The notes beneath the pieces are model-generated. The model was not told where the DNA came from and ran no database searches. It saw only the letters and a program-made list of their open reading frames with translations. Both the position numbers and the translations under genes were made by a program. From contig JBJMOW010000001.1 of the NCBI GenBank assembly GCA_045803545.1, forward strand, positions 32,001 through 96,000: a stretch of DNA of 64,000 nucleotides, given 5' to 3'. Source of the DNA: Gemmatimonadaceae bacterium. Lineage in GTDB: Bacteria; Gemmatimonadota; Gemmatimonadetes; Gemmatimonadales; Gemmatimonadaceae. Positions 1-64,000 of this stretch are shown piece after piece. Each line of letters starts with the position of its first letter. Position 1 is the stretch's first letter.

Positions 1-2
1 GT

Positions 3-200
3 TTCCCCATCGTTCGACTGATCACGAAATGGCTGGAGCCGAGGCCCGTGCCGCCGCGTGAGCTGTCATCGATCAGCGGGAGACTGGAGAAAATCGAAGC
101 GGCCGTTGATGCGATCGCGGTCGAGGTCGAGCGGATCTCGGAGTCCCAGCGCTTCAGCGCGCGGCTTCAATCGGAGCAATCGAAGCAGCTGCCGGGATGA
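3..200 (+). CDS. 3' part of a small hypothetical coiled-coil protein (truncated at window edge)
   Basis: Frame 3 is open from the edge: FPIVRLITKWLEPRPVPPRELSSISGRLEKIEAAVDAIAVEVERISESQRFSARLQSEQSKQLPG, TGA at 198-200, followed directly by a terminator hairpin. Not in the ORF track. Confidence 0.65.
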   Translation, partial: FPIVRLITKWLEPRPVPPRELSSISGRLEKIEAAVDAIAVEVERISESQRFSARLQSEQSKQLPG

Positions 201-203
201 AAC

Positions 204-234
204 AAAAAAGGGAGCGTCGCCAGACGCTCCCTTT
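204..234. terminator. Intrinsic terminator between convergent genes (stronger on the - strand, after pilin)
   Basis: Stem AAAGGGAGCGTC / GACGCTCCCTTT, loop GCCA; the A-run at 204-209 gives a U-tract on the - strand. Confidence 0.85.
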
Positions 235-256
235 CCTACCTATAAGATCAGGCTGA

Positions 257-622
257 TTACACGCAGGTAATCACACCATTGGTCATGTCGCAGGTCTTAG
301 CCGACTGCGAGTGCGTAGCGGTCGCGCTCCATGAAGGCGGCGGGCCGGCAACGTTCGTAACTACAACCGTGACGTTCTGCGACGGTGTGAAACCCTGTAG
401 TGGTGCCGCCATCGTCGCGGTCCCACCAAAGTAAGCGCCACCGTTGTCAGCCGCGTACTGCTCTTCGTAGGTCGCCATGTTGCGTAGGTCAGACTTCATC
501 TGCGCGACGTAAGCCTTGTCCTTCGTGTTGGCAAATTTAGGAATTGCAATCGCCGCCAGAATACCAATAATCACAACGACGATGAGAAGCTCGATTAGGG
601 TAAAGCCTTTCTTGTTCCGCAT
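257..622 (-). CDS. Type IV pilin (major pilin-like), 121 aa
   Basis: MRNKKG|FTLIELLIVVVIIGILAAIAIPKF is a class III signal with E5; C-terminal Cys pair; GGAG RBS before ATG at 622. Confidence 0.93.
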   Translation of the reverse strand: MRNKKGFTLIELLIVVVIIGILAAIAIPKFANTKDKAYVAQMKSDLRNMATYEEQYAADNGGAYFGGTATMAAPLQGFTPSQNVTVVVTNVAGPPPSWSATATHSQSAKTCDMTNGVITCV

Positions 623-714
623 TAAAGGTCTCCTGAACCAGTTGATGACGGCGAGACGCTGTGCCGTCAACACCTTCAAGACGGGACGTTTCGCAGTATC
701 GCAACCCTCGTAAT

Positions 715-730
715 GGCAATGTCATGGCCA
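715..730 (-). promoter_or_regulatory. Sigma54 (-24/-12) promoter for the pilin gene
   Basis: Minus strand TGGCCATGACATTGCC has GG-N10-GC spacing with TGGC and TTGC, about 90 nt upstream of the ATG. Confidence 0.7.
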
Positions 731-855
731 GATTCGCGTGTAGGTCTAACGCGATGTGGTCGCACAGCTTAGGCCATATCATTAAAGCAGTTTAGCATGT
801 ACTTTGGCTGCAATTTGCGATTGGGATTGCAGTCTGCCCAAGGCCAAATGCAAGC

Positions 856-883
856 AAAAAAGCCGCTGGCAACTGGCGGCTTT
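856..883 (-). terminator. Intrinsic terminator downstream of tRNA-Pro
   Basis: Minus strand AAAGCCGC-CAGTTGCCA-GCGGCTTTTTT. Confidence 0.75.
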
Positions 884-922
884 CGGCCAGCGACTAGCGA
901 CTAATGCGAACTACGGAATGAG

Positions 923-996
923 TCGGGGCGCCCGGATTTGAACCGGGGACCTCCTGCTCCCAAAGCAGGCGCGATACCAGGCTACGCTACGCCCCG
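923..996 (-). tRNA. tRNA-Pro(UGG), CCA not encoded
   Basis: CGGGGCG acceptor stem, anticodon arm CCTGC-TTTGGGA-GCAGG, T-loop TTCAAAT. Confidence 0.97.
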
Positions 997-1015
997 TAAG
1001 ACGTCCGGCAAGCTA

Positions 1016-1663
1016 CTATAACCGGCCTTCGACGCGCAACGCACTGAGTAGTGCGCGAAACGCACGCGCGCGATGACTCATCGCCGCGGTAATCGGCAAC
1101 GCGGACTCGGCGAATGTGCCCCCGAGGTCTGGTGACTCGAAAAAAGGGTCATAACCGAAACCGTCGCTCCCCCGTGGACTCTTTAGAATGCGACCCGCTA
1201 TCTCACCGCGCCGCAGGACTTCAATGCTGGCATCCTTGTACGCAGCAACCGCGACGTACTTTGCCGAGTCGGTGAACCGGGTGCCTTGCTGCTTACTCGC
1301 TTCACACATGGACTCGACCAGCTTGTCGTTGTTGGCAATGTCGATCCTCGACTCCGGTGAGTCAGTGTGCCCTGACCAGCGCTTGCTGTAGACCCCAGGC
1401 TGGCCATCGAGCGCATCGACGCAGAGACCCGAATCGTCCGCGAACGTTGGAGTTCCACCACCGCGCTCGAAGAAATAGCGCGCCTTCGCCAGCGCGTTCT
1501 CCTCGAAAGTCTCGTAGCGCTCCAGATCATCCTCTTCTGCCCGACGCTCGACTCCTGCGTCAGCGAGATCGATCACCTCGAGCTGAAAATCGGCAAAAAT
1601 CTTTCGCAGCTCACGCAGCTTTCCCTGACTGCGCGTCGCGAGCAAATAAGGACCCCGCGTCAC
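1016..1663 (-). CDS. rdgB: Non-canonical purine NTP pyrophosphatase (Ham1/RdgB)
   Basis: [35 protein letters not shown] and SHRARA motifs; follows rph. Confidence 0.93.
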
Positions 1664-2385
1664 TCCGCCAGCGATTTCGCCTGAGCCTCGTCCAGCGCGC
1701 GGATTCCAGAGATCGCCAGATCCAGTAGGTCATTCAGCTGGCGGCGGTCGAAGGTGCCGTGCTCTCCGGTGCCCTGCACTTCCACGAATTTCCCTTCGTT
1801 GCTCATGACGACGTTCATGTCCACTTCGGCCCGAACGTCCTCCTCGTAGTCCAGATCGAGGCGCGCCTCCCCATCGATCACCCCGACGCTTACCGCCGCG
1901 ACCCGTCGTTTGATCGGGGTCACCTTTAACTTGCCGTTCGCGACCATCCAGTCGAAGGCATCGACAATCGCCACACACGCACCGGTAATTGCTGCGGTGC
2001 GGGTGCCTCCGTCAGCGACGAGCACGTCACAATCGAGTTTTACGGTGAACTCGCCGAATTTGAAGTCATCGAGCATCGCGCGTACGCTGCGGCCGATCAA
2101 CCGTTGGATTTCCTGAGTGCGACCGCCGAGCTGAGCGCGCTCACGTGCGGTTCGCGTTCTTGTCGCACGCGGCAACATTGCATACTCCGCCGTCAGCCAT
2201 CCTTCGCCGCTGCCTCGTCGCCAGCCCGGAACTCCGTCCTCGACCGAAGCGGTGCAAAGCACCCGTGTCGCGCCAAACGAGATCAGGCACGACCCCTCGG
2301 CGTAGGGCGCCACGGCGCGCTCGAGGGTTATCGCGCGCAGCTCGGATGTTGCGCGACCATTGCGGCTGGTTTTAACGGCTTTCAC
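1660..2385 (-). CDS. rph: Ribonuclease PH
   Basis: [45 protein letters not shown]. Confidence 0.97.
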
Positions 2386-2827
2386 TCAGCTTCCTGATGA
2401 TGTTGGTGGTTGAATGTCCCGGCGTCAGCGGCACGACCACGACTCGCCCGCCCCAGTGCTTCACCTCGGTCGCGCCCACAATCGTGTCTTCAGAATAATC
2501 TCCACCCTTCACGATCACATCGGGACGCAGAAGCTTAACGAGATTCAAGGGCGTGTCGTCCGGAAAAACCACGACCAGATCGACGCATTCAAGGCTGGCC
2601 AGGACATAGCTTCGTTCAGCATCCGTGCGCACTGGGCGACTCGGTCCCTTCAGGCGACGCACTGACTCGTCGCTGTTGACCCCAACGATTAACGCATCTG
2701 CCGTCTGTCGCGCGGCGGTAAGAACGTCGACGTGGCCGGGGTGAAGAAGGTCGAACACGCCGTTGGTGAATGCGACCTTTCCTTTTTGTGCCGCGCGCCA
2801 GCGTTCCGCATCGACCCACGTCGCCAC
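2372..2827 (-). CDS. rfaE2: D-glycero-beta-D-manno-heptose 1-phosphate adenylyltransferase (RfaE domain II); start may be CTG at 2854
   Basis: [37 protein letters not shown]. Confidence 0.92.
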
Positions 2828-2850
2828 TTTGCTGGTCGGATCGCGTGGCT

Positions 2851-3204
2851 TCAGAGTCTGCTCGCCGCCATTGGATGGAAGTGCAGCACCTGTTCTTTAT
2901 TGAAGGGCAGCTTGATCACTTCGTCGTAGTCACTGGAGATCGTCATGACAGATTGTGATCGTTGGATCTGAACGGCCTCGGCTCCGGACGGAAGCTGCAG
3001 GGTGTCGGCAAGCGCGGCGAGGCGAGTCGTGATCTGGTCATCGGTCTTGTCGGTGGCAAAGCGCGCCTCCTGGCCCATCGCGTCCTTGAACTGATAGTAC
3101 TTGAAGTAAGCCTCGCCGAAATCGATGCCGAAATAAATTCCGATGACGAGAACCAGCAGGCCGAGGAGGCAGCCGAGTCTGGTCTCCCCGCGACGATTCA
3201 CCAC
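2851..3204 (-). CDS. Hypothetical single-TM protein (DUF4845-like)
   Basis: RRG followed by a hydrophobic helix; tightly packed in the operon. The family call is tentative. Confidence 0.6.
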   Translation of the reverse strand: MVNRRGETRLGCLLGLLVLVIGIYFGIDFGEAYFKYYQFKDAMGQEARFATDKTDDQITTRLAALADTLQLPSGAEAVQIQRSQSVMTISSDYDEVIKLPFNKEQVLHFHPMAASRL

Positions 3205-3692
3205 TGTGATTGCGCCCCGTCGATCATGTTCTGAACGATGGTAGCAATCGCTTTCTTACGACCTTCTGTTTCGCCGCGCTCCTGGTACTGGCCTTCCGCA
3301 AGCAATCCTTTCCGTTGCCATAGCGTCTTTCCGGTTACCTGATCGAGCAGCTCGATGTCGACGACGAGCTGCAGCTGGCGCGCGGCGGTCGTCACCTGCT
3401 TGTTGGCGGCGCTGTAGCCAATCGGGATGTCGACTTCGTAGCGCTGGATGGTGCCGCGGACAATTGCGTTCGCCTTCGCCTCGGACGCGTCGCGGAGACC
3501 GAGCCGATCGTGAAGACCGGTTCGGATTGCCTCGGTGAGCTCACGCGGTAGCTCTGTCGCCGCGGTCTGGTTGTCGAACGGAAGGATCGCGACCGTCCTG
3601 ATGTGAGAGGGCAGCCCGCCGCCCGTGAAGCCGTAGGGGATGCAGGCAGTCAGCGCAACCAGGACAAGACTATAAGCTCCAAATCGAAGCAT
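3198..3692 (-). CDS. lptE: LPS assembly lipoprotein LptE-like
   Basis: Lipobox LTAC, YGFTGGGLPSHIRTVAILPFDN, GKTLW. Confidence 0.75.
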   Translation of the reverse strand: MLRFGAYSLVLVALTACIPYGFTGGGLPSHIRTVAILPFDNQTAATELPRELTEAIRTGLHDRLGLRDASEAKANAIVRGTIQRYEVDIPIGYSAANKQVTTAARQLQLVVDIELLDQVTGKTLWQRKGLLAEGQYQERGETEGRKKAIATIVQNMIDGAQSQW

Positions 3693-4293
3693 CGAAAGAT
3701 CCAGGTTGTTCCTTCAGAATGGTCAATTCGAGTTTACGTCTCGCGCCGGGTGCTTCGTACACCGCGGATCCCGTGGCGTTGCGAGTCAATCGCTCCACGA
3801 TTTTTCCGCCGTCGATTCTTTCGAGCGCAACGATGGTGTCACCGCGAATAGCCACTCGCCATTGAACCGGACGACCGACATCGGCGCGGAGCAAATCACC
3901 GTCGAGCTTGACGACGGTGTCCGGCAGCGCCGGGATGGCAAGCCGGCCGAGCGCGGCCCACATCATTGGCGTCGGCGGAATGTAGCGCCGCACCAGGTCC
4001 GCGTGCGGCGCGCGGAGCGAATCGCCGATCAGGATTGCGGTGCCGCCGCCGAGCCCGCCACCGAGAAAAAAATCCAGGCGCGCGCTGTCTGGTGGTGCGA
4101 TGCGCACTGAACCGTCGCCACGCGCGGCAAGCTCGCCTTCCTGATATTCCCATTTGAACACAACGTGTCGGTGGTCAGGAGGCAGTGCGAGAGAAGGCAA
4201 TGAGCGGTCAGGCGCCAGCACGCCTGGCAAAGGCGCCGCGGACGGCACACATGCGACGAGCAGCAGCGCCGTCGCGTACGACATTGGTTTCAT
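3670..4293 (-). CDS. Hypothetical lipoprotein
   Basis: Lipobox LLVAC; overlaps both neighbours in the operon. Confidence 0.7.
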   Translation of the reverse strand: MKPMSYATALLLVACVPSAAPLPGVLAPDRSLPSLALPPDHRHVVFKWEYQEGELAARGDGSVRIAPPDSARLDFFLGGGLGGGTAILIGDSLRAPHADLVRRYIPPTPMMWAALGRLAIPALPDTVVKLDGDLLRADVGRPVQWRVAIRGDTIVALERIDGGKIVERLTRNATGSAVYEAPGARRKLELTILKEQPGSFDASIWSL

Positions 4294-6350
4294 TTTGGAT
4301 CGATTCGCGTGATCAAATCGCCCTGTACGATTTGGTCGAGGACGTCGTACCCTGCGACGACTCTGCCGAACACCGTGTAGTGTCCGTCCAGGTGCGGCTG
4401 CGGAGAATGCGTGATGAAGTATTGGCTGCCGCCGGTGTCCGGGCCTGAGAGCGCCATTCCTACTGCCCCGCGCTCGTAACGGTGCTGATTCATCTCGTCT
4501 CTGATTGCATAGCCGGGTCCGCCGTTTCCATCATCGCGCGGATCGCCATCTTGTGCGACGAAGTTCGGAACGACGCGATGAAACCGCGTATTCCGATAGT
4601 ACCCGGATCGTGCCAGACTAAGAAAATTCCACGCCGTGATTGGCGCGTCCTCGCCGAATAGCTCGAGCTCGATCGGACCGCGGATGGTTCTGATCGTTGC
4701 GCGCGGACGTTTTCCACTCAGAGATGGCATGACGATCGACCGCACAACGCTCTCATACCATGACCCCGGCCGCGCCGTAGGGCGAACTGACGCCCAGCCT
4801 TTCCAGAATGGCAGATCCTTACCGACTGCTCGCTCGAGGGGATCGGCGGGAGGAGTCACGCGCGCGAGCTCTGCCAGCTGGGTTGCGTCGACGGACACGC
4901 TGTCCTTTTTCCAGGTAGCGGCAACGTACTGTAATGCGGCAAGTCGCGCATCGTTTGCAGAATCGCGCGACGCCATGCGATAGCTTTTCATAACCGCGGG
5001 CAAATCTCTCGCGGCAGGTCGTTCAGTGAGCGCAGCCAGCGCAGTGGCGCGCACGTAGAAGTCAGGATCCTGTAAGCCGCGGATTAGAATCGCGTGCGCA
5101 GAATCTTCGATCATCATTGAGGCTGCCGGTGCGATGGAGCCGTACGCAGCTTCCCGTACGCGCGGGTCAGGATCGTTGAGCAAAGGAACCGTGCGCGCGA
5201 ACGCGAACGCTCGGTCGAGACTGTCGCCCTCGGCGGACGCCGCACTGGCACGTAGCCGCCAATTTGAGCTCGTCGCCCACTGTCCGAGCTGCGGGGGGCG
5301 AAGTCCCGCATGCGCGGCCGAGGCAAGCAGAGACGCCCTGTATCCAGTTCCGGTGTCCCGCGCCCAGAGCGTTTCGAAATCGGAGCTGGTCGATGTGAGC
5401 GCGGATCCAAGACTTTGCGCCGCTGCGATGCGCACGTTCGGATCTCTATCACCCGTCACGCTGACGATCGTAGCTCGCGCCTGCGCTCCATAGGTACCGA
5501 GTGATCTTACGGCGTTAATGCGAACGTGCGGGTCTCCATCGGAGGCAAGGCTACGCAGCACGTTCAGAGCAAGTCTTCCAAGCGAATCTCCAGTTGCAGA
5601 TTTCGAAAGCGCACGCGCGATTTCAGCCCGGATCAGCCCGGCCTCGTTTGCGGACGCAGCATAGGGCGCGCTCGACGAGCTCGAAACGGTACGTGACTGA
5701 CGAACCGACGGAGATCCTGCCAGCGCAATTAGGTCGCGCAATCCAGACGGCGCCCGCTGCCGCGCTATCGCGTAAGCGGCTGCCCACACCACCGACGGAT
5801 TGGCCGCTCTCAAGTATGGCCTGACCGCGGCCACCGGCATTGGCCGCAACTTCGCCGCTGCGAGCAGCAATTGGATTGTGGTACCGTCGTCACGCATTGA
5901 ACCGAGAGCCGTCGTGATCGCGTTGCTGGCCGGTGCCCCAATCTCCCCAAGCGCCCATGCCGCTTCGCGCGCGATCTCCCCGCGCGTCGACAGCGCGGCT
6001 ACGAGCGGCGAAACGGCCACCAAATCCCGTTGCAGGCCGAGTGCATACGCTGCTTTCGCGGCGACATTCGCATCCGGATCGCGCAGCAGCGCACGCAAGC
6101 GGGCTGCGCCACGCAATCCCTGTTCTGCTCCCACCTGCCCAATCGCCAGAGCGGCAGCCGCTCTCAACGGTCGCGAGTTTGACGCGAGCAGACGATCGAT
6201 CAAAGCGGTGTCGAGCTGCCGCGTATCCGTCATCGCCAACAGCTGGCCGTAGAGCGAGATTTCGCTCGCGGTCAGAGTAGTCTGCTGTGCGGGCATTGCG
6301 CGCGCAGCAACAGCCAGAATGAGAACGCTAACGAGATGGCGTGACTGCAT
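4290..6350 (-). CDS. Exported HEAT-repeat protein fused to a C-terminal cyclophilin PPIase
   Basis: Signal peptide; repeated D-x-D-P-x-VR-x-x-A-x-x-LG HEAT motifs; C-terminal FHRVVPNFVAQDGDP and GSQYFITHSPQPHLDGHYTVFG. Confidence 0.9.
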   Translation of the reverse strand: MQSRHLVSVLILAVAARAMPAQQTTLTASEISLYGQLLAMTDTRQLDTALIDRLLASNSRPLRAAAALAIGQVGAEQGLRGAARLRALLRDPDANVAAKAAYALGLQRDLVAVSPLVAALSTRGEIAREAAWALGEIGAPASNAITTALGSMRDDGTTIQLLLAAAKLRPMPVAAVRPYLRAANPSVVWAAAYAIARQRAPSGLRDLIALAGSPSVRQSRTVSSSSSAPYAASANEAGLIRAEIARALSKSATGDSLGRLALNVLRSLASDGDPHVRINAVRSLGTYGAQARATIVSVTGDRDPNVRIAAAQSLGSALTSTSSDFETLWARDTGTGYRASLLASAAHAGLRPPQLGQWATSSNWRLRASAASAEGDSLDRAFAFARTVPLLNDPDPRVREAAYGSIAPAASMMIEDSAHAILIRGLQDPDFYVRATALAALTERPAARDLPAVMKSYRMASRDSANDARLAALQYVAATWKKDSVSVDATQLAELARVTPPADPLERAVGKDLPFWKGWASVRPTARPGSWYESVVRSIVMPSLSGKRPRATIRTIRGPIELELFGEDAPITAWNFLSLARSGYYRNTRFHRVVPNFVAQDGDPRDDGNGGPGYAIRDEMNQHRYERGAVGMALSGPDTGGSQYFITHSPQPHLDGHYTVFGRVVAGYDVLDQIVQGDLITRIDPK

Positions 6351-6756
6351 CTTCGAGTAGTTTGCGAAGGTAATCGGGCAAGGTCGTCAGTTTGTTATCG
6401 CGTGTCAGTGAAGCGAGCTTCGTCGACGCGGTCACGAACTTCTCCCCTGTCTCAGCGTTAGTGATCACGTAATCAAAGCTGATCGTTCGTGATCTCACAT
6501 CGCTGACGGTAGTTGTGACGCGAATGAGGTTGTCGTAACGCGCCCCGGCGTGGAAGCGCATCGTCGCCTCGACCACCGCCAGCGTGACGTTCTGCCGCTC
6601 GAGCTCTGAGTACGGGGTACCCAGTGAGCGAATGAATTCCGTGCGCCCCATCTCGCACCAGATCAGATAATTCGAGTGATAAACCACCTGCATCTGGTCG
6701 GTCTCGGCATAGCGGACGCGGAACTCGATAGAGTGGGCGTTGTTTGCTGACGTCAT
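6328..6756 (-). CDS. Acyl-CoA thioesterase (YbgC/FadM family)
   Basis: RVRYAETDQMQVVYHSNYLIWCEMGRTE; ATG at 6756 preferred. Confidence 0.9.
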   Translation of the reverse strand: MTSANNAHSIEFRVRYAETDQMQVVYHSNYLIWCEMGRTEFIRSLGTPYSELERQNVTLAVVEATMRFHAGARYDNLIRVTTTVSDVRSRTISFDYVITNAETGEKFVTASTKLASLTRDNKLTTLPDYLRKLLEDAVTPSR

Positions 6757-6823
6757 CGGCAGACGTTGAAGGTTTGATCCGGCCAATGCTTTGTAAAGCT
6801 CGTGTGCATCAGTAACTTGTGCC

Positions 6824-7582
6824 GTGCTCAAGGCGCCCTGCTATATCGTCTCGGACGCGCACATCGGCGTCGCCAGTCCACAAATCGAGCGATCCTTTGT
6901 CTCGTTTCTTCGCGGTCTGGAGGGCGAGGCGAAGTCTTTGATTATCAACGGCGATTTGTTCGACTTCTGGTTCGAGTGGAAGTCGGTCATCCCCCGTCGC
7001 AGCTTTCGCACCCTCGCCGCACTCGCTGAGCTCCGTGACAGCGGGATGGATATCCTCTGGGTCGCCGGCAATCACGATTGCTGGGGCGGAGAAGTTTTGC
7101 GGCAAGACGTCGGCGTCGACTACATCATCGGACCGTGGGAAGGAACCATTGCCGGCTGGCGACTGCGGGTCGAGCACGGCGACGGTTTGCGCGACAAGGA
7201 AGACCGCGGCTATCGAATTATTCGGCCCATCATGCGCAATCAATGGGCAATCCGGGCGTTCAGGCTCCTTCACCCCGATTGGTCCACTGGGCTCGCGCAC
7301 GGCAGCTCGAACGCGAGCCGGAACTATCGGGCGCGTGATGAAGGTCGCGGGCTGAGAGCGCACGCCGAGCAGGAGCTCGAACGATGCAAGGAGCTCGACA
7401 TCCTGGTGTACGGTCACTCGCATGTTGCCGCGCTCGAGCGGATGGACAATGGCCGTGTCTTCGCCAATGCCGGCTCGTGGCTCGATGCTCCTACATTTCT
7501 GCGCCTCACCGACGAAGCGCTGGAGCTGCGTGAATGGGATGGATCAGCCGAGGGTGCGTGTCTCAACTCGGTCAATCGCTGA
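6824..7582 (+). CDS. lpxH: UDP-2,3-diacylglucosamine diphosphatase (LpxH-like metallophosphoesterase)
   Basis: SDAH, GDLFDFW, GNHD, HGD and GHSH motifs. Confidence 0.85.
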   Translation: MLKAPCYIVSDAHIGVASPQIERSFVSFLRGLEGEAKSLIINGDLFDFWFEWKSVIPRRSFRTLAALAELRDSGMDILWVAGNHDCWGGEVLRQDVGVDYIIGPWEGTIAGWRLRVEHGDGLRDKEDRGYRIIRPIMRNQWAIRAFRLLHPDWSTGLAHGSSNASRNYRARDEGRGLRAHAEQELERCKELDILVYGHSHVAALERMDNGRVFANAGSWLDAPTFLRLTDEALELREWDGSAEGACLNSVNR

Positions 7583-8347
7583 GCCGAGGAAACGTTGCCC
7601 GAGCGCAAGAAACGTCTCGGGCGCGTCTGACGAAATGAAACGGTATTGAGCGGTGTTCGCCGAGTCATTGGCGATGTCATTCTCACGCAACCTGTCACCT
7701 GTTTCGCGTGCGGTCTCCTGAGCGCTGTCGATCAGCCTGACGTCACGACCGACGACGTTGCCAATGACATCCTTCATCAGCGGGTAGTGGGTGCAGCCCA
7801 GAACGAGTGTATCCACTTCCGCCGTGACCATCGGTGCCAGGTAATTGCGCGCGATGGCTCGGGTCGGCTCGGTATCAACCCAACCTTCTTCGATCAGCGG
7901 CACGAACAGAGCACATGCTTGAGCAACCAGGTTCACATCGGGAAGCAGCTTGCGGATTGCCTTCTCGTAGGCGCCGCTGCGAATCGTACCGGCGGTACCG
8001 ATCACACCCACCTTTTGCTTTCTCGTCGCGGCGACCGCGGCACGTGCGCCGGGTCCGATCACGCCGATGATCGGAAAATCGTACTCCTCGCGCAACGCGG
8101 GAAGCGCATGGGCGGTGGCAGTGTTGCAAGCGACGACGAGCGCTTTGACTCCTTCTTCCTTTAGGAAGGAGACGATCTCGCGGCTGTATCGAAGTACTGT
8201 ATCGGGACTCTTCGGTCCATACGGCACGCGCGCGGTATCACCGAAGTAGATGATGCTCTCGTTCGGCAGTTGATGGATTAGCTCGCGCACCACGGTGAGC
8301 CCACCGATGCCAGAGTCGAAAACGCCGATCGGCGCTGGGTTGCTCAT
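7544..8347 (-). CDS. murI: Glutamate racemase
   Basis: FDSGIGGLTV, VACNTA, LGCTHYP. Confidence 0.97.
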   Translation of the reverse strand: MSNPAPIGVFDSGIGGLTVVRELIHQLPNESIIYFGDTARVPYGPKSPDTVLRYSREIVSFLKEEGVKALVVACNTATAHALPALREEYDFPIIGVIGPGARAAVAATRKQKVGVIGTAGTIRSGAYEKAIRKLLPDVNLVAQACALFVPLIEEGWVDTEPTRAIARNYLAPMVTAEVDTLVLGCTHYPLMKDVIGNVVGRDVRLIDSAQETARETGDRLRENDIANDSANTAQYRFISSDAPETFLALGQRFLGSAIDRVETRTLG

Positions 8348-8883
8348 CGCCAGCTCACCGACCCGAAGACGCCAACCGCACGCGACTGCGCGATCACACC
8401 GATGTTGGTGCGAAAGTCCCAGAGGTTCGCCGCGACATACGCGTCCGCGCCCGAAAAGAGATGATTGAAGATGATTGCGGCGATCCAGTCTTCGTAGTGG
8501 GTGCGACGCGCGTCCACGCGATCGTCAGTGAACCGGCTCGCAATGTAGGTGTCGGGAATTGGCAGTCCCGTTTTCGGATCGACTTGGGCGAGGCCCGTCT
8601 CGGGATCTACCTTGTAGGTGGCAACGACACTGTCACCACGTAAGGTTTTTGCTTCCTGCAGATCGATCGCGGACTTTCTCGCCATTCCGATGGAGCCAAC
8701 CTCGATCACGGCGAACAGCATTGCTGCCTTGCTCCGCCCGAAAACCGTTTGCGCATATCCTGGCAACAACAAGGAGCTGAGAAAAGCTCGTCGCGGACTA
8801 AGCGGCGGTTTAGGTGTATCGATGTTTTGCTTTGGCAGCGCGACTCCAGCCCGCGCGCTGTCGCGCTGCTGCGAGCTCGCCAT
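8344..8883 (-). CDS. Hypothetical membrane/exported protein; true start may be GTG 8979 inside tRNA-Sec
   Basis: SPRRAFLSSLLLPGYAQ ... SGADAYVAANL pattern; stop overlaps the murI start (ATGA). Confidence 0.7.
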   Translation of the reverse strand: MASSQQRDSARAGVALPKQNIDTPKPPLSPRRAFLSSLLLPGYAQTVFGRSKAAMLFAVIEVGSIGMARKSAIDLQEAKTLRGDSVVATYKVDPETGLAQVDPKTGLPIPDTYIASRFTDDRVDARRTHYEDWIAAIIFNHLFSGADAYVAANLWDFRTNIGVIAQSRAVGVFGSVSWR

Positions 8884-8927
8884 GGCAGGAGAGCCGAGTG
8901 CGATCGTGAGCGCGAGAAGGAACGGGA

Positions 8928-9024
8928 TGGCGGGAGAGTGTGGGAATCGAACCCACCCGGCCCTACGACGTAGGGTCACAGTGATTTTGAAGATCACGGA
9001 AGCCACCAGGCCCCATCCACCCCC
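8928..9024 (-). tRNA. selC: tRNA-Sec (UCA), 97 nt, CCA encoded
   Basis: 8-nt acceptor strands GGGGGTGG/ACTCTCCC, 6-bp D-stem with TGGT loop, GTGAT-CTTCAAA-ATCAC anticodon arm, long variable arm CCCTAC/GTAGGG, GTGGG-TTCGATT-CCCAC T-arm, G discriminator; immediately downstream of selD. Confidence 0.95.
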
Positions 9025-9031
9025 ATTCCAG

Positions 9032-10075
9032 TCAGACGACTTCGATCGCAACGTCTCCCCGATGAATGACCTCCCCCACGAGTACCGCGCCTTCGACGCG
9101 TGAAAGATAGTCACCAGCGCGACCCGGACTCATGGCGACGAGCAGACCGCCCGAGGTCTGCGGGTCGAACAACAGCGCACGTTCGACGTCGTCGCCGGCG
9201 TTCCAGTGAACGAGCTCTCGCAGATACTCACCGTTCCGCTTTCCACCGTCGGTGACGATGCCCGACGTTGCCGCTTCGCGCGCGCCGGGCAGTACTGGAA
9301 CGGCTGCGAGATCAATCGTCAGGGTGACCTTGCTCGCCCGCGCGATGTGCGAGGCATGGCCAAGCAATCCGAAACCAGTGATGTCCGTTGCGCACCGCGA
9401 GCCAATCGCGAGCGCAGCTCGACTCGCTTTGCCATTGAGCTCTTTCATGCGCTCCAGCATCACGCGCTGTGATTCCGCCGCAAGCTTACCTCGCTTGGAC
9501 GCCGTCGCGAGAATTCCGTTTCCGATTGGTTTGGTGAGCACGAGTTTGTCACCAGCTTTCGCACCGGCATTGGTGAGAAGAAAATCAGGGTGTGCGCGTC
9601 CAGTGACGGCCAGGCCGTACTTCAGCTCAGTGTCAATGACTGTATGCCCGCCAACGATGAGCCCACCGGCTTCGTGCACTTTCTCCTGCCCGCCCGCAAG
9701 AATTGCGGTCAGTACGTCCAGCGGCAGATCCCTGGTTGGAAACGCGACGATGTTCAACGCAGTAAGCGGCTGTCCGCCCATTGCGTAGACATCGGACAAT
9801 GCATTCGCAGCGGCGACCTGGCCGAAATCGAACGGGTCGTCCACAATGGGCGCGAAAAAATCCACCGTCTGCACGAGGGCAAGATCGTCGGACAGTCGAA
9901 AGACCCCGGCGTCGTCGAAGGTCTCGCGACCTACGAGCAGGCGTGGATCGTTCTTTACTGGGAGCGCGGCCAGCGCGCGGGAAAGGTCACCCGGACCCAT
10001 TTTTGACGCTCAACCCGCGCACTGCGCGAATTCGGTCAACCGAAACAACTCCTCGCGTGTGTGGGATGCGTTCAT
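9032..10075 (-). CDS. selD: Selenide, water dikinase, selenocysteine-containing (UGA at 10010-10012), 347 aa
   Basis: ATG 10075 reads MNASHTREELFRLTEFAQCAG(U)ASKMGPGDL in frame with the ORF-track protein; DDAGV, QTVDFF, ANALSDVYAMGG, TDITGFGLLGH, DPQTSGGLL. Confidence 0.95.
9976..10009 (-). promoter_or_regulatory. Bacterial SECIS-like hairpin in selD
   Basis: After UGA: AA(U)GGGUC-CGGGU-GACCUUU; the G-containing apical loop starts 16 nt after the UGA. Confidence 0.7.
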
Positions 10076-10085
10076 GTCGGAACCG

Positions 10086-10475
10086 CTATTTGCTTCCCAA
10101 AGCGGCGATGGCGTCGATCTCTACCATGGCACCTCTGGGAAGCGCCGTCACCTGCACCGTCGAGCGGGCGGGGCGCGCGTCACCGAGCCACTTTCCATAA
10201 ACCTCGTTCACCGTCGGGAAGTTCGAGAGGTCGTGAAGATAGACCGTCGTTTTGACGACGTCGTTCCACGTGACACCGGCGGAGCGCAAAACTTCCTGCA
10301 GGTTCTGCATTACGCGCTCCGTCTGCTCGACGATCCCCCCTTCAACCATTTTGCCGCTGGTCGGATCCAGCGGAATCTGTCCGGCCGTAAAAAGGAAACC
10401 ATTGGCGACGATGCCCTGCGAGTACGGACCGATCGCCGACGGCGCTTTCTCAGTACTGATCTTCTTCGAAGGCAT
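10086..10475 (-). CDS. ridA: RidA/YjgF family enamine deaminase
   Basis: APSAIGPYSQG, AGQIP, PARSTVQVTALPRGAMVEID. Confidence 0.92.
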   Translation of the reverse strand: MPSKKISTEKAPSAIGPYSQGIVANGFLFTAGQIPLDPTSGKMVEGGIVEQTERVMQNLQEVLRSAGVTWNDVVKTTVYLHDLSNFPTVNEVYGKWLGDARPARSTVQVTALPRGAMVEIDAIAALGSK

Positions 10476-10524
10476 CAACGCTCCGATGATTGTGCGCGAG
10501 AGGTCACTAGAGCGCGAATGTTAC

Positions 10525-11334
10525 TCACTGCGCCGCGTCGAAAGCCAGTCCAAAAAGGTGGTGTGCGTTGGTCGCAGTTGCCTCTCCTAGAGCGATCGGA
10601 TCCTCCGCCCGAGCGGTCGCCAGGCGGACAATGGTGTGTGTCACCCACGCCGGTTCGTTACGCTTCCCGCGAAACGGAACGGGCGCCAGATACGGCGAGT
10701 CCGATTCAACCAGCAGCCTGTCACTCGGCACCAATTTCAGCAGCGCATCGTCTGTCCATTTCTTGAAAGTGATGATGCCACTGAATGAGACGTACCACCC
10801 GGCGTCGATTGCAAATTCCGCGAGCGCCGCACTTCCGGTATAGCAGTGCAGGACGCCGTGTACACCAGCGGTTCGCGCTTCTCGAAGTATCGCTCTTGTA
10901 TCGTCCTCGGCGTCGCGAGTGTGGACGACGACTGGCTTGCCTGTTTCCTGGGCCAGCTTTATCTGCGCCGAGAACGCTGCCCGCTGTTCAGCGCGAGGCG
11001 AATTGTCGTAATGATAGTCGAGACCACACTCGCCGATGGCGACGGCTTCGCGGAGCAGCGAGCGCAGTATCGGAATATCACGCGCGGCGTCGAATCCGGC
11101 GGCGTCGTGGGGATGGATACCGGCAGTGGCGAAGACGAAGCCGGGATTCTCCAGGGCGATCTCGCCGGCGACCTTGGCGGCCGCCAGCGACTCACCGATG
11201 CAGACGATGGCAGCCGCGCCCGCATCGCGGGCGCGGGAGATTACGTCGTCGCGGTCGCCGTCGAACGCCGCGTCCGCGAGGTGGGCGTGGCTGTCGACGA
11301 AGATGGGCGGATGCCGCCCGTCTGACGCGGCCAT
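10525..11334 (-). CDS. tatD: TatD family nuclease/hydrolase
   Basis: DSHAH, GIHPH, IGECGLDY, HTR, HCY, ESDSPYLAP, KRNEP. Confidence 0.93.
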   Translation of the reverse strand: MAASDGRHPPIFVDSHAHLADAAFDGDRDDVISRARDAGAAAIVCIGESLAAAKVAGEIALENPGFVFATAGIHPHDAAGFDAARDIPILRSLLREAVAIGECGLDYHYDNSPRAEQRAAFSAQIKLAQETGKPVVVHTRDAEDDTRAILREARTAGVHGVLHCYTGSAALAEFAIDAGWYVSFSGIITFKKWTDDALLKLVPSDRLLVESDSPYLAPVPFRGKRNEPAWVTHTIVRLATARAEDPIALGEATATNAHHLFGLAFDAAQ

Positions 11335-12233
11335 TTGCGTTCGATCCAGAGGAGTACCGGCGCTGCTACGTAGATGGAGCTGAAAGTTCCGGTAACAATA
11401 CCGAACGCCATCACCCAGGCGAAGGGGCGAATGACCTCACCAGCGAAGAACAACAGCGCGAGCGTGGCCGCAAACGTGGTGACGTGAGTCAACACCGAAC
11501 GCGGCAAGGTCTCGTTGATCGACCGGTTGAGCGTGTCGTACAGGCTTTCCTTCCGGCCCTTGCGCAGGTTCTCGCGCACACGATCGAAGATGATGATGGT
11601 GTCGTTCAAGGAGTAGCCAAGCACCGTCAGCAGACCCGCGACGACGGTCAGGGAGATCTCCAAATGCATCAACTTGAGGAATGCGATCGTCGTGAACACG
11701 TCATGGCTGGTGGCGATGACAGCGGCAAGAGCGAAGCGCCATTCGAAACGGATCGACAGATAAACGAGTGTGATCAGGAACGAGAGCAGGATCGCGATGA
11801 CCGCGCCCCGCTTGAGCTCGGATCCGACGCGGGGGCCGACCGCCTCGGTGCGCACCACTTTCACATCGTTGGCGCCGAAGCGCTGCTGGAGCACCCCCGT
11901 GATTTTTTGAGCGATGGTCTGTGCTCCATTGGCTTGAGCGGCAACCTGTGACTCCTCCTGAGCGCGGACGGTAAAGTCACGGTTTGTACCGAACTGTTGA
12001 ATTTCGGCACCGCGAATACCGGCGTTGTCGAGCGCGGACCGGATCTGGGCAACATCAGGTGGAGTTGCGAATTGCAGCTGCATCAGCGTGCCGCCAGTGA
12101 ACTCGATGCTGTAGTTCGGTGGCTTGATCGCGAGAGAGCCAAGGCCGAGAAGGATGAACGCGATCGTGATCGCGGCCATCACTTTCCACCAGCGGATGAA
12201 ATCGTATGTGGTGTCGTGAAGAATGCGAAGCAT
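11241..12233 (-). CDS. secF: Protein translocase subunit SecF
   Basis: IEFTGGT, VGPRVGSEL, GYSLNDTIIIFDRVRE, GTFSSIYVA. Confidence 0.96.
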   Translation of the reverse strand: MLRILHDTTYDFIRWWKVMAAITIAFILLGLGSLAIKPPNYSIEFTGGTLMQLQFATPPDVAQIRSALDNAGIRGAEIQQFGTNRDFTVRAQEESQVAAQANGAQTIAQKITGVLQQRFGANDVKVVRTEAVGPRVGSELKRGAVIAILLSFLITLVYLSIRFEWRFALAAVIATSHDVFTTIAFLKLMHLEISLTVVAGLLTVLGYSLNDTIIIFDRVRENLRKGRKESLYDTLNRSINETLPRSVLTHVTTFAATLALLFFAGEVIRPFAWVMAFGIVTGTFSSIYVAAPVLLWIERKWPRQTGGIRPSSSTATPTSRTRRSTATATT

Positions 12234-13897
12234 TAGATGCTCAGAGTTGTCTGGGCTTCGCGCGTGCGATCGAGCCAGATCATGTAGAAGGTGCGGACGA
12301 CGAAGATCGCGGTAATCATTGAGGCTGCGATACCCGCCAGCAGTGTGACGGCGAATCCGCGCACTGGACCAGTACCGTACTGATAAAGCACCGCCGCAGT
12401 CAGCGCGGTTGCGACGTTGGAGTCGACGATCGCGCTCATCGCGTGGCGGAAGCCTTCATCGATCGCGGTGCGGACCGTTTTGCCGTGCGCGAGCTCTTCG
12501 CGAATGCGCTCGAAGATCAGCACGTTCGCATCCACCGCAATACCGATCGAGAGCACGAAGCCGGCAATCCCCGGCAACGTAAGCACCGCGCCAAATCCAG
12601 CCAGCGCGGCAAGCGTGTACAGGATGTAAAGCGCGAGGGCCGCAACCGCGAGCGCGCCCGAGAACCGGTAGTAGCCAAGCATTACAACCACCACCAGCAC
12701 GATCGCGATGATGCCCGCCGTAATTCCCTTGTGAATCGAGTCTTTGCCGAGGCTGGCCCCGATCTGATGGAAATCAGTGACCTTGAGCGGGACCGGGAGC
12801 GAGCCCGCGCGCAGCACCAGCGCCAGATCCTGAGCCGCCTGCAGATCCCTGCCGCCCATGGTGATCTGTCCGCGTTGGCCAATCGCGTTCTGAATGACCG
12901 GCGGATGTCCCATCACTCGATCGTCGAGTACAATCGCCATGAAGTCCTTGACGTGCCTGGCGGTCTCGGTGCGGAAACGACGCGCGCCTTCGTTGTTCAG
13001 CGTGAACTCAACGATGTTGCCTTCGGTCGGAGACGTATTGGGCTTGGCGTCGGTGAGGTACTCACCGGTAATAATGGGCTTCGCATCGAGCACGTAGAAC
13101 GGACGGTAAACGCGATTACCCAGCGAAAGCGTGTCACTGCTCCAGCGAACAACCTTGCCTGGCGGAAGCGCGTCCTGGATCTGGGGTAGCGCGAGATACT
13201 GCGTGACGGTATTCACATCGGTCTCGGCGACGTAGTACTCGCCCGGCATTGAGCCCTGCTGAACCAGCTTCGTGAAAGCTCCCGGCCCGCCAATCGTAGC
13301 GGCAGCAGCTGCGGTCGTATCCTTTTTGGTGGAATCGGCTTTCTTCGACGTATCCGTAGAAAAAAGATTCTGCAAGCCTGCGTTCCCTGTATCCGTTTTT
13401 GCCGTAGCTGTGCCCGCGTTGGAAGCAACGGTGACCTTGGCGTCCTTCAATAACGCGTCGAGTCGCGGCAGCGTTTTTTCGAGAGCCTGGGTCTTGTCGG
13501 TGATCTGGAACTGCAGGAATGCTGATTTCTGAACGACATCCTGCGCGCGTTGCGGATCGTCGATGCCCGGGAGCTCAACGATGATTCGGTCGCTACCAAC
13601 TTTCTGGACGACGGGCTCTGAAACGCCAAACTCGTCGATGCGGTTGCGAACGACTTTCAGCGCATTATCGATTGCCTTCGCTTTGTCGGGGACAGCTCCT
13701 TTGGACTCGTCAACCTCAAGCCTCAGGTGCATTCCGCCTTGCAGGTCCAGTCCGCGCTTGAGCGGTACCCGGCTGACCGTGTCGTAAACGTAGACGCCGT
13801 TGCGTTGCACGCGCTCGACCACGGTGCGCGGAAAAAGAAACCATCCCGACAGCGCGATCAAGCCGAGAATTATGGCGATCCTGACCTTCAAACTCAT
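12233..13897 (-). CDS. secD: Protein translocase subunit SecD
   Basis: [42 protein letters not shown]. Confidence 0.97.
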
Positions 13898-13952
13898 CGT
13901 GACTTAAAGAAGAAGTTACAGTTCGAGACTAGCCTGTAAGGTTACCGGCGCT

Positions 13953-14894
13953 CTACTGGAGAGTCAACGCATTTCTTGCATCGCGCTCGTCGTGCGCGAG
14001 CTGATTTGTCAGCTGTTCTACCGAAGCAAACTTCCGCGTTTCCCGCAGGTGCGCGACGAAATCAACTCGCACCCGCTCGTCATACAGATCACCGGTCTTA
14101 TCGAACAGGTGCACTTCCAGCGAAGTCGCGGAATCACCGAACGTCGGACGCGGGCCGAGATTCATCATTCCGCCGTATGGACCGCTGGGAGTCTGCACCC
14201 GCACCGCATATACACCTTCGGGCGGCAGAAGCTTCCGCGGACGAGGTGGACCAAGGTTAATGGTTGGAAACCCTATGGTGCGCCCACGCTGAGTGCCGGG
14301 CACAACCTTACCGCTAACCGAATACGATCTGCCCAACGCTTCGGCAGCGCGAACCAGGTCGCCGCCGGCGATCGCTCGCCGAATCGACGTCGACGACACG
14401 GACAACCCTTCAGCGGTGGACACTGGTTCCACCACGTCGACCTTGAAACCATCGCGCTCACCGAGCTGCTTGAGCACACCGACATTTCCGGCGCGCTGGC
14501 GACCGAAGCCGTGGTCGTACCCAATCAGCAGCTCGCGCAACCGAAAGCACCGGCGCAGCACCAGCTCGACGAACTCTTCGGCCGAGTAGGCCGCGAGTGA
14601 TGCTGTGAACGGGATCACTGCCACATAGTCGAGTCCCGTTTCGGCGAGTACCTCGAGCTTCTCGTCGTGCAGCGTGAGCAGCAGAGGCGCGGCGGCCGGA
14701 TTGACGACCTCGAGCGGATGGGGCTCGAACGTAACCAACACACTCGGCACGCTCAGGTCCTGTGCCCGACGCACCAGCCGCTCGATTACATCGCGGTGAC
14801 CGCGGTGAACGCCGTCGAATGTGCCAACCGTGACGACTGTCGCGCCGACGTGGGGTGGCAGACCTGACGCGTCCAGATCGAGACGCTCAGGCAT
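13953..14894 (-). CDS. ribF: Bifunctional riboflavin kinase/FAD synthetase
   Basis: GTFDGVHRGH, TFEPHP, GRTIGFPTIN, RPTF, LEVH. Confidence 0.95.
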   Translation of the reverse strand: MPERLDLDASGLPPHVGATVVTVGTFDGVHRGHRDVIERLVRRAQDLSVPSVLVTFEPHPLEVVNPAAAPLLLTLHDEKLEVLAETGLDYVAVIPFTASLAAYSAEEFVELVLRRCFRLRELLIGYDHGFGRQRAGNVGVLKQLGERDGFKVDVVEPVSTAEGLSVSSTSIRRAIAGGDLVRAAEALGRSYSVSGKVVPGTQRGRTIGFPTINLGPPRPRKLLPPEGVYAVRVQTPSGPYGGMMNLGPRPTFGDSATSLEVHLFDKTGDLYDERVRVDFVAHLRETRKFASVEQLTNQLAHDERDARNALTLQ

Positions 14895-15621
14895 CGGCGA
14901 TGACACGCAACCACTTCACTCGCGCCGGATCTTTGGAAAGAGTTTCCAGAGTGGCGGCTTGAGCGACGTCGAAGTGGCCGGCGCGTGTCCGACGCAACGC
15001 CGAGAGATGCGCGGCAGACGATGTCAGACGGCCAAGGTCGCGAGCGAGTGCACGAATGTAAGTGCCGCCACTGCACGTTATCACCGCCGACAATCTTCCA
15101 TCGGTGTAAGGCCCGAGTTGCCATGAGTGAACGGTGACGTCGACGGCAGGAAGATCGAGCGGGTCGCCCCGACGGGCAGCATCGTAGGCCCGTGTTCCGT
15201 CGACACTCTTCGCAGAGTACGCGGGGGGAACCTGCGAGACCGCACCGCTGAGATTTGAAATGGCGCGTTTAACGAGCGCCTCGGTCGGCGCATCGGCGGT
15301 CCGGATCACGGTTCCGGTGGCATCATCGGTGTCAGTCTCTTCTCCGAAACTGATCACCGCCTCGTAAACCTTCGGCTCGGCGTCGATGAACGTCGCCAGG
15401 CGGGTAGCGCGGCCGAGCAGGAGAATCAGAAGGCCGGTTGCAAAAGGATCGAGCGTTCCCAGATGGCCGATGCTGCGTTCGCCATAAACGCGTCGTACAC
15501 GCTGAACAACGTCGTGCGACGTCATGCCCGCAGGCTTGTCGATCAGCAACAATCCCTGAACCGGCCCGTTCCGCGTTTCGAGCGCGTCAGTCCTCTTCTC
15601 GTCCACGCGCTGCCGCATCAT
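14887..15621 (-). CDS. truB: tRNA pseudouridine(55) synthase
   Basis: DKPAGMTSHD, GHLGTLDPFATG, QVPPAYSAK, GTYIRALARD. Confidence 0.95.
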   Translation of the reverse strand: MMRQRVDEKRTDALETRNGPVQGLLLIDKPAGMTSHDVVQRVRRVYGERSIGHLGTLDPFATGLLILLLGRATRLATFIDAEPKVYEAVISFGEETDTDDATGTVIRTADAPTEALVKRAISNLSGAVSQVPPAYSAKSVDGTRAYDAARRGDPLDLPAVDVTVHSWQLGPYTDGRLSAVITCSGGTYIRALARDLGRLTSSAAHLSALRRTRAGHFDVAQAATLETLSKDPARVKWLRVIADA

Positions 15622-15970
15622 CCTGCCTTTTGACGTCCGCGAGCAACGACTCTATCCGCGCCGCGCGCGCGATGGTGTCGTCTTCCTTGAACTGAATCTC
15701 GGGTGCGACGCGGAGTCGCAGCTGACGCGCGAGGTGTGAGCGGAGGTGCGAGGCGATGCTGTCCAGACCGTCAAACGTCGCCTGCTTTTCGCTGTCGCTG
15801 CCGAGCACGCTGACGTAGACGCGAGCATGGCGGAGATCGGGCGTGACTTCGGCGGCTGTCACCGTCACGAAGCCAACGATCCGTGGATCCTTTGCCGATT
15901 CGGTCAGGAAGGTCGCTACCTCGACGCGGATCGCTTCGGCGACGCGGTCCGCTCGACGCGTATTACGCAG
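15587..15970 (-). CDS. rbfA: Ribosome-binding factor A (no ATG/GTG/TTG before the conserved N-terminus; CTG start proposed)
   Basis: RRADRVAEAIRVEVATFL..KDPRI..VTVT..DLRHARVYVS..LRVAPEIQF.D; lies between infB and truB. Confidence 0.9.
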   Translation of the reverse strand: MRNTRRADRVAEAIRVEVATFLTESAKDPRIVGFVTVTAAEVTPDLRHARVYVSVLGSDSEKQATFDGLDSIASHLRSHLARQLRLRVAPEIQFKEDDTIARAARIESLLADVKRQDDAAARGREED

Positions 15971-18617
15971 ACGCGCCCGCCGCTGAAGTCAGGGTACGAG
16001 CAACCTGCTCCTTCCGATAACACTCGAGCACATCTCCAACCTTAAGGTCGTTGAAGTTCTCGACGCCGATGCCGCACTCGAAGCCTTCACGCACTTCTTT
16101 GACATCGTCCTTGAAGCGGCGCAAAGAGCCGATATTGCCATCGTAAAGCTCGATACTATCGCGAATGACGCGAATGCGGCCCTGCCGATTGATCACACCG
16201 CTCCGCACGGAGCAGCCGGCGATGACGCCCATGCGCGGGACCTTGAACAGCTCGCGCACTTCCGCCTCCCCGAGCACGACTTCTTTCTCTTCCGGCCGCA
16301 GCATGCCTTCCAGCGCGGCGCGGACGTCCTCGATCGCTTCGTAGATGATCTTGTAAAGCTTGATCTCCACGCCTTCGCGCTCCGCGGCGGCACGCGCGTT
16401 GTTGTCCGGCCGCACGTGGAACCCGACGATGATCGCGCCGGAGGCTCGAGCCAGCAGAATGTCACTCTCCGTAATCGCACCGACACCGCGATGAATTACA
16501 TCGACTGACACCTCGTCGTTCGACAACTGAGCGAGTGCGTCGGCGAGTGCTTCGGCCGGTCCACCCTGGTCCGCCTTGATGACTATGCGCAGCGTGCGCT
16601 TCTGGCCTGGTGCCGTCTGCGACATGAAGTCTTCGAGCGACACGACGCCTTTGGCGGTACGACGGCTCTTCGCCTCGCGATCGAGCCGCTGCCGACGCTG
16701 AGCAATTTCGCGCGACTCGATCGCATCCTCGACGACGACAAACTGATCGCCGGCGACCGGTACGCCACCGATACCGAGGACTTGAGCCGGGATCGCCGGA
16801 CCAGCCTCCTTCACGTTGCGACCACGCTCATCGAGCAACGCGCGCACGCGACCGGAGTACATGCCGCAAATGAAGTCATCGCCCACGTGCAGCGTGCCGT
16901 TCTGGACGAGAATCGTTGCGACGGGCCCTTTGCCCGGATCGAGCTGGGCTTCGACCACCGCTCCGGCAGCGGCGCGGTTCGGATTGGCCTTGAGATCGAG
17001 GATTTCAGCCTGCAGGAGAAGCTGATCCAGCAGCCCCTGGATGTTCGTTCCCTTCTTAGCGGACACCTCACTCGACAGAACGGTGCCGCCGAACTCCTCG
17101 AGCACGACGCCGTGCTGAAGAAGATCCTGTTTCACCTTCATCGGGTTTGCGCCAGGGAGGTCAATTTTATTGATGGCAACGATCATGGGCACGCCCGCGT
17201 TCTTGGCGTGCGAAATCGCCTCGATGGTCTGCGGCATCACCTGATCGTCTGCTGCGACCACGAGTACGACGATGTCCGTTACTTGCGCACCGCGGGCGCG
17301 CATGGCGGTGAACGCTTCGTGACCCGGCGTGTCGAGGAAGGTGATCGACTTGTCGCCTGGCAACGTGACGTGATACGCGCCGATGTGCTGCGTGATACCA
17401 CCCGACTCGCCCGCCACCACATTCGACTTCCGGATGTAGTCGAGCAACGATGTCTTGCCATGGTCGACGTGTCCCATAATCGTGACCACCGGCGGACGAG
17501 ACTCCAACTGCTCAGCGGTGTCCTCAGTAGGCGTCGTGTTCAGGTCGGCAGCGTACTCCTCTTCCTTCACTGCCTGGAATCCGAACTCACCAGCAATCAA
17601 TTCGATCTGATCGAAGTCCAGGCGCTGGTTGATGGTGATCATCAGGCCAAGATTCTTGAATGCGAAGCCGACGATCTGGACGGCAGGAACCTTGAGGATC
17701 TGCGCCAGCTCGCTGACGGTGATGAACTCGTTGACACGAACTGTCTTCTTCTCGCGCTCGGCCTCTGCCTGGCGCTGAGCGGCAAGCTCTTCGCGCGAGC
17801 CGTCGTCGCGTCGCGCAGGTCCGCGTCTGATCGGACCGCGCATCGAAGCCATCGTCTTACCAATGTTCGCCTGCACCGCTTCCTGATCGACGCCGCGCTT
17901 GCCCTTTTTGCCGCGGCGCGCACCACGATCCTCACCGCGAGGTGCACCACCTCGATCGTCGCGACGGGTCGGAGCGCTTGGAACGCCCGGGGCCGCCGAC
18001 GCAACGGGGCGCGGCGGAGTGAATGGAGCGCCGGTAGCGATGGGCCGAGGGCGCGGCGCACCGGGGACGACGGGTTGCGGGCGTTGACGCTCGCGACTGT
18101 CGGTGCGTTCGCCTCCACTGCTGTGGGTTCCAGCTGAGGGCGGCGGTGCACTCGGCCGCGGCTGCGGAGGAGCGGGTCTGGGCCGCTCGATCACCGCAGC
18201 CTCCGAAGACGCTGCAATCGACGGCGCCGCAGCCGGAGCAACTGGCGGGGACGACGCTGCCGCCTTCGCTTGCGGAGCGGCGCTCACGGGCGGAGGTGTC
18301 GGCTCGGCAGGAGCCTCAGGCATAACGCGACGACGCCGGCGAACGGAACCTTCGGCACTCGGCGCGGGTTCCGCATTCGCTTCTGGTGCCGGAGCGGCAG
18401 TCGCTGCTCCGCGACGACGACGTGCAGTCGCCGGCGGCGCGGCGACACGCGCCCGCTTCTCACGCTCCCAACGGGCGCGAATGCGGGCGACCTGATCGTC
18501 ACTCAACGGGCTTAAATGGCTGCGAACGGGAACGTCCATTTGGCGAAGCAGATTTACTACTTCATCACTGGAGATTCCAAATTCGCTGGCCAGGTCATGC
18601 ACTCGAAGCTTGCTCAA
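15963..18617 (-). CDS. infB: Translation initiation factor IF-2
   Basis: [39 protein letters not shown] start with AAGGAGG RBS. Confidence 0.98.
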
Positions 18618-18961
18618 ACAACATCCTCCTTAACGACTCTCGGCATCGGCTCCGCGCTCAACGCCCGGATTCCTTTTGCCAAACCCTTATCGACAATCCC
18701 GACAACTGCAGTTGTTTCGCGGCCCGCTGCTTCACCAAGCTCGATTGCCGACGGACCGGCGAGAACGGTGATTCCCCGAGCCTGAAGCAGCGGAACGACT
18801 TTATTCAAACTGTTGCTAGAAGCATCGGGTGCCGCAATAGCGAGATGTAGTTTTCCCCGCTTGGCAGCGTCCCGAACTCTTTCCACTCCCACGACGACGC
18901 GCCTGCCCCGCACGCCGAGCCCAATCAGGCTAAGCATTTTGCGTTGCTGGTGCGTGTCCAT
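18614..18961 (-). CDS. L7Ae/L30e family RNA-binding protein (YlxQ-like)
   Basis: LSLIGLGVR..VVVG..DAS..ELGEAAGR; lies between nusA and infB. Confidence 0.85.
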   Translation of the reverse strand: MDTHQQRKMLSLIGLGVRGRRVVVGVERVRDAAKRGKLHLAIAAPDASSNSLNKVVPLLQARGITVLAGPSAIELGEAAGRETTAVVGIVDKGLAKGIRALSAEPMPRVVKEDVV

Positions 18962-18964
18962 TCC

Positions 18965-20389
18965 CTACTCCGTGCGCCCGCCCTCACTGCCGGCCTCTGC
19001 AGCCGAGGAGTCACCTTCCGATGTCATGGCGTTACTCGCCTGCTCATCGGCCGAAGTACTGGCGACTGCTTCTTCGCCAGATTCAGGTGCTTCGTCAGTC
19101 GTCAGCTCGTTGATGATCGCCATCAAACGATCTGCCTCTTCGGGAGCGATGCCGGGGAGCCGGAGAAAATCCTCCCGCTCGAGATCGATGATGTCATCGA
19201 GAGTGCGGTAGCCTGCTTCCTCGAGAACCGCAACCGTTGCCGGCTGCATTCCGTCGATATCTCCGAGCCGGGGGTTGACGCCGGAAACAGCCTCATCGGT
19301 CGGCAGCGGTGCAAAGATCGGCTGATCGCTTCCCCGCTCCATCCATTCGCGGCTCGAGTAAAGCTCGATCTTCCACTCGGTGAGCTCCGAAGCAAGCCGC
19401 ACGTTCTGGCCGTTTCTGCCGATCGCGAGCGAGAGCTGATCCTCGTCGACGATCGCCTGAATGGTCTTGGTCGCTGGGTCACTGAAGACACGTGCGACGC
19501 GCGCCGGCGCGAGCGCCAGCTTGGCGAAGCGCTCTGGATCAGCAGACCACGGCACGATATCGATTCTCTCGCCACCGAGCTCATTTACGACAGCCTGAAC
19601 CCGCGAGCCCTTCAGACCGACGCAAGCGCCGACCGGATCAACCGAATCGTCACGTGAAAAGACGGCAATCTTGGTGCGGCTGCCGACTTCGCGCGCACTG
19701 GCGCGGATCTCGACGAGCCCCTGCTGAATCTCGGGAACCTCGAGCTTGAACAGCGCCTTTACGAACAGCGAGTCTGCTCTGCTGAGCACGAGACGCGGAC
19801 CCTTTGGAGTCTCCTCGACGCGCTTGAGGACAGCGCGGATCGGATCACCCTGGTGGAAATGCTCGCGATGGTTCTGCTCGCGATAAGGAATAATCGCTTC
19901 CGCTTCGCGAAACTTGTTGAGCATTATGACGAGCTTGCCCCGCTCGATCTGCTGAACTTCGCCAGACAGCAGGTCGCCGACGCGACTCGAAAATTCATCG
20001 CGAATCTTTGAGCGCTCGCCCTCTCGTACGCGCTGGATGATGCGTTGCTTGGCAGCCTGGACCGCGGTCCTCCCGAACTCGGCGAAGTCAACCGGGATTT
20101 CCATCTGGTCGCCGATCTGGAAGTCGGGATCTTCGTAGCGCGCTTCCTCGAGCGATATCTGGCTCGCCGAGTCGGTGACTGCCTCGACTACGGTCTTGAG
20201 AAGAACGATGCGGATCTGGCCCTTGTTCTCATCGATGTCCACTTCGGCCTGGACGGTTGGTCCATGCTTTTTGGCGAGGGCCGCGTTGATGCCGTCCTCG
20301 AGCAGACCGTGCAATTCGGCGCGGTCGATCTGCTTCGAGTTGGTCAACTCGCGGATCGCTGAAAGGATCTCTATGGAAGCTGCTGCCAT
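18965..20389 (-). CDS. nusA: Transcription termination/antitermination factor NusA
   Basis: FGRTAVQAAKQ, LFKLEVPEI, DPVGACVG, SLAIGRNGQNVRLAS; ATG 20389. Confidence 0.97.
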   Translation of the reverse strand: MAAASIEILSAIRELTNSKQIDRAELHGLLEDGINAALAKKHGPTVQAEVDIDENKGQIRIVLLKTVVEAVTDSASQISLEEARYEDPDFQIGDQMEIPVDFAEFGRTAVQAAKQRIIQRVREGERSKIRDEFSSRVGDLLSGEVQQIERGKLVIMLNKFREAEAIIPYREQNHREHFHQGDPIRAVLKRVEETPKGPRLVLSRADSLFVKALFKLEVPEIQQGLVEIRASAREVGSRTKIAVFSRDDSVDPVGACVGLKGSRVQAVVNELGGERIDIVPWSADPERFAKLALAPARVARVFSDPATKTIQAIVDEDQLSLAIGRNGQNVRLASELTEWKIELYSSREWMERGSDQPIFAPLPTDEAVSGVNPRLGDIDGMQPATVAVLEEAGYRTLDDIIDLEREDFLRLPGIAPEEADRLMAIINELTTDEAPESGEEAVASTSADEQASNAMTSEGDSSAAEAGSEGGRTE

Positions 20390-20399
20390 TGATTGAGCC

Positions 20400-20879
20400 C
20401 TACCTGTTCCAGTGAAACGCCAGCCGCGCCTTTTCAACCGCGGACAGCGGAAAGCGCCGCTCGTCGCCACGCTCGTTCAACACCGTGATTGTTTCCTTAC
20501 CGTCCTCACCTTCGACACCTGCTATTTCCACTTCGTCGGTTCGTCGACCCGCCGGATCACCGGGAACATTCGTCGTCACTACCGCCTTCTGACCGCTGAA
20601 CCGGCGCCAATCCCTCGCGTTGCGCAGCGGTCGCTCAATACCGGGCGACGACACTTCGAGCACGTACCGTTTGCCGCCAAAATCTTCGGCGTCGAGCCTG
20701 GCCTCGATTGCCCGCGATGCTGCCGCGCAATGCTCGACCGTCACCTGTTGGCCATCCCCCCGCTCGACTCTGACATCGAGAACGGGCCTGCCCTTACTAC
20801 CTCCGACCTTCAGATCGAAAAGCTCAAGACCGAGTGGCTTAATTTGCTCTGCCACAATGGCTTCCAGCGTTTCGTTCAT
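20400..20879 (-). CDS. rimP: Ribosome maturation factor RimP
   Basis: YVLEVSSPGIERPL; first gene of the nusA operon. Confidence 0.93.
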   Translation of the reverse strand: MNETLEAIVAEQIKPLGLELFDLKVGGSKGRPVLDVRVERGDGQQVTVEHCAAASRAIEARLDAEDFGGKRYVLEVSSPGIERPLRNARDWRRFSGQKAVVTTNVPGDPAGRRTDEVEIAGVEGEDGKETITVLNERGDERRFPLSAVEKARLAFHWNR

Positions 20880-20905
20880 ACAGCTTCGAGGTTAGTTCGA
20901 GGGAC

Positions 20906-20933
20906 AAAAAAATGTGGGGGTATCCCCACATTC
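20906..20933 (-). terminator. Leader terminator/attenuator upstream of rimP
   Basis: Minus strand AATGTGGGG-ATAC-CCCCACATT followed by a T-run, between the promoter and the rimP ATG. Confidence 0.75.
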
Positions 20934-20963
20934 CGGTTGGCCGCCGAGTTGAACGCCCGATTC

Positions 20964-20992
20964 AATGTAGACGCGCGGGGAGGGGCCGTCAA
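20964..20992 (-). promoter_or_regulatory. Sigma70-type promoter of rimP-nusA-infB
   Basis: TTGACG-N17-TACATT. Confidence 0.7.
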
Positions 20993-21028
20993 CCTGCTCG
21001 GCGTTGAGACTCGAGCGCCTTCGACTGA

Positions 21029-21191
21029 CATCCAGAATACAAAAGCCTGGAGCTCCCAGCTTAGGGAGCTATTTAGCGCCGAGCTCGCTCTTGGGTTTCC
21101 CTCGCGACCTCGATGACGGCGCGTTCTTGGACTGAGCTCGAAGCTAAGCTGCTCCCTAAGCTGGCAGCTCCGGGCTTTTGTATTCTAGATG
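21029..21191. repeat. 163-bp inverted-repeat element (58-bp arms, 50/58 identical, 47-bp spacer); MITE/REPIN-like
   Basis: 21029-21086 aligns without gaps to the reverse complement of 21134-21191. Confidence 0.85.
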
Positions 21192-21212
21192 GTCGGCTTG
21201 GGGTGGCTGACT

Positions 21213-21941
21213 TTACGCCGAGACTGCAGCGGCCATAACCGCTATCTGACGGCCGTTATCTCCCGCCCGATGCGAGAAAAATCGATCGTTGTCGTGCCGC
21301 GTGCAGTATTCGCTGACCGTGATCTTTTGCACACCGAGCTCAGACGCGTGTTCGGCGATCAGCGAGCGCAGATCAACGTGGCCCGGACGGGTCACAGGCT
21401 GGCCGGTAAGCTGCTCACGTACATCTACGCTTACCTCGTAGCAGCGGCCGCAAATCGCGGGACCGAGGTGAATCGCCAGCTCGTCGGGTGCAAGGCCGAA
21501 ACGCGCCAGCATCTGAATTGCTTCGGGGGTGATGTGGGCGGCGGTCCCCCGCCACCCGGAGTGAAGGAGTGCTACGACGCCCGATGGATGTGCGATGAAT
21601 ACCGGGACGCAGTCGGCGACGCCGACAGCGAGGCCCGTTCCGCGCTCGGCGGCGATGTGGCCGTCAGCTTCGCCGCCGCGGAGCCAGCCTTCCCAACCAC
21701 CGGTGTGCACGATCACACGGGTGCCGTGAACCTGTCGAATGGAAACGAGCCGGCGTGCAGTCGTTGAAAGCTCTCGCTGCACCGCGCTCCATCTGCCCAT
21801 CACCTCATTGACTGGATCAGTTCCGGAGAGCCCGAATGATCCGGCATCCCGGGTCGTGGTGAAGGCGCGGATTCCCCACTGCTCGAAATCGGTGACGACT
21901 TCCTTGGGGACTTCCGCCAGCTCAGTGTCGACGGTCGTCAA
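21213..21941 (-). CDS. pgeF: PgeF/YfiH family (laccase-domain) purine nucleoside phosphorylase
   Basis: QVHG, ADCVP, HSGWRG, GPAICGRCYEV, FFSHR; TTG start at 21941 overlaps the murA end. Confidence 0.9.
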   Translation of the reverse strand: MTTVDTELAEVPKEVVTDFEQWGIRAFTTTRDAGSFGLSGTDPVNEVMGRWSAVQRELSTTARRLVSIRQVHGTRVIVHTGGWEGWLRGGEADGHIAAERGTGLAVGVADCVPVFIAHPSGVVALLHSGWRGTAAHITPEAIQMLARFGLAPDELAIHLGPAICGRCYEVSVDVREQLTGQPVTRPGHVDLRSLIAEHASELGVQKITVSEYCTRHDNDRFFSHRAGDNGRQIAVMAAAVSA

Positions 21942-23223
21942 CGCGGGTGATTGCGGCGCCGAGAGCGTTGAGGCGTTCGTCAATGCGCTCGTAGCCACGC
22001 TCGATTTGGCCGACGTTGTTGATGAAGCTGGTGCCCTCCGCGCACAACGCGGCGAGCAACATTGCCATGCCGGCGCGAATGTCAGGCGATTCGAGAAAGG
22101 CGCCACGCAAGCGCGTCGGCCCGTACACCAGTGCACGGTGTGGATCGCAAAGCACGATACGAGCTCCCATCGTCGCGAGCTTGTCGACGAAGAACATCCG
22201 CGACTCGAACATCTTCTCGTGCATCATGATGAGCCCTTCGCACTGCGTGGCCGTCACGATCGCGATCGACATCGTATCGGCGGGGAACGCAGGCCACGGC
22301 TGATCCTCGAGCTTGGGGATGTGCCCACCCATGTCGCTCTGGATTTGACGAGACTGCTTGGCGGGAACTATGAGATCCGGTCCTTCAATCTTGCACTCAA
22401 TCCCCAGTCGCTCGAATCCCATTCGTGTTGAGCGAAGGTGCTCGACGCCCGCATTCTGGATCCGTAAATCCGAGCGCGTTACAGCCGCGAGACCGATGAA
22501 TGAGCCGACCTCGATGTGGTCGGGCCCAATCGTATGCGTCACAGGCCTGCTGCCGAGTGTACGCCCGCCGTGAATGGTCATGGTGTTGGTGCCGACGCCC
22601 TCTATCTGCGCGCCGAGCGCGATCAGAAAGTGAGCGAGATCCTGGACGTGAGGCTCGCTCGCGGCATTGCGCAACACGGTGGTACCCGATGCGGCGGCGG
22701 CAGCGACCAGCGCGTTCTCGGTCGCAGTGACGCTCGGCTCGTCGAGAAACACATCAGCGCCGCGGAATCCGTTCACTCGCATCTCGATCATCGGGCCGTG
22801 CTTGAATTCGGCCCCTAGCTGCTCGAGAGCGAGAAAGTGGGTATCGAGGCGGCGTCTTCCAATCACGTCACCACCTGGCGGCGGCAAAGTCACCTCTCCG
22901 CAACGCGCGAGAAGAGGGGCAGCGAGAAGTATCGAAGCGCGGATCTTGGCGCACAGTGTCGGGTTGAGGTCGGCAGGCCTGAGTTCCTTGGCGTGGATGT
23001 TGAGCGAGTTCTGCCCGACCCACTCCATCGACGCTCCGACCGACTTTATCAGCTCGACGAGCGTCTCGATGTCCCGGATGCGGGGGACATTTTCCAGATG
23101 AACAGGATTTTCCGAGATCAGCGCCGCAGCAACGATCGGCAGTGCCGCGTTCTTGTTGCCGGAGGGACGAATCGTGCCATTGAGGGTTCGGCCGCCCTCG
23201 ACTACAAATTGTACTGCAGGCAT
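21922..23223 (-). CDS. murA: UDP-N-acetylglucosamine 1-carboxyvinyltransferase (Asp in place of the catalytic Cys: PGGDVIG)
   Basis: SGNKNAALP, RASIL, PPGGDVIGRR, SVTATEN, DIRAG, IERGYE. Confidence 0.95.
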   Translation of the reverse strand: MPAVQFVVEGGRTLNGTIRPSGNKNAALPIVAAALISENPVHLENVPRIRDIETLVELIKSVGASMEWVGQNSLNIHAKELRPADLNPTLCAKIRASILLAAPLLARCGEVTLPPPGGDVIGRRRLDTHFLALEQLGAEFKHGPMIEMRVNGFRGADVFLDEPSVTATENALVAAAAASGTTVLRNAASEPHVQDLAHFLIALGAQIEGVGTNTMTIHGGRTLGSRPVTHTIGPDHIEVGSFIGLAAVTRSDLRIQNAGVEHLRSTRMGFERLGIECKIEGPDLIVPAKQSRQIQSDMGGHIPKLEDQPWPAFPADTMSIAIVTATQCEGLIMMHEKMFESRMFFVDKLATMGARIVLCDPHRALVYGPTRLRGAFLESPDIRAGMAMLLAALCAEGTSFINNVGQIERGYERIDERLNALGAAITRVDDRRH

Positions 23224-23339
23224 TATGAAATTTCGCTGGTGGTGATTACGTGTTGCGCAAATATATCGCTCTCAGCACTCTTTGTACCGCGATGTAAAGC
23301 TATACAGTAGATGGCCTCTCCCTTGCACACCCAACACGC

Positions 23340-23948
23340 ATGATGGGATTGATACGCGGCGCTGAGTTTCTCTTGCAGACTGCCGTACGCACCTTGCCCG
23401 ACACGCTGTACACGAAACAGCTTGCGACGGCGCCGAGCACCTTCGAAAAGGTGACAAGCATCGCCAGCGGTCTTCTCACAATCACGATAATGATTCTCGC
23501 TGTCGCACTGGTTCCGGCGGCGTGGAATTTCCGTAAGAGCTACAAGAAAGTGAGCGACATGCTCGACAAGGTGTACGGCGACATCAATCCTCTAATGCGT
23601 CACGCCAGCGCGATCGCCGACAACGTCGACTACATCACGACTTCGGTGCGCGTTGACGTGCAGCAGGTGAGTCAGACAGTCGCTGCCGTGAATCAAAGGC
23701 TGCAACAGGCGGTGGGAGCGGCGGAGACACGCATCAACGAGCTGAACGCGCTGCTCGACGTCGTGCAGGAAGAAGCGGAATCGGCGTTTGTAGTTACTGC
23801 CTCCACTATTCGTGGAGTAAAGACAGGAATTCAGGCATTTGACGAGGAGGACTGGAGCGATGGGGACATCGACGAAAGCAGAGCCGACGGCTGGGAGAAA
23901 CCGCGGCCACGCGTCAGACCCAGAGATGGAACTGGACGCGGAGCGTGA
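23340..23948 (+). CDS. DUF948 (YoxC/YtxG-like) membrane-anchored coiled-coil protein
   Basis: One TM helix followed by heptad-rich helices; precedes a YtxH-like gene. Confidence 0.65.
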   Translation: MMGLIRGAEFLLQTAVRTLPDTLYTKQLATAPSTFEKVTSIASGLLTITIMILAVALVPAAWNFRKSYKKVSDMLDKVYGDINPLMRHASAIADNVDYITTSVRVDVQQVSQTVAAVNQRLQQAVGAAETRINELNALLDVVQEEAESAFVVTASTIRGVKTGIQAFDEEDWSDGDIDESRADGWEKPRPRVRPRDGTGRGA

Positions 23949-24390
23949 GCAGCAGTACGACCTGCTGACGGCGGCACTGATCGGCGCTGCGGTTGGCGCC
24001 GGCATCACACTGCTCATGAGACGCGGGCCCTCGGGTCGTCGCCCGGTCGGGCCGCTGATGCGTTACGCCGGACGCGGCGCCGCTCTGGCCGGCCTCGCCG
24101 GAATGCAGGGTGGTCGCTGGGCAGCCGAGCGCGGGCTCGACGGCGCGCGCTGGGCGGGCGAGCGGGCAATGGAAGGAGCCCGTTGGGCCGGACCTCGCGC
24201 GCAGCGGGGCTTCAAAACTGCGGTCGAACGGGGTGGCGAGCTTATCGATCGGATCCCGGTCGACGAGATGACCGATCAGGTTCGCAACTACGTCGACACA
24301 GCGCGTGAGGCAATCAACGACGCCGTCAGAGACGAGCTCAACGATCTACGCAAATCAGTTCGCCGCCAGCGTAAGCGGATCGGCATCTAG
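23860..24390 (+). CDS. YtxH-like protein
   Basis: LLTAALIGAAVGAGITLL followed by a helical repeat region; GGAG RBS before ATG 23860. Confidence 0.65.
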   Translation: MGTSTKAEPTAGRNRGHASDPEMELDAEREQQYDLLTAALIGAAVGAGITLLMRRGPSGRRPVGPLMRYAGRGAALAGLAGMQGGRWAAERGLDGARWAGERAMEGARWAGPRAQRGFKTAVERGGELIDRIPVDEMTDQVRNYVDTAREAINDAVRDELNDLRKSVRRQRKRIGI

Positions 24391-24397
24391 GAGCAGT

Positions 24398-25339
24398 ATG
24401 TCGCGCGCTTCATCGCGCGCTTCCATTGCCAGCAGGGTCGCGTTAGCGGTCCTGCTTGCTTTGCTTTTGACACCGGGTGTGGCCCACGCCTGGACTCCCG
24501 GCACCCACATCTTCCTCGGCGAAGCAATACTTCGCTCGCTTAGCCTGGTGCCGTCGAGCATCGCCGAGTTGCTGGCAGCGTTCCCCTACGACTTCCTCTA
24601 CGGATCGATCGCCGCTGATACGAGTATCGCCAAGAAATACGCGGCCGCCGGCAGACATTGTCACTCGTGGAACGTTGGGCTGGAGATCCACGACGCCGCT
24701 GACTCGGAGCCGCTCAAATCCTTTGCGTTCGGCTATCTGTCGCACCTGGCAGCCGACGCAGTCGCGCACAACTACTTCGTTCCTCACCAGCTCGCCATCA
24801 CATCGTCGACCGCCGCGCTGGGGCACAGCTACTGGGAGAGCCGTTTCGACACGCACATCGGCGAGAGATTCAGCCGCACCGCCAAGCAGCTCATTCTGCG
24901 CGATCATTCGCACTCTGACGATCATCTCGATCGCATCCTGAGCCCGACGATTTTCAGTACCCCGACCAATCGCCGAATTTTTCGCGGCATGGTGTACGTT
25001 GCCGACACGGAATCGTGGCAGCGCATCTTCCATCTGGTCGAGGAGAAAAGCCGCTGGGACCTGACAGATCAGGAAGTGGGCAAATACATGGTTCGCGCGT
25101 TCGACTACATCGTCGATTTCCTTAGCCGTATGGATCGTTCCGAGCCCCACAGACTCGATCCCGCAGGAACAGTCCCGCTGCGCGAAGCGAAGAAAGTCAG
25201 GCGCGCGGCGCTGCGGCGCGGTGGCGAGGAGCACGTTCTAGAACAGGCGCAGCAGCATTTTGGCATGCCGCTTTCTCAGTTGAAATTCGCGATCTCGCTC
25301 GCGGAGCCTCTCTACCCGCCGCGCGACGACAACAACTGA
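24398..25339 (+). CDS. Zinc-dependent phospholipase C / S1-P1-like family exported protein
   Basis: Signal peptide ending AHA|WTPGTH, YGSIAAD, HCH, GYLSHLAADAVAH, HSYWE. Confidence 0.8.
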   Translation: MSRASSRASIASRVALAVLLALLLTPGVAHAWTPGTHIFLGEAILRSLSLVPSSIAELLAAFPYDFLYGSIAADTSIAKKYAAAGRHCHSWNVGLEIHDAADSEPLKSFAFGYLSHLAADAVAHNYFVPHQLAITSSTAALGHSYWESRFDTHIGERFSRTAKQLILRDHSHSDDHLDRILSPTIFSTPTNRRIFRGMVYVADTESWQRIFHLVEEKSRWDLTDQEVGKYMVRAFDYIVDFLSRMDRSEPHRLDPAGTVPLREAKKVRRAALRRGGEEHVLEQAQQHFGMPLSQLKFAISLAEPLYPPRDDNN

Positions 25340-26751
25340 TTGACGCGTTTTGGATCGGCGCGTCCTTTCGATTTCTTCATTACGAAGCCGACCAGCACGC
25401 CCTGCAGTTTCTTCTCGCCCGACAGATATCGCTTTGCCTCGTCCGGGTGCTCGTGCAGGACTTCATCTACCCATGTGGTGAGCGCACTCTCGTCGCCGAT
25501 CTGCAGCAGCCCTTCCTCGGCCGCGATCTGTGCCGCCGGCTGGCCAGTGTCGAGCATCCTCGAGAAGACTCGCTTGGCGGCGGTGTGACTCACCGTCCCG
25601 TCGCGAACGAGATTGAGCAGTTGGGCAAGGTCGGCAGGTCGCAGTGAGAACAGTGCGATGTCTGTGTTTGAGGTGCGAAGCGCTGCCAGCACCTCGCCCA
25701 TCACCCAGTTGTATGCAGCTTTGCCATCGCTGCTCGCGCGCACCACCCCTTCGTAGTAATCCGCAAGGCTGGGGGTCGCCGTAAGCTGCTCCGCTTCCGC
25801 GACTGAGATCGCATATTCCTCGACGAGCCGTTTCTTGCGCGCATCGGGGAGCTCCGGAAGCTTATGCCTCGCGTCCCCGACCCAACCTTGATCCAGTAGC
25901 AGCGGTCGCAGATCTGGCTCCGGGAAGTACCGATAGTCGTGACTTCCCTCTTTTGTGCGACTCGGTCTTACCGTCTCACGAGCTGCATCCCACAGCAACG
26001 TTTGCTGCTCGACTTTGCCGCCGGAATCCAGCAGCGAGCATTGACGCTCGTACTCCGCGTCCAGGGCGCGCTCGACGGCAGAGAACGAGTTCATGTTCTT
26101 GACTTCAGTCTTTGTACCGAGATTCGTCTGACCAAATGGCCGCACGCTTATGTTGGCGTCGACGCGCAGACTTCCCTCCTCCATACTGACGTCGCTGACA
26201 TCGAGATACTGAAGGATCTGCTTGAGCGTCCGCAGATATGCACCCGCGTCGGTGGCGCTCCGCAGGTCGGGCTCGCTGACGATCTCGATGAGGGGTACTC
26301 CCGCTCGATTCAAATCGATCGCGGTCGCACCGGGAAAGCGATCGTGAATCGACTTGCCGGCGTCTTCCTCCATGTGAAGGCGGGTGATGCCGATCTGAAC
26401 GTCCTTATCGTCTTTGGTTTTTCCGATGACGATGTGGCCACCAGTCGCCAACGGCTGATCGAATTGCGAGATCTGATAGCCTTTCGGCAGATCGGGATAG
26501 AAATAATTCTTGCGAGCAAAGACCGAGATCGGATTCACGCCGCAACCGAGTCCCAGCGCTGCGCGTACCGCGAGCTCCACCGCTTTCTCGTTGAGAACTG
26601 GAAGAGCGCCGGGCAGCGCGAGGCATACAGGACATGTATTGACGTTCGGCGGCGCGCCGAAATCGGTCGAGCAGCCGCAGAACGCTTTGGTGCGCGTCTT
26701 GAGCTGGACGTGGACTTCCAGTCCGACGACCATCTCGTACCGCTCGTTCAT
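25312..26751 (-). CDS. gatB: Asp/Glu-tRNA amidotransferase subunit B
   Basis: GLEVHVQL, RKNYFYPDLPKGYQISQ, HMEEDAGK, DYRYFPEPDL. Confidence 0.98.
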   Translation of the reverse strand: MNERYEMVVGLEVHVQLKTRTKAFCGCSTDFGAPPNVNTCPVCLALPGALPVLNEKAVELAVRAALGLGCGVNPISVFARKNYFYPDLPKGYQISQFDQPLATGGHIVIGKTKDDKDVQIGITRLHMEEDAGKSIHDRFPGATAIDLNRAGVPLIEIVSEPDLRSATDAGAYLRTLKQILQYLDVSDVSMEEGSLRVDANISVRPFGQTNLGTKTEVKNMNSFSAVERALDAEYERQCSLLDSGGKVEQQTLLWDAARETVRPSRTKEGSHDYRYFPEPDLRPLLLDQGWVGDARHKLPELPDARKKRLVEEYAISVAEAEQLTATPSLADYYEGVVRASSDGKAAYNWVMGEVLAALRTSNTDIALFSLRPADLAQLLNLVRDGTVSHTAAKRVFSRMLDTGQPAAQIAAEEGLLQIGDESALTTWVDEVLHEHPDEAKRYLSGEKKLQGVLVGFVMKKSKGRADPKRVNQLLSSRGG

Positions 26752-28304
26752 CGGTGCGCGTCCGCGCCGAGCGCTGCCTCGAGTGCGTAACCAACCCGGA
26801 ACATTGAGTACTCGTCGAAGTGCGGCGTGATGATCTGACCGCCAACTGGAAGGTTACGTACTCGACCGATTGGAACCGACATCGCTGGAACTCCGGCGAG
26901 GTTTGCGGTCACGGTGAATATGTCGTTCAGGTACATCTCGTAAGGATCGCTGATTGCGCCGACCTGAAACGCCGGCGTTGGCGTCGTCGGTGTAAAGATC
27001 GCGTGTACGCCGCCGGCGAACACCGAGCGGAAGTCGTCCGCGATGAGCGTGCGGACGGCTTGTGCTTTCTTATAGTAGGCGTCGTAGTAACCAGCGGAGA
27101 GCACGTACGTTCCGAGTAGAACCCGTCGCGTAACCTCCGGTCCGAATCCCTCCGAGCGGGTTGCGTCGTACATCGCTCGCAAACCCTTCGATGGATCGAC
27201 GCGCAGCCCGTATCGAACGCCATCGAAACGCGCCAGGTTCGAGGAAGCCTCCGCCGGCGCGATGATGTAGTAGACCGGAATCGCGAGCGGCGAACGAGGC
27301 AGCGACACGTCTCGAATCGTTGCGCCCATCCAACGGAATTTTTCGAAGGCGCGATCGCATAGATCGCGAATAGTCTGATCGAGCGACTCCGGGAAATACT
27401 CCTTTGGTTTTCCGATCACTACGCCCTTGAGAGTCGTCTCGCTCGGCGGCGGCGGCAGCGGGACCGGACTGCGGCCGATTCGCATCGCTTCGGTATCAGG
27501 CTCGCGTGAGGAGGGAGCAGGCTTGCCAAGCGCTGCCACGCGGTAGATCGGGACGTCAGCGTCGGAGCTGGTAGAGTCCATCTTGTCGAAGCCGGCGATC
27601 GTCTCGAGTGCGAGCGCGGCATCGTCGACGGTGCGACCTAACACGCCGATTTGATCGAGCGAAGACGCGAAGGCGACCAGACCGTAGCGGCTGACACGTC
27701 CGTACGTCGGCTTCACACCAACGACGCCGCAAAACGCAGCGGGTTGGCGAACGGATCCGCCGGTCTCCGAGCCAAGGGCAATCGGTGTGATTCCCGCAGC
27801 TACCGCGGCGGCAGATCCACCGGATGATCCGCCCGGTACGCAACGCACATCGTGTGGATTTCGCGTCGGACCGAAAGCGCTGTTCTCCGTCGACGAGCCC
27901 ATCGCGAATTCATCCATGTTGGTTTTCGCGACGATGATTGCTCCGTTGGCGCGGAGCCTCGTGATCGCCGTCGCCTCGAACGGACTCACATAGTCCTTCA
28001 GAATCCGCGAACCGCAGGTGGTCGGCAGACCGAGTGATGCGATGTTGTCTTTGATCGCGATCGGTACGCCCGCGAGTACGCCGATGTCGGTCGCCTTTTC
28101 GAGACGACCGCTAATCAGATCGGCCTCCTTACAGCACGCGTCACGATCCGAATGAAGGAAGATGTTGAGTCCGTCACGCCCCGCATTGATCGTGTCGGCG
28201 CGATCGAAGGCCGCATTGACCAACGCGGACGGCGTGTTCTCGCCGGCGCGAACGCTCGCCGAGATCTCAGCCGCGCCCAGTCGCGTGTATTCGTCGATGG
28301 TCAA
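26748..28304 (-). CDS. gatA: Asp/Glu-tRNA amidotransferase subunit A
   Basis: KTNMDEFAMGSSTE, GGSSGGS, GGSVRQPA, SSNLARFDG, GYYDAYY. Confidence 0.97.
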   Translation of the reverse strand: MTIDEYTRLGAAEISASVRAGENTPSALVNAAFDRADTINAGRDGLNIFLHSDRDACCKEADLISGRLEKATDIGVLAGVPIAIKDNIASLGLPTTCGSRILKDYVSPFEATAITRLRANGAIIVAKTNMDEFAMGSSTENSAFGPTRNPHDVRCVPGGSSGGSAAAVAAGITPIALGSETGGSVRQPAAFCGVVGVKPTYGRVSRYGLVAFASSLDQIGVLGRTVDDAALALETIAGFDKMDSTSSDADVPIYRVAALGKPAPSSREPDTEAMRIGRSPVPLPPPPSETTLKGVVIGKPKEYFPESLDQTIRDLCDRAFEKFRWMGATIRDVSLPRSPLAIPVYYIIAPAEASSNLARFDGVRYGLRVDPSKGLRAMYDATRSEGFGPEVTRRVLLGTYVLSAGYYDAYYKKAQAVRTLIADDFRSVFAGGVHAIFTPTTPTPAFQVGAISDPYEMYLNDIFTVTANLAGVPAMSVPIGRVRNLPVGGQIITPHFDEYSMFRVGYALEAALGADAHR

Positions 28305-28614
28305 GCGCCGCTCTCGGCGGGATCTTCGTGGGTGGCCAGACGAGGAACGATGAAAAAACCGTCTCGCATCGAAGGAGCAAAAGACTCGAGCGTGCCCTCC
28401 ATCAGCGGCGCAACGCGATCGTCGGGGCGCAATGGAGTACCCCCGGCTCCCACGCCCGCAGCCAAAGGCACGCTCGCAGTATCCACCTGCGCCAGAACTT
28501 CCATGTGCCCCAGGATCGAGCTCAGCTCGCGGGTGAGTTCCTCGACGCGCATTTCGTCCACGCCAACGCGGGCCAGATTGGCGATGTGAAGTACATCCTC
28601 ACGGGTAACTGCCA

Positions 28615-28615
<1 letters not shown>
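28301..28615 (-). CDS. gatC: Asp/Glu-tRNA amidotransferase subunit C
   Basis: EDVLHIANLAR ... LRPD ... GFFIVPR. Confidence 0.93.
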
Positions 28616-30906
<2,291 letters not shown>

Positions 30907-30954
30907 CTAATGAAAATATCAGGGATGGTGCGCCGCTTGAACCTTCGTTTGACT

Positions 30955-32094
30955 TTATCCGAGCACGATGTCGAATGTCGCGCCGCGATCCGACGGAACA
31001 AGCACCAGCTCGCCGCGATGGCTATCCCGCACGATGCGACGGGCGAGAGAGAGTCCAATCCCCCAACCCTTCTCTTTAGTCGAGAAGCCCGGGTCAAAAA
31101 TCTGGTGGCGAATCTCGCGCGGAACACCCGGCCCGTCGTCCGAGACTCGAACCCGGACCCGACCCTCTGGAAGGGGCTCCGCCGAGATCTCGACACGTCC
31201 ATCCCGGCCGGCGAGGGCATCGATCGCATTCTTGGTCAGCGACTCCAGCGCCCATTCGAGCAGTACCGGATCTCCCTGCACCGTCAGATCGCCTTGATGT
31301 GTAGCCGAAACCGTCACACGCTGGGCCAGAGTCGGTACTCGCGCCCGGAAATAAGTCGCGACGCGATCAACGAGGTCCCCGAGATCGACGGACTCCTGAT
31401 GCGGCGGCCGGCCGATTCGCTCGAATCGGTGCGCGACTCGCTTCAGGCGCTCGAGGTCGGCTTCCATGTGATCGAGCGCGCCGGCGGTCGATGGTTCGGG
31501 ATCGGTCTCGCGAAGTAGCTCGATCCAACCGCTGATACTGGAGAGCGGAGTGCCGAGCTGGTGCGCGGACTCGCGCGCCATCCCCGCCCAGATCTGCTCA
31601 CGATCGGCACGGCCGCGCGTACGCAAGGCGTATGCGCCCGCGATCAGAACGAGCCCGATCATGATCGATTGCAACACCGGGATCAGAATCAGGCCGCGCA
31701 CCAGCGGAGTGTTGCCGAAGTGGACGGTGCCGATACCCGGCTCGACAATCGCCACGTTTTGGCGATCCAGCTCGGCGATGTAGTTCCTCATATCACGTGA
31801 GCGGAGCGGCGCAGTGAACGGGATGTTGGCGGTATCAGTGGGCACTCCGTTGGGATCGGCAAGAATCATCGGCACGCCCGACTCTCTGATATGCCGGGAG
31901 AGATCGAGCAGCGCGGCGTTCGCCGCGTCGGGGTTGGGATCACTCAGCCCGTTGTAGACGCGCGCGTACATCAGGCCGACGCGTGATGCTTCCTGACGCA
32001 GCTCGTGGACGACCGTTCGCGTGTAGATGACGTACCACACGAGTAGTGCGAGTACGCCAATCGAGATGAGAGTGACCGGTGCCAGCCGGCGCAT
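30955..32094 (-). CDS. Membrane sensor histidine kinase
   Basis: Two TM helices, H-box AHQLGTPLS, N-box KNAIDA, DDGPG, FSTK..GWGIGLS. Confidence 0.92.
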   Translation of the reverse strand: MRRLAPVTLISIGVLALLVWYVIYTRTVVHELRQEASRVGLMYARVYNGLSDPNPDAANAALLDLSRHIRESGVPMILADPNGVPTDTANIPFTAPLRSRDMRNYIAELDRQNVAIVEPGIGTVHFGNTPLVRGLILIPVLQSIMIGLVLIAGAYALRTRGRADREQIWAGMARESAHQLGTPLSSISGWIELLRETDPEPSTAGALDHMEADLERLKRVAHRFERIGRPPHQESVDLGDLVDRVATYFRARVPTLAQRVTVSATHQGDLTVQGDPVLLEWALESLTKNAIDALAGRDGRVEISAEPLPEGRVRVRVSDDGPGVPREIRHQIFDPGFSTKEKGWGIGLSLARRIVRDSHRGELVLVPSDRGATFDIVLG

Positions 32095-32096
32095 GC

Positions 32097-33371
32097 TCAG
32101 CTCAGGCGCTCAGCGCCAAGATATTTTGCGAGCGCAGCGGGTACGCGCACGCTTCCATCCTCCTGCTGATGATGCTCCAGGATAGAGGCAATGACGCGGG
32201 GAAACGCAAGACCTGACCCGTTCAGGGTGTGGACGAAGCGCGGCTTGCCGCCCTCGGCCGGCTTATAACGAATGTTGGCGCGCCGAGCCTGGAAGTCAGT
32301 GAAGTTGCTGCACGAGGAGACTTCCAGCCACTTCCCAACACCGGGGGCGAAAGTCTCGAGATCGTAGGTATGGGCGCTGGCAAATCCCGTATCACCCGAC
32401 GCGAGACGCACCACCCGGTAGGGCAGCTCAAGCAGCTGGAGGATTCGTTCAGCGTGACCCGTCAGTAATTCCAGCTGATCGTTCGAGCTCTCGGGACTGA
32501 CGAAGCGAACGAGCTCTACCTTGTCGAACTCGTGAACGCGCAACAAGCCGCGGGTGTCCTTTCCAGCTGCGCCCGCCTCGCGGCGGAAGCAGGGCGAATA
32601 GCCCGTGATCGCCTTCGGGAGATCCGACTCGGCGAGGATTTCGTCCCTGAAAAGGTTGGTGAGAGGAACCTCCGCCGTCGGAATGAGATAACCCTCATCC
32701 CCGCGGAGAGCGTACATGTCCTCCGCAAACTTCGGCAGCTGTCCGGTGCCCGTCATGCTCTCGCGATTGACGACGACCGGAATCCACTCTTCCTCGTAAC
32801 CATGCTCGCGCGTATGAAAATCGAGCATGAAGTTCATGAGTCCACGAACCAGACGCGCGCCGGCTGCGCGAAAGACGATGAAACCAGAGCCACTGATTTT
32901 GGCGCCGCGCTCGAAGTCGATTAAACCCAGCTTCACTCCGATCTCCCAATGCGGGAGGAGCTTCACGCCTTCGCGCGGCGAGCCCCAGGTTCTCACGACC
33001 GCGTTGTTCTCCTCCCCGCCGGCCGCAACCTGTTCCAGCGTGACATTCGGAATTTCGAGGAGAATCGACGTCAGCTCTTTCTCGGTTTCAGCGAGCTCGC
33101 TGTCGAGTCGCGCGATTTCGTCGCCGAGTGCGCGCGACTGCTGTTGCAGATCGTCAGCCGATTGTCCTGCCCGCTTACGCTGACCGACCTGCTGGCTTAC
33201 CGCGTTACGCGCAGCTTTGCGCTCTTCGACGGCTTGAATGGTGTCGCGGCGGACCTTATCGAGGGCTACCGCACGATCGATCGCGGGGCCGAGCGCGTCG
33301 AGTGCCCCGCGCCGAACCATGCCGGCGCGCAGTGCGTCGACATTCTCGCGCACCATCCGCAAATCGTGCAC
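32097..33371 (-). CDS. serS: Serine--tRNA ligase
   Basis: TGQLPKF, LIPTAEVP, FRREAG, EVSSCSN, HTLNGSG. Confidence 0.98.
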   Translation of the reverse strand: MHDLRMVRENVDALRAGMVRRGALDALGPAIDRAVALDKVRRDTIQAVEERKAARNAVSQQVGQRKRAGQSADDLQQQSRALGDEIARLDSELAETEKELTSILLEIPNVTLEQVAAGGEENNAVVRTWGSPREGVKLLPHWEIGVKLGLIDFERGAKISGSGFIVFRAAGARLVRGLMNFMLDFHTREHGYEEEWIPVVVNRESMTGTGQLPKFAEDMYALRGDEGYLIPTAEVPLTNLFRDEILAESDLPKAITGYSPCFRREAGAAGKDTRGLLRVHEFDKVELVRFVSPESSNDQLELLTGHAERILQLLELPYRVVRLASGDTGFASAHTYDLETFAPGVGKWLEVSSCSNFTDFQARRANIRYKPAEGGKPRFVHTLNGSGLAFPRVIASILEHHQQEDGSVRVPAALAKYLGAERLS

Positions 33372-33374
33372 GGA

Positions 33375-33950
33375 TTAGAAGGTTGGTATACCGTCGGCGA
33401 ACGACCGGAACCCGCAGTTCGGATCGAGTCCCATTCGGAAATAGATAGTGCGTGAGGCGAGGTTTACGCTGTCGACTGCGAGCTTGGCGTAGATGTTCGG
33501 ATTAAGGGCGAACTGACAGAGGTCCGCCTGCGCGTTGTGCGCTGATTGAACGACGATGGTTTCGCCGATCGTCGCCACCAGCGCCGAGTCCGACTGATAG
33601 TTCGTTTTCGGAGCCTCGGTGACTGCGTCAAACGATTGCGCGAGCTTCTGCATCGCCACCGGTCGCGATGCCCCTGAAGCGACAATCATCTTCACGGGAT
33701 ACACAACGGCGTTACCGTCAGCGTTGATGTCAAAGGCGACGTCAAAGAGCGCGAAGCCGTCGACGTGAACGGGTTGGCGCGAAAGAAACGCGACGCCGCT
33801 CGGGTAGTTTGGCGGAGTTCCCGACAGAGCGAACACCGACAGCGAGTCGACTGAATTCAGTAATGTCGCTTTCAGAGCGGTCGGATCGCCGCAGGCACTG
33901 ATGAACGCAGCCGTGAGGCCGACCGCAATAACTGCAATACGCGCTTTCAT
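33375..33950 (-). CDS. Hypothetical lipoprotein
   Basis: MKARIAVIAVGLTAAFISAC lipobox; ATG 33950; promoter upstream. Confidence 0.75.
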   Translation of the reverse strand: MKARIAVIAVGLTAAFISACGDPTALKATLLNSVDSLSVFALSGTPPNYPSGVAFLSRQPVHVDGFALFDVAFDINADGNAVVYPVKMIVASGASRPVAMQKLAQSFDAVTEAPKTNYQSDSALVATIGETIVVQSAHNAQADLCQFALNPNIYAKLAVDSVNLASRTIYFRMGLDPNCGFRSFADGIPTF

Positions 33951-33992
33951 GCGTTGGATTTGACAGAAGAGATAGAGGCGGGGTTGCTTTCG

Positions 33993-34021
33993 ATAATACC
34001 CCGTAACTTGTGACAGTTCAA
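33993..34021 (-). promoter_or_regulatory. Sigma70-type promoter for lipoprotein-serS-kinase-pcrA-gatCAB
   Basis: TTGAAC-N17-TATTAT. Confidence 0.6.
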
Positions 34022-34033
34022 GCGATTGGCGGC

Positions 34034-34062
34034 TTGACTTCACCAGTGGCGATTCCTAGCTT
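34034..34062 (+). promoter_or_regulatory. Sigma70-type promoter for the roadblock operon
   Basis: TTGACT-N17-TAGCTT. Confidence 0.55.
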
Positions 34063-34081
34063 CGCACTTTCTTCACCACCA

Positions 34082-34435
34082 ATGCCTAACATCCGAGATT
34101 TCACGAGCGCCCTCCGTCAGCGTCCGGGAGTCGATGCTGTTCTAGTGCTTGGCCGCGACGGACTCCTGATCGAAGGCTTTGCAGCTCCAGGTCTGAATAA
34201 CGAAGACCTGGCGGCCCGCGTCCCTGCGCTCGTCGCCGAAGCGGAAGCGCTGGGCAAGGCAACGGTTCAGGGAGGCCTCAATACCGCAATACTCGAGCAT
34301 CAGAAGGGATACGCGATCGTAGCTGCACTTGCTGATGACACGCTTCTTCTTATCCTGTTGCGGCCCTCGGCTGATCTTGGTGGACTGTTATTTGACGTGC
34401 GTCGGTATCGTGGCAACATCGCATCCTTAATCTGA
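34082..34435 (+). CDS. Roadblock/LC7 (MglB-like) protein
   Basis: PGVDAVLVLGRDGLLI ... ADLGGLLFDVRR. Confidence 0.85.
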   Translation: MPNIRDFTSALRQRPGVDAVLVLGRDGLLIEGFAAPGLNNEDLAARVPALVAEAEALGKATVQGGLNTAILEHQKGYAIVAALADDTLLLILLRPSADLGGLLFDVRRYRGNIASLI

Positions 34436-34436
34436 C

Positions 34437-34847
34437 GTGACAGAGAATCAGACTTCGCACATCCTCGTCGCTGACGACGAGCCGCATATCGGCCGCATCA
34501 TCAAGATGAAGCTGGAACAGGGCCCGTTTCGCGTGAGCATCGCCTACGACGGTGAAGAAGCGCTCGCATTCATCAATAACGGGGATCCGGTGGACCTGGT
34601 GCTGCTCGACCTGATGATGCCCAAGCTGAGCGGTCTCGATGTGCTTCGCCAGGTGCGCGAGCAGGACCGATTCAAGACTCTGCCGTGCATCATCCTCACC
34701 GCCGGCGGTGACGCCAAGCATGAGCGCGACGCACTGGCGCTCGGCGCAACTCAGTTTTTGACCAAGCCCTTCAGCCCGAAGAAATTGTACGCGCTGGTCG
34801 CGCGTCTCACCGGCGCACCGGACGAAGCCGGAATCACCGGCGAGTGA
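34437..34847 (+). CDS. Single-domain response regulator (CheY-like)
   Basis: ILVADDE, LLDLMMP, ILTA, TKPFSP. Confidence 0.93.
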   Translation: MTENQTSHILVADDEPHIGRIIKMKLEQGPFRVSIAYDGEEALAFINNGDPVDLVLLDLMMPKLSGLDVLRQVREQDRFKTLPCIILTAGGDAKHERDALALGATQFLTKPFSPKKLYALVARLTGAPDEAGITGE

Positions 34848-35881
34848 GCCGCTGGATAGTCATTCTCGCGGGCGGCATCGGCTCGCGGTTCTGGCCGCTG
34901 AGTACTCCGGAGCGTCCGAAACAACTACTGCCACTCGTCACGAAGAAGTCCCTTTTGCAGGACGCTTTCGACCGGCTCTCTCCAATGGTCGATCCGAAGC
35001 ACATGCTGGTGCTGACCAACGCCGAGCTGGTAAAGCCGATCCGCAAGCTGCTGCCGACCTTGCCTCGGGAAAACATCATCGCCGAGCCGAAACCGGCCGG
35101 AACGGCCGCGGCGCTGACGTGGGCGGCGCGAACGATCGAGGCACGCGACGACGCGAACGCGACGATGATCTCTGTACACGCCGACTGGGCTATCGGCAAC
35201 GACGAACGCTTCCGTGAAGTTCTGGAGGCAGGCGAAGAGCATGCGCAGGAAACCCACACGCTGGTCACGGTAGGCGTAGTTCCCAGCCGACCGGACACCG
35301 GCTTCGGCTACATCCAGCCGGAGGACCCGCGCAAGTCCGCATCGCCTGTCAAACGATTCGTCGAGAAGCCCGACCTCTCAACCGCGGAGAAGCTTTGCGC
35401 GGAGGGGTATTTGTGGAACTCCGGAATCTTCATCTGGACCGTCGGTGACTTCCTTTCAGAGGTCAGCCAGCACGCAGTCGAACTCAAGAAAGCAATGGGT
35501 CTCAACGAAGATGCCGATGCTGCCGATTTCTTTTCCAGCGTTGCGAAGCCAGCGTCAGTCGACAACGCAGTGCTCGAGCGCAGCAAAAAAGTCGCGGTCT
35601 TGCGTGGAGATTTCGGCTGGGACGATGTCGGCACGTGGAGTGCGTTGGCACGGGTGCGTGACAAGGACGAGTTTGGCAATACGACGACCGGTGACGTTCA
35701 CCTGCTTGACTCAAGCGACAATGTCGTGCACGCTGACGGTGGCCGGGTCGTGATGTACGGCGTCGAAGATCTCATCGTCGTCGTCCACAATGGGTTGACG
35801 CTCGTCACTACGCGGGAGAAAGCGGCTGATCTGAAGCGGTTGGTAGAGTCACTGCCGAAAGCAGACCGGGCAAAAGCGTGA
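34844..35881 (+). CDS. Mannose-1-phosphate guanylyltransferase
   Basis: ILAGGIGSRFWPLS..PKQ, TGFGYI, FVEKP, WNSGIF, GWDDVGTW. Confidence 0.9.
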   Translation: MSRWIVILAGGIGSRFWPLSTPERPKQLLPLVTKKSLLQDAFDRLSPMVDPKHMLVLTNAELVKPIRKLLPTLPRENIIAEPKPAGTAAALTWAARTIEARDDANATMISVHADWAIGNDERFREVLEAGEEHAQETHTLVTVGVVPSRPDTGFGYIQPEDPRKSASPVKRFVEKPDLSTAEKLCAEGYLWNSGIFIWTVGDFLSEVSQHAVELKKAMGLNEDADAADFFSSVAKPASVDNAVLERSKKVAVLRGDFGWDDVGTWSALARVRDKDEFGNTTTGDVHLLDSSDNVVHADGGRVVMYGVEDLIVVVHNGLTLVTTREKAADLKRLVESLPKADRAKA

Positions 35882-37080
35882 GCGTTCTATTCTTTTACGA
35901 CGATACGCGCGCGCGGCAGTTCGAGCCGTTCGCGTTGACGCGCCCTGTATCGGAGTTGCGGGCCGGAACATCGCTGATCCGTCACCGTTGGGAGCGGGCT
36001 ACTTCGATGCGCAGCGCTGGCTTTATCAGCGGCGGTCATCTCGCGCACTTCGAAGAAGGCGATGCGCCACCAGCCGTGGCGCCTCAGTCGGAGATCCCGG
36101 CAGGGTCGATCCTCGTCAATTCCCGCTGCGTGATTCCTCTCGACCTCAAGATCGACCATTTCGATTTGCTGATGTGCGATGGGATTGCGTGCGCCGTGCG
36201 CCTTGCGAGAGCGATGCCCGTTTCACAATTCGCGGAGGGCAAAGTCGACATCGGCTCGATCCAGACCAGTCTCGGCGGCCGTAAAGTGGCAGGCCGCTGG
36301 ATGAACGAAATCTGGGATTTCATCGGTACGCTTTCCGATCAGCTGACGGAAGACATTCCGCAACGCGGAAAATCACTCGAGGCAACAGCCAAAACCGGCG
36401 CAGCGACGATGGGAGACCATGGGATCTTCGTCGAGGAAGGCGCCGATATCGGCCCGCAGGTAGTACTGGATTCGACCAGCGGCCCGATTCTGATTCGAAA
36501 AGGCGCTAAGATCGCACCGTTCACCTATCTGGTGGGCCCAATCTCGGTTGGTCGTGGATCGCAGATTCTCGGTGAGCGCGTCGCTGCGTCGTCGATTGGC
36601 GATCACTGCAAAGTTCGAGGAGAGTTCAATAACTCGATCGTGCTCGGTCACAGCAACAAGGGACACGCCGGGTTCATCGGACACTCCTACCTCGGTCGCT
36701 GGGTGAACCTCGGCGCGCTAACCACCACCAGCAACCTCAAGAATACTTACGGACCGGTTCAGCTTTGGACACCGACCGGGGTGCGCGATACCGGACAACA
36801 ATTTCTCGGCACACTATTCGGGGATCACGCGAAGACCGGCATTGGTACAATGCTCAACACCGGCACTTTGCTGGGAGCCGGCGCCAATGTCTTCGGCGCG
36901 AACACTCCACCGAAGGCGGTTCCGCCTTTCGCCTGGGGTAGTGATGAGCCGTACGATACGTACGACGTGACTAAATTTCTTGCGGTTACCGAGCGGGTCA
37001 TGTCGCGGCGTGACGTCGAGCTCGGCGAGAAGGCTCGCAAGCAGCTGACGGAAGCGCACAAGAGAAGGTGGAGCGTTTGA
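35878..37080 (+). CDS. GlmU-related putative sugar nucleotidyltransferase with a left-handed beta-helix
   Basis: PFALTRPVSELRAG, SNKGHAGFIGHSYLGRWVNLGA.TTTSNLKNTY. Confidence 0.82.
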   Translation: MSVLFFYDDTRARQFEPFALTRPVSELRAGTSLIRHRWERATSMRSAGFISGGHLAHFEEGDAPPAVAPQSEIPAGSILVNSRCVIPLDLKIDHFDLLMCDGIACAVRLARAMPVSQFAEGKVDIGSIQTSLGGRKVAGRWMNEIWDFIGTLSDQLTEDIPQRGKSLEATAKTGAATMGDHGIFVEEGADIGPQVVLDSTSGPILIRKGAKIAPFTYLVGPISVGRGSQILGERVAASSIGDHCKVRGEFNNSIVLGHSNKGHAGFIGHSYLGRWVNLGALTTTSNLKNTYGPVQLWTPTGVRDTGQQFLGTLFGDHAKTGIGTMLNTGTLLGAGANVFGANTPPKAVPPFAWGSDEPYDTYDVTKFLAVTERVMSRRDVELGEKARKQLTEAHKRRWSV

Positions 37081-37898
37081 TGAGGTTGTGGGTTCTGGGA
37101 AGTGGCAGTAACGGAAATGCAGTGCTGGTGGAGACAGAACGCTCGCGCATCCTGGTTGATGCGGGATTCTCGCCGCGCGAGCTGAAGAAGCGACTTGGAA
37201 TCGCGGGCTTTGCGCCCGAGTCCATCGACGCTTTGGTGGTGACCCACGAGCACACTGATCACGTGAAGGGCGCAGCTGCTGCCGCTCGCAAATGGGGTTG
37301 GACTATCGTTTCAACCGCTGGAACGCGGATGATGTGTCCTGATTGGACGGAGGTGCGGACAATCCTGACGCCGCGCAAAAGCGAAGTCACCATTGGTGAT
37401 TTCAGACTTGAAACAGTTCCGGTTTCCCACGATGCCAGCGAGCCAATCGGGGTGATCGTGACTTCCCTGGGCGAGGGATCACGAGCGGGAATCATTTATG
37501 ACCTCGGCCACGTCACCGAGACGATTTATCGCGCCCTCGACAAGCTCGATGTACTTGTAATCGAGGCGAATCACGACGAGGGAATGTTGCGAGCGGGACG
37601 CTATCCCCCATCGCTCCAGGCGCGGATCAGGGGCAAGTTCGGACATTTGAGCAATTCGGCGGCGGCGCAAACTGCACTGCAGTGTGTTCACTCAGGTCTC
37701 AATAACATCGTGCTCGCCCATCTCAGCCAGGAGAACAACACGCCGCGAGTGGCGATGTCGACTGTTGGCGATTCGCTTCGCCGCGGTCGATTCAAAGGCC
37801 GGCTGACCGCTGCATCTCAGGACAAGGTCATCGGACCAATTTCCGTCGGTGCAAGCTCGGTTTCGGCCGTATCACTTCAGCTCGCGCTAGGCATCTAG
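37080..37898 (+). CDS. MBL-fold metallohydrolase (WalJ/YycJ-like)
   Basis: LGSGSNGN, THEHTDH, SHDA, EANHD, GHLSN, HLSQENN. Confidence 0.9.
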   Translation: MRLWVLGSGSNGNAVLVETERSRILVDAGFSPRELKKRLGIAGFAPESIDALVVTHEHTDHVKGAAAAARKWGWTIVSTAGTRMMCPDWTEVRTILTPRKSEVTIGDFRLETVPVSHDASEPIGVIVTSLGEGSRAGIIYDLGHVTETIYRALDKLDVLVIEANHDEGMLRAGRYPPSLQARIRGKFGHLSNSAAAQTALQCVHSGLNNIVLAHLSQENNTPRVAMSTVGDSLRRGRFKGRLTAASQDKVIGPISVGASSVSAVSLQLALGI

Positions 37899-37985
37899 CT
37901 ACGGCTTTGGGCGCCGGTTGCCCGCGACGAAAGCAAACACGAGCGCGGCAACGATGATGATCCCGAATAACAAATAGAAATTCAT
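37899..37985 (-). CDS. 28-aa single-TM microprotein
   Basis: MNFYLLFGIIIVAALVFAFVAGNRRPKP*; ATG 2 nt after the upstream stop; GAGGGG RBS. Confidence 0.6.
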   Translation of the reverse strand: MNFYLLFGIIIVAALVFAFVAGNRRPKP

Positions 37986-37987
37986 CG

Positions 37988-38257
37988 TCAGCGCCCCTCG
38001 ACGTCGCGTTCGCCTGGAATCTTTCGCTCGGCTCTCCCCTCACCCGGATGCGCCTGCGCTTCGTGAAAGCGTTCGCCCTTGAGCCGAATCGCGTCGACGA
38101 ATTTCTCATACTCAGTGTCGGATAGCTCGTCCGCGATCGCCGGAACGAGTCCTTTGACGAGGGTGATTCGTTCAGCGAGAGTGAGCTCGTTGATCGACGT
38201 CACGAGCTTCCGCAACCGCGGGTGATTCATCCACTCGGTTTCTTTGCTGGTCGTCAT
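37988..38257 (-). CDS. Hypothetical 89-aa helical protein
   Basis: GGAGG RBS upstream; fills the gap after the VPS10 gene. Confidence 0.65.
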   Translation of the reverse strand: MTTSKETEWMNHPRLRKLVTSINELTLAERITLVKGLVPAIADELSDTEYEKFVDAIRLKGERFHEAQAHPGEGRAERKIPGERDVEGR

Positions 38258-38282
38258 GTTACTGCACGCCTCCGGTCAAATC

Positions 38283-41200
38283 CTACTTGGTGGATGGAGA
38301 GAATCTGGTTCGTTTGATGTCGGCCCACTGCGCGAGCGTTTTGTCGAGCGACTTCTCCAACTCGGCGGCGGCGGTGATTGTCTGAGTCGTCGGATCCATG
38401 TCGGCGCTTTCGACGATGTCGAGGATGGTTGCGAGTTGCTCGTTAAGCCGGGCCAGGCCGACACCGGCAGCCCCCGTTCCAGTTTCCACACGCGCCAGCA
38501 CGGAGTCGAGTGCGACGAGCGAGTCGGCAACCTCTCTGGCTTTGGCTCCTTCGCGCTGCGTACGCAGGGTACCGCGGCGCGCGCGGAGCTCTGTCAATGC
38601 GGCAAAGTCGCGATCAATGGCGGCGTTCATGCGGACACCGATGTCGTGCTGCTGGCGAAGGCCGGGGGCAGTTATCGGCGCACGCGGATCCATTTTGATT
38701 GTCAGCGGCTGCGCGAAGGTCTCTCCGTTCACACGAAGGCGAACCGTGTAGTCGCCTGGCAAGACCGCGGGGCCGAGCGGCCCGCGTGGCGTGTCGCCGT
38801 AGATCGCGGAGATCGGGTAATCGTGTCCCAGAACCTTCGGTGGCGGATAGTGCAAGTCCCACACAAATCGGTGCGTCCCGCGCGACGTCGCAACGCGCTG
38901 CGGCGGCCGCACCCAGTAGGTGGGAACGTTCAGGTCTGTCTCGATCGGTTCGATAGAATCGGCGCTTGCAAACGTGCGCATGGCCCGGCCGTTGGCGTCT
39001 GCGATCTCGATAACTACAGGTGTGGTAGCATCGCGAGCCAGGCGATAGTTGATAATCGCGCCATCCGGCGGGTTCTTGCCCGCAGGTTCATCGGGTGGGA
39101 GGGGTGTGTCGGTGTTCTTATCGCGACGGAATCGATACGTGAGCTTGGGCTTGAACAAGTAATCCTGCGTCGCCGCGCGGGTGTCGAGCTGGCGAAGGGG
39201 TGTCATGTCGTCGAGTATCCAGAACGACCGGCCGTGGGTTCCCACTACGATGTCATCATCGTGAATCACGAGATCGCGAATCGACGTCGCCGGCATGTTG
39301 AGTCGCAGCGGATGCCAATGATTGCCGTCGTCGAGTGAGAAGTACACGGCGCGCTCGGTGCCGGCGAACAGCAGGCCGCGTCGCGCCGGATCTTCGCGCA
39401 CCGCATTCACAACCTCGTTCGCCGGAATTCCGTCGACGATCTCCTTCCAGGTCTTTCCGCCGTCATGAGTCCGATAGATATGCGGATGCAGGTCGTCGAG
39501 CTTAATGCGATTTATCGCCGCGTAGGCCGATTGATCGTCGAAGTGCGATGCTTCCAGCAGCGAGACTTTCGACCACGGCGTGAGCGGGGCGGGAGTGATG
39601 TTGGTCCAGCTCTTTCCGCCGTCACGGGTAATGTTGATGGCACCATCATCGGATCCGGTCCAGATAACGTTCAAGTCACGAAACGACGGCGCGATCGTGT
39701 AGATCACTCCCCGGTTCCTCGCGCGCGAGAGGTCACCCTCCGTAAACATTCCGTAACTCGCCGGAACGTCATAATCCTTTCGGGTAAGGTCCGGACTGAT
39801 CACGTCCCATCGGGATCCGCCGGTCGTGGTTCTGAAGAGGACATTGCCGGCGAAGTAAAGCACGTGCGGATCGACCGTCGAAAAAATGATCGGCGCCGTT
39901 CGTAAAAATCGGTATTTGCCGGAGCGAACGGCCTCGGGACTCACGTTCTGAACCTCGCGCGAACGCTGGTCGAAGCGCGTGATTTTTCCGCCGTAGATGA
40001 TGTTGTGGTCGAGCGGATCGGGCGCGATATAGCCGTACTCCTCCGCTCCGACTGGATTCCACTCACGGAATGTGATCGCACCGTAGTCACCGCGGCTTGT
40101 CGTTCCTACCGAGCCGCTCTCCTGCTGGCCACCGTAAACCCAGTACGGGATCTGGTTGTCCGTGATGACGTGGTAGAACTGCGCGGTGGGCTGATTGTAC
40201 CATGAGCTCCACGTCTGGCCACCATTCACTGTCACAATCGCGCCCTGGTCAGCGGCGATCATGATGATGTCGGGGTTGTCGGGGTTGATCCAAATGCGAT
40301 GGTAATCATCACCGCCCGGCGCCCCCTTGATCGCCGTGAAAGTTTTTCCTCCATCGGCCGAGCGATACGTCGATGTGTTGGCCGAGTATAGGACATCGGC
40401 ATTCCGCGGATCGACTTTCAGCTCGGCGAAGTCGCTGGCGCGTCCCCAGACGCGAACTTCGTGGTTGGTTCTTCGCCAGTTCTCACCTGCATCGTCCGAT
40501 CTATAGATGCCGCCGAGTGTCGGCGCGTCGATCGTTGCGTACATCCGATTCGGATCGCTGGCAGCAATCGTGAATCCAATTCTGCCTAGTCCCTGAGCGG
40601 CCGTCGGAAATCCTTTGCCGATCTGACGCCAGGTGCTCCCGCCGTCGAGTGACTTGAACAGACCACTCAGCGGGCCATTCCAGAAAGAATTCTCCCACGG
40701 TCCTTGACGGCCTGCCCAAAGCGCTGCGTAGACAATATCGGGATTCTTTGGATCGAACCCGACCTGGATCGCACCTGTGTTCTCGTCCTTGTAGAGGACT
40801 TTCTCAAAGCTTTCGCCACCGTTGGTCGAGCGGTAAACACCGCGCTCCGGATTCGGTCCATACGGGTGGCCAAGCACCGCGATGAAGATCCGATTCTCAT
40901 CGCGAGGATCGACGATGATGCTCCCAACCTGCTGGCCGTCCCGCAGCCCGAGGTGCCGCCAGGTTTTCCCAGCATCGGTCGATTTGTAGATCCCGTCCCC
41001 GGTGGAAAGATCCGGTCGCTGGAGACCTTCTCCGGATCCCACATAGATCACATTCGGGTTCGACGGCGCGACCGCGAGGTCGCCAATCGAGCCAGTAGGC
41101 TGATCATCGAAGATCGGTGTCCAGACACGCCCGTAGTCATTCGTCTTCCAAACACCGCCGTCGTTAACGCCGATGTAGAAGACGTTGGGTTGTTGACGGA

Positions 41201-41360
41201 CTCCACTCGCGCCGACGGTACGACCGGCGCGGAACGGTCCGATCATTCGCCACTCGAGATTCGAGTACAGAGAAGGATCGAGAGTCTGCGCGCCGGCGCT
41301 ATGACACCTGAGTGCCAGTGCAGAGGCCGCGGCGAGGGTGATCAGAACGGAACGAGTCAG
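38283..41360 (-). CDS. Exported VPS10/sortilin-like BNR (Asp-box) repeat protein, glycosyl hydrolase-like; CTG start proposed
   Basis: Many S/T-x-D-G-G-x-T-W Asp boxes; WRMIGPFRAGR N-terminal motif; signal peptide encoded upstream of ATG 41246. Confidence 0.88.
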   Translation of the reverse strand: MTRSVLITLAAASALALRCHSAGAQTLDPSLYSNLEWRMIGPFRAGRTVGASGVRQQPNVFYIGVNDGGVWKTNDYGRVWTPIFDDQPTGSIGDLAVAPSNPNVIYVGSGEGLQRPDLSTGDGIYKSTDAGKTWRHLGLRDGQQVGSIIVDPRDENRIFIAVLGHPYGPNPERGVYRSTNGGESFEKVLYKDENTGAIQVGFDPKNPDIVYAALWAGRQGPWENSFWNGPLSGLFKSLDGGSTWRQIGKGFPTAAQGLGRIGFTIAASDPNRMYATIDAPTLGGIYRSDDAGENWRRTNHEVRVWGRASDFAELKVDPRNADVLYSANTSTYRSADGGKTFTAIKGAPGGDDYHRIWINPDNPDIIMIAADQGAIVTVNGGQTWSSWYNQPTAQFYHVITDNQIPYWVYGGQQESGSVGTTSRGDYGAITFREWNPVGAEEYGYIAPDPLDHNIIYGGKITRFDQRSREVQNVSPEAVRSGKYRFLRTAPIIFSTVDPHVLYFAGNVLFRTTTGGSRWDVISPDLTRKDYDVPASYGMFTEGDLSRARNRGVIYTIAPSFRDLNVIWTGSDDGAINITRDGGKSWTNITPAPLTPWSKVSLLEASHFDDQSAYAAINRIKLDDLHPHIYRTHDGGKTWKEIVDGIPANEVVNAVREDPARRGLLFAGTERAVYFSLDDGNHWHPLRLNMPATSIRDLVIHDDDIVVGTHGRSFWILDDMTPLRQLDTRAATQDYLFKPKLTYRFRRDKNTDTPLPPDEPAGKNPPDGAIINYRLARDATTPVVIEIADANGRAMRTFASADSIEPIETDLNVPTYWVRPPQRVATSRGTHRFVWDLHYPPPKVLGHDYPISAIYGDTPRGPLGPAVLPGDYTVRLRVNGETFAQPLTIKMDPRAPITAPGLRQQHDIGVRMNAAIDRDFAALTELRARRGTLRTQREGAKAREVADSLVALDSVLARVETGTGAAGVGLARLNEQLATILDIVESADMDPTTQTITAAAELEKSLDKTLAQWADIKRTRFSPSTK

Positions 41361-41558
41361 TTGAAGCTCCGGGTTTGCTCGCCGAAAAAATGGAGGCGCC
41401 AGCCTTCGACGGCCACCAAGAGTTCAATCGGAAGGCGTCCACATCTGGCGAAAATTGTTCCCGGCTGAGCTCGCGAAAATATTCGCCCCAGTGGAACGGC
41501 ATTTGTAATAATCATCCGTAGCTAGATATTCGACAAATAACGTGAGACAAAGCTCAAA

Positions 41559-42176
41559 ATGATCGTATCTCGTAAGAACTTAGCGGTAATTACCCTGATC
41601 GCTTTTGCGCTGGCAGGTGGGACCGCAGGCGCACAAATCGGCGTACCCGAAACGGCACCCACCGCCGGACGCGACACAAGCACCCACTTCGCGCCGATCT
41701 CTCTACACGCTGATCTGAGAACGCGTATGCTGACCGTGAAGCGCGGCCCCGAAGTGATCAAGACATATCAGGTCGCGGTTGGACAGGATCGCTACCCGAC
41801 GCCGCTCGGCACTTTCGACATCCGCAGAATCGTCTGGAATCCGACCTGGCATCCGCCACCGGACGCGGAGTGGGCGAAGGGTAAAACGGCCAAGGGTCCA
41901 GGCGATCCCGCTAACCCAATGAAGGTGGTGAAGATTTTCTTCAAGGATCCCGACTACTACATCCACGGTACCGGCGACGTTGAAAGCCTCGGCTCCGCGG
42001 CATCTCACGGATGTCTGCGCATGGATCCGGAGGAGGTCGCTGATCTGGCCAAGCTGGTTATGACTGAAGGCGGACAGCCGCGAGAGGACAACTGGTTCTG
42101 GCGAATCGTCCACTTCCGTCGCGAGACCAAAGAGGTTTACCTCGACAGCCCGGTTCCAATAACCATCACGGATTAA
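41559..42176 (+). CDS. L,D-transpeptidase (YkuD family)
   Basis: Signal peptide; VAVG..TPLG, YYIHGT, SHGCLRM. Confidence 0.92.
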   Translation: MIVSRKNLAVITLIAFALAGGTAGAQIGVPETAPTAGRDTSTHFAPISLHADLRTRMLTVKRGPEVIKTYQVAVGQDRYPTPLGTFDIRRIVWNPTWHPPPDAEWAKGKTAKGPGDPANPMKVVKIFFKDPDYYIHGTGDVESLGSAASHGCLRMDPEEVADLAKLVMTEGGQPREDNWFWRIVHFRRETKEVYLDSPVPITITD

Positions 42177-42595
42177 GCGACGGCCGGCTTCCGTCCCTGG
42201 AAGCCGGCGAACCATCCAGCGACGATCTTGAGAATCGAGGCGAGGATATAGGCGGAGGGAACGCCCTGATGTCCGGCGATCGAACCGCCTACTGAAACGA
42301 CGATCGCGGTCACAGCAACCACGAGTCCGTGGGCAACGAAGTTCGCCGTTACCCGACGCGTTATAACGCGCGCGAACAGGTACGTGAACAACGTACCGCC
42401 GACTACTCCAACTATGCCGCCTGTCCTTTGGTTGAACGCCTCATACACGGCGCCAGGCAAGCCTCGCGCGATGACGAACCTGTAAGTGACCGTAATGAGG
42501 ATGATCGTGACGACCGTGCACACTTCTGCGAGCAGACCATAGCCGAGGGCGGCAAGCCAGCGGTTACGATCAATGTGAGCGGGAGTCGCAGTCAA
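42173..42595 (-). CDS. Hypothetical 4-TM membrane protein
   Basis: Four hydrophobic segments; TTG start directly after the upstream TAA. Confidence 0.65.
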   Translation of the reverse strand: MTATPAHIDRNRWLAALGYGLLAEVCTVVTIILITVTYRFVIARGLPGAVYEAFNQRTGGIVGVVGGTLFTYLFARVITRRVTANFVAHGLVVAVTAIVVSVGGSIAGHQGVPSAYILASILKIVAGWFAGFQGRKPAVA

Positions 42596-43771
42596 TTATT
42601 TAACGCTGAAGGGGGCCGTCCATCGACGGTCGTCCCACGCGAAACTGAGAACTCCACCACTGCCCGCAGGTTGCACTCCGATAATGAACTGATCGACGGC
42701 CGGATTGGCTATCGCCTGGGTTAGATTCACGCGCGCAAAATCCTTGTCGGCGTGGTAGTCAGTGCCCCACTGCCCAGTCTCACTGTTGAAGATCAGCTGA
42801 GCGCCGGTTGGTGTAGGGACCGTCCAAAGTGTGTATTTCCCGGCCGGAATCACAGTGGACCCGAACGACAGATCCTTGTCGGTGGTGAAGACCGTCGCAG
42901 CGTTGGCCCCCGTCCGCCACACCTGATTCCACGGAACGACGTTGCCGAAGATTACGCGCCCGCGTTTGAGCGGCCGGCTGTAGGCAACAGAGACATTCGC
43001 ACCGCCCACCGCACCCCGAACGGTATCGGGCGGGGACATTTGGCCCATTGCTCCGCCACGCGATGCTTCAACTGCCGCCCAGTTCTTGACCAGCGCATCG
43101 ACGTCGAGGGTCGGCACGCTCTGCGCGATTGTTTTGATCGTCGTTGGTGTTGCGTCGACTCCCAGGATTCTGCCGCGTGAGTCGACGCGCGCCACTTCGA
43201 TCCAGCCTGGGAAGAACGTGCTCTGGAAGGCCACCGAGTCGGCACCGCGTCGACGAAGAATGATCGACGGCGAGGGATCGGAGCCTGGTGCGACCAGGAC
43301 ATAGGAGACGCTGTCGCGTCCGAGCTTCGAAGCGGCGAGCAGCTGCTCATAGATGCCGTAGGCCGCTGGTTCAGTTCCGATGAAAGGCGATGCCACGCCG
43401 TGATAGAACCGTCTTCCGCTGGCAGCCGTATCACGCTGACCGTTGCGGGTTGTTTCGATAACCGCGACGGTGTCGCCGAAGTTGCCGACGGTCTGCATTA
43501 CCGGTGGCGCACCCGCTGCGGCCGAAGCCCGAAGAACAGTGGCTGACAGCGACTTGAACGTGCCGTTCGACGCGAGGTCGCCAACGTAATGGATCGTGCG
43601 CACTCGCGGATAGCGGAGCACCAAATCGCCCTCCAGTTTGCTGGAGCTACGCGTATACCGCTCGACTGCGACGGTATCGTTGCCAAGTCTGGTTACGATG
43701 TAGGTCGGAGTCTGAGCCTGCGCGATGACAGGAGCGCAGAGGAGAGTTAGTGCTGCGAGTCGGAGTGACAT
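42596..43771 (-). CDS. Exported DUF2911-domain protein
   Basis: Signal peptide; C-terminal YSRPLKRGRVIFGNVVPWNQVWRTGANAAT and QWGT. Confidence 0.82.
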   Translation of the reverse strand: MSLRLAALTLLCAPVIAQAQTPTYIVTRLGNDTVAVERYTRSSSKLEGDLVLRYPRVRTIHYVGDLASNGTFKSLSATVLRASAAAGAPPVMQTVGNFGDTVAVIETTRNGQRDTAASGRRFYHGVASPFIGTEPAAYGIYEQLLAASKLGRDSVSYVLVAPGSDPSPSIILRRRGADSVAFQSTFFPGWIEVARVDSRGRILGVDATPTTIKTIAQSVPTLDVDALVKNWAAVEASRGGAMGQMSPPDTVRGAVGGANVSVAYSRPLKRGRVIFGNVVPWNQVWRTGANAATVFTTDKDLSFGSTVIPAGKYTLWTVPTPTGAQLIFNSETGQWGTDYHADKDFARVNLTQAIANPAVDQFIIGVQPAGSGGVLSFAWDDRRWTAPFSVK

Positions 43772-43849
43772 AAGTAGAACCTGGGGCAAACGAGGGTGCG
43801 CTGAATGTGAGCACCTGATACTGCAGCGAGTGCACTGGAGATGCAACGC

Positions 43850-45082
43850 TCAGACACTCGCTTCGACGCCCAGCCGCACTTCCCCGACATCGTCTTGGGC
43901 GGAAGCAGCTACCGCATCCAGCGCGGCAGTGACATCATCGACGAGATCATCCACGTGCTCGATTCCGACAGACAGGCGAACCAAACAATCGTCGATGCCG
44001 GCGTTGCGGCGGGCCGCTTCATCCATCGACGCATGAGTCATCGTTGCCGGATGCGCTACGAGGCTCTCCACGCCACCCAGTGACTCGGCGAGCGTGAAGC
44101 AGCCGAGTGCGTTGACGAAAGTCTCGACGCCAGCGATACCACCCTCGAGCTCAACGCTGACCATCGCTCCGAATCCATCCTGCTGCCTGCAGGCGATTTC
44201 GTGCCCCGAATGCGAGGTGAGGCCCGGATAGTAAATCCGTCGTACTGCGGGATGATCCGCCAGCGCCGCAACGACCGCTTTGGCGTTGCGCTCATGAGCG
44301 TCCATGCGCGGGTGCAATGTTCTCAGGCCGCGCAGCGTCAGAAAACTGTCGAACGGCGCTCCGGTGATGCCAAGACAGTTCGCCCACCAGGCCATCTCTT
44401 CGCCGAGCGACGCATCGGCAGTCACGACCGCGCCCCCGACGACGTCGCTATGGCCGTTCAGGTATTTGGTAGTCGAGTGCACGACCAGATCGGCGCCCAG
44501 CTCCAGCGGCCGCTGCAGCACTGGCGAGAGAAAGGTGTTATCGACCGCGACGATTGCACCCGCATCATGTCCGGCCGCGATTACACGCTCGAGATCGGTG
44601 ATGCGCAGCAACGGATTGCTGGGCGTCTCGATCCACAGCAGGCGCGGACGCTCGACGCGAACGAGATCCGGCGCGCCGTCGCAAGTGAGGTCGGTGAATA
44701 GGACCTCAAAGTGGCCACGCGCCGCGAGTGATCGCAGAAGTCGATGGGTTCCGCCATAACAATCGTGTGCGGCGACAACGAGATCGCCCGGACGAATCAG
44801 CTGCAGCACAAGATTTACGGCGGCCATTCCCGTACTGGTGACCACGCCGCGCAATCCTCCCTCGAGCTCGGCCAATGCCTGCGCGAGGTAATCGCGGGTT
44901 GGATTTCCGGTGCGGGTGTAATCGTAGGTCCGTTTTTTTCCGAACCCGTCGAACGCAAACGTGGAGGAGAGATGGATCGGCGCCACCACTGCACCATGGT
45001 GCAAGTCGGTTGCGATCCCGGCCCGTACCGCGCGCGTCACAGCGTGCTTCGCGCGCTGAGCTCTTTCGCGACGCTCGCTCAT
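43850..45082 (-). CDS. metB: Cystathionine gamma-synthase
   Basis: YDYTRTGNPTR, ETPSNP, DNTF, HSTTKYLNGHSD, AESLGGVESL. Confidence 0.9.
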   Translation of the reverse strand: MSERRERAQRAKHAVTRAVRAGIATDLHHGAVVAPIHLSSTFAFDGFGKKRTYDYTRTGNPTRDYLAQALAELEGGLRGVVTSTGMAAVNLVLQLIRPGDLVVAAHDCYGGTHRLLRSLAARGHFEVLFTDLTCDGAPDLVRVERPRLLWIETPSNPLLRITDLERVIAAGHDAGAIVAVDNTFLSPVLQRPLELGADLVVHSTTKYLNGHSDVVGGAVVTADASLGEEMAWWANCLGITGAPFDSFLTLRGLRTLHPRMDAHERNAKAVVAALADHPAVRRIYYPGLTSHSGHEIACRQQDGFGAMVSVELEGGIAGVETFVNALGCFTLAESLGGVESLVAHPATMTHASMDEAARRNAGIDDCLVRLSVGIEHVDDLVDDVTAALDAVAASAQDDVGEVRLGVEASV

Positions 45083-46041
45083 GCGGTCAGCCTCCGCTCC
45101 ACGTTGAGCAATTCTTCGATGAAGGGTGTGACGCGCTCGGAATCGCCGAGAAAGGCATCGTGCCCGAAGGCAGAATCGATCTCGATTAGTTGCGCGGGCC
45201 CGCTCAAACGATTCACCAGCTGACGCGATTGTTCGATCGGAACCAGACGGTCACTGCTGACACCGATCACAGTGGTCGGCACGGCGATGTCTTCCGGTCG
45301 TACTCGATGTAGATCGAGGGAAAGCGACAGCGCGTTGTACCTCTCCGATGTCCAGCTGTCTGCGAAATCTTCGCCCTTCTTCCTCAAATAGCTGCCGATG
45401 CGGTCCTCGATGGTGCGCGAATCGACGGGCTCGGAATCGATGAACCTTTCCTTGAAGTAGTTCGGCGTGAGGTAACTCGTCATCGCAATGCCACGCGCAA
45501 TTGTAAGCGCATCGCGCTCGCGGCCGATGTTCGCTCCGAGCTCGATCACTCGTCGCTGCAGATGCCGCAATGCTGTGGCCAGTGGATCGCTCTCGTGCGC
45601 CGCGCTGATGACGATGAGCCGACGACACCGCGTCGGATACGCTGCGCCGAATGCCAGCGCGACCATTCCACCATAGGATGCGCCAACAATGGCATGCAGT
45701 GACCGAACGCGCGCGTGATCGAGGGCACTGGCCAAGGCGTCGGCCTGATCGCGAGTCGTAACCGCGGACGAACCGCGGAACGTCGAGACGTAATCGACGC
45801 CGATCACCAGAAACCGCCTGGTGTCTATTGCCCTCCCGGCCCCGACCGCGTCCTCCCACCATCCCCGGTGAGGATCGAACGCGTTGGAGGTGACATGACG
45901 GTTGGCAGATATTCCACCGAGGACGGCAACAACGGGCGCTCCGGCCGGACCAACCAGCTCATATGCGACTCCATCGCTCGTCTTGTTGGCCTGTGCGTCG
46001 ATCCTGGCCGCTGGCTCGGCGGCGAAGGCGAGATTGGTCAT
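45079..46041 (-). CDS. metX: Homoserine O-acyltransferase, short MetX type (GGISA)
   Basis: LGGISA, GWW, nucleophile elbow GASYGG, SSDRL, FGHDAFL; lies between hom and metB. Confidence 0.85.
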   Translation of the reverse strand: MTNLAFAAEPAARIDAQANKTSDGVAYELVGPAGAPVVAVLGGISANRHVTSNAFDPHRGWWEDAVGAGRAIDTRRFLVIGVDYVSTFRGSSAVTTRDQADALASALDHARVRSLHAIVGASYGGMVALAFGAAYPTRCRRLIVISAAHESDPLATALRHLQRRVIELGANIGRERDALTIARGIAMTSYLTPNYFKERFIDSEPVDSRTIEDRIGSYLRKKGEDFADSWTSERYNALSLSLDLHRVRPEDIAVPTTVIGVSSDRLVPIEQSRQLVNRLSGPAQLIEIDSAFGHDAFLGDSERVTPFIEELLNVERRLTA

Positions 46042-47288
46042 TGGACCTGCACCTCCGCATCGGACAGCTCGACCCGCGCGATCGCCACCGTCTCGGTCGA
46101 CGCACGTAACGCATCAGCCAGCGCCTCTATGCGACTCCACTCGACGCGACTGGTGAGCGCACCAACACCGTTGGTATCGGCCCAGCTTCTTTCGACCGTG
46201 ACTCCGTGCGCAACCGCGCGTTGAACGAATCCAGTCCCGTTCCTGGCTAGCAGCAACCAGCGGTGGGGACGGTCATCGCCCGCGGAGACAAAGATCCTGC
46301 CTCGAGTACCGCGCGCATTTGGCGGGGGTGATGTTCTCAGCAAATCGCTGAGCAGCGCCGAAGCCGTCGGCTCGGCGCCAGCACCAGGACCGGAAACCGA
46401 AAGCGGTGCCGTCCAGCCCTGGTCGATTTCGATTCGATTCTCTTCTCCCAGCGTGCGAGCGAATCCGCTGGATACACTCACGACCGTGGGTTCGACGCTG
46501 GCGGCAACAAGGTTCTCGTCGAGCTGAATACACTCCGCGAGCAGCCGCAGGCGCCCGCCGAGGCCAATGGCAGCCTGCGCGAGATTCGCCAACCCAGGCA
46601 ACAAGCTCGTCCGGCGAATGCGGAGTGCCGACGGCGCGATTCCAAATGCGATCCATGCCGAAATCGCGAGCTTCGCTGCTGCATCGCGACCATCCAGATC
46701 GCGAGAGCAATCGGCTTCGGCGAGGCCACGCTGGCGCGCAGCGGCGATGGCGCGGTCGATGTCGACGCCTCGCTCCAATTCTGTGATGACGAAGTTCGAC
46801 GTCCCATTCAGAATTCCCCGAACGGATCGCGGTGGCGAAGCGCCAAGCAGGTCGCGCAGCGTCGAGATGACAGGAGCACTGGCGCCGACAGCCGCACCGA
46901 AGTCGAGAGATGTCCCCGTCTCTCGCGCCAGGTGACAGAGTCGGTCGCCGGCGCCGGCAATCAGCTCCTTGTTGGCGGTAATGAATTTCCGCCCACCGCG
47001 CAGTGCAGCGGCGGCGATTGTTTCGGCTGGCTCCTCTCCACCAATGGCTTCGACAACCACATCGGCGTCAGTCCGGAGAAAAGCGTCGAGATCGCTGGTG
47101 AACAGCGAATCCGGAACGGGAACGTGACGTTCCCTCGTCGGATTCCTCACCAATACGCTGGCGACGGAGAAGCTCACGTCGAACCGAGACGCAATTTCGT
47201 CTCGCGCATCATGGAGGAGTCTGACGAGACCGCCTCCCACCACACCACAACCTGCCAGAGCCAGTCGTACATCGCGCTTCGGAGTCAT
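46038..47288 (-). CDS. hom: Homoserine dehydrogenase
   Basis: GCGVVG, VVVEAIGG, TANK, GILNGTSNF, DAAAKL, GPGAG..TASA. Confidence 0.9.
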   Translation of the reverse strand: MTPKRDVRLALAGCGVVGGGLVRLLHDARDEIASRFDVSFSVASVLVRNPTRERHVPVPDSLFTSDLDAFLRTDADVVVEAIGGEEPAETIAAAALRGGRKFITANKELIAGAGDRLCHLARETGTSLDFGAAVGASAPVISTLRDLLGASPPRSVRGILNGTSNFVITELERGVDIDRAIAAARQRGLAEADCSRDLDGRDAAAKLAISAWIAFGIAPSALRIRRTSLLPGLANLAQAAIGLGGRLRLLAECIQLDENLVAASVEPTVVSVSSGFARTLGEENRIEIDQGWTAPLSVSGPGAGAEPTASALLSDLLRTSPPPNARGTRGRIFVSAGDDRPHRWLLLARNGTGFVQRAVAHGVTVERSWADTNGVGALTSRVEWSRIEALADALRASTETVAIARVELSDAEVQVQ

Positions 47289-47320
47289 TGCCCGATCCTC
47301 GTTAAAAAGACTCCGCGCAT

Positions 47321-47358
47321 AAAGCAGAACGCCCGTGGCAGTGTGGCCGCGGGCGTTC
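47321..47358 (-). terminator. Terminator-like hairpin downstream of the riboswitch aptamer
   Basis: GAACGCCCGCGGC-CACACT-GCCACGGGCGTTC then TGCTTT (imperfect U-tract). Confidence 0.6.
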
Positions 47359-47362
47359 CTCG

Positions 47363-47412
47363 CTTTTTAGCATTTATTTAACGTGGCTGCAATACGCGGC
47401 AAATCACCACAG
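47363..47412 (-). ncRNA. SAM-II (SAM-alpha) riboswitch
   Basis: GTGGT-GATTT...TTGCA-GCCAC-GTTAAATAAAT-GCTAAAAAG matches the SAM-II pseudoknot signature; upstream of hom-metX-metB. Confidence 0.88.
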
Positions 47413-47432
47413 GGTGCATCGATTGTCTTCGG

Positions 47433-47461
47433 ATTATATATGCGCAGGTTGCGATCGTCAA
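47433..47461 (-). promoter_or_regulatory. Sigma70 promoter of the met operon
   Basis: TTGACG-N17-TATAAT. Confidence 0.85.
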
Positions 47462-47630
47462 GCGCGCCTTCAAATCTCGAAGACTAAAGTCGGCAGTCGG
47501 CAGTCTAACTGTTAGCAGTTCGGAGTTTGTACTACAGGCGTCAGAGCGCATTGCGCCATCGACGCATGCATAACAACTGGGAACTCTGATCTGAGCTCTC
47601 TGCAAACTCCCGCGTTTACTTACATAAACA

Positions 47631-47663
47631 AAAAAAAAGGAGGGACGCAGGAGCGTCCCTCTT
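47631..47663 (-). terminator. groEL terminator
   Basis: GAGGGACGC-TCCT-GCGTCCCTC followed by C and a long T-run. Confidence 0.9.
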
Positions 47664-47684
47664 TCTACAGTTTCCCACAGGAGG

Positions 47685-49331
<1,647 letters not shown>

Positions 49332-49344
49332 TTAGCTGATGGGT

Positions 49345-49653
49345 TTAGTTAACGACCGCGAGCACATCGGACTCGCGAAGAATCAAGAGCTGTTCGTGAT
49401 CGATGGTGACTTCGGTGCCGCTGTACTTCCCGTAAAGAACCTTGTCCCCGACCTTGAGCTCCATCGGGACGCGAACATCCTTCTCGTAGCGACCGGGTCC
49501 GACGGCGATGATCTCGCCCTGCTGCGGCTTTTCCTTGGCGGTGTCGGGGATGAACAGCCCGCCGCGCATCTGCTCCGTATCCTCGAGCGCCCTGACGACG
49601 ACGCGATCGGCTAGGGGAGCGACTTTGGTGCTGGTTTGTGTCTTGGTGGCCAT
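49345..49653 (-). CDS. groS: Co-chaperonin GroES
   Basis: [28 protein letters not shown]. Confidence 0.98.
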
Positions 49654-49703
49654 AGTTAGCTGCCCTTCTGCGGGGTTAAATGGGTAGGTAAGCAAACCGC
49701 TTG

Positions 49704-49730
49704 TTAGCACTCAACCGTGGTGAGTGCTAA
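49704..49730. promoter_or_regulatory. CIRCE element (HrcA operator)
   Basis: Perfect TTAGCACTC-N9-GAGTGCTAA; a candidate promoter TTGACT-N18-TAACTT lies at 49737-49766 (-). Confidence 0.97.
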
Positions 49731-49805
49731 GTCACCAAGTTAACTATCCCTGCCGCCCGCAGTCAACCCAAGCATTTCGACTGTAGCCGAATCGCCGCGA
49801 AGCAG

Positions 49806-50579
49806 CTAATCGGTCAGAAGGCTATACCCTATCTGAATGCCCTTTAAGGTCAGAAAAGGGTCGACCAGCTCCAATTCAGAAGTGAAGGGCTGCACTGTTT
49901 CCGCCATCCCGCCGGTCGCGATCACCAAAGGGGTGGTTCGGGTTGGCCACTCTTTCTTGATTCGGCGGACAATCCCATCTATCGAGTCGACCGCGCCGTA
50001 CAACACGCCCGCGCGAATGCACTCGTCGGTGCGACGTGCGATGACATGCCTCGGCGCGACAATATCGGTCGCCGGCAATTGAGCCGTGCGCCGAAAGAGG
50101 GTGTCAGCCGAAATCATGATTCCAGGCTGGATCACTCCACCGAGGAAGGAGCCGTCGGCAGTGATGCAGTCATAAGTCGTCGCCGTCCCCATGTCGACAA
50201 CGATTGCGTCCCGCTTGTGAATGCGACTTGCCGCGAGGGTGTTGGCAATTCGATCGGCACCTACCGTAAGTGGCTCCTCGACGTCGAGCTTGATCGGGAG
50301 CTTCGCCCGCCCGTCGATCATTACCGGCTTGTGACCGAACGAAATCTCACAAGCTGAAGCCAGCATCGGAGTCACCGATGGCACCACCGAGCAAATTGCC
50401 GAGCCCTGCACACGACCCGGTGTGCTGAAATCCCCGCCGAGTATCGAGCGAATCAGTAGAGCGTATTCGTCTGACGTACGCGGCGCCGCCGTAGTCAGTC
50501 GCCAGTGCGACGTCAACTTGCTATCGTCGAACAGTCCGACAGTTATTTCAGAATTACCGACGTCGAATGCGAGAATCAC
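49806..50579 (-). CDS. coaX: Type III pantothenate kinase
   Basis: AFDVGNS, SVVP, VGADR, VDMGTATT, IATGG. Confidence 0.94.
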   Translation of the reverse strand: MILAFDVGNSEITVGLFDDSKLTSHWRLTTAAPRTSDEYALLIRSILGGDFSTPGRVQGSAICSVVPSVTPMLASACEISFGHKPVMIDGRAKLPIKLDVEEPLTVGADRIANTLAASRIHKRDAIVVDMGTATTYDCITADGSFLGGVIQPGIMISADTLFRRTAQLPATDIVAPRHVIARRTDECIRAGVLYGAVDSIDGIVRRIKKEWPTRTTPLVIATGGMAETVQPFTSELELVDPFLTLKGIQIGYSLLTD

Positions 50580-51325
50580 TATTCTCTCTCCAGAACGAGC
50601 GAACCGGACCGGAACCGCACCAACGAGTCGGCTAGAGCGACGAGCAGTTCGCCGGTCTCGCTGATTCCTGCCACCCTTCCAAGGGCAGGCGTGACACACT
50701 TCCGACCGCGCGCCATGTCTCTGGCCGCAAACTCCTCAATCTCGTCCTTGCGCAGCGGACCCGTTTCAGCGAGTGCCGCCCTTACACCGGGGACGACGTC
50801 CGCCAGGACATCGATCCGGTTCGTGTCGGGCTCTAACCAGGCACTCCCCGGAACGCCCTCCGGGGCGAGAATGTTGACACCGAGGCCGATCGCCACCCAC
50901 TCGAGCGAGCTCTCGCGCCAACGCGCTTCGACGAGAATCCCCGCGAGCTTACCGTGGTCGATGAACAGGTCATTCGGCCATTTCAGCCGAATTGGCTCCG
51001 CCGCGAATCGGTCCAGCGCCCGAGCCGCGGCGAGCCCAACCCGCAGCGACAATACGTCGAGTCCGGAAGTGTCGGCGGGCCGCTCGACCAACGTCAGCCA
51101 CAGGCCCGCACCTGGTGCTGACGCCCAACTCTTCCCGCCCCGCCCACGGCCCGCGGTTTGTTCATCCGCTATGATCAGAGTTCCGGCGGGCGCGCCCTCG
51201 CCAGCGAGGCGGTGCGCAACATCAAGAGTCGAGGTCGTCGACGCGAACAACTCGACGCGCGGCAACCCAAGCATCCGCTCGATGTCTTCACTGGTCGCTC
51301 CGTCGAACAGTACCTCACTACCCAC
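50579..51325 (-). CDS. birA: Biotin--[acetyl-CoA-carboxylase] ligase (no HTH)
   Basis: QTAGRGRGG..W, LKWPND, KLAGIL.E, GLGVN. Confidence 0.93.
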   Translation of the reverse strand: MGSEVLFDGATSEDIERMLGLPRVELFASTTSTLDVAHRLAGEGAPAGTLIIADEQTAGRGRGGKSWASAPGAGLWLTLVERPADTSGLDVLSLRVGLAAARALDRFAAEPIRLKWPNDLFIDHGKLAGILVEARWRESSLEWVAIGLGVNILAPEGVPGSAWLEPDTNRIDVLADVVPGVRAALAETGPLRKDEIEEFAARDMARGRKCVTPALGRVAGISETGELLVALADSLVRFRSGSLVLERE

Positions 51326-52121
51326 GAGCGTAAATCACCGCCAGGACAGCGAGACCGAGTACGACACGATAGAACGCGAATATTCCATAGCTATGACGGC
51401 TGACATACCGCATCAGAATCGAAATCGCCAGCCAGCCGGACACCGCAGACGCCACGATGCCGGCCATCAACTCATTGGTCAGCCCACCCTCGTGCAGAGC
51501 CTTGGGACCTTCGAGCACCACGGCAGCCGCGATGATCGGCATACTCATCAGAAAACTGAACTCCGCCGAGCTCTCGCGATCGAAACGCAGCCCACGCGCG
51601 CTGGTAATCGTCGAGCCCGAGCGCGAAACACCGGGGATCAGCGCGATCACCTGAGACAAACCAACCAGCAGGGCGTCTATCCAGCGCATCTCGCCGAGTA
51701 TTCTGGCTTGATCGACGGCCTTGTCGACGATCCAGAGAATGATGCCCATGACGATCAGGGCGATCGCAATGACCTGCGGCGAGCGAAATGCCGACTCGGC
51801 GCGCGACTGCAGCAGGAATCCGCCAATCGCGCCCGGTATGGTTGCCAGAATCAGATAAATGACGCGCCGTTTCTCCGGCGTCTCGATTCGTCCGGTGCGA
51901 AGGATTCCGAAAGCTGCCTTGATCAGGGCGATCCACTCCATCCTGAAGTACCACAGCACGGCGAGTAGGGTACCGAAATGAAGCGCTACGTCAAACGCCA
52001 GTCCCGGATCGTCCCAGCCGAAAAGCCATGGTGCAAGCGTCAGGTGTGCACTGCTACTAATTGGCAGAAACTCCGACAATCCCTGAATGATGCCGAGTAC
52101 CGCTGCCTGTAGTGGTGTCAT
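51318..52121 (-). CDS. uppP: Undecaprenyl-diphosphatase
   Basis: QGLSEFLPISSSAH, IPGVSRSGSTI. Confidence 0.95.
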   Translation of the reverse strand: MTPLQAAVLGIIQGLSEFLPISSSAHLTLAPWLFGWDDPGLAFDVALHFGTLLAVLWYFRMEWIALIKAAFGILRTGRIETPEKRRVIYLILATIPGAIGGFLLQSRAESAFRSPQVIAIALIVMGIILWIVDKAVDQARILGEMRWIDALLVGLSQVIALIPGVSRSGSTITSARGLRFDRESSAEFSFLMSMPIIAAAVVLEGPKALHEGGLTNELMAGIVASAVSGWLAISILMRYVSRHSYGIFAFYRVVLGLAVLAVIYARG

Positions 52122-53257
52122 GACGTAACTGGTGAGAGTGATTGACGGTACAGCGATTCGTATTTCTCGACGATTGCGTCTCTGGAAAACCGCGCGCGTG
52201 CGTCCGCGGCACCAAGATGGCTCATCTCCGCCCACTTCTTACGATCTGATAGAATCTGGAGCGACGCAGCCGCCATCCCGGCGATGTCCCCAATTTCGCA
52301 AAGAAATCCCGTCTCTCCATCCCTGACTACCTCGGGAAGTCCTCCCGCATCGCTTCCCACAACGGGAACGCCGGACGCGAGGGCTTCAAGCGCACTGAGG
52401 CCGAATGACTCGCTCTGGCTCGGTAGCAAAAAGAGATCGGCTGCGGCGAGCAATGGAGCTATCTGATCGAGCTTTCCGAGAAACGAAACAGACTCCTCGA
52501 CCCCAAGGAGTCGCGCCTCTTCTTCGGCTGCGGGGCGATCGGGGCCATCACCGATCATGACCAGCACGCTTGGCAGCTCCCGATTGACCTCGGCGAAAAT
52601 CCGGACGACATCGCGAACGCGCTTCACCGCACGGAAGTTCGAGACGTGCATCAGAATCGGCCTGGACGATCCAAATTCCTTCTTCAGCAGCGGCGGGTAT
52701 AGCTCGCGGTTGTAAATCGTCGGATCGATGAAGTTGTGGATCACCTCGATGGCAGGACCTTCGCATCCAAAAGCTCGGCAGGTCTCCTCACGCAGGTACT
52801 GAGAGACCGAAGTAATACGATCCGATTTCTCGATCGAGAATTTTGTGATCGGATAGAACGAGGGGTCCTGACCCACGATGGTGATGTCCGTGCCGTGAAG
52901 GGTGGTTACCAGGGTCACGTCGCGATTTGTCTCGCGCAGCATCTCGCGCGCAATCCAGGCGCTGGCTGCGTGCGGAATCGCGTAATGGCAATGGAGCAGC
53001 TCCAGTCCATGGGTCATTACGACTTCGTGCATGCGGACAGCAAGCGCCAGATCGTAGGGCGGGAACTCAAACAGCGGGTAGCGACCGACGTCGACTTCGT
53101 GGAAGAAAATCCGCGGCAGGAATGACGGAAGTCGGAACGGCTGGCGATAAGTGATGAAATGGACTTCGTTGCCGCGCTCGGCCAGCGCTATGCCCAATTC
53201 GGTCGCTACTGCGCCGGATCCGCCGTAGGTCGGATAACAGGTGATGCCAATCTTCAC
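52118..53257 (-). CDS. bshA: N-acetyl-alpha-D-glucosaminyl L-malate synthase
   Basis: MKIGITCYPTYGGSG.VATELG, HYAIPHA, TTLHGTDIT, ESFGL.ALEA. Confidence 0.93.
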   Translation of the reverse strand: MKIGITCYPTYGGSGAVATELGIALAERGNEVHFITYRQPFRLPSFLPRIFFHEVDVGRYPLFEFPPYDLALAVRMHEVVMTHGLELLHCHYAIPHAASAWIAREMLRETNRDVTLVTTLHGTDITIVGQDPSFYPITKFSIEKSDRITSVSQYLREETCRAFGCEGPAIEVIHNFIDPTIYNRELYPPLLKKEFGSSRPILMHVSNFRAVKRVRDVVRIFAEVNRELPSVLVMIGDGPDRPAAEEEARLLGVEESVSFLGKLDQIAPLLAAADLFLLPSQSESFGLSALEALASGVPVVGSDAGGLPEVVRDGETGFLCEIGDIAGMAAASLQILSDRKKWAEMSHLGAADARARFSRDAIVEKYESLYRQSLSPVTS

Positions 53258-54174
53258 TCAGCTCTCTCCCACCACTCTCGTGCAATTGCCGCCGCTCGAG
53301 AGTCGAGTGGATTCAATTTCGTGACGGCGTCTGCCGGCAACTGATGTCTGAACCAGGTACGCTGTCGCTTCGCGTATTGGCGTGTCTCAATAATGATCCG
53401 CTCGCGCGTCGTTGACAAACCGGTTTTGCCCTCGACATGGTCTCGAATCGCGGCATAGCCCGACGCTTTCCAGGCCGGCGCATCAGTCGGCACTCGGGTG
53501 AGCAATCGCTTTACTTCGTCTATCCAGCCGCGATCCAGCATCTGATCGACACGGTGCTCGATCTGCGATGCGAGCCCATCCCCCGGATCAACGACAAGAT
53601 ACGTGGGTTGAACATCGGCAGCGACAGCTGTCGCTGCGTGCACTTCATGGAGCTCACTCATTCGACCGCCGGCGAGCAATGCTGTCTCGATCGACCGCAG
53701 CAGTTGGGTGCGTCCGAGGTGTGCGCGCGAAGGGTCGAGCGCTTCGCACCACCGCCGCAGCTCGTCGACCGATTTCTCAGACAGCTGCGATTCCAATTGC
53801 GATCGTACGACAGGATCCATTGCCGGCGCGTCGAAAAGCGGTTGCACGAGCGCTTTTATGTAAAGGCCGGTGCCCCCCACCACGATGGCGGCTTTATCGA
53901 GCTCGCCCGCGCACTCTATCCACTCGACTGCTTCGCGCGCCCATCGCGCGGCGGAATAACGCTCGCCTGGCTCCGCAACGTCAACACCATAATGAGTCAC
54001 GCGAGTGCATTCATCACGCGTTGGCTTGGCCGTACCGATGTCGAAGTAGCAGTAGACCTGTCGCGAGTCGGCACTGACGATTGCGGCTTCGTACTCTTCC
54101 GCCAGCATCATCGCAACACGTGACTTCCCCGCCCCCGTCGGACCGCAGACGATGCGGAGTTTACCGGCGACCAA
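53254..54174 (-). CDS. miaA: tRNA dimethylallyltransferase
   Basis: GPTGAGKS, ADSRQVY, DIGTAKP, GGTGLY, YAKRQRTWF; TTG start with GGAG RBS. Confidence 0.95.
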   Translation of the reverse strand: MVAGKLRIVCGPTGAGKSRVAMMLAEEYEAAIVSADSRQVYCYFDIGTAKPTRDECTRVTHYGVDVAEPGERYSAARWAREAVEWIECAGELDKAAIVVGGTGLYIKALVQPLFDAPAMDPVVRSQLESQLSEKSVDELRRWCEALDPSRAHLGRTQLLRSIETALLAGGRMSELHEVHAATAVAADVQPTYLVVDPGDGLASQIEHRVDQMLDRGWIDEVKRLLTRVPTDAPAWKASGYAAIRDHVEGKTGLSTTRERIIIETRQYAKRQRTWFRHQLPADAVTKLNPLDSRAAAIAREWWERAE

Positions 54175-55909
54175 AGCGACGCTCCACTTCGTCCCATGTG
54201 AGATGCACGATAGTCGAGCGACCATGAACGTCGTGCGCGGGAAGTGTGGTATCACGCAGGGCGGCGAATAACGATCGCATCTCGCTCTGCGACAGCTCGT
54301 CGCCGCCCTTGATTGCCGCTTTGCACGCGACGGTTGCGGCGAGTCGCTCGTGGCGAGCCGCGGTTCCGGCGATTCGGTCTCCGGTGAGAGCGTCGAGCGA
54401 TTCGCGCAGGCATCGCTCGGCGTCGAACCGGGGATGCGGCATTGGCACCGTGTTAACGATCAAGGTATGGCCGCCAAAACCCTCGATCTCGAATCCGATG
54501 CGCTCGAGGTACTCGCGATTCGACTCGAACGCGTCAGCCTCGGCGGGACCGAGGTGCAGCGTGAGCGGGAGTAAGAGTCGCTGGGCGGATGAGGACCCGG
54601 TTTCGAGCGTGCGCATGAACTGCTCGTAGAGCACGCGCTCGTGGGCAGAATGCTGATCGATCAGAACCAGACCCTGCTCATGCTCAAACACGATGTAGGT
54701 GCGCCGCAACTGAAAAAGCGGCGGAACTACCTGAGGTGTTGGAGGTGCCTCGAGCTCGGCCACAGCCTCTGCGGATTGAATCTCAGCGGGCTCTGCGGCT
54801 AGTGTGAAGAGCGGCCCATCCTCCATCGGCCCCGGACGAAGAATTTCGCTGCCGGGACTTTGGTAGGGTGCGACAGGTGTGAACCCGAAGTTGCTGCCAC
54901 GCCAGCCAAACGATTGGGCGCTGTCAAGTGTGCCCAGCGCACGGCGCACTGCTGTCTCCACCGCGCGTTCGACCGTCCACCGATCGCGAAACCGAACCTC
55001 TGCTTTCGCCGGATGAACGTTCACATCCACGGCATCGGCAGGGAGAGTCACATTGAGGAAAAATGATGGACGAACACCGGCCACAATCGTCGAGCGATAC
55101 GCGGCTTCGACAGCGCGGCCAATGCCGCCGTCGCGAACCGCCCGCCCGTTCACGGAAAGAAAGACGCGACGGGTGGAAGTGCCGACGTCGGCCGGACGTT
55201 GCACGAGTCCGCTGGTGTGAATTGGTCCAGCAACGTCGTCGACATCCACAAGGTCTTCTGCGTATCGCCCACCCCAGATCGCGCCGAGGCGCGAGCGCAC
55301 GCTGCTCACCGGCGGCAGCGTCAGCGCCGAGCGTCCGTCGTGTGAGAGTTGAATCCGCAGAGAGGGCTGGGTCAGCGCCAGCGCGGTGAGTGCGTCGACT
55401 GAGCTTCTCCACTCCGATCGCGCGCTGCGCAGGAACTTCAGTCGCGCCGGCACGTTGTAGAACAGCTGTCCAACTTTTACGGTTGTCCCGCGCTGCCGTG
55501 CGATCCGCTCCGGAGGCGAAGGCCGACCGCCGCTGACACGCATCCGGGTACCTTCCCCATCCTCAGTCGCCGTTTCTATTTCGAGATGGGAGACGGATGC
55601 AATCGCCGGGAGCGCTTCACCGCGAAATCCGAAGGTCGGCACACCTACGAGGTCGGCGGCAGCGCGAATCTTCGAAGTACCGTGGCGGGCCAATGCCACC
55701 GGCACTTCCTCCGAGGTAATCCCGCTGCCGTCGTCACTCACGCGAATGGTTTTGCGGCCTCCATCTTCCAGCGCGATGTCGATGATGCCCGCGCCCGCAT
55801 CGATCGCGTTTTCGACGAGCTCTTTCACTACCGACGAAGGCCGCTCGACGACTTCGCCGGCAGCAATCTGATCGGCGACCGAGCTGGGGAGAATCGAGAT
55901 TACGGGCAT
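54161..55909 (-). CDS. mutL: DNA mismatch repair endonuclease MutL
   Basis: QIAAGEVVERP, GFRGEAL, DVNVHPAK, DQHSAHERVLYE, ACKAAIK, HGR. Confidence 0.96.
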   Translation of the reverse strand: MPVISILPSSVADQIAAGEVVERPSSVVKELVENAIDAGAGIIDIALEDGGRKTIRVSDDGSGITSEEVPVALARHGTSKIRAAADLVGVPTFGFRGEALPAIASVSHLEIETATEDGEGTRMRVSGGRPSPPERIARQRGTTVKVGQLFYNVPARLKFLRSARSEWRSSVDALTALALTQPSLRIQLSHDGRSALTLPPVSSVRSRLGAIWGGRYAEDLVDVDDVAGPIHTSGLVQRPADVGTSTRRVFLSVNGRAVRDGGIGRAVEAAYRSTIVAGVRPSFFLNVTLPADAVDVNVHPAKAEVRFRDRWTVERAVETAVRRALGTLDSAQSFGWRGSNFGFTPVAPYQSPGSEILRPGPMEDGPLFTLAAEPAEIQSAEAVAELEAPPTPQVVPPLFQLRRTYIVFEHEQGLVLIDQHSAHERVLYEQFMRTLETGSSSAQRLLLPLTLHLGPAEADAFESNREYLERIGFEIEGFGGHTLIVNTVPMPHPRFDAERCLRESLDALTGDRIAGTAARHERLAATVACKAAIKGGDELSQSEMRSLFAALRDTTLPAHDVHGRSTIVHLTWDEVERRFGRR

Positions 55910-55922
55910 CGCAACAGCGAAG

Positions 55923-57557
55923 CTACCAATCCTTGCCCCTCGGCGGAGCGGGGACATTTTTTTTCTGATGCTGCCCCTGGACGTCGGTCTCCTTGTCCTC
56001 CGCCGCATTGAGCACAGCTTCGGCCTGCTGGGGCGTCATGCCCGGCACCGGTTTAGGAGCTTGCGACTGAATCGGACTAGGCGCCGGATTCGGACTCTGA
56101 CTCTTACCACCGCCGCCACCACCTCCACCGCCTCCTCCACCACCGCCGCCTCCGCCGCCCCCACCTCCCTTTTTCTGACGAAGGGCAAGCTCGTAGTTCC
56201 ACCGCGCATCCGAGTCAGCAACGGCAACCTCGAGGATTTGTTTGTAGCGGAAGAGCGCGCTATCGAGCTTTGCATCCGAAGAATCTTTGGAGCGCCGTCC
56301 CTGCACCAGGTAATCGAGACCGAGGTTGAATCGCGCGTGATGCCTCGCCTCCAAATCTCTGGTCTCCGAAGCCTTCGTGAGCGGTGGAATCGCCTGCTGT
56401 AACGAGTCGCGCCGCAGCTGCCGGGTTCCCGCGTTGTACAACGCGATCGCTGCCTTGTCGCGTGGCGCGCTACGACACGAGATAGTCAGCATGAGCATTG
56501 TCGCAGTGGCCGCAGCAGCGGCGATTGCGCGGCGTCGCCGACGCTTCGTTTGGAGAAACGTATCGAGAGCCAGCAACAAGAGCGCGGCGAGCAGGAACCA
56601 TTGATACTGGACTCCGAGGTTCTCTCCGGACACCACCGAGCGCGGGTTGGCGTGCAGATTGTTGAGCGCGAGCCGCATCCGTCCTGCCTTGTCGGCCGTC
56701 GCCGCATCAATGAAGACCCCACCGGACTGTGCCGCGATGTCCCTAAGCAGTGTTGGGTCGTAGTGCGACACCACGACATTGCCATTCTCATCACGCTTTT
56801 GCGTGACGACGCGATTCTCGATTACCGGAATCGTGGATCCCTGTTGCGTTCCAAAGCCAACCGTGATGACGGTGAAGCCCATTTGACGGGCCCGCTGCGC
56901 TTCACTCAGCACTTCCTCGGGATTGTCGAAACCCTCGCCGTCGCTCATCAGAACGATGGCCTTGTCACCCTGAGACCTGTTGAGCGCGAGCAGGTTGGTT
57001 GCCTGACGAAGCGCACTCGCCAGCGAGCTGCCTCCTTGTCCAACAATTGACGGATCGAGATTCTGGAGATAAAGGTCGAGCGCACTTTGATCGACGGTGA
57101 GCGGCGTTAGGATGTAGCTGCGACCGGCAAAGGCGAGAAGCGCGAACCGATCGCCAGGCGAGAGATCGCGCAACCGGTTGATCTCTTGTTTCATCGCCTG
57201 CAGCCGGCTGGGTCGCTCGTCGGTCGCCAGCATTGATAGTGAAGCGTCGAGCGCAAGTACGACATCTACTCCCTGCTGTTTGACTACTGTCTGTTCGAGA
57301 CCCCATCGCGGTCCGGCAACGGCCGCCGCGAGCAAGCAGGTAGCGAGGCCCGAGCGAAGAATTGCGGACGACGTTCGTTGCTGTGCGATCGACGGCGCCA
57401 GGCGCGCGATCATCGATGGAGTGCCAAGGCGGGCGAGGCGCTCCCGCCGCGCGCGAATTCCCCACCGCACCAGCCACGCAGTAACAACTGGCAGCACAAC
57501 GAGGAGTGGTAGTGCCCACGGCCACTGCACATAGCGGAGATAGTATGTGTAGGTCAT
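55923..57557 (-). CDS. VWA-domain membrane protein with a TPR-like C-terminus (BatB/BatC-like fusion)
   Basis: MIDAS DASLSM, PLTVD, SDGE; C-terminal YNAG, FNLG and ARWNYELAL, poly-Gly, ending KDW. Confidence 0.82.
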   Translation of the reverse strand: MTYTYYLRYVQWPWALPLLVVLPVVTAWLVRWGIRARRERLARLGTPSMIARLAPSIAQQRTSSAILRSGLATCLLAAAVAGPRWGLEQTVVKQQGVDVVLALDASLSMLATDERPSRLQAMKQEINRLRDLSPGDRFALLAFAGRSYILTPLTVDQSALDLYLQNLDPSIVGQGGSSLASALRQATNLLALNRSQGDKAIVLMSDGEGFDNPEEVLSEAQRARQMGFTVITVGFGTQQGSTIPVIENRVVTQKRDENGNVVVSHYDPTLLRDIAAQSGGVFIDAATADKAGRMRLALNNLHANPRSVVSGENLGVQYQWFLLAALLLLALDTFLQTKRRRRRAIAAAAATATMLMLTISCRSAPRDKAAIALYNAGTRQLRRDSLQQAIPPLTKASETRDLEARHHARFNLGLDYLVQGRRSKDSSDAKLDSALFRYKQILEVAVADSDARWNYELALRQKKGGGGGGGGGGGGGGGGGGGGGKSQSPNPAPSPIQSQAPKPVPGMTPQQAEAVLNAAEDKETDVQGQHQKKNVPAPPRGKDW

Positions 57558-58549
57558 GGTAGCGGCGCCTTCCACGCGACGAGCGCGAGCTCTCCGAACA
57601 GCAACAGCAGTCCGATGGTGAGCGGCCACCGATACAGCTCACGGTACCGCACGGTCGTCGTCGTGTGCACCGGTGCCCGCTCCATCTGATCGATGTAGGA
57701 GTAGATGTTCTGCAGCGCAGCTGCATCGCGAGCGCGGAAATAGCGGCCACCAGTCATGCGCGCAACGTTGCTCAATAGCGCCTCGTCGATCTCCACAGGC
57801 TGGTATTCGTAGCGCAGTCCGCCGTTCGCATTGCGGCCCACCGGTACGGGCGCCATGCCGACGCTTCCAACGCCAATTCCGTAAACCTTGATGCCGTAGG
57901 CTTCCGCGGCTTTCGCCGCGACCAGCGGCTCGATCGAGCCGCGATTGTTGACGCCATCGGTAAGGAGAATCAGCACGCGTGATTTGCCAGGTGCGTCACG
58001 CAGCCGGTTCGCGGCCGTTGCGATCGCGTTTCCAATCGCGGTGCCGTCCTCGAGCTGACCAGCCTGAAGATTCGACACAGCCTGCAGCACAACCGGGTAG
58101 TCAGTGGTTAGCGGTACCTGAGTCAGCGCTTCTCCCGCGAACGCGACCACCCCGATCCGATCTGAAGTCCGGCGGTTGATGAATTGCTTCACCTTTGCCT
58201 TCGCGACTTCGATGCGATTGTTCGGACGAAAATCGAGTGCGAGCATCGAGCTCGAGAGATCAATCGCCAGCACGATGTTGATTCCTTCGCTCGTCTGGGT
58301 CTCGGTATGCGCGCCAGAGCGTGGCCGCGCGAGAGCGACGATCAAAAAGAACAACGCGAGATTCCGCAGGAGGAAGATCGCGCGCGGGATCCAGCCACCA
58401 GTGCGGGGGCCGGATGCCAACACCGAAGTCCTGGAGAACACGATCGCGTCTTTGCGACGAAAGCGTCTCCACAGCCACCACGCCGGAAGGAGCACGAGCA
58501 GCCAAAGCGCCTCCGGAGTAAAGAACTCGAAAAGGCCGAAGACACTCAC
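57554..58549 (-). CDS. VWA-domain protein (BatA-like)
   Basis: ALARP, DLSSSM, PLTTD, GTAIG, LLTDGVNN, TGGRYFRA. Confidence 0.9.
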   Translation of the reverse strand: MSVFGLFEFFTPEALWLLVLLPAWWLWRRFRRKDAIVFSRTSVLASGPRTGGWIPRAIFLLRNLALFFLIVALARPRSGAHTETQTSEGINIVLAIDLSSSMLALDFRPNNRIEVAKAKVKQFINRRTSDRIGVVAFAGEALTQVPLTTDYPVVLQAVSNLQAGQLEDGTAIGNAIATAANRLRDAPGKSRVLILLTDGVNNRGSIEPLVAAKAAEAYGIKVYGIGVGSVGMAPVPVGRNANGGLRYEYQPVEIDEALLSNVARMTGGRYFRARDAAALQNIYSYIDQMERAPVHTTTTVRYRELYRWPLTIGLLLLFGELALVAWKAPLP

Positions 58550-59499
58550 GCTGCCTTCTCCTTCGTCGCGTTCAAGCGCTTCGCCGGCTCTGAGTCGGGC
58601 TTCACGCGAGCCTCGACGTGGTCGACGATCTCCCTTGCGAGGGTTCCAGTGCGTCCAGCTTCATCCCGATTGACGCTTGCGCGCGCGAATTTCACCATGT
58701 CGGCCTGCTCGAGAATCCCCGGCAGTTCAGTTTCCACGCCGGCGCTCGGTCGCATCGAGTGCACCAGCTCGGTCGTCGTGTTCGACCGACGAACTCCCGG
58801 AACTCTGGCCGCGAGATACTCGCGGACGACGTCCACCATCGCGGCGACGTAATCCTCGGCTTCGCCTTTATCGAGGAGCTTCCGCGCCTCAATGCGCGCG
58901 AATTCCTGTTGCGCGCGGACATAAGGGTCGATCGGCGGCCGAGGACGGTTCCGCCACCTGCGCCATACCCACCATAGCAACACCAACGCAATTGCCGCCG
59001 CAAGCAGGCCACCCCACAACAGCCAGTTGAACACAGGCAGGATGATCAGCGGCCGCGGCGGCTTCGGAATTCGCAACGAGGTGTCTGCTGGCAGCACCGA
59101 CTTCACAAAAACTGTCGCATCTGCGAGCGGCACGAGCCGTTCCTGACCCCCGTAGGTCACGCGCACATCGGGGAATCTCAACGACTGTGTCCCGATGTCC
59201 CACGCTACAAGATGGTAGAGCGCGACCGCCGTGTCGCCGAGCATCGACACGAGTTTCTCGCCACCCAGTTCGATCGGTCGGATACCGTTTTGGGCGGTGG
59301 TGTCAGGCCCGAGTGGGAAGTCGAACCGCACACCCTTCGGCGCGAGAACCTTGATGAACAGGTCGAATTGCTGCGCGATCAGGACGGTGTCTGGCTTGAC
59401 ACGATAGCCCATCTGCACCGGCAGCTGATTCAGGTTTGCCGACGGCTGGATCGTCGTGACTGTCTGCTGCAACAGCAGCGCAAGCGCGATCAGATTCAC
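58546..59499 (-). CDS. Hypothetical single-TM protein of the MoxR/Bat cluster
   Basis: Exported N-terminus, TM helix, TTTEL and ADMVKFAR motifs. Confidence 0.72.
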   Translation of the reverse strand: MNLIALALLLQQTVTTIQPSANLNQLPVQMGYRVKPDTVLIAQQFDLFIKVLAPKGVRFDFPLGPDTTAQNGIRPIELGGEKLVSMLGDTAVALYHLVAWDIGTQSLRFPDVRVTYGGQERLVPLADATVFVKSVLPADTSLRIPKPPRPLIILPVFNWLLWGGLLAAAIALVLLWWVWRRWRNRPRPPIDPYVRAQQEFARIEARKLLDKGEAEDYVAAMVDVVREYLAARVPGVRRSNTTTELVHSMRPSAGVETELPGILEQADMVKFARASVNRDEAGRTGTLAREIVDHVEARVKPDSEPAKRLNATKEKAA

Positions 59500-60446
59500 C
59501 GCCGCAGCCTCGTCTCGCGTTGGCGAAAGAACCGGAGCAACGGCTCGACGACCCCGCCTTCGGTATGAACCGCCACCTCGTCGATGGCGAGCCGGCGGAG
59601 CAGATGCTTCCTCTCCTCGCGCTCGGCGGTAACGCGCTGCGAATACATCTCGCGTACCGTGTTGCTGCTGGTATCGACTTCGACCGTCTCGCCGGTCTCC
59701 GGATCGAGCAGCCGGGCAATGCCAATGTCGGGAAGATTGCGCTCGCTGGGATCGTCGACCGTCACCGCGACAACATCGTGTCGCTGGGCGAGCAGCTTGA
59801 GGGGATGCGAGATGTCCTCCTCGAGAAAATCAGAAACGATGAAGACAATCGCGTGCTCGTTCAGCATTCGGGCGACGTAGTCGATGGCACGGACCATGTC
59901 CGTGCCTTTGCCGACCGGCTCGAACGCTAAAATGTCGCGGATGATGCGCAAAACGTGACGGCGGCCTTTACGCGGAGGAATGACGTGTTCGATGCGGTCG
60001 GTGAACAGCAACACGCCCACACGATCGTTGTTGCGCACTGCCGACATCGCCAGTACCGCCGCCAACTCACTGGCCAGCTCGCTCTTGAACCGATTGACAG
60101 TCCCGAAGCGCTCGGAACCCGAGAGATCGACGACGAGCATCACCGTCAGCTCGCGCTCTTCGATGTAGCGCTTGACGAATGGCCGTCGCATGCGCGCGGT
60201 GACGTTCCAGTCGATCGACCGAACTTCGTCACCCGGCTGATACTCACGCACCTCGGAGAACTCCATTCCCTGCCCCTTGAACACGGAGCGGTATTCCCCG
60301 GTGAAAACAGAGTTGACCAGGCCGCGGGTCCGCAGCTCGATCAGCTTGACCTGACGCAGGATCTCCGGCGGCACCCCCATCGGTCTTTCTGGGGTGCGCT
60401 TCGGAGCCTCCTTGCGCTTGCGACGCCGCTTGAAGATCCCGATCAC
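59496..60446 (-). CDS. DUF58 family protein
   Basis: GEYRSVFKGQGMEFSEVREYQPGDEVRSIDWNVTAR. Confidence 0.92.
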   Translation of the reverse strand: MIGIFKRRRKRKEAPKRTPERPMGVPPEILRQVKLIELRTRGLVNSVFTGEYRSVFKGQGMEFSEVREYQPGDEVRSIDWNVTARMRRPFVKRYIEERELTVMLVVDLSGSERFGTVNRFKSELASELAAVLAMSAVRNNDRVGVLLFTDRIEHVIPPRKGRRHVLRIIRDILAFEPVGKGTDMVRAIDYVARMLNEHAIVFIVSDFLEEDISHPLKLLAQRHDVVAVTVDDPSERNLPDIGIARLLDPETGETVEVDTSSNTVREMYSQRVTAEREERKHLLRRLAIDEVAVHTEGGVVEPLLRFFRQRETRLRR

Positions 60447-61417
60447 GGAACCGGAATCGCCCCCAGTATCCGGCCGACGATCTCGTCGCTGGTGACTTCT
60501 TCGGCTTCGGCTTCGTAGGTGCGGAGCACGCGATGGCGAAGGACGTCGGGTGCGATCGCCTTGACATCGTCAGGCGTCACGAACGCGCGGCCGCGGAGGA
60601 ATGCGTGTGCGCGTGAGCCCTGCGCCAGCGACAAGGTCGCGCGTGGGCTGGCGCCGAACTCGATCAACGGCTTGAGCTCGGCGAGACCCGCCTGGTCGGG
60701 GTTGCGTGTGGCATGGACGATCTCGACGATGTAGTCCACCACTCGCTCGTCGATGTACAACTCGGCGATATGGCGGCGCATATCGAGGATCTGCTTCGGC
60801 GACGCGACCCGTTCGACGGGGATTGGCTCGCCGCTCGCCATGCGGCGCAGCACTTCCTTCTCTTCCTCGCGCGACGGGTAACCAACGTGCAGTTTGAGCA
60901 TGAACCGATCGACCTGCGCCTCGGGTAGCGGGTACGTTCCCTCCTGCTCGATCGGGTTCTGGGTCGCCAGAACAAGGAACGGCTCCTCGAGAATATGAGT
61001 CGTGCCGCCGATGGTAACCTGCTTTTCCTGCATCGCCTCGAGCAGAGCGGCCTGGACCTTGGCAGGCGCGCGATTGATTTCGTCGGCGAGAATGATGTTC
61101 GCGAAGATCGGTCCCTTCTTCACCGAGAACCGCCCGTTCGACTGATCGTAGATCTGCGTGCCGACGACGTCGGCGGGCAGCAGATCGGGCGTGAACTGAA
61201 TGCGGCTGAACGATGTATTGATCGTCTCGGCCAGCGTACGGACGGTGAGGGTCTTGGCAAGTCCGGGCACGCCTTCGAGGAGAACGTGACCGCCGGTAAG
61301 CAGGCTTATAAGGAGCCGCTCGACCATGTAGTCCTGACCGACGATACGACGACCGACCTGATGAACGACCTCGTTAACTATCGATGCATCAGCCGCGATA
61401 ACCGTTTGTGCGCTCAC
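60443..61417 (-). CDS. moxR: MoxR family AAA+ ATPase
   Basis: GVPGLAKT, RIQFTPDLLPAD, DEINRA, ATQNPIEQEGTYPLPEAQVDRF; GTG start. Confidence 0.94.
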   Translation of the reverse strand: MSAQTVIAADASIVNEVVHQVGRRIVGQDYMVERLLISLLTGGHVLLEGVPGLAKTLTVRTLAETINTSFSRIQFTPDLLPADVVGTQIYDQSNGRFSVKKGPIFANIILADEINRAPAKVQAALLEAMQEKQVTIGGTTHILEEPFLVLATQNPIEQEGTYPLPEAQVDRFMLKLHVGYPSREEEKEVLRRMASGEPIPVERVASPKQILDMRRHIAELYIDERVVDYIVEIVHATRNPDQAGLAELKPLIEFGASPRATLSLAQGSRAHAFLRGRAFVTPDDVKAIAPDVLRHRVLRTYEAEAEEVTSDEIVGRILGAIPVP

Positions 61418-62171
61418 GTCTCGTTCCTCTGGTGATGTTCTTTCTCGTGCTGCCAGTCTTCGTGAGCGCGGTGATGATTTCACCCTCGCGCGCAGTTAGT
61501 GGCCGCGTCTTGCCGGATGGGAGCGATCCCAGCTTCACCGGCCCAAACCTCGTTCGCACCAGGCGCTCGACAGTGAGACCCAATGCCATGCACAGCCTTC
61601 TTACCTCCCGCTTTTTTCCCTCGGCGATCGTGAGCTCCAGCTCCCACAGCCCGCGGTCGATACGCCGCGCCACGACATCGCGAGGCATGACGAGACCATC
61701 TTCCAGCTCTACCCCTCTTGTTGCTTCTCGTGCCGCCGCACCCCCATCGCCACGGACCGTAGCTACATACGTTCGCTCGACTTCGCTGCTCGGGTGCGTC
61801 AATTTGTGCGCCGCGTCGCCGTCGGTTGTCAGCAAAAGGACACCTTCGGTCATGTAATCCAGGCGACCGACGTAAGTCAGACCCGGCGCATCTTCAACGA
61901 TGTCGAATACAGTGCGCCGCCCGCGTGGATCAGCCCGGGTTGTCATCACTCCCGTCGGCTTGTTCAGAACCAGCCAGGTTACACCAGTGGGTGCAGCAAC
62001 GAGTTTGCCGTCGACGGTGATACTGTCGGTCGCGGGATCGACGCTCTGGCCGGTGGAAGCTACTTCTCCGTTAATTCTTACCCTGCCCGCCGCGACCAGA
62101 TCTTCGGCGGCGCGACGCGAAGCCACACCCGCGCGCGCCAGTGCGCGCTGAATGCGCATTGATTCGGGCAT
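61389..62171 (-). CDS. rluB: rRNA pseudouridine synthase (RluB/RsuA family)
   Basis: S4 domain AGVASRR, VGRLD, EGKKREVRR; follows scpB. Confidence 0.88.
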   Translation of the reverse strand: MPESMRIQRALARAGVASRRAAEDLVAAGRVRINGEVASTGQSVDPATDSITVDGKLVAAPTGVTWLVLNKPTGVMTTRADPRGRRTVFDIVEDAPGLTYVGRLDYMTEGVLLLTTDGDAAHKLTHPSSEVERTYVATVRGDGGAAAREATRGVELEDGLVMPRDVVARRIDRGLWELELTIAEGKKREVRRLCMALGLTVERLVRTRFGPVKLGSLPSGKTRPLTAREGEIITALTKTGSTRKNITRGTRRERTNGYRG

Positions 62172-62776
62172 CAATCTGCCCGAGGGGGCGCCTCTCCGTT
62201 GTCGGTTGCAGCCGCAGCGGCGCCTGTAGGCGTCGCCTGGCGCGGTGCGCGCAGAGCGATCGCAAGTTCGTCGGCGCGGGGCAGCTCCTCGAGATGACGC
62301 AACGCGAATTGCTCGAGAAATGACGGTGTAGTTCCGTAAAGGAGCGGGCGCCCAAGTCCTTCGCCTCTGCCGACGATGTCGACCAGCCCGCGCTCGTTCA
62401 GCGATTTCAGGATCGCGCCTGCGCCAACGCCACGAATTTCCTCGATCTCCGCGCGGCCAATCGGCTGCCTGTATGCGATGATCGCCAAGGTTTCCAGTGC
62501 GGCAGCCGACAATCTTTGCGGCCGCGCGGCCAGCTGCGCGCGCTCGATTGCCTCAGTGTATTCAGGTCGCGTAAGGATCTGCCAGCCGCTCGCTACTTCG
62601 ACCAGCTCTACGCCATGACCGTCCGAGTCGTAGTGTGTGCGCAACTCGTCGAGCGCTTCGTCCAAGGTCGTTTCACTGTCATCGACGTGCGACGCCATCA
62701 ATCGCAATGAATCGACCGGAACTGGAATCGCGCTCGCGAAGAGCGCGGCCTCAAGCAGCTTCGCCAGCGGACTCAC
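62171..62776 (-). CDS. scpB: SMC-Scp complex subunit ScpB
   Basis: LEAALF, LSAAALETLAIIAYRQP, GRPLLYGTT..FL. Confidence 0.95.
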   Translation of the reverse strand: MSPLAKLLEAALFASAIPVPVDSLRLMASHVDDSETTLDEALDELRTHYDSDGHGVELVEVASGWQILTRPEYTEAIERAQLAARPQRLSAAALETLAIIAYRQPIGRAEIEEIRGVGAGAILKSLNERGLVDIVGRGEGLGRPLLYGTTPSFLEQFALRHLEELPRADELAIALRAPRQATPTGAAAAATDNGEAPPRAD

Positions 62777-63518
62777 GTCGGATCTCGAAGGCGGCAAATG
62801 CACGCGGTTGATTTAGTCGGAGCTCGCCGCGTTTGGCGAGCTCCAGTAACGCAAGAAGCAACGAGAGAATCTCCCAGGGCTCCGCTTTCTTTGGCACCAC
62901 GTCTTTCCACTGGGCGATCGCGCGAATCGTCATCAACGCACGCACAATGCCGATTGCTCCGTCGACATCGAGCGCGCGCGGCACGACGTCATGAACGTGC
63001 GGGCGCCGAGCAAGACGCAACACGCGATCGACTGCCGACAAGAGCTCGGGCAGCGAGATCTTGAGCGGCCCGGCTACGGGAATGGTCACGCTGCTTTGCA
63101 TATACGCCCTCGCGAATCGCGACCGCCGACCCTCGCTGCGCCGTTCCAGCACATCGACCACTTCGCGTACCTGCTGATACTCGAGGAGCCTGCGGACCAG
63201 CTCCGCGCGCGGGTCTTCCCACACATCTTCGCCTTCCCGACGCGGCAGCAGGGTTTGCGCTTTTATGCGCAGCAGCCGGGCAGCCATCTCCAGATAGTCG
63301 GCGGCTTCGTCCAGCTTGAGTGACGAGATGCGCGCCAGGAACTGCTCGGCAATGCGCGCGATCGGAATGTCGTAGATGTCGATCTGCTCATCCCGAATGA
63401 GCGTCAACAGCAAGTCGAGCGGCCCCGAATACTCGGCCAGCTCGACGACGAACACTTCGGATCCCGCCGCTTCGGTATGCGGCATCACAGAAGGGGGCAG
63501 CACCTCTACATCGTCCAT
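62751..63518 (-). CDS. scpA: Segregation/condensation protein ScpA
   Basis: GPLDLLL, IDIYDIPI, DPRAELVRRLLEY, LALLEL. Confidence 0.94.
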   Translation of the reverse strand: MDDVEVLPPSVMPHTEAAGSEVFVVELAEYSGPLDLLLTLIRDEQIDIYDIPIARIAEQFLARISSLKLDEAADYLEMAARLLRIKAQTLLPRREGEDVWEDPRAELVRRLLEYQQVREVVDVLERRSEGRRSRFARAYMQSSVTIPVAGPLKISLPELLSAVDRVLRLARRPHVHDVVPRALDVDGAIGIVRALMTIRAIAQWKDVVPKKAEPWEILSLLLALLELAKRGELRLNQPRAFAAFEIRRESAGEAA

Positions 63519-64000
63519 GGGCTTGGCAGGATATAGGGGAATACGGCGCGAGTCGCGAGCCTCGACAGCAGGAACACCGGCTTGAACCAGATATTTAAAA
63601 TCGGCGACCCGAAGCTTATCAGCAGGAAAAGTATCAGCAATCCCTGTGCGCCGAGTCGCTGATAATTGAGAGCCCAGGCAGGCGGGAGGATGTACTTGAA
63701 GACATGAGACCCGTCGAGCGGCGGAATCGGAATCAGGTTGAAGGCCGCCAGCGCGAGATTGATGAGAATTCCGTAAAGCAACATCGCCTGGAAAATTGCC
63801 GCTGTGTCACTGAGGACTGGCGCCGTGCGTCCAAGCAGTCCGACGACGATAATGAGTGGAACGCAGCAAATGGCGATGATGAAATTGGTGGTGACACCCG
63901 CAAGCGAGACGACGATGTCGCCGCGCTTGAAGTTGCGATAGTTGCGCGGCACTACGGGGACTGGCTTGGCGCCGCCGAAAGCGATTCCTGTTGTAAAGTA
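63506..64000 (-). CDS. Site-2 protease (M50) family, 5'-truncated at window edge
   Basis: Frame open to 64000: FGGAKPVP ... SLAG..N ... FNLIPIPPLDGSH. Confidence 0.9.
   Translation of the reverse strand, partial: YFTTGIAFGGAKPVPVVPRNYRNFKRGDIVVSLAGVTTNFIIAICCVPLIIVVGLLGRTAPVLSDTAAIFQAMLLYGILINLALAAFNLIPIPPLDGSHVFKYILPPAWALNYQRLGAQGLLILFLLISFGSPILNIWFKPVFLLSRLATRAVFPYILPSPWTM

Follow-up and report, generated by a model that had tools for sequence, protein, structure and literature searches.

Overlaps between tRNA genes and protein genes in bacteria are usually regarded as annotation errors. The closest precedent for the locus described here is selC nested in or overlapping the selB ORF, which was reported for Alphaproteobacteria, some Gammaproteobacteria and Nitrospirae (Mukai 2021, PMC8124441). 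In that arrangement, the tRNA lies at the selB 3' end and encodes a C-terminal extension of a Sec-pathway protein, and the selB stop overlaps the start of the next ORF. The paper also describes a termite-symbiont lineage whose tRNA-Sec ends 2 nt ahead of the start of selA, a case of adjacency and not of overlap, and cites tRNA genes lying within protein genes in compact animal mitochondrial genomes, such as the tRNA-Lys inside cox1 of Armadillidium vulgare. In a search of the full-text literature, which leaves subscription journals mostly outside, no report of selC within the 5' end of a downstream gene was found, and only Mukai 2021 was related.

The present locus is a variant of the selB-selC arrangement at the 5' end of an unrelated gene. 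The two cases agree in that a same-strand ORF reads through tRNA-Sec, the tRNA-coded residues are conserved owing to the tRNA, the arrangement is conserved across taxa and sometimes lost, tRNA processing and translation are proposed as alternatives, and the evidence is bioinformatic. In contrast to selB-selC, the tRNA here lies at the 5' end of an envelope-protein gene and would supply its proposed start and n-region, and internal evidence of a translated overlap comes from a hydrophobic region that has a predicted cleavage site yet lacks its own start. The selB gene itself is located on another contig (C6) and does not carry the tRNA at its 3' end. As in the cox1/tRNA-Lys pair cited in that paper, both genes lie on the same strand and share bases, and each transcript would serve one product. 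However, that system belongs to an organelle genome under extreme compaction, whereas the host here is a free-living bacterium with a 3.7-Mb genome (60% G+C) and ordinary intergenic spacers elsewhere.

The window is a 64,000-nt stretch of a Gemmatimonadaceae genome, and the locus lies on its minus strand in the order selD, a 7-nt gap, selC, a DUF5683-like ORF and murI. selC encodes a tRNA-Sec with the anticodon UCA and an encoded CCA. ARAGORN calls it at 9026..8928 (anticodon TCA), and the Rfam RF01852 covariance model matches 9024..8932 over its full length (model positions 1-91) with 64.9 bits against a gathering score of 47. The gene bounds were set to 9024..8928, because ARAGORN includes two further 5' bases that differ between relatives. 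No other tRNA-Sec occurs among the 50 predicted tRNAs of the genome, which also holds selA (SelA match, 477.6 bits) and selB (SelB wing domain, 57.1 bits) elsewhere, as well as a selD with its own Sec codon. In an alignment of 27 distinct relatives, 10 of the 30 predicted pairs of selC show compensatory double changes, located in the D, anticodon and variable stems. By these sequence criteria selC is needed and intact as a predicted tRNA-Sec gene, with a cloverleaf apparently kept by selection.

Upstream of selC, selD (9032..10075, ATG at 10075) encodes selenophosphate synthetase and is itself a selenoprotein gene. Pfam AIRS and AIRS_C were matched on 9032-10000, and an in-frame UGA at codon 22 (10012-10010, reading FAQCAG-TGA-ASKMGPGDL) falls at the catalytic Cys/Sec position, which is TGA in 50 of 62 related loci and Cys in the other 12. 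The selD stop TGA (9034-9032) lies 7 nt 5' of the tRNA; the distance to the ARAGORN tRNA start is 5 nt in 45 of 62 related loci. Downstream, murI (7544..8347; Pfam Asp_Glu_race, E 2.4e-27, and the ORF table) encodes glutamate racemase. Its ATG overlaps the stop of the preceding ORF as ATGA (8347-8344), and almost every related locus retains this gene pair, whether selC is present or not. Translation of murI is coupled to that of the DUF5683-like ORF.

The predicted mature product of this ORF (8344..8877, stop TGA 8346-8344) starts with SSQQRDSARAG and contains PPLSPRRAFLSSLLLPGYAQ. It has 1146 relatives at E<=0.001. Its match to Pfam PF18935 (18.1-19.5 bits) is below the gathering score of 26.7, and it is therefore named DUF5683-like and not a member of the family; orthologues score 21.0, 21.5, 25.5 and 27.0 bits, and only the last (L106) passes. 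Gene calls in the family are inconsistent, ranging from 179 to 252 aa with one NCBI record labelled partial, which includes a 179-aa call (P0007) from ATG 8883 in the protein collection.

The first-pass annotation, made from the sequence alone, had claimed that the frame of this gene is open through the whole tRNA, that a hydrophobic region starts at the CCA end, and that ATG 8883 is the first ATG past the tRNA. All three were borne out. The frame is free of stops from 9114 to 8344, which covers the whole tRNA and 80 nt of selD. At the junction, an ATC (Ile) codon starts at 8928, the last A of CCA, followed by PFLLALTIALGSPA and then ATG 8883. An ORF on the same strand, stop-free through tRNA-Sec and conserved in relatives, is thus of the selC-reading type. 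The open frame by itself was dropped as evidence, since 58 of the 150 sense frames through the 50 predicted tRNAs of the genome are also stop-free, and it is the comparative data that carry the case. Stop avoidance in the tRNA variable loop was likewise set aside as a test, which has no power because the loop bases sit in codons CNN and NGT that are never stops. Four other tRNAs called by ARAGORN in this genome have long downstream open frames. The tRNA-Arg (99 nt) was judged to be a spurious prediction within an SMC-like gene; behind tRNA-Val the next ORF has its own ATG 34 nt past the tRNA and a full signal peptide; and behind tRNA-Gly and tRNA-Pro canonical starts occur 18 and 54 nt past the tRNA.

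The segment directly behind selC, IPFLLALTIALGSPAMA (8878..8928), has the features of the h- and c-regions of a signal peptide, as judged by hydrophobicity, an A-x-A motif and relatives. The hydrophobic stretch in the window, PFLLALTIALG, agrees with the about 10-15 hydrophobic residues of an h-region, and is followed by A-M-A and SSQQ, with small residues at -1 and -3. The signal peptidase I site is predicted after AMA, between 8878 and 8877, by the -3/-1 rule and by alignment with the conserved QQRDSARAG. The same pattern, a frame open into selC followed by a hydrophobic segment, A-x-A and QxxDS, was observed in 68 of 96 distinct related loci, which are not independent as most of the 68 represent one clade. 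Among the loci with selC upstream, 75 of 78 have no stop between the tRNA and the ORF. In the 68 loci the segment between selC and QxxDS spans 14-24 codons with a mode of 20 (41 loci), and all length differences are multiples of 3. Its sequence is very diverse but hydrophobic throughout. At codon position 2, 67 segments together have 42% T, 43% C and 3% A. The median of their highest 10-residue Kyte-Doolittle window is 2.61, and 64 of the 67 segments are above the 95th percentile of a control made of random in-frame pieces of the long open frames of the genome. Position -1, directly ahead of the first Q, is occupied by Ala in 57, Ser in 4, Thr in 4 and Gly in 2 of the 67, and position -3 is Ala, Ser or Gly in 58. 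These results show that the hydrophobic segment abutting the tRNA, which resembles a signal peptide, is conserved beyond chance.

This conservation bears on the alternative that the gene starts at ATG 8883 (8881..8883), a start site also named in the first-pass annotation, and has no signal peptide, the hydrophobic reading being an untranslated leader. As the first ATG past the tRNA it is the start of an existing call (P0007), and it would avoid any overlap between tRNA and CDS, in line with the usual annotation rule. However, the ATG falls on residue -2 relative to the predicted cleavage site, and most relatives lack it; L002, which is 90% identical, has no ATG, GTG or TTG from the tRNA to the conserved domain. 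The 45 nt upstream are also coding-like, being frame-preserving, with 3% A at position 2, hydrophobic and ending in A-x-A, whereas the other two frames of the same DNA hold stops in 30 and 4 of 67 segments. A start at ATG 8883 is very improbable on this evidence.

No other canonical start past the tRNA could replace it across the group. There is no ATG, GTG or TTG between the tRNA and QxxDS in 25 of 68 loci, and the earliest one leaves fewer than 15 residues in 27 and at least 15 in 16. Because no start past the tRNA is conserved, the start is placed inside or just before selC. Indirectly, these counts suggest that an upstream start would be obligatory in 25-52 of the 68 loci, and a downstream start without a charged n-region is possible in some species (the 16 loci). 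Could translation begin behind the tRNA without a canonical codon? A near-cognate codon (CTG, ATC, ATT or ACG) among the first segment codons would leave selC untranslated, might be used on the RNA left after tRNA 3' processing, and would give a signal peptide without a charged n-region. Such codons are at hand: in many loci ATC or ATT spans the tRNA end, and CTG, ATC and ATT are frequent in the segment. A canonical start leaves at least 15 residues in the 16 loci, and a few relatives, L055 and L007, have a true ATG at or 3 nt past the tRNA end (3 nt in L007, one of the 16). However, a near-cognate codon is conserved at no position, and the codon across the tRNA end encodes Thr, Ile, Ser, Val or Met. 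In bacteria, initiation at near-cognate codons is poor, and leaderless messages require a 5' AUG or GUG.

Orthologues that do not read into selC also speak against a near-cognate start. If selC is absent or is followed by a stop, these genes start in the ordinary way with a basic n-region, such as MNKRFFVIALAVLLPSSAAVLSA in L015, MRHRRGIARARRACFATLVSLLAAAPVLA in L095 and MRLRLFTALLTAALAIPSPGRLRA in L106, and keep 2-6 basic residues ahead of the h-region. The family thus appears to need an n-region, and at the window locus a basic one, MTLRRRAGWVRFPHSPA read from 8979, is obtained only if the start lies in or before selC. A near-cognate start behind an untranslated selC is considered unlikely. 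The signal peptide of the orthologues (also kept with an own start and basic n-region in L022 and L091) and the frame kept open through selC in relatives were the two points on which the first-pass annotation had offered its reading to a computational check, and neither went against it.

By sequence comparison, the selC-abutting arrangement is found in a large group of soil Gemmatimonadaceae. In a murI tree it spans a deep clade, and the own-start locus L015 is nested within this clade. Among metagenome proteins, 115 of the best 120 matches carry the tRNA-coded GWVRFP(H/P)SPA followed by a variable hydrophobic stretch. In another family an h-region adjoins selC again, in other reading frames. 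There, L110 and L121 have a GTG in the T-arm and L132 an ATG in the D-arm; L122 has no canonical start inside the tRNA, and its ATG and in-frame GTG are located 27 nt and 30 nt upstream of it.

From 9026 to 8883, the only in-frame ATG, GTG or TTG codons before ATG 8883 are GTG 9006, GTG 8997 and GTG 8979. GTG 9006 (9004..9006, D-loop) is in frame in 69 of 69 overlap loci, at the exact distance in 67 and in the remaining 2 once ARAGORN end offsets are allowed for. It is invariant in the alignment of the 27 distinct relatives, it is the only canonical start candidate common to every overlap locus of the clade, and gene callers often choose it (MASVIFK...). GTG 8997 (8995..8997), in the 5' strand of the anticodon stem, is a second candidate; 57 of the 69 loci have it at the exact distance and 2 more with an offset. 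GTG 8979 (8977..8979, alignment columns 46-48), where the anticodon stem meets the variable arm, is the start that the first-pass annotation had proposed; it is in frame in 60 of 69 overlap loci but is GCG in the other 9, and is not shared by all. The annotation's wider claim, that the 3' half of selC also encodes the N-terminus, is favoured by the comparative evidence, but not with GTG 8979 as the shared start. Constraint on the tRNA by itself accounts for the conserved GTGs inside it and the conserved peptide that it encodes; their conservation is uninformative on start use, and a folded tRNA would bury these codons.

A start upstream of the tRNA, with the whole tRNA nested in the ORF, is a sub-variant of the same reading. 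Its codon in the window is TTG 9051 (9049..9051), which is in frame within the 3' end of selD and 25 nt ahead of the tRNA start called by ARAGORN. In its favour, the frame extends without a stop to 9114, GGGGAG precedes the TTG, most relatives also have an in-frame TTG at 25 nt from the tRNA, some upstream in-frame start exists in 64 of 69 overlap loci, and L122 of the other family has canonical starts only upstream. In contrast, five of the 69 (L011, L013, L066, L068 and L084) have no upstream in-frame start at all, L084 having a stop codon directly before the tRNA, and the GGAG is just 3 nt from the TTG. Conservation of TTG 9051 is uninformative, because the conserved selD C-terminus (..GEVAIEV) fixes it. 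Initiation there is regarded as highly unlikely, and the GTGs within selC are preferred.

Shine-Dalgarno sites are of little help in choosing among these codons. At 519 constrained starts in the genome, GGAG or GAGG was found upstream in 13%, compared with 6-7% in controls, and GTG or TTG accounts for 43% of the starts. Since the genome hardly uses such sites, a missing site before the GTGs is neither for nor against them; in an organism with rare Shine-Dalgarno sites and frequent GTG and TTG starts, a GTG lacking such a site would be nothing unusual.

Public RNA data and structure predictions were also considered. In a search of RNA runs, matches covered small shares of the query (0.05-0.17). 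Logan contigs of RNA libraries (four runs) span the tRNA-ORF junction (8804-9006, and 8911-9029 plus 102 further bases), and one spans the selD-tRNA junction (8932-9070); this is weak support, as such contigs are silent on strand, level and 5' ends and may stem from DNA carry-over. The end of one contig at 9006, the position of the D-loop GTG, was given no weight, as contig ends reflect assembly. Between 7400 and 10400, a scan for sigma-70-like promoters returned 0 sites versus 0.7 expected, although the promoters of this phylum may differ, and a terminator scan returned 3 sites versus 2.9 expected, none of them between selC and the ORF. The fold of 8860-9080 has no extra stability relative to shuffles (z -0.58), and no alternative structure freeing the GTGs was seen in it.

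Taken together, the start codon and n-region of the DUF5683-like ORF probably lie within or just before selC, and the tRNA-Sec DNA would then be dual-coding. The gene product would be exported or located in the membrane and would carry a signal peptide of the Sec type. The clade may have lost the spacer between selC and the gene, leaving an h-region that starts at the last CCA base, with the start codon and the basic n-region inside selC or, less likely, just upstream; the candidates would be GTG 9006, 8997 and 8979, and TTG 9051. At least the 3' half of selC would also be read as protein. Ribosomes would start on selD-selC-ORF-murI transcripts that are uncut, or not yet cut, by the tRNA-processing enzymes, and each RNA molecule would serve either as mature tRNA-Sec or as message for the envelope protein and the coupled murI. 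We infer, as the first-pass annotation had, that tRNA 3' processing and translation compete on one transcript.

A further and quite speculative proposal, which we rate as a long shot, is that selD-selC-ORF-murI may act as a selenium-sensing switch on one transcript. selD would need Sec-tRNA for its own UGA at codon 22, and only ribosomes past this UGA would reach the selD stop 7 nt before selC. At the stop, these ribosomes could keep the acceptor strand unpaired and start again at the D-loop GTG, which lies 26 nt further on. With plentiful Sec-tRNA, the envelope protein and MurI would be made, with less new tRNA-Sec; with scarce Sec-tRNA, ribosomes would drop off early, and selC would fold and be processed, which would replenish tRNA-Sec. 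If true, such a switch would make tRNA-Sec homeostasis, and murI expression in part, depend on the selenium supply.

The published class of selC in selB rests on open frames alone, whereas here the protein side carries its own test: a conserved export signal with a hydrophobic core and a cleavage site but without a start of its own implies that a working protein would require translation of the overlap. Dozens of species share this pattern, and it recurs in more than one reading frame. Gene calls made from the first ATG would drop the signal peptide and mislocalise the DUF5683-like protein. The locus is a natural system for how a cell splits one transcript between tRNA maturation and translation, and the expression of MurI, an essential enzyme of the cell wall, may run in part through a tRNA gene via its coupling to the ORF.

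On the minus strand of the window, four elements stand in a row: selD, the tRNA-Sec gene selC, a DUF5683-like ORF and murI. The ORF table shortens selD to 9032–10000 by starting it at ATG 10000; from its true start, ATG 10075 (10075–9032), it reads ...FAQCAG-TGA-ASKMGPGDL, with the in-frame UGA (10012–10010) at the catalytic Cys/Sec position. A gap of 7 nt separates its stop from selC. selC was called by ARAGORN at 9026–8928 (anticodon TCA) and matches Rfam RF01852 at 9024–8932 with 64.9 bits (gathering score 47). Because the two extra 5′ bases in the ARAGORN call differ among relatives, the tRNA was taken as 9024–8928, with CCA encoded. The ORF, between selC and murI (7544–8347), is open from 9114 to 8344, and its stop shares ATGA (8347–8344) with the murI start. 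At the junction the final A of the encoded CCA (8928) is also the first base of an ATC codon, and the frame continues as I-PFLLALTIALGSPA-M(8883)-A-SSQQRDSARAG. From the tRNA 5′ end down to 8883, just three in-frame ATG, GTG or TTG codons occur: GTG 9006 in the D-loop, GTG 8997 in the anticodon stem and GTG 8979 where the anticodon stem meets the variable arm. When frame, junction and starts were re-examined, the factual statements of the first-pass annotation on this sequence were all correct. The window protein scores 19.5 bits for DUF5683, below the cut-off of 26.7, and its orthologue L106 scores 27.0.

An open frame through selC is not beyond chance, as 58 of the 150 sense frames that cross this genome's 50 predicted tRNAs are stop-free, and the case therefore rests on relatives. 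The data comprise 30 loci from 41 related genomes, 77 loci from species-representative genomes and 120 metagenome proteins; removal of duplicates left 96 distinct loci. The titles of the 77-locus set are Gemmatimonadaceae, Gemmatimonadales or Gemmatimonadota MAGs, except L071 ("unidentified bacterium") and L103 (uncultured Gemmatimonas sp.). In 78 of the 96 loci, tRNA-Sec closely precedes the ORF on its own strand; it was not found in the available flanking DNA of the other 18, several of which end at a contig edge (L019, L023, L070, L071). In 68 of the 78, the open frame runs back into the tRNA, and 14–24 codons separate the tRNA end from QxxDS, a conserved motif just after the predicted signal peptidase cleavage site (20 codons in 41 loci); L107, with 42 codons and its own start, is an outlier. 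The open frame holds in a further 7, in which QxxDS does not occur within 45 codons, and fails in 3, which have a stop between tRNA and ORF.

The 67 segments compared are highly diverse in sequence and uniform in character. At the second codon position, T accounts for 42%, C for 43% and A for 3% of bases. For the best 10-residue hydropathy window of each segment, the median is 2.61, and 64 of 67 lie above the 95th percentile for pieces drawn at random from long open frames of the window's genome. Ala precedes the first Q in 57/67, and 58/67 have Ala, Ser or Gly at position −3. Of the other two frames, one contains stops in 30/67 segments and the other in 4/67, and length differences among relatives are multiples of three throughout. 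This composition, hydropathy, Ala before Q and frame-keeping indicate that the segment is translated in the ORF frame as predicted signal-peptide h- and c-regions.

Translation could begin after the tRNA, inside it or upstream of it. ATG 8883, two residues ahead of the predicted cleavage site, lacks conservation in the 68 loci. No ATG, GTG or TTG exists between tRNA and QxxDS in 25 of them, including L002, whose protein is 90% identical to that of the window; a post-tRNA start would leave fewer than 15 residues in 27 more and at least 15 in 16. The codon straddling the tRNA end encodes Thr, Ile, Ser, Val or Met, and no conserved near-cognate start was found there across the relatives' loci. 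Where orthologues do not abut selC, their starts are ordinary and their n-regions basic. In L015, from the same genus (genome G003, oriented positions 1407–1500), a stop and a 31-nt spacer follow selC, then ATG-MNKRFFVIALAVLLPSSAAVLSA with the n-region MNKR; L022 has a TTG start and an n-region containing RR, and L095, L096, L106, L091 and L103 show the starts MRHRRG..., MRLRLF..., MNLSERF... and VRRRLS.... The family is thus predicted to have signal peptides with charged n-regions. Together with the lack of a conserved post-tRNA start, this places the putative start and n-region of the overlap species within selC or upstream.

Among 69 overlap loci of this clade, the D-loop GTG (9006) is in frame in all; its distance is exact in 67, and ARAGORN end offsets alone account for the difference in the other two. 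An equivalent of 8997 occurs in 59/69. GTG 8979, the start favoured in the first-pass annotation, is in frame in 60/69 but GCG in the remaining 9, unlike 9006, which is the only universal start candidate. A start upstream, with the whole tRNA nested in the ORF, is improbable. An in-frame start codon there (TTG 9051 in the window) occurs in 64/69 and is missing in L011, L013, L066, L068 and L084, the last having a stop directly before the tRNA. Constraints from the tRNA or from selD hold all of these codons in place, so conservation cannot identify the start used. In a heuristic set of 519 constrained starts from this genome, which may include false ORFs, GGAG or GAGG lies upstream of 13% (GGAGG 4.6%, GGAG 12.7%), versus 6–7% in controls, and 43% of first starts are GTG or TTG. 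The genome thus appears to make little use of Shine-Dalgarno sites, and a GTG without one would be normal. The comparative evidence (frame, h-region, no conserved later start) supports the proposal that the signal peptide starts inside selC, whose 3′ part is probably dual-coding, as tRNA and as ORF N-terminus.

Public gene calls for related proteins (P0001–P0120) give 179, 185–192, 215–229 and 236–252 aa, and their starts disagree. The signal peptide is missing from calls that begin at the first ATG, and the NCBI record P0095, labelled partial, begins one residue after the D-loop GTG. Elsewhere in the genome, tRNA-Val (contig C4, 258765–258840) precedes an ORF of about 870 codons whose frame is open through the tRNA, with its own ATG 34 nt after it and a full signal peptide, MKVSKLGPLLLLAGLFLSPRLTAAQ; unlike the selC locus, this one has the usual layout. 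A 99-nt ARAGORN "tRNA-Arg" (contig C6, reverse strand, 333365–333463) is probably a false call, since it lies inside a long open frame that has the Walker-A-like GPNGCGKSN and is SMC-like by eye.

tRNA-Sec is predicted once in the 3.7-Mb assembly (93% complete), and selA and selB are present. Among 27 distinct tRNA sequences, double changes keep pairing at 10 of 30 predicted pairs. The selD catalytic codon is TGA in 50 of 62 related loci and Cys (TGC or TGT) in 12, marking selD as a predicted selenoprotein gene. These observations, with the in-frame TGA of selD, indicate that selC is a live gene; given the conserved protein reading, both readings of the overlap DNA are predicted to be under selection.

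The terminator scan found no terminator-like site between selC and the ORF; with the 7-nt selD–tRNA gap and the ORF/murI stop-start overlap, the four genes look like one transcript. The shared ATGA suggests translational coupling of ORF and murI. Ribosomes would start on RNA with selC unfolded or uncut, and tRNA maturation would strip the start codon from the downstream message, so that competition between tRNA processing and ORF translation is plausible. RNA-library contigs spanning 8804–9006 (203 nt, 6 differences), 8911–9029 plus 102 further bases, and 8932–9070 match what uncut precursors would give, although DNA carry-over is possible and contigs do not show ends. The full-text literature search found no report of this selC–ORF arrangement. 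The closest precedent is selB–selC: in Mukai 2021 (PMC8124441), selC is predicted to be nested in or to overlap the selB 3′ end, and the same either-or outcome, tRNA versus message, is proposed. The partner there is selB with the tRNA at its 3′ end, whereas here it is an unrelated DUF5683-like envelope protein with the tRNA at its 5′ end, so that the tRNA would supply start codon and n-region; a further difference is that the window locus has a functional test built in.

On a murI tree (FastTree, 79 rows), the overlap state occupies a large clade plus L093 and L098 in a sister group, and the tree requires several changes of state. L015, with its own start, sits inside the overlap loci and so looks like a secondary escape. 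Nearly all related loci retain the DUF5683-like–murI pair, even where selC or selD is absent. In a second family of the same order (29 loci examined; L126, from an unpublished genome, left out), an h-region again adjoins selC, but the reading frames are different ones. The in-frame candidate start is a T-arm GTG in L110 and L121 and a D-arm ATG in L132 (reverse strand); L122 (1293–1500) has no canonical start inside the tRNA, and its in-frame GTG and ATG lie 30 and 27 nt before the tRNA, which would nest all of selC in its ORF. Members L112, L115, L124 and L138 have their own start after the tRNA. That the arrangement recurs in more than one frame argues that reading across selC may be tolerated repeatedly in this order.
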